Positions 1 through 8,659 of a DNA stretch of 8,659 nt are shown here, piece after piece (the stretch's first letter is position 1; every line of letters begins with the position of its first letter). The stretch covers positions 15,159 through 23,817 of the forward strand of contig CAYRPF010000050.1 in NCBI GenBank assembly GCA_964426185.1, written 5' to 3'. The translations under genes were made by a program, and so were the position numbers. The notes below the pieces were generated by a model that worked only from the letters and a program-made list of their open reading frames with translations, did no database searches and was not told where the DNA came from. Source of the stretch: an uncultured archaeon. Its GTDB lineage: Archaea > Asgardarchaeota > Lokiarchaeia > Sigyniarchaeales > Promethearchaeaceae.

Positions 1-3
1 AGT

Positions 4-819
4 TTACGTTTTTGGAAAATTCTGAAGTAAATACCATTCGATTAACTTACAAATTATAGTTGTTTGCTCAATTAATAAGTTATGTCCAGCACGATCTATT
101 ATGAAATATGAAATTTGTGGGAACTTCTCGATTATTGAAAAATGATCTTGATAACCCACCGTGCTATCTTGTTTTCCCAACAACATCAGTAAAGGGAAAG
201 AATATAACTTCGAGGAGGAATCTATTGAAACTGATAATCGATAATTTTCTCGGAATAATTGTGAGACGAATGGTTTATTGACTGTTTGGTATGCTGAATA
301 AATTAATTTAGAGAATTTTGCCCAATTTTCAGCCGAAATAACTGTAGTACTTCTAAGATATTCTTTCAACTCAGATGGAGTTAGAGTGTTTCGAAATCCC
401 GGTGTTTCAGAAATTATTTGGCTGGAAGGTAAGGTCCGTTTAGATAATTCTGGAATCACAACCGGACATATTAGAATTGAACCCAGAATCTGAGAAGATA
501 AACGAAAAATTAACCCTTGGGCTAAATAACCTCCATAACTCTCTCCTACAAGTAGAAATGGTTTAGTTCCAATCGTATTCTTGATGAAAATTTCCAATAG
601 TGCTAAAATATCATCTGAACTATGAATTTTTGGAAGAATCGGGGTATTTCCCATTCCAGGTAGATCAAGATAAATTCGTTGAAACGATAATTGTGGGTGT
701 GATTTAAAAAAGGGTTCAAAAATTAGAGAAAGTGTACGGTGATCCACTCCTAAACCATGTATAAATATGATCGGTATTCCTTGCCCTATTTTCTCAAACC
801 AGATTGATTTAGTTAGCAT
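4..819 (-). CDS. Alpha/beta-fold serine hydrolase (Abhydrolase_1-like), substrate unknown
   Basis: 271 aa ORF. Oxyanion motif FIHGLG, D-L-P-G-M-G motif, nucleophile elbow GESYG (S94), acid in GKQD (D218) and His in AGH (H246) give a complete Ser-Asp-His triad. GTGAG RBS-like sequence about 8 nt upstream of the ATG. Confidence 0.92.
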   Translation of the reverse strand: MLTKSIWFEKIGQGIPIIFIHGLGVDHRTLSLIFEPFFKSHPQLSFQRIYLDLPGMGNTPILPKIHSSDDILALLEIFIKNTIGTKPFLLVGESYGGYLAQGLIFRLSSQILGSILICPVVIPELSKRTLPSSQIISETPGFRNTLTPSELKEYLRSTTVISAENWAKFSKLIYSAYQTVNKPFVSQLFRENYRLSVSIDSSSKLYSFPLLMLLGKQDSTVGYQDHFSIIEKFPQISYFIIDRAGHNLLIEQTTIICKLIEWYLLQNFPKT

Positions 820-857
820 GGATTTTTCTCACAAAATAAAAATATGCGAGCGAATAT

Positions 858-2138
858 TTAACTCTGAATTATTTGCGATAAAACTAAACTTAGCTCGCCC
901 AAATTATATGGCTTCTTTAGCACGCCGCTATATCCATATTTTTTATAATTGCTGAATATGGGATCATCAATAAAACCGCTTGAAACTATCGCTTTTATCT
1001 GATTATCAAGGTTTTTCAAGATTAAGGAACCAAATTCACCCGCACCGCCGATTTCAGAAAAATCTAAAATAACAGCATTGAATGGATTTTCTTTTTCTTT
1101 ATGATTTCGATATTTTTGTAAAGCATCTATGAAATTTCTTGCCAATTCTACTTGATAGCCTAATCGAGTAATCATTTTTCTTGCTGTATCTAAAATTGAT
1201 TCATCATCATCCATCAACAAAACTTTTCCTTGTCCCAAGACTAAAGTGTGGGGTTTTTTCGATAAATTTTGTGAAGTTTCTTCTTCTAGCGCATTGTTAC
1301 TCATGTTTGAGATATTTTTTAATTCACTCGCAGATGACGCGGTTCCAATAGATTTAGAAATATTGAGTAATTGAGAGATTAAATTACGAGCTTTAAGACA
1401 AGCTTGTTCTGCTTCCTCTAAACTCTCATATGTATCAGTATTTTCAGCAACATCCAGTTTCGATAAATTAATATTGCCCAAAATTGTTGATAATACATTG
1501 TTCAAAGTATGTCCTAAAGTTCTCCCCACACTACTAAAAACACCTATTTTTTGTTTTAATTGAATATTTTTTTGTTCTAATTGATTCTCGTTAGATATGG
1601 TAAATGCTCCCGTTTTTGCTCCTGTTTTGGGCAATTTTGGTTTTAATTCATGGATTTGTATTGAATCTCCGTTTTTTAATCGATGTGAGTTATTTTTCTG
1701 AGTTTTTAACCATTCATGGTCAACTTCAAACAGAATTTGTAGAAATTGCTCTTCAACGATTCCATCATCTTGTTGAATTTCATTAATTTTTGTTAAATTA
1801 CTCTCAAAATAGTATTCAAGCATCCGATTCATTACCGCAATAGGGATTTCATCCGGAGATTCTTTATCTGCAATTACAACAAATAAATCTTTATTTGCGT
1901 TTTTTTCAAGTAAGATCTTGTAGTGAGTAAATTCTATATAGTGAATAGGATCATCATTAAAGAAGACCTCGCTGGAAGAACTAATTGCACTGAAAAAGCC
2001 TGAAAAAAACAGTTCATTGATATTCCATATTTCATTTGCATTTTCGGGAGAAAACCAACTAAAAAATGGTACTCCAGATGAGCGGATCCATAAAAATCCG
2101 TATAAATATCTAGCAATATGAGTATTTAATAGATTCAA
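858..2138 (-). CDS. Signal-transduction protein: N-terminal longin-like domain + HisKA (DHp) + C-terminal receiver domain; no HATPase_c domain
   Basis: 426 aa. TTG start, with an in-frame TAA two codons upstream and a GTGAT RBS-like sequence 7 nt upstream. aa ~195-263 GVFSSVGRTLGHTLNNVLSTILGNINLS...LEEAEQACLKARNLISQLLNISK matches the hybrid-kinase H-box pattern LAGGIAHDFNNILT.ILGN..L...QLL.FS (H210). aa ~303-424 is a receiver domain: VLLMDDD, VILD359, IVSSG, KP (K409). aa ~11-140 resembles Asgard longin-type domains (WIRSSGVPFFS...LFFSGFFSAISS...LFVVIAD). The REC and HisKA calls are firm; the longin call is less certain. Confidence 0.85.
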   Translation of the reverse strand: MNLLNTHIARYLYGFLWIRSSGVPFFSWFSPENANEIWNINELFFSGFFSAISSSSEVFFNDDPIHYIEFTHYKILLEKNANKDLFVVIADKESPDEIPIAVMNRMLEYYFESNLTKINEIQQDDGIVEEQFLQILFEVDHEWLKTQKNNSHRLKNGDSIQIHELKPKLPKTGAKTGAFTISNENQLEQKNIQLKQKIGVFSSVGRTLGHTLNNVLSTILGNINLSKLDVAENTDTYESLEEAEQACLKARNLISQLLNISKSIGTASSASELKNISNMSNNALEEETSQNLSKKPHTLVLGQGKVLLMDDDESILDTARKMITRLGYQVELARNFIDALQKYRNHKEKENPFNAVILDFSEIGGAGEFGSLILKNLDNQIKAIVSSGFIDDPIFSNYKKYGYSGVLKKPYNLGELSLVLSQIIQS

Positions 2139-2190
2139 GAATTATATCACAATGATCAGGCTTTTCTAACCACAATTAAAGTAGGTTAGT

Positions 2191-2203
2191 TATTTATATA
2201 TAT
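2191..2203 (-). promoter_or_regulatory. Possible archaeal TATA box for the longin-HisKA-REC gene
   Basis: The minus strand reads ATATATATAAATA about 55-65 nt upstream of the TTG at 2138. The AT-rich background makes this weak. Confidence 0.3.
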
Positions 2204-2239
2204 CGACCTTATTGTATTCTTTCTAATAAAATATCCAAC

Positions 2240-2257
2240 AAAAATAAAAAAAAGAAA
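2240..2257 (-). terminator. Archaeal-type oligo-T terminator after the CMD gene
   Basis: The minus strand directly after the TAA reads TTTCTTTTTTTTATTTTT. Confidence 0.5.
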
Positions 2258-2617
2258 TTATAATCCTAAATCATCAAGTGAACGGATAACATCTTCAAAA
2301 TACATCAATCCTGGACCTCCCGACATTAAAACCACAACCTCACACGCTTCTATAATTTCTTGTCGGGTAGCTCCTAAATCCACCGCATTTTTAACATGCC
2401 AAACAATACAGCGTTCACATTGAGCTTTCACAGAGATTGCAATACCGATAATTTCTTTAAATTTTGCGCTCAAAGCTCCGCTTTTTTTGCTCAAACGCAT
2501 GAATTTTCCAAAGCTTTGCATCCATTCGGGATCAATTTGACCTAAATTTTTCATATGATCGTTTGTTTTTCCCAATATTTCTTTGGTTAAGTTAGAGTTA
2601 GAAGTATTTTCACTCAT
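2258..2617 (-). CDS. Carboxymuconolactone decarboxylase / AhpD-like protein with redox CxxC motif
   Basis: 119 aa. GALSAKFKEIIGIAISVKAQCERCIVWHVKNAVDLGATRQEIIEA...LMSGGP is the CMD/AhpD core pattern E-x11-CxxC-xxx-H. Confidence 0.92.
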   Translation of the reverse strand: MSENTSNSNLTKEILGKTNDHMKNLGQIDPEWMQSFGKFMRLSKKSGALSAKFKEIIGIAISVKAQCERCIVWHVKNAVDLGATRQEIIEACEVVVLMSGGPGLMYFEDVIRSLDDLGL

Positions 2618-2655
2618 ATCTAAATATGATGGAATTTCATAAAAAACCTATGGAC

Positions 2656-2663
2656 TTTATAAA
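2656..2663. promoter_or_regulatory. Possible TATA box (TTTATAAA) in the divergent intergenic region
   Basis: Canonical, self-complementary archaeal TATA octamer about 40-46 nt upstream of the CMD start codon. Confidence 0.3.
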
Positions 2664-2725
2664 ATAAAGCGAAGCGATTAAATTATATTTAGTATAAGTG
2701 AATATTTTAAAAACTACAATATTTT

Positions 2726-2751
2726 CTTTGTGTACATTAATGTACATAAAG
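2726..2751. promoter_or_regulatory. Palindromic putative transcription-factor operator between the divergent CMD and decarboxylase genes
   Basis: CTTTG-TGTACATTAATGTACA-TAAAG: a perfect 16-bp palindrome (2731-2746) that extends to 26 bp with one mismatched pair. A second dyad, GTTCT-TATG-AGAAC (2752-2765), follows immediately. Confidence 0.6.
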
Positions 2752-2818
2752 GTTCTTATGAGAACTAACTATTTCTTCCTATAGTATTTACAAACTCTTA
2801 TTAAAAAATGAACTGATT

Positions 2819-3952
2819 ATGGAAGCTGCTACCTTTTTTAATCTAATTCGGGAAAAAAACATAAATTTTTTTACGGGCGTCCCTGATTCTACTTTACAAG
2901 CGGCTATTAATTTTCTTAACACAGATCTTGCCCGCGATTCCAACGTGATCCATATCCGTGCGGTAAATGAATGTGAATCGATTGCATTATCAGCAGGATA
3001 TTTTTTAGGAACAAACCAAATTGGGATGGTATATATGCAGAATTCTGGATTAGGCAAAGCTGTGAATCCTCTTACTTCTTTGGTCGATCCTCAAGTTTTT
3101 TCCATTCCAATTCTTCTTCTTATCGGTTGGCGTGGGGAACCCGGTAAGCCAGATGATCCCCAACATATGAAAATGGGACAAGTTATGCTTCCCATATTAA
3201 ATGATTTGGAAATTCCTTATTCAATCCTTGAAAATGATGAAAAAGATCTAGAAATTAAATTGAACACCGCTTTAAGATCTATGAAAGAACGTTCGGCGCC
3301 CTATGCTCTGATATGTACCAAAGAATTCTTTGACCCTTATCCAGATAATTCTGAAAATACCTATCACAGCGATTTAACATGTGAACTTGCAATTGATCAT
3401 ATCTTAAACACTTTTCCTTCAGATACAGCGATAATTTCTACCACGGGAAGAATTTCGCGAGCGTTGTATCATCTTCGTGCTAAAAGAAATGAAAAACATC
3501 GAGAATTTTATACTTTAGGTTCCATGGGCTGTGCTTCGGCTATTGGTTTAGGTTTATCAAAATCATTGGAAGCAGTAGGGAAACGCATTTTGGTAATTGA
3601 TGGAGATGGAGCGGCATTGATGCAATTAGGTCATTTTTCCTCTATCGGAAATCAAGCACCTCAAAATTTCTATCATATTCTCATCGATAACAATTCCTAT
3701 TGCTCCACTGGATGTCAACCTTCTATTTCAGAATCAGTGGATTTCGCCGCGGTGGCAAAAGCTTGTGGATATCGTTATGCACTTACCGTTGATTTGGAGA
3801 AATTCTTGAAATCTGAACTACCATGCTTTTTGGAAACGGTAGGGCCTTCACTTTTGGTAATTAAGGTCAAACGGGGTAGAAAAAAATACCTTCACCGCCT
3901 GCAATCGCCTCTAGAATACAAGAAAAACTTTCAAATCCATTTAAATCTATAG
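2819..3952 (+). CDS. aepY: TPP-dependent phosphonopyruvate decarboxylase-like enzyme (Ppd/AepY clade; possibly acting as a fused ComDE-type sulfopyruvate decarboxylase)
   Basis: 377 aa fused PYR+PP domains. Ppd-type motifs FFTGVPDS, NE (E51), VYMQNSGLG.AVNPL.SL, IP.LLLIGWRGEPG..D.PQH, STTG..SR, GSMG.AS.IGLG, and TPP motif DGDGAALM...DN. The family is secure; the substrate is not. Confidence 0.85.
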   Translation: MEAATFFNLIREKNINFFTGVPDSTLQAAINFLNTDLARDSNVIHIRAVNECESIALSAGYFLGTNQIGMVYMQNSGLGKAVNPLTSLVDPQVFSIPILLLIGWRGEPGKPDDPQHMKMGQVMLPILNDLEIPYSILENDEKDLEIKLNTALRSMKERSAPYALICTKEFFDPYPDNSENTYHSDLTCELAIDHILNTFPSDTAIISTTGRISRALYHLRAKRNEKHREFYTLGSMGCASAIGLGLSKSLEAVGKRILVIDGDGAALMQLGHFSSIGNQAPQNFYHILIDNNSYCSTGCQPSISESVDFAAVAKACGYRYALTVDLEKFLKSELPCFLETVGPSLLVIKVKRGRKKYLHRLQSPLEYKKNFQIHLNL

Positions 3953-3960
3953 GCGTTTGA

Positions 3961-3968
3961 TATATAAG
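3961..3968 (+). promoter_or_regulatory. Possible TATA box for a leaderless transcript of the marker-16 gene
   Basis: TATATAAG lies at -30 to -23 relative to ATG 3991, the spacing expected for leaderless archaeal mRNA. There is no obvious RBS in the 38-bp gap. Confidence 0.4.
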
Positions 3969-3990
3969 AAACTAACACAAAATTAATACT

Positions 3991-5253
3991 ATGAAAACGC
4001 GCACCTTGGACGAAATCCAGCGGAAAATTGAAGGTAAACAAGCTACCATCTTAACAGCCCAAGAAATTTTAGACGGTATGGCAGATGGAAAAACATATGA
4101 ATTTGAAGATGTTGATGTTGTAACAACGGCCACAAAAGGAATTATGTCTGGCACTTCTCTTATTCTTTCCTTTCAAATCGCTGAACCGCGCGTTTTCTCC
4201 AAAGTTAAGTCAATCATGTTGAACGGAATCGAAGCATATCCTGGTCCAGCGCCTAATGAATTCTTGGGAATTGTTGATTTGGTTATGTATGGCACGCAAA
4301 AGAGTCATAATAATCCAAACTATGGGGGTGGTCATCTCTTTAGGGATTTGCTTGAGCGTAAACCAATTCATGTATGTGGAAAATCCGTTGAGGGAGATAA
4401 TTTTGATTTGACAATTACTTTGGATGACATCCCATTTGCTCAAATGTTGGGAACTCGACATGCTTTTCGGAATTACAATGCATTCATTAACCCTAGTAAT
4501 AATTTGGTTGATTCTATTTTTTCGATTACTGGATTGGCTCCAAATAATCAAGAAATTTCTTTTTGTGGCTGCGGTGGTTTAAATCCTCTTGAAAACGACC
4601 CTGAACTGAAAACATTACATCTTGGAACACCCATTTCTGTAAATGGTGCAATTGGACATATCATCAATACTGGAACGCGTTCTTCTCCAAATCGGCCTAA
4701 TTTAATGACTTTGGCTCCCTTAAAATCAATGAAACCAGAATTCTTGGGAGGATTTAAAACTTCTAATGGACCAGAAGTTATTTGTACCATTGGTGTCCCA
4801 ATTCCAGTTCTATCCGAACAAATTTTGAAGCAGATTCTGAGAACCGAGTCAAAAATACCCTTGAATATTGTTGATATTGTGGGCAGGGAGAAAATTGGCG
4901 AGACAAATTATGCGGAAGCGTGGAAAGGGGATTGGAATATTACCTGGTCAAAGGAACAATGTTATTCCTGTGATTTTCAAAACGGATGCCCTGTTGAAGT
5001 TAAATGTCCCACAAATTGCTTTTCCGTAATTTTCGGCATTGATAAACGCTACTGTTTCAACTGTGGAGCTTGTTTGCGTATTTGTCCCCATTCTGCATTT
5101 AAAGGTGATTTAGGCATGATACCTTATCAGAATCGCAAAATACCGATAACTTTACGCCAGTCGGATCGAATTGGGGCCATTCGAATGATGAACACTTTAA
5201 AACGAGATATATTAAAAGGTGACTTTTCTTTGGTTCAAAAATACGATTTTTAA
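3991..5253 (+). CDS. Methanogenesis marker 16 metalloprotein (ComF / coenzyme M synthase-like; DUF39/HcyBio domain + 2x[4Fe-4S] ferredoxin domain)
   Basis: 420 aa. DUF39-family motifs RTLDEI..KI....A.ILTA.E, DVDVVTTAT.GIMSGT, LNG.EAYPGP.PNE.LG.VDL..YGT, YGGGHLFRDL, GCG.LNPLENDP, GTRSS..RPNL, GGF.TS.GPE, IPITLRQSDR. Internal ferredoxin C324-x2-C-x5-C-x5-CP and C355-x2-C-x2-C-x3-CP. No CBS domains and no TGTFG.MCSSG motif, which separates it from the homocysteine-forming aspartate-semialdehyde sulfurtransferase paralog. Confidence 0.88.
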   Translation: MKTRTLDEIQRKIEGKQATILTAQEILDGMADGKTYEFEDVDVVTTATKGIMSGTSLILSFQIAEPRVFSKVKSIMLNGIEAYPGPAPNEFLGIVDLVMYGTQKSHNNPNYGGGHLFRDLLERKPIHVCGKSVEGDNFDLTITLDDIPFAQMLGTRHAFRNYNAFINPSNNLVDSIFSITGLAPNNQEISFCGCGGLNPLENDPELKTLHLGTPISVNGAIGHIINTGTRSSPNRPNLMTLAPLKSMKPEFLGGFKTSNGPEVICTIGVPIPVLSEQILKQILRTESKIPLNIVDIVGREKIGETNYAEAWKGDWNITWSKEQCYSCDFQNGCPVEVKCPTNCFSVIFGIDKRYCFNCGACLRICPHSAFKGDLGMIPYQNRKIPITLRQSDRIGAIRMMNTLKRDILKGDFSLVQKYDF

Positions 5254-5340
5254 GAATGATATCCGATTTCTTCTGTTGAGAATTTGCGATATCAACACAT
5301 AATTTTCTCAATTTAATAATTTTTTATGCAAATAATTATT

Positions 5341-5370
5341 TATTCTTATCAATTCTTATCAATTATTATC
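5341..5370 (+). repeat. Three tandem 10-bp direct repeats upstream of the MFS gene
   Basis: TATTCTTATC AATTCTTATC AATTATTATC (consensus AATTCTTATC). Confidence 0.7.
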
Positions 5371-5390
5371 TACAAAAATGAGTGATATTA

Positions 5391-6833
5391 ATGATGGAAA
5401 CAACTCGATTAACAAAGGGCTACTCACGTGTTTCAAAAATACGCACTATCGCATACGGACTTGGACCAATGGCTGATCAAATGAGTCATCAAATGTTTTC
5501 TTTTCTGGTATTTACCTTCTACTATGCTGTGGTTCATATAAATATCAAGCATTTGATGTGGGGATTTATTATTTTTGCCGTGTGGGATAGCATAAATGAT
5601 CCTTTGCTTGGACCGATTTCTGATCGAACCCAAAGTAAATTTGGACGGCGAGGATTTTGGATCTTAATCAGTATTATTCCGTTTGGATTGAGTAATGTCA
5701 TCCTATTTACTGTTGGGGTGCACTGGGCTTATTGGTTAAAATTCGCATATATGTTGATAATTATTATGTTATATGACACGATATATACGGTCTTTTCCTG
5801 TAATCAGCTCGCTCTGTTTTCGGATATGTTTGAGACAGAACAGGAGCGTGGGCTGGCAAATATGTGGAAATCGGTTCTTACGATTGTCGGCGTCATAATA
5901 GGTTTTGTTCTTCCCACAATTTTTATTAAACCGATGACACCGCAAACCGGTGAAATTGAAGAATTGATATCAATAACCGATAGCTATATCATTACTGGCC
6001 TAGTGGTGGGCATTCTTACTATTTTGGCTGGATTTGCCTTTTTCAAATGGGGAATGCAAGAAAATATTCACCATCAACTGGAGAAATCGGAAGATCAACC
6101 TGGATTTTTCAATATGATACGAGACGTGATAAAAAACAAAGATTTCATAATTTTCACGATAGCGAACTTAGTAAAATGGTTCGTATTCAAACTACTTACA
6201 ACTATTGTTCCATTATATGCAATATTTGTCTTAGGTATCCAAGAAGGTGGTATTTTAGTATCAGCCCTTTTACTGGTGGCTTTTTTAGCTGCAACTGCGG
6301 CATTTCCGTTAATGAAAACTATCGGTTTGAAAATTGGTTGGAGAAACGGCTTCATTCTTTCTTCTGCATTCTGGATATTGGCTTTGATTCCCTTCTGGTT
6401 TTTGGAAAATCAGCCTTATTGGGCAATTTTCTGTATGGTTTTTGTGGGCGTCGGGTTATCGGGTGCAATTTATTTTGTTGAGCCTATAATCGGTAATATT
6501 GTGGATAAAGATGAATTAAAAACAGGTATTCGGAGAACAGGGACATTTTATGGAATAAATGGCTTAATTAATCGTTATTCTACCATTATGGTATTTGTTG
6601 TTTTGGCAATAGTGCTTTCTGGATACGGTTGGGAAGATTTCTTAGTATCTCCTTCTTTGGATCAGTATCAGAATATGGTTTTAGGATTAAAATTGTTGAT
6701 GACCCCTATTTCAATCGGGGCTTTAGCCTTAGTAATTATATTTTTGCTTCTTTATCGGTTACATGGCGAAAAATTGGTGAAGATTCAAAATGAGTTGAAA
6801 AAAAGGCGCGAATTACTTCTAATCAACCAATAA
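5391..6833 (+). CDS. MFS transporter, glycoside-pentoside-hexuronide (GPH)/MelB-like cation symporter family (MFS_2)
   Basis: About 12 hydrophobic segments. Signature WDSINDPLLGPISDRTQSKFGRR and C-terminal IVDKDELKTGIRRTGTFYG. The ORF track starts at GTG 5382, but that GTG lies inside an RBS-like GAGTGA (5380-5385), so ATG 5391 or 5394 is the likelier start. Confidence 0.92.
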   Translation: MMETTRLTKGYSRVSKIRTIAYGLGPMADQMSHQMFSFLVFTFYYAVVHINIKHLMWGFIIFAVWDSINDPLLGPISDRTQSKFGRRGFWILISIIPFGLSNVILFTVGVHWAYWLKFAYMLIIIMLYDTIYTVFSCNQLALFSDMFETEQERGLANMWKSVLTIVGVIIGFVLPTIFIKPMTPQTGEIEELISITDSYIITGLVVGILTILAGFAFFKWGMQENIHHQLEKSEDQPGFFNMIRDVIKNKDFIIFTIANLVKWFVFKLLTTIVPLYAIFVLGIQEGGILVSALLLVAFLAATAAFPLMKTIGLKIGWRNGFILSSAFWILALIPFWFLENQPYWAIFCMVFVGVGLSGAIYFVEPIIGNIVDKDELKTGIRRTGTFYGINGLINRYSTIMVFVVLAIVLSGYGWEDFLVSPSLDQYQNMVLGLKLLMTPISIGALALVIIFLLLYRLHGEKLVKIQNELKKRRELLLINQ

Positions 6834-6847
6834 TTTTTCCAATTTCA

Positions 6848-6858
6848 TTTTTTTTTTT
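6848..6858 (+). terminator. Oligo-T terminator after the MFS gene
   Basis: Run of 11 T starting 15 nt after the MFS stop codon. Confidence 0.5.
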
Positions 6859-6879
6859 AAATCATATAAATGATGAATT

Positions 6880-7896
6880 ATGTCTTTCTCTCAAATTTCC
6901 TTAGAAACAATTTCTGTTCAAAGCGCAATAGAGCAGATGACCGAACTTTCTCCTGAATTAACCCCCCAGTTAGATCAAATGTTAGCTTCTACGCATCGAA
7001 ATGATGTACCGAATTTTTGGGATGCTGATATTTCTAATCATTATTATATTCCAGTTCCTGATGGTGAAATCCGAGTTATTCACTATCGACCTGAATTTTC
7101 TGCTTCGATTAGACCTTTAGTCTTCGTTCCCGGCTGGGGAGTTTCACCTGCTGGATTTCAAGATTTATTCGAAGTTATCTACGAGAAAGTCGAATTTTAC
7201 TATATTGAAACCCGTGAAAAACGAAGCAGTCGAATGCATCGGTGGAAAAGTAATTTTACCATGAGTCAAAAAGCTCTGGATGTGCAAATTGCTATCCTAA
7301 AATTAGGATTGGATAGCGACGATTTTGTTTTGATGGGTCCGTGTTGGGGCGCTGCCGTTATCATGCAAGGATTAATGGACAGATGCATACAAGCACCTAC
7401 GATTATAACTATGGATCCTATGCATACTCTGTGGTTTTCCAAATTTGTTTTGAAATGGATTGCACCCATTTTACCTTCATGGCTTTTTTATTTACTTCGG
7501 CCAATTATTCAATGGTTAAAATTACGAAACATGCATGAACCGGTGCAAAAACAGCGTGCTAAAGATTTTATTGCCAGTGCAGAATTGTGGAAATGGAAAA
7601 AAGCAGCATGTCAAGTCCGAAATTTTGAATTATTTGAAAATTTACACCGTATTCCTCAAGAAGTTATTGTAGTTAACGGAACCAATGATGCCATCCATAA
7701 TCAAGAGGATTATCCTAAAATTGCTATTGGACTTCCTAATTCGCGTTTTCTCTTTTTGAAAACTGGGGAGGAAAATCGTGAACGCCTAATGGGTTTAGTG
7801 GCTCTTCTCTACACACAAATAGGAGCCGAGACTAAAATTCCCCCCATTTTTGAACCATTCGAGAAAAAAATCCCTCGAGAAGTCGAGAAGTTGTAA
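6880..7896 (+). CDS. Atypical alpha/beta-hydrolase-fold protein with Cys at the nucleophile elbow
   Basis: 338 aa. PLVFVPGWG oxyanion strand, FVLMGPCWGAA elbow (C155), VIVVNGTND acid motif (D270), then helix + LPNSRFLFL strand. No His at the usual post-beta8 position. Confidence 0.8.
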   Translation: MSFSQISLETISVQSAIEQMTELSPELTPQLDQMLASTHRNDVPNFWDADISNHYYIPVPDGEIRVIHYRPEFSASIRPLVFVPGWGVSPAGFQDLFEVIYEKVEFYYIETREKRSSRMHRWKSNFTMSQKALDVQIAILKLGLDSDDFVLMGPCWGAAVIMQGLMDRCIQAPTIITMDPMHTLWFSKFVLKWIAPILPSWLFYLLRPIIQWLKLRNMHEPVQKQRAKDFIASAELWKWKKAACQVRNFELFENLHRIPQEVIVVNGTNDAIHNQEDYPKIAIGLPNSRFLFLKTGEENRERLMGLVALLYTQIGAETKIPPIFEPFEKKIPREVEKL

Positions 7897-7930
7897 TTTA
7901 TATTTTTTTATCTTCCTCCCTCCTTATTTC

Positions 7931-8458
7931 TTATTTTTCCTTCAAGATGCTTGCAACCAAGGTTAATAAGCTTACTGCTGTAACAATGAAAAATCCATTC
8001 CCCAACCGCCATTGCAAATCGGCTGTTCCGATTAATATAAAAATATCTTCATTCTTACCAAATATTGCAGATACACTCTCGTCGTAGAGCATCTCATGAA
8101 TTTCAGGGATATTTCCCAAACTGTAGCAGAAATAGGCGAGTCCTGCAACCATTATCATTGTGCCAATGATGGAAACTACGTTCTTATTTGTAAAACCACC
8201 AATAACAGCAATAACTGCACCTAATATAGTTCCGATAGAAGCAATCAATAGAACATATCCTTCAATTTTAGTCGTATCACTGTTTGCATCATTTGAAATA
8301 ATTCCGAATGGCGAAAGATAGTATTTTGTTACGCTATCTCCTATGATTGTTGTCAAATTTTGTGTATATTGCCACCAACCAAGGGTAATATCAGCAAATG
8401 GGAGAAATGTTCCAATTAGAACAATCAAGCCGCCCACAATTACAAGAATTTTTTTCAT
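7931..8458 (-). CDS. Hypothetical four-TM membrane protein (claudin/PMP22-like topology)
   Basis: 175 aa. Hydrophobic segments at about aa 4-22, 67-89, 94-114 and 152-172. AGGGGT RBS-like sequence 8 nt upstream of the ATG. Convergent with the preceding gene across a 34-bp gap. Confidence 0.8.
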   Translation of the reverse strand: MKKILVIVGGLIVLIGTFLPFADITLGWWQYTQNLTTIIGDSVTKYYLSPFGIISNDANSDTTKIEGYVLLIASIGTILGAVIAVIGGFTNKNVVSIIGTMIMVAGLAYFCYSLGNIPEIHEMLYDESVSAIFGKNEDIFILIGTADLQWRLGNGFFIVTAVSLLTLVASILKEK

Positions 8459-8601
8459 TCATTTATACCCCTAATTAATTTTATTTAGGTGAAATTTGAT
8501 TACACGGATTGATATTTGAATTTTTTCTTACATTTTTTTCTATTTGCTCCTTTGAGAGTTTTTAACCGAGAAAATTGGGAAATTTGAAGATGAATTCAAG
8601 A

Positions 8602-8641
8602 AATAAAGAAAAAAATTTTAGCCTGAGGGGTAGTGCCCCTC
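8602..8641 (-). terminator. GC-rich hairpin + T-tract, possible terminator of a minus-strand gene ending at the right edge of the window
   Basis: The minus strand reads ...CTCTAAA GAGGGG-CACTA-CCCCTC AGGCTAAAA TTTTTTTCTTTATT: a 6-bp perfect stem (8625-8630 / 8636-8641) followed by a T-rich tract. Confidence 0.4.
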
Positions 8642-8659
8642 TTTAGAGATAAATTTCCA

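Follow-up and report, generated by a model that had tools for sequence, protein, structure and literature searches.

Two adjacent genes of a lokiarchaeon may form a regulated operon that encodes the two final steps of coenzyme M (CoM) synthesis, in a host without a methyl- or alkyl-CoM reductase (MCR or ACR). In the reading that we favour and consider probable, a recruited enzyme resembling phosphonopyruvate decarboxylase (Ppd) stands in for ComDE, and CoM is made from a scavenged sulfonate. Three links, all drawn from sequence comparison, point to CoM as the product: the distribution of marker 16 and comDE, a common regulator family and a common promoter box. The host genome, from Lokiarchaeia (Promethearchaeales-type), measures 3.26 Mb, is 92% complete and lacks mcrA, in agreement with the first-pass annotation's guess of an Asgard archaeon that is not a methanogen. 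The window, by which we mean the whole 8,659-nucleotide stretch analysed, holds three features of interest:

2731..2746, strand not applicable: putative operator TGTACA-N4-TGTACA (consensus TGWACA-N4-TGTWCA), 72 bp before the ATG of the decarboxylase gene
2819..3952, + strand: Ppd/ComDE-family fused two-domain ThDP-dependent 2-oxoacid decarboxylase (377 aa; TIGR03297, 383 bits)
3991..5253, + strand: marker 16 metalloprotein (MMP16/ComF, COG1900d) with a C-terminal ferredoxin domain (420 aa; TIGR03287, 479 bits)

In the proposed pathway, a sediment sulfonate (sulfolactate or cysteate) would be converted to sulfopyruvate by broad-specificity housekeeping enzymes, and the Ppd-like ThDP enzyme, recruited to do the work of ComDE, would then decarboxylate this to sulfoacetaldehyde. 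Marker 16/ComF, as has been shown for the Methanosarcina orthologue, would use sulfide and ferredoxin electrons to turn the aldehyde into the thiol, CoM. Motif and synteny suggest that an AF_0136-type regulator co-controls this operon and an SsuABC-type importer through TGWACA-N4-TGTWCA.

The decarboxylase and its marker 16 partner

Both reading frames are intact and co-oriented with a gap of 38 bp, and profile scores confirm the pairing of a Ppd/ComDE-family decarboxylase with a downstream marker 16 gene that had been read from the sequence. The decarboxylase passes the phosphonopyruvate decarboxylase equivalog model (TIGR03297, 383.3 bits; cut-off 312.5) and stays under the cut-offs for ComE (TIGR03846, 121.5 against 221.5) and ComD (TIGR03845, 78.1 against 148). 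The phosphonopyruvate-clade motifs claimed for it, GVPDS and WRGEPG..DDPQH, are indeed present, rather than the ComD-type (S/T)xPC..REE..HRG. Its PYR and PP domains are fused, as in Ppd, and in the predicted structure (pLDDT 88) both resemble RhiEF (PDB 9IZ4), with a TM score of 0.88 each to RhiE and RhiF. The two halves are 50% and 42% identical to pepM-linked Ppds, compared with 26% and 33% to ComDE; a chimera of a Ppd N-half and a ComE C-half is not supported, since both halves are nearer Ppd. In a quick tree with SH-aLRT as its only support measure, the enzyme belongs to a distinct marker-16-linked clade of nine sequences (support 99%), beside Ppds of the same family in the best tree (support 94), and a tree uniting it with ComDE was not rejected (p-AU 0.20). 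On sequence grounds, then, it is not a ComD/ComE family member but may have ComDE-like activity, and we propose it as a sulfopyruvate decarboxylase.

Sequence, fold, both motifs and the cut-off passed are thus shared with known Ppds (TIGR03297; Bacteroides fragilis Ppd; Bacillus RhiEF, PDB 9IZ3/9IZ4; Lokiarchaeia pepM clusters), but the clade departs from them in its TIGR03297 scores (372-383, versus 413-490 for the pepM-cluster copies of the order) and in residues that may bear on the substrate. The loop after the ThDP-binding NN, which we infer to be tied to substrate specificity, reads YCSTGCQP (Y294-C295-S296 and C299). It is identical to that of Methanotrichaceae ComE, whose genes were returned by a search with this motif, and it fits the Y-G/C-STG of ComE. 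Throughout the clade, the Ppd H-E/D-S loop is swapped for ComE-type Y-C-S: position 295 is E or D in 47 of 48 pepM-type Ppds, C in all nine marker-16-linked enzymes, and G or C in 9/9 ComDE. The clade has also lost E215, E218 and R188; most Ppds keep all three, and all ComEs keep E215 and R188. Because residues common to Ppd and ComE are gone, the substrate may be neither analogue, and a different thiol is possible. Ppd itself takes sulfopyruvate as a slow substrate, and ComDE does not accept phosphonopyruvate (PMC11350588).

The likeness to Ppd raises the question of whether the product could be 2-mercaptoethylphosphonate, a C-P analogue of CoM formed from imported phosphonates via phosphonopyruvate and phosphonoacetaldehyde, as the first-pass annotation had suggested. 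The score above the Ppd cut-off and the closeness to pepM-linked Ppds speak for this, but the loop no longer has the acidic residue found in Ppds, and the 92%-complete host genome has no gene of the PEP mutase/phosphonopyruvate-hydrolase family and no phosphonatase (phnX). Unlike Ppd clusters, the pair has no neighbouring pepM, Fe-ADH, NTP transferase or AEP transaminase. Within the host's family, pepM and marker 16 never occur together (6/6 marker-16 genomes lack pepM, 5/5 pepM genomes lack marker 16), and across the order pepM is found in only 26 of 117 marker-16 genomes, where the best 30 Ppd loci sit in phosphonate-type clusters with no marker 16 neighbour. Ppd loci other than those of the pair have phosphonate neighbours in 44 of 48 cases and marker 16 beside them in none of the 48. 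The importer linked by the regulator is, moreover, SsuA/TauA-type and not PhnD-type. We therefore dropped the phosphonate thiol as a lead reading and regard it as highly improbable.

The marker 16 assignment proved sound: the protein scores 479.3 against TIGR03287 (cut-off 363.95; model positions 1-391), which makes it a true MMP16/ComF, and combines a PF01837 domain with Fe-S motifs at 324-365 in the C-terminal ferredoxin domain. It is 43% identical to Methanotrichaceae MMP16 and clusters with the MMP16s of the host's own family in a tree in which the placements of one wrong-strand ORF and a long-branch L-ASST were disregarded. L-ASST (COG1900a, MA1821) shares the COG1900 (PF01837) domain and aldehyde-to-thiol chemistry, but the window's protein carries the fused ferredoxin domain of MMP16 and shares only 33.5% identity with the L-ASST of the host. 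A role as the homocysteine enzyme was rejected, since that separate L-ASST lies beside aspartokinase on contig C75. By our own mapping, from an alignment in which MA3299 itself is not included, C193/C195 are kept and GPCPNE has become GPAPNE in the pair clade, whose MMP16s have Ala in place of the Cys95-equivalent. Conserved blocks are ICSIA-type in lokiarchaeal MMP16s versus INSWA-type in methanogens and Helarchaeales. M. acetivorans uses MMP16 as its CoM synthase, and Cys200/202 of MA3299 are dispensable in vivo (PMC12068725). By analogy, we propose the marker 16 protein as the aldehyde-to-thiol enzyme, a CoM synthase.

Conservation, operator and importer

The same gene order is kept in all five of the contigs examined that carry the closest decarboxylase homologues (54-58% identity), so the adjacency is above chance. 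Named homologues come from Promethearchaeota, Lokiarchaeota and Helarchaeota. Synteny across relatives, a check suggested earlier, holds among the closest homologues but not Asgard-wide: the pair is missing at the syntenic site of a closed same-genus genome, was found in neither congener nor in the cultured-type genomes G008 and G013, and is not general among Asgard archaea. These absences would fit a remnant that is being lost, but neither ORF nor the operator is damaged, and all are conserved at 54-76% identity. A related idea is that the pair serves sulfonate or CoM catabolism, with marker 16 running in reverse and sulfoacetaldehyde passing to an Xsc-like enzyme. An ALS-like ThDP enzyme does lie 3' of marker 16 in most of one family, f3 (297 bits to the Xsc model; cut-off 676), but the host has no orthologue of it (best 30% identity), so that two aldehyde-producing enzymes would be left without a sink. 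We consider catabolism or decay improbable. Recent horizontal import was also rejected, as GC3 values are unremarkable (60th and 76th percentile) and marker 16 falls among the sequences of its own family. Neither the GPH/MFS transporter downstream nor the divergent AhpD was retained as part of the system, because both hold the same position in relatives without the pair.

The operator is the sole exact copy in the 3.26-Mb genome, where ~0.02 are expected. With zero or one mismatch, the box stands upstream of the decarboxylase in L064, L065, L066 and L099; exact consensus boxes are found at regulator promoters (mostly regulator/SsuA) of G001, G011, G012, G013 and G151, and one-mismatch boxes at those of the host (G000, contig C55) and G006. 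Genome-wide counts of a looser box equal the control (~1 per genome), and only position is informative. A one-mismatch box at a class-III aminotransferase (C26) was discounted because it overlaps the start codon. The box is a candidate binding site of an AF_0136-type ribbon-helix-helix-like regulator, which is encoded elsewhere in the genome (C55). This regulator family adjoins the pair in L064-66 and L099, heads canonical comD-comE in G023, G024, G025 and G045, and lies within an SsuA/TauA-type ABC cassette in the host and at least 12 relatives; in other genomes it also adjoins unrelated genes. The box is common to the promoters of the pair and of the SsuABC-type importer. The importer's SsuA-type protein is 26% identical to its Methanotrichaceae counterpart and below the TIGR01728 cut-off. 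CoM starvation of M. acetivorans induces ssuA/ssuC, comDE and hdrABC together (PMC12068725).

Sulfonate source and identity of the thiol

The type-2 CoM locus of M. acetivorans consists of cs (MA3297), comDE (MA3298) and MMP16/comF (MA3299) (PMC12068725). As there, a fused ThDP decarboxylase lies immediately 5' of marker 16, an SsuABC-type importer is linked, and the genome has Hdr genes. Unlike there, the decarboxylase is Ppd-like rather than ComDE, cysteate synthase and comABC are lacking, the host has neither MCR/ACR nor MtrA, and an AF_0136-type regulator with a 16-bp box is involved. The Helarchaeales cs-comDE-hdrCBA-MMP16 operon (L145, L146, L149) is another Asgard case of marker 16 clustered with a fused decarboxylase, but those hosts have ACRs and the full set of de novo steps, including a ComDE-type enzyme, and ours has neither.

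A search of the 92%-complete host genome for a sulfopyruvate source (ComA/B/C, cysteate synthase) turned up neither comA nor cysteate synthase nor a dedicated ComC; its Ldh_2 protein is malate-dehydrogenase-like and was not counted as ComC. The first-pass proposal that a Ppd-clade enzyme replaces ComDE in a non-methanogen thus stands in part: regulation, motif and distribution fit it, but the genome search revealed no sulfopyruvate source.

A third option, which the first-pass annotation had missed, is that another 2-oxoacid gives another thiol. The pair would then be a general 2-oxoacid-to-thiol module that draws on an internal metabolite to make some other low-molecular-weight thiol, such as 3-mercaptopropionate from oxaloacetate via malonate semialdehyde, or 7-mercaptoheptanoate (the CoB arm) from 2-oxosuberate. 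A COG1900 enzyme of M. jannaschii forms 3-mercaptopropionate. Such a module would require no sulfonate source, and would fit both the clade-specific loss of residues common to Ppd and ComE and the altered blocks of lokiarchaeal MMP16. COG1900 enzymes are suspected in further thiol syntheses such as that of CoB (PMC12068725). Elsewhere, marker 16 clusters with a class-III aminotransferase, an SDR, a VOC protein and the ALS-like ThDP enzyme, none of them sulfonate-assignable by score; neither structure searches nor family searches pointed to a substrate for the ALS-like enzyme, the aminotransferase or a binding protein. Against this, the loop change runs specifically toward the ComE type, members of the operon's regulator family stand at the head of above-cut-off-type comD-comE and of a sulfonate-type importer, and canonical comDE is present in most marker-16 genomes of the order. 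We judge another thiol to be possible but unlikely.

A possible use of CoM without methane in Lokiarchaeia

The distribution that favours CoM extends across the order, where marker 16 is present in 117 of 154 genomes and comDE-type genes in ~88, ~69 of which also have intact marker 16; marker 16 occurs without detected comDE in 48. Cysteate synthase was found in 0/154 and comA in 2/154. An ordinary methanogen or alkanotroph host was rejected, as mcrA was found in 0/154 genomes by a search that does detect Helarchaeales ACRs. That marker 16 is common throughout this MCR-less order had escaped the first-pass annotation. In MCR-less Asgard genomes of other families, marker 16 clusters with comDE and cysteate synthase (G353) or with comA-comB (G252). 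The host genome has no further comD/comE, which leaves the Ppd-like enzyme as sole candidate. The only other pepM-less genome with an above-cut-off Ppd away from a contig edge (G003) has a sister-clade enzyme, marker 16 and no comDE.

With marker 16 in three quarters of the order, a non-methane use of CoM or a close relative is possible. CoM would most likely act as a redox buffer or as the thiol of heterodisulfide reductases, rather than carry methyl groups to methane. The host genome encodes five full HdrB paralogues, two above cut-off; it has no MtrA, and its MtaA-like protein is without the H-x-C zinc motif, so methyl-CoM use is not evident. Asgard archaea have many heterodisulfide reductases, and metabolic models assume CoM-CoB turnover (PMC9723677). 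In our literature search, no paper demonstrated an ability of MCR-less Asgards to make CoM or CoB, and the genetic study of ComF surveyed MCR/ACR genomes only (PMC12068725).

We speculate, tentatively and with more doubt than conviction, that most Lokiarchaeia, despite having no MCR/ACR, make CoM or a new CoM-like thiol for their many heterodisulfide reductases, obtaining the aldehyde by several routes (a recruited Ppd-like decarboxylase, a divergent cysteate-synthase-like enzyme). Lineages that have lost marker 16, among them the one whose genome matches Ca. Lokiarchaeum ossiferum, would import the thiol from partners through the co-regulated SsuABC-type transporter. The locus and its order-wide context supply named genes and a regulon, so that existing M. 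acetivorans mutants can be used to test the thiol question. If our favoured reading is true, the decarboxylase would be a natural phosphonate-to-sulfonate switch in a ThDP enzyme, and a make-or-import pattern would predict a thiol requirement in cultured, slow-growing Lokiarchaeia.

The decarboxylase–marker 16 pair

The pair consists of two genes on the same strand, separated by 38 bp, with a putative operator beside them:

2731-2746: putative operator TGTACA-N4-TGTACA, unique in the host genome
2819-3952, + strand: decarboxylase ORF, 377 aa, intact
3991-5253, + strand: marker 16 (MMP16/ComF) ORF, 420 aa, intact

Model scores agree with the first-pass annotation, which had placed a phosphonopyruvate decarboxylase (Ppd)-type enzyme directly 5' of a co-oriented marker 16 gene. 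The decarboxylase passes the phosphonopyruvate decarboxylase equivalog (383 bits against a cut-off of 312.5) but falls below the ComD and ComE cut-offs, which both members of the one comD/comE pair checked from the order do pass; its partner passes the methanogenesis marker 16 model (479 bits, cut-off 364). Named homologues come from Promethearchaeota, Lokiarchaeota and Helarchaeota. Marker 16 lies directly 3' of the decarboxylase in all five of the closest homologues fetched (54-58% identity), and a divergent AF_0136-type gene is present at four of these loci; the next-closest homologues (48-49%) adjoin pepM (PEP mutase) or Fe-ADH. Conservation of the adjacency in relatives is seen in the closest homologues, but the pair is absent from this site in a closed genome of the same genus, where no gene lies between the flanking AhpD and MFS genes, ~400 bp apart. 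Because scores in a full-library decarboxylase profile search fall from a single cluster at 688 bits to 446 for the next, the pair-linked clade is narrow. A role for marker 16 as a homocysteine enzyme was considered and rejected, since the host encodes a separate L-ASST beside aspartokinase (only 33.5% identity to the window protein).

Around the pair, a GPH-type MFS transporter and an alpha/beta hydrolase (5382-6833 and 6880-7896) are kept across the family with or without it, and a paralogue, 50-52% identical, lies inside the marker 16 operon of G002/G003. An AhpD/CMD-family gene (2258-2617, - strand) shares an intergenic region with the pair and is found in G006 without it. The protein at 858-2138 (- strand), conserved in G006, G008 and G013, carries a receiver domain and matches HisKA weakly; it gave no ATPase domain match, and we read its start as a roadblock/longin-like N-terminal segment.

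A Ppd-like enzyme proposed to take the place of ComDE

For both halves of the decarboxylase, pepM-type Ppds are the nearer relatives (50% and 42%, against 26% and 33% for ComDE), as its first-pass assignment to the Ppd type would have it, and its predicted fold resembles both RhiEF subunits (TM 0.88). Nine clade members form one branch (support 99), sister to two orphans without pepM, one of them in G003, a genome with marker 16 and without comDE. The best tree nests the clade among lokiarchaeal Ppds, but the data are also compatible with a topology that joins the clade to ComDE (p-AU 0.20). The loop that follows the ThDP-binding asparagines, which may set substrate specificity, reads H-E/D-S in 45 of 48 pepM-type enzymes (47 of 48 have an acidic residue at 295) and Y-C-S-T-G-C in 9/9 clade members; searching for exactly this motif brought up comE genes of Methanotrichaceae, one of which neighbours marker 16 and an SsuA cassette. 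R188, E215 and E218 are lost in the clade, a caveat for any substrate assignment. The decarboxylases of a sister clade (L068:7241-8398, L113, L218) carry VPG(T/S) and YASTG motifs and adjoin a small zinc-ribbon-like gene; neither pepM nor marker 16 lies in the neighbourhood.

According to a review (PMC11350588), Ppd acts slowly on sulfopyruvate, while phosphonopyruvate is not used by ComDE, so recruitment of a Ppd into the ComDE role is chemically easy. In the host genome (3.26 Mb, 92% complete) we found no pepM, comA, cysteate synthase, mcrA, mtrA or phosphonatase, and no comD/comE besides the window decarboxylase. It does encode five full HdrB paralogues, an Ldh_2 protein nearest malate dehydrogenases and adjoining malic enzyme, and a corrinoid/MtaA-like pair with a methyltransferase in which the H-x-C zinc motif is missing. 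Of the two options first proposed, synthesis of CoM is the better reading and, we think, probably correct: scavenged cysteate or sulfolactate would yield sulfopyruvate, the Ppd-like enzyme would act on it in ComDE's place, and marker 16 would convert sulfoacetaldehyde to CoM. Of these steps the marker 16 reaction alone has been demonstrated, and that only for the methanogen orthologue. The other option, the phosphonate analogue 2-mercaptoethylphosphonate, is very improbable in a host with neither pepM nor phosphonatase. The chief competing reading is a different thiol, one that starts from an internal 2-oxoacid; it fits the lack of any sulfonate source found in the host genome and the deviation of lokiarchaeal MMP16s in conserved blocks, and we consider it possible if rather unlikely. 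That the pair serves catabolism, or is a remnant, we regard as improbable.

Regulator, operator box and candidate importer

An orthologue of the AF_0136-type regulator lies on host contig C55, 54% identical to the regulator beside the pair in a relative (L064), within a complete ABC cassette (G000 C55:12880-16394, L090). The families that this cassette resembles most are SsuA/TauA and SaoP/TauC/NtrB, with every score under the cut-off. The cassette is a candidate importer of CoM or sulfonate. It recurs in G001, G005, G006, G008, G009, G011-G013 and G028-G031, and in G086 (binding protein); most cassette-bearing genomes lack marker 16. In G008, G012 and G013 it sits just upstream of the window-MFS orthologue, the position of the pair in the host. 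Four of five relatives also have the operator-type box ahead of their decarboxylase, and of 15 exact matches to the consensus TGWACA-N4-TGTWCA in 16 related genomes, five lie at the regulator promoter itself. In M. acetivorans, ssuA/ssuC, comDE and hdrABC are induced together by CoM starvation (PMC12068725). The predicted regulon ties the pair to genes for sulfonate and CoM. As in the host cassette, where the 16-bp box has one mismatch to the consensus, SsuA/TauA-type importer genes at L185, L186, L187 and L189 stand with this box and an AF_0136-type regulator; the arrangement is retained in genomes devoid of marker 16.

More distant AF_0136-type members head canonical comD-comE in G023, G024, G025 and G045. 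In many genomes of family f3 such members face a divergent PLP enzyme with a cysteate-synthase-like fold (TM 0.78; L232:5622-6794, L222:2965-4158, L223:6852-8036 and 16 more genomes), and in G045 and G023 the PLP gene is divergent from regulator-comD-comE. This enzyme, absent from the host genome, accompanies comDE in 18 of 19 genomes and is a candidate third route to cysteate. It has ~390 aa, a TFKD lysine, SSGNT and QTVSGG, and a cysteate-synthase/DUF6002-like fold.

CoM genes across the order and phylum

Among the 154 genomes of the order, which are related and not independent, marker 16 scores above cut-off in 117 (118 of 332 across the phylum), comD/comE-type genes, split or fused, occur in ~88 (69 with intact marker 16), comA in two and cysteate synthase in none. 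mcrA is likewise absent from all 154, in a search that does detect divergent Helarchaeales alkyl-CoM reductases (ACRs), and the description of the host as a probable non-methanogen stands. pepM is present in 35, only 26 of these with marker 16; in the host family, 6/6 marker 16 genomes lack pepM and 5/5 pepM genomes lack marker 16. ACR-bearing Helarchaeales retain cs-comDE-hdr-MMP16 (cs, cysteate synthase; L145, L146, L149), two of these genomes having 3-4 McrA-like copies. Genomes of other families with no mcrA hit carry cs-comDE-MMP16 (G353, L158) and comD-comE-MMP16-thrC-like-comA-comB (G252, L157) clusters.

Most other Lokiarchaeia have genes for a VOC protein, an ALS-like ThDP enzyme and an SDR directly after marker 16 (L079, L081-L083, L160-L163, L150, L069, L070, L073, L219), and an M28 hydrolase or a class-III aminotransferase is often there too. 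All of these enzyme families have members that act on sulfoacetaldehyde; none of the enzymes 3' of marker 16 scored above the cut-off of a specific model. Ordinary pepM-ppd-Fe-ADH/NTP-transferase/AEP-transaminase clusters occur in ~1/5 of the order (L034-L063, L095, L096), which makes it likely that Lokiarchaeia commonly decorate their surface with phosphonates. In two genomes comA-comB adjoin a PAPS-reductase-like gene in polysaccharide-type clusters (L093:3716-5837, L094:5032-7107), whose product may be a sulfonated glycan rather than CoM. G013, without marker 16, encodes a ComD/E-like decarboxylase that is split and divergent and reaches none of the cut-offs (L084:6729-7867).

In the literature searched, which covered few subscription journals, we found no account of genes for making CoM in Asgard archaea that lack MCR, nor of a Ppd-like enzyme replacing ComDE; Asgard metabolic models invoke CoM without checking biosynthesis genes (PMC9723677). 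CoM is an antioxidant in Methanosarcina (PMC12713407), and in the host the proposed product would be used in Hdr chemistry or as a redox buffer.
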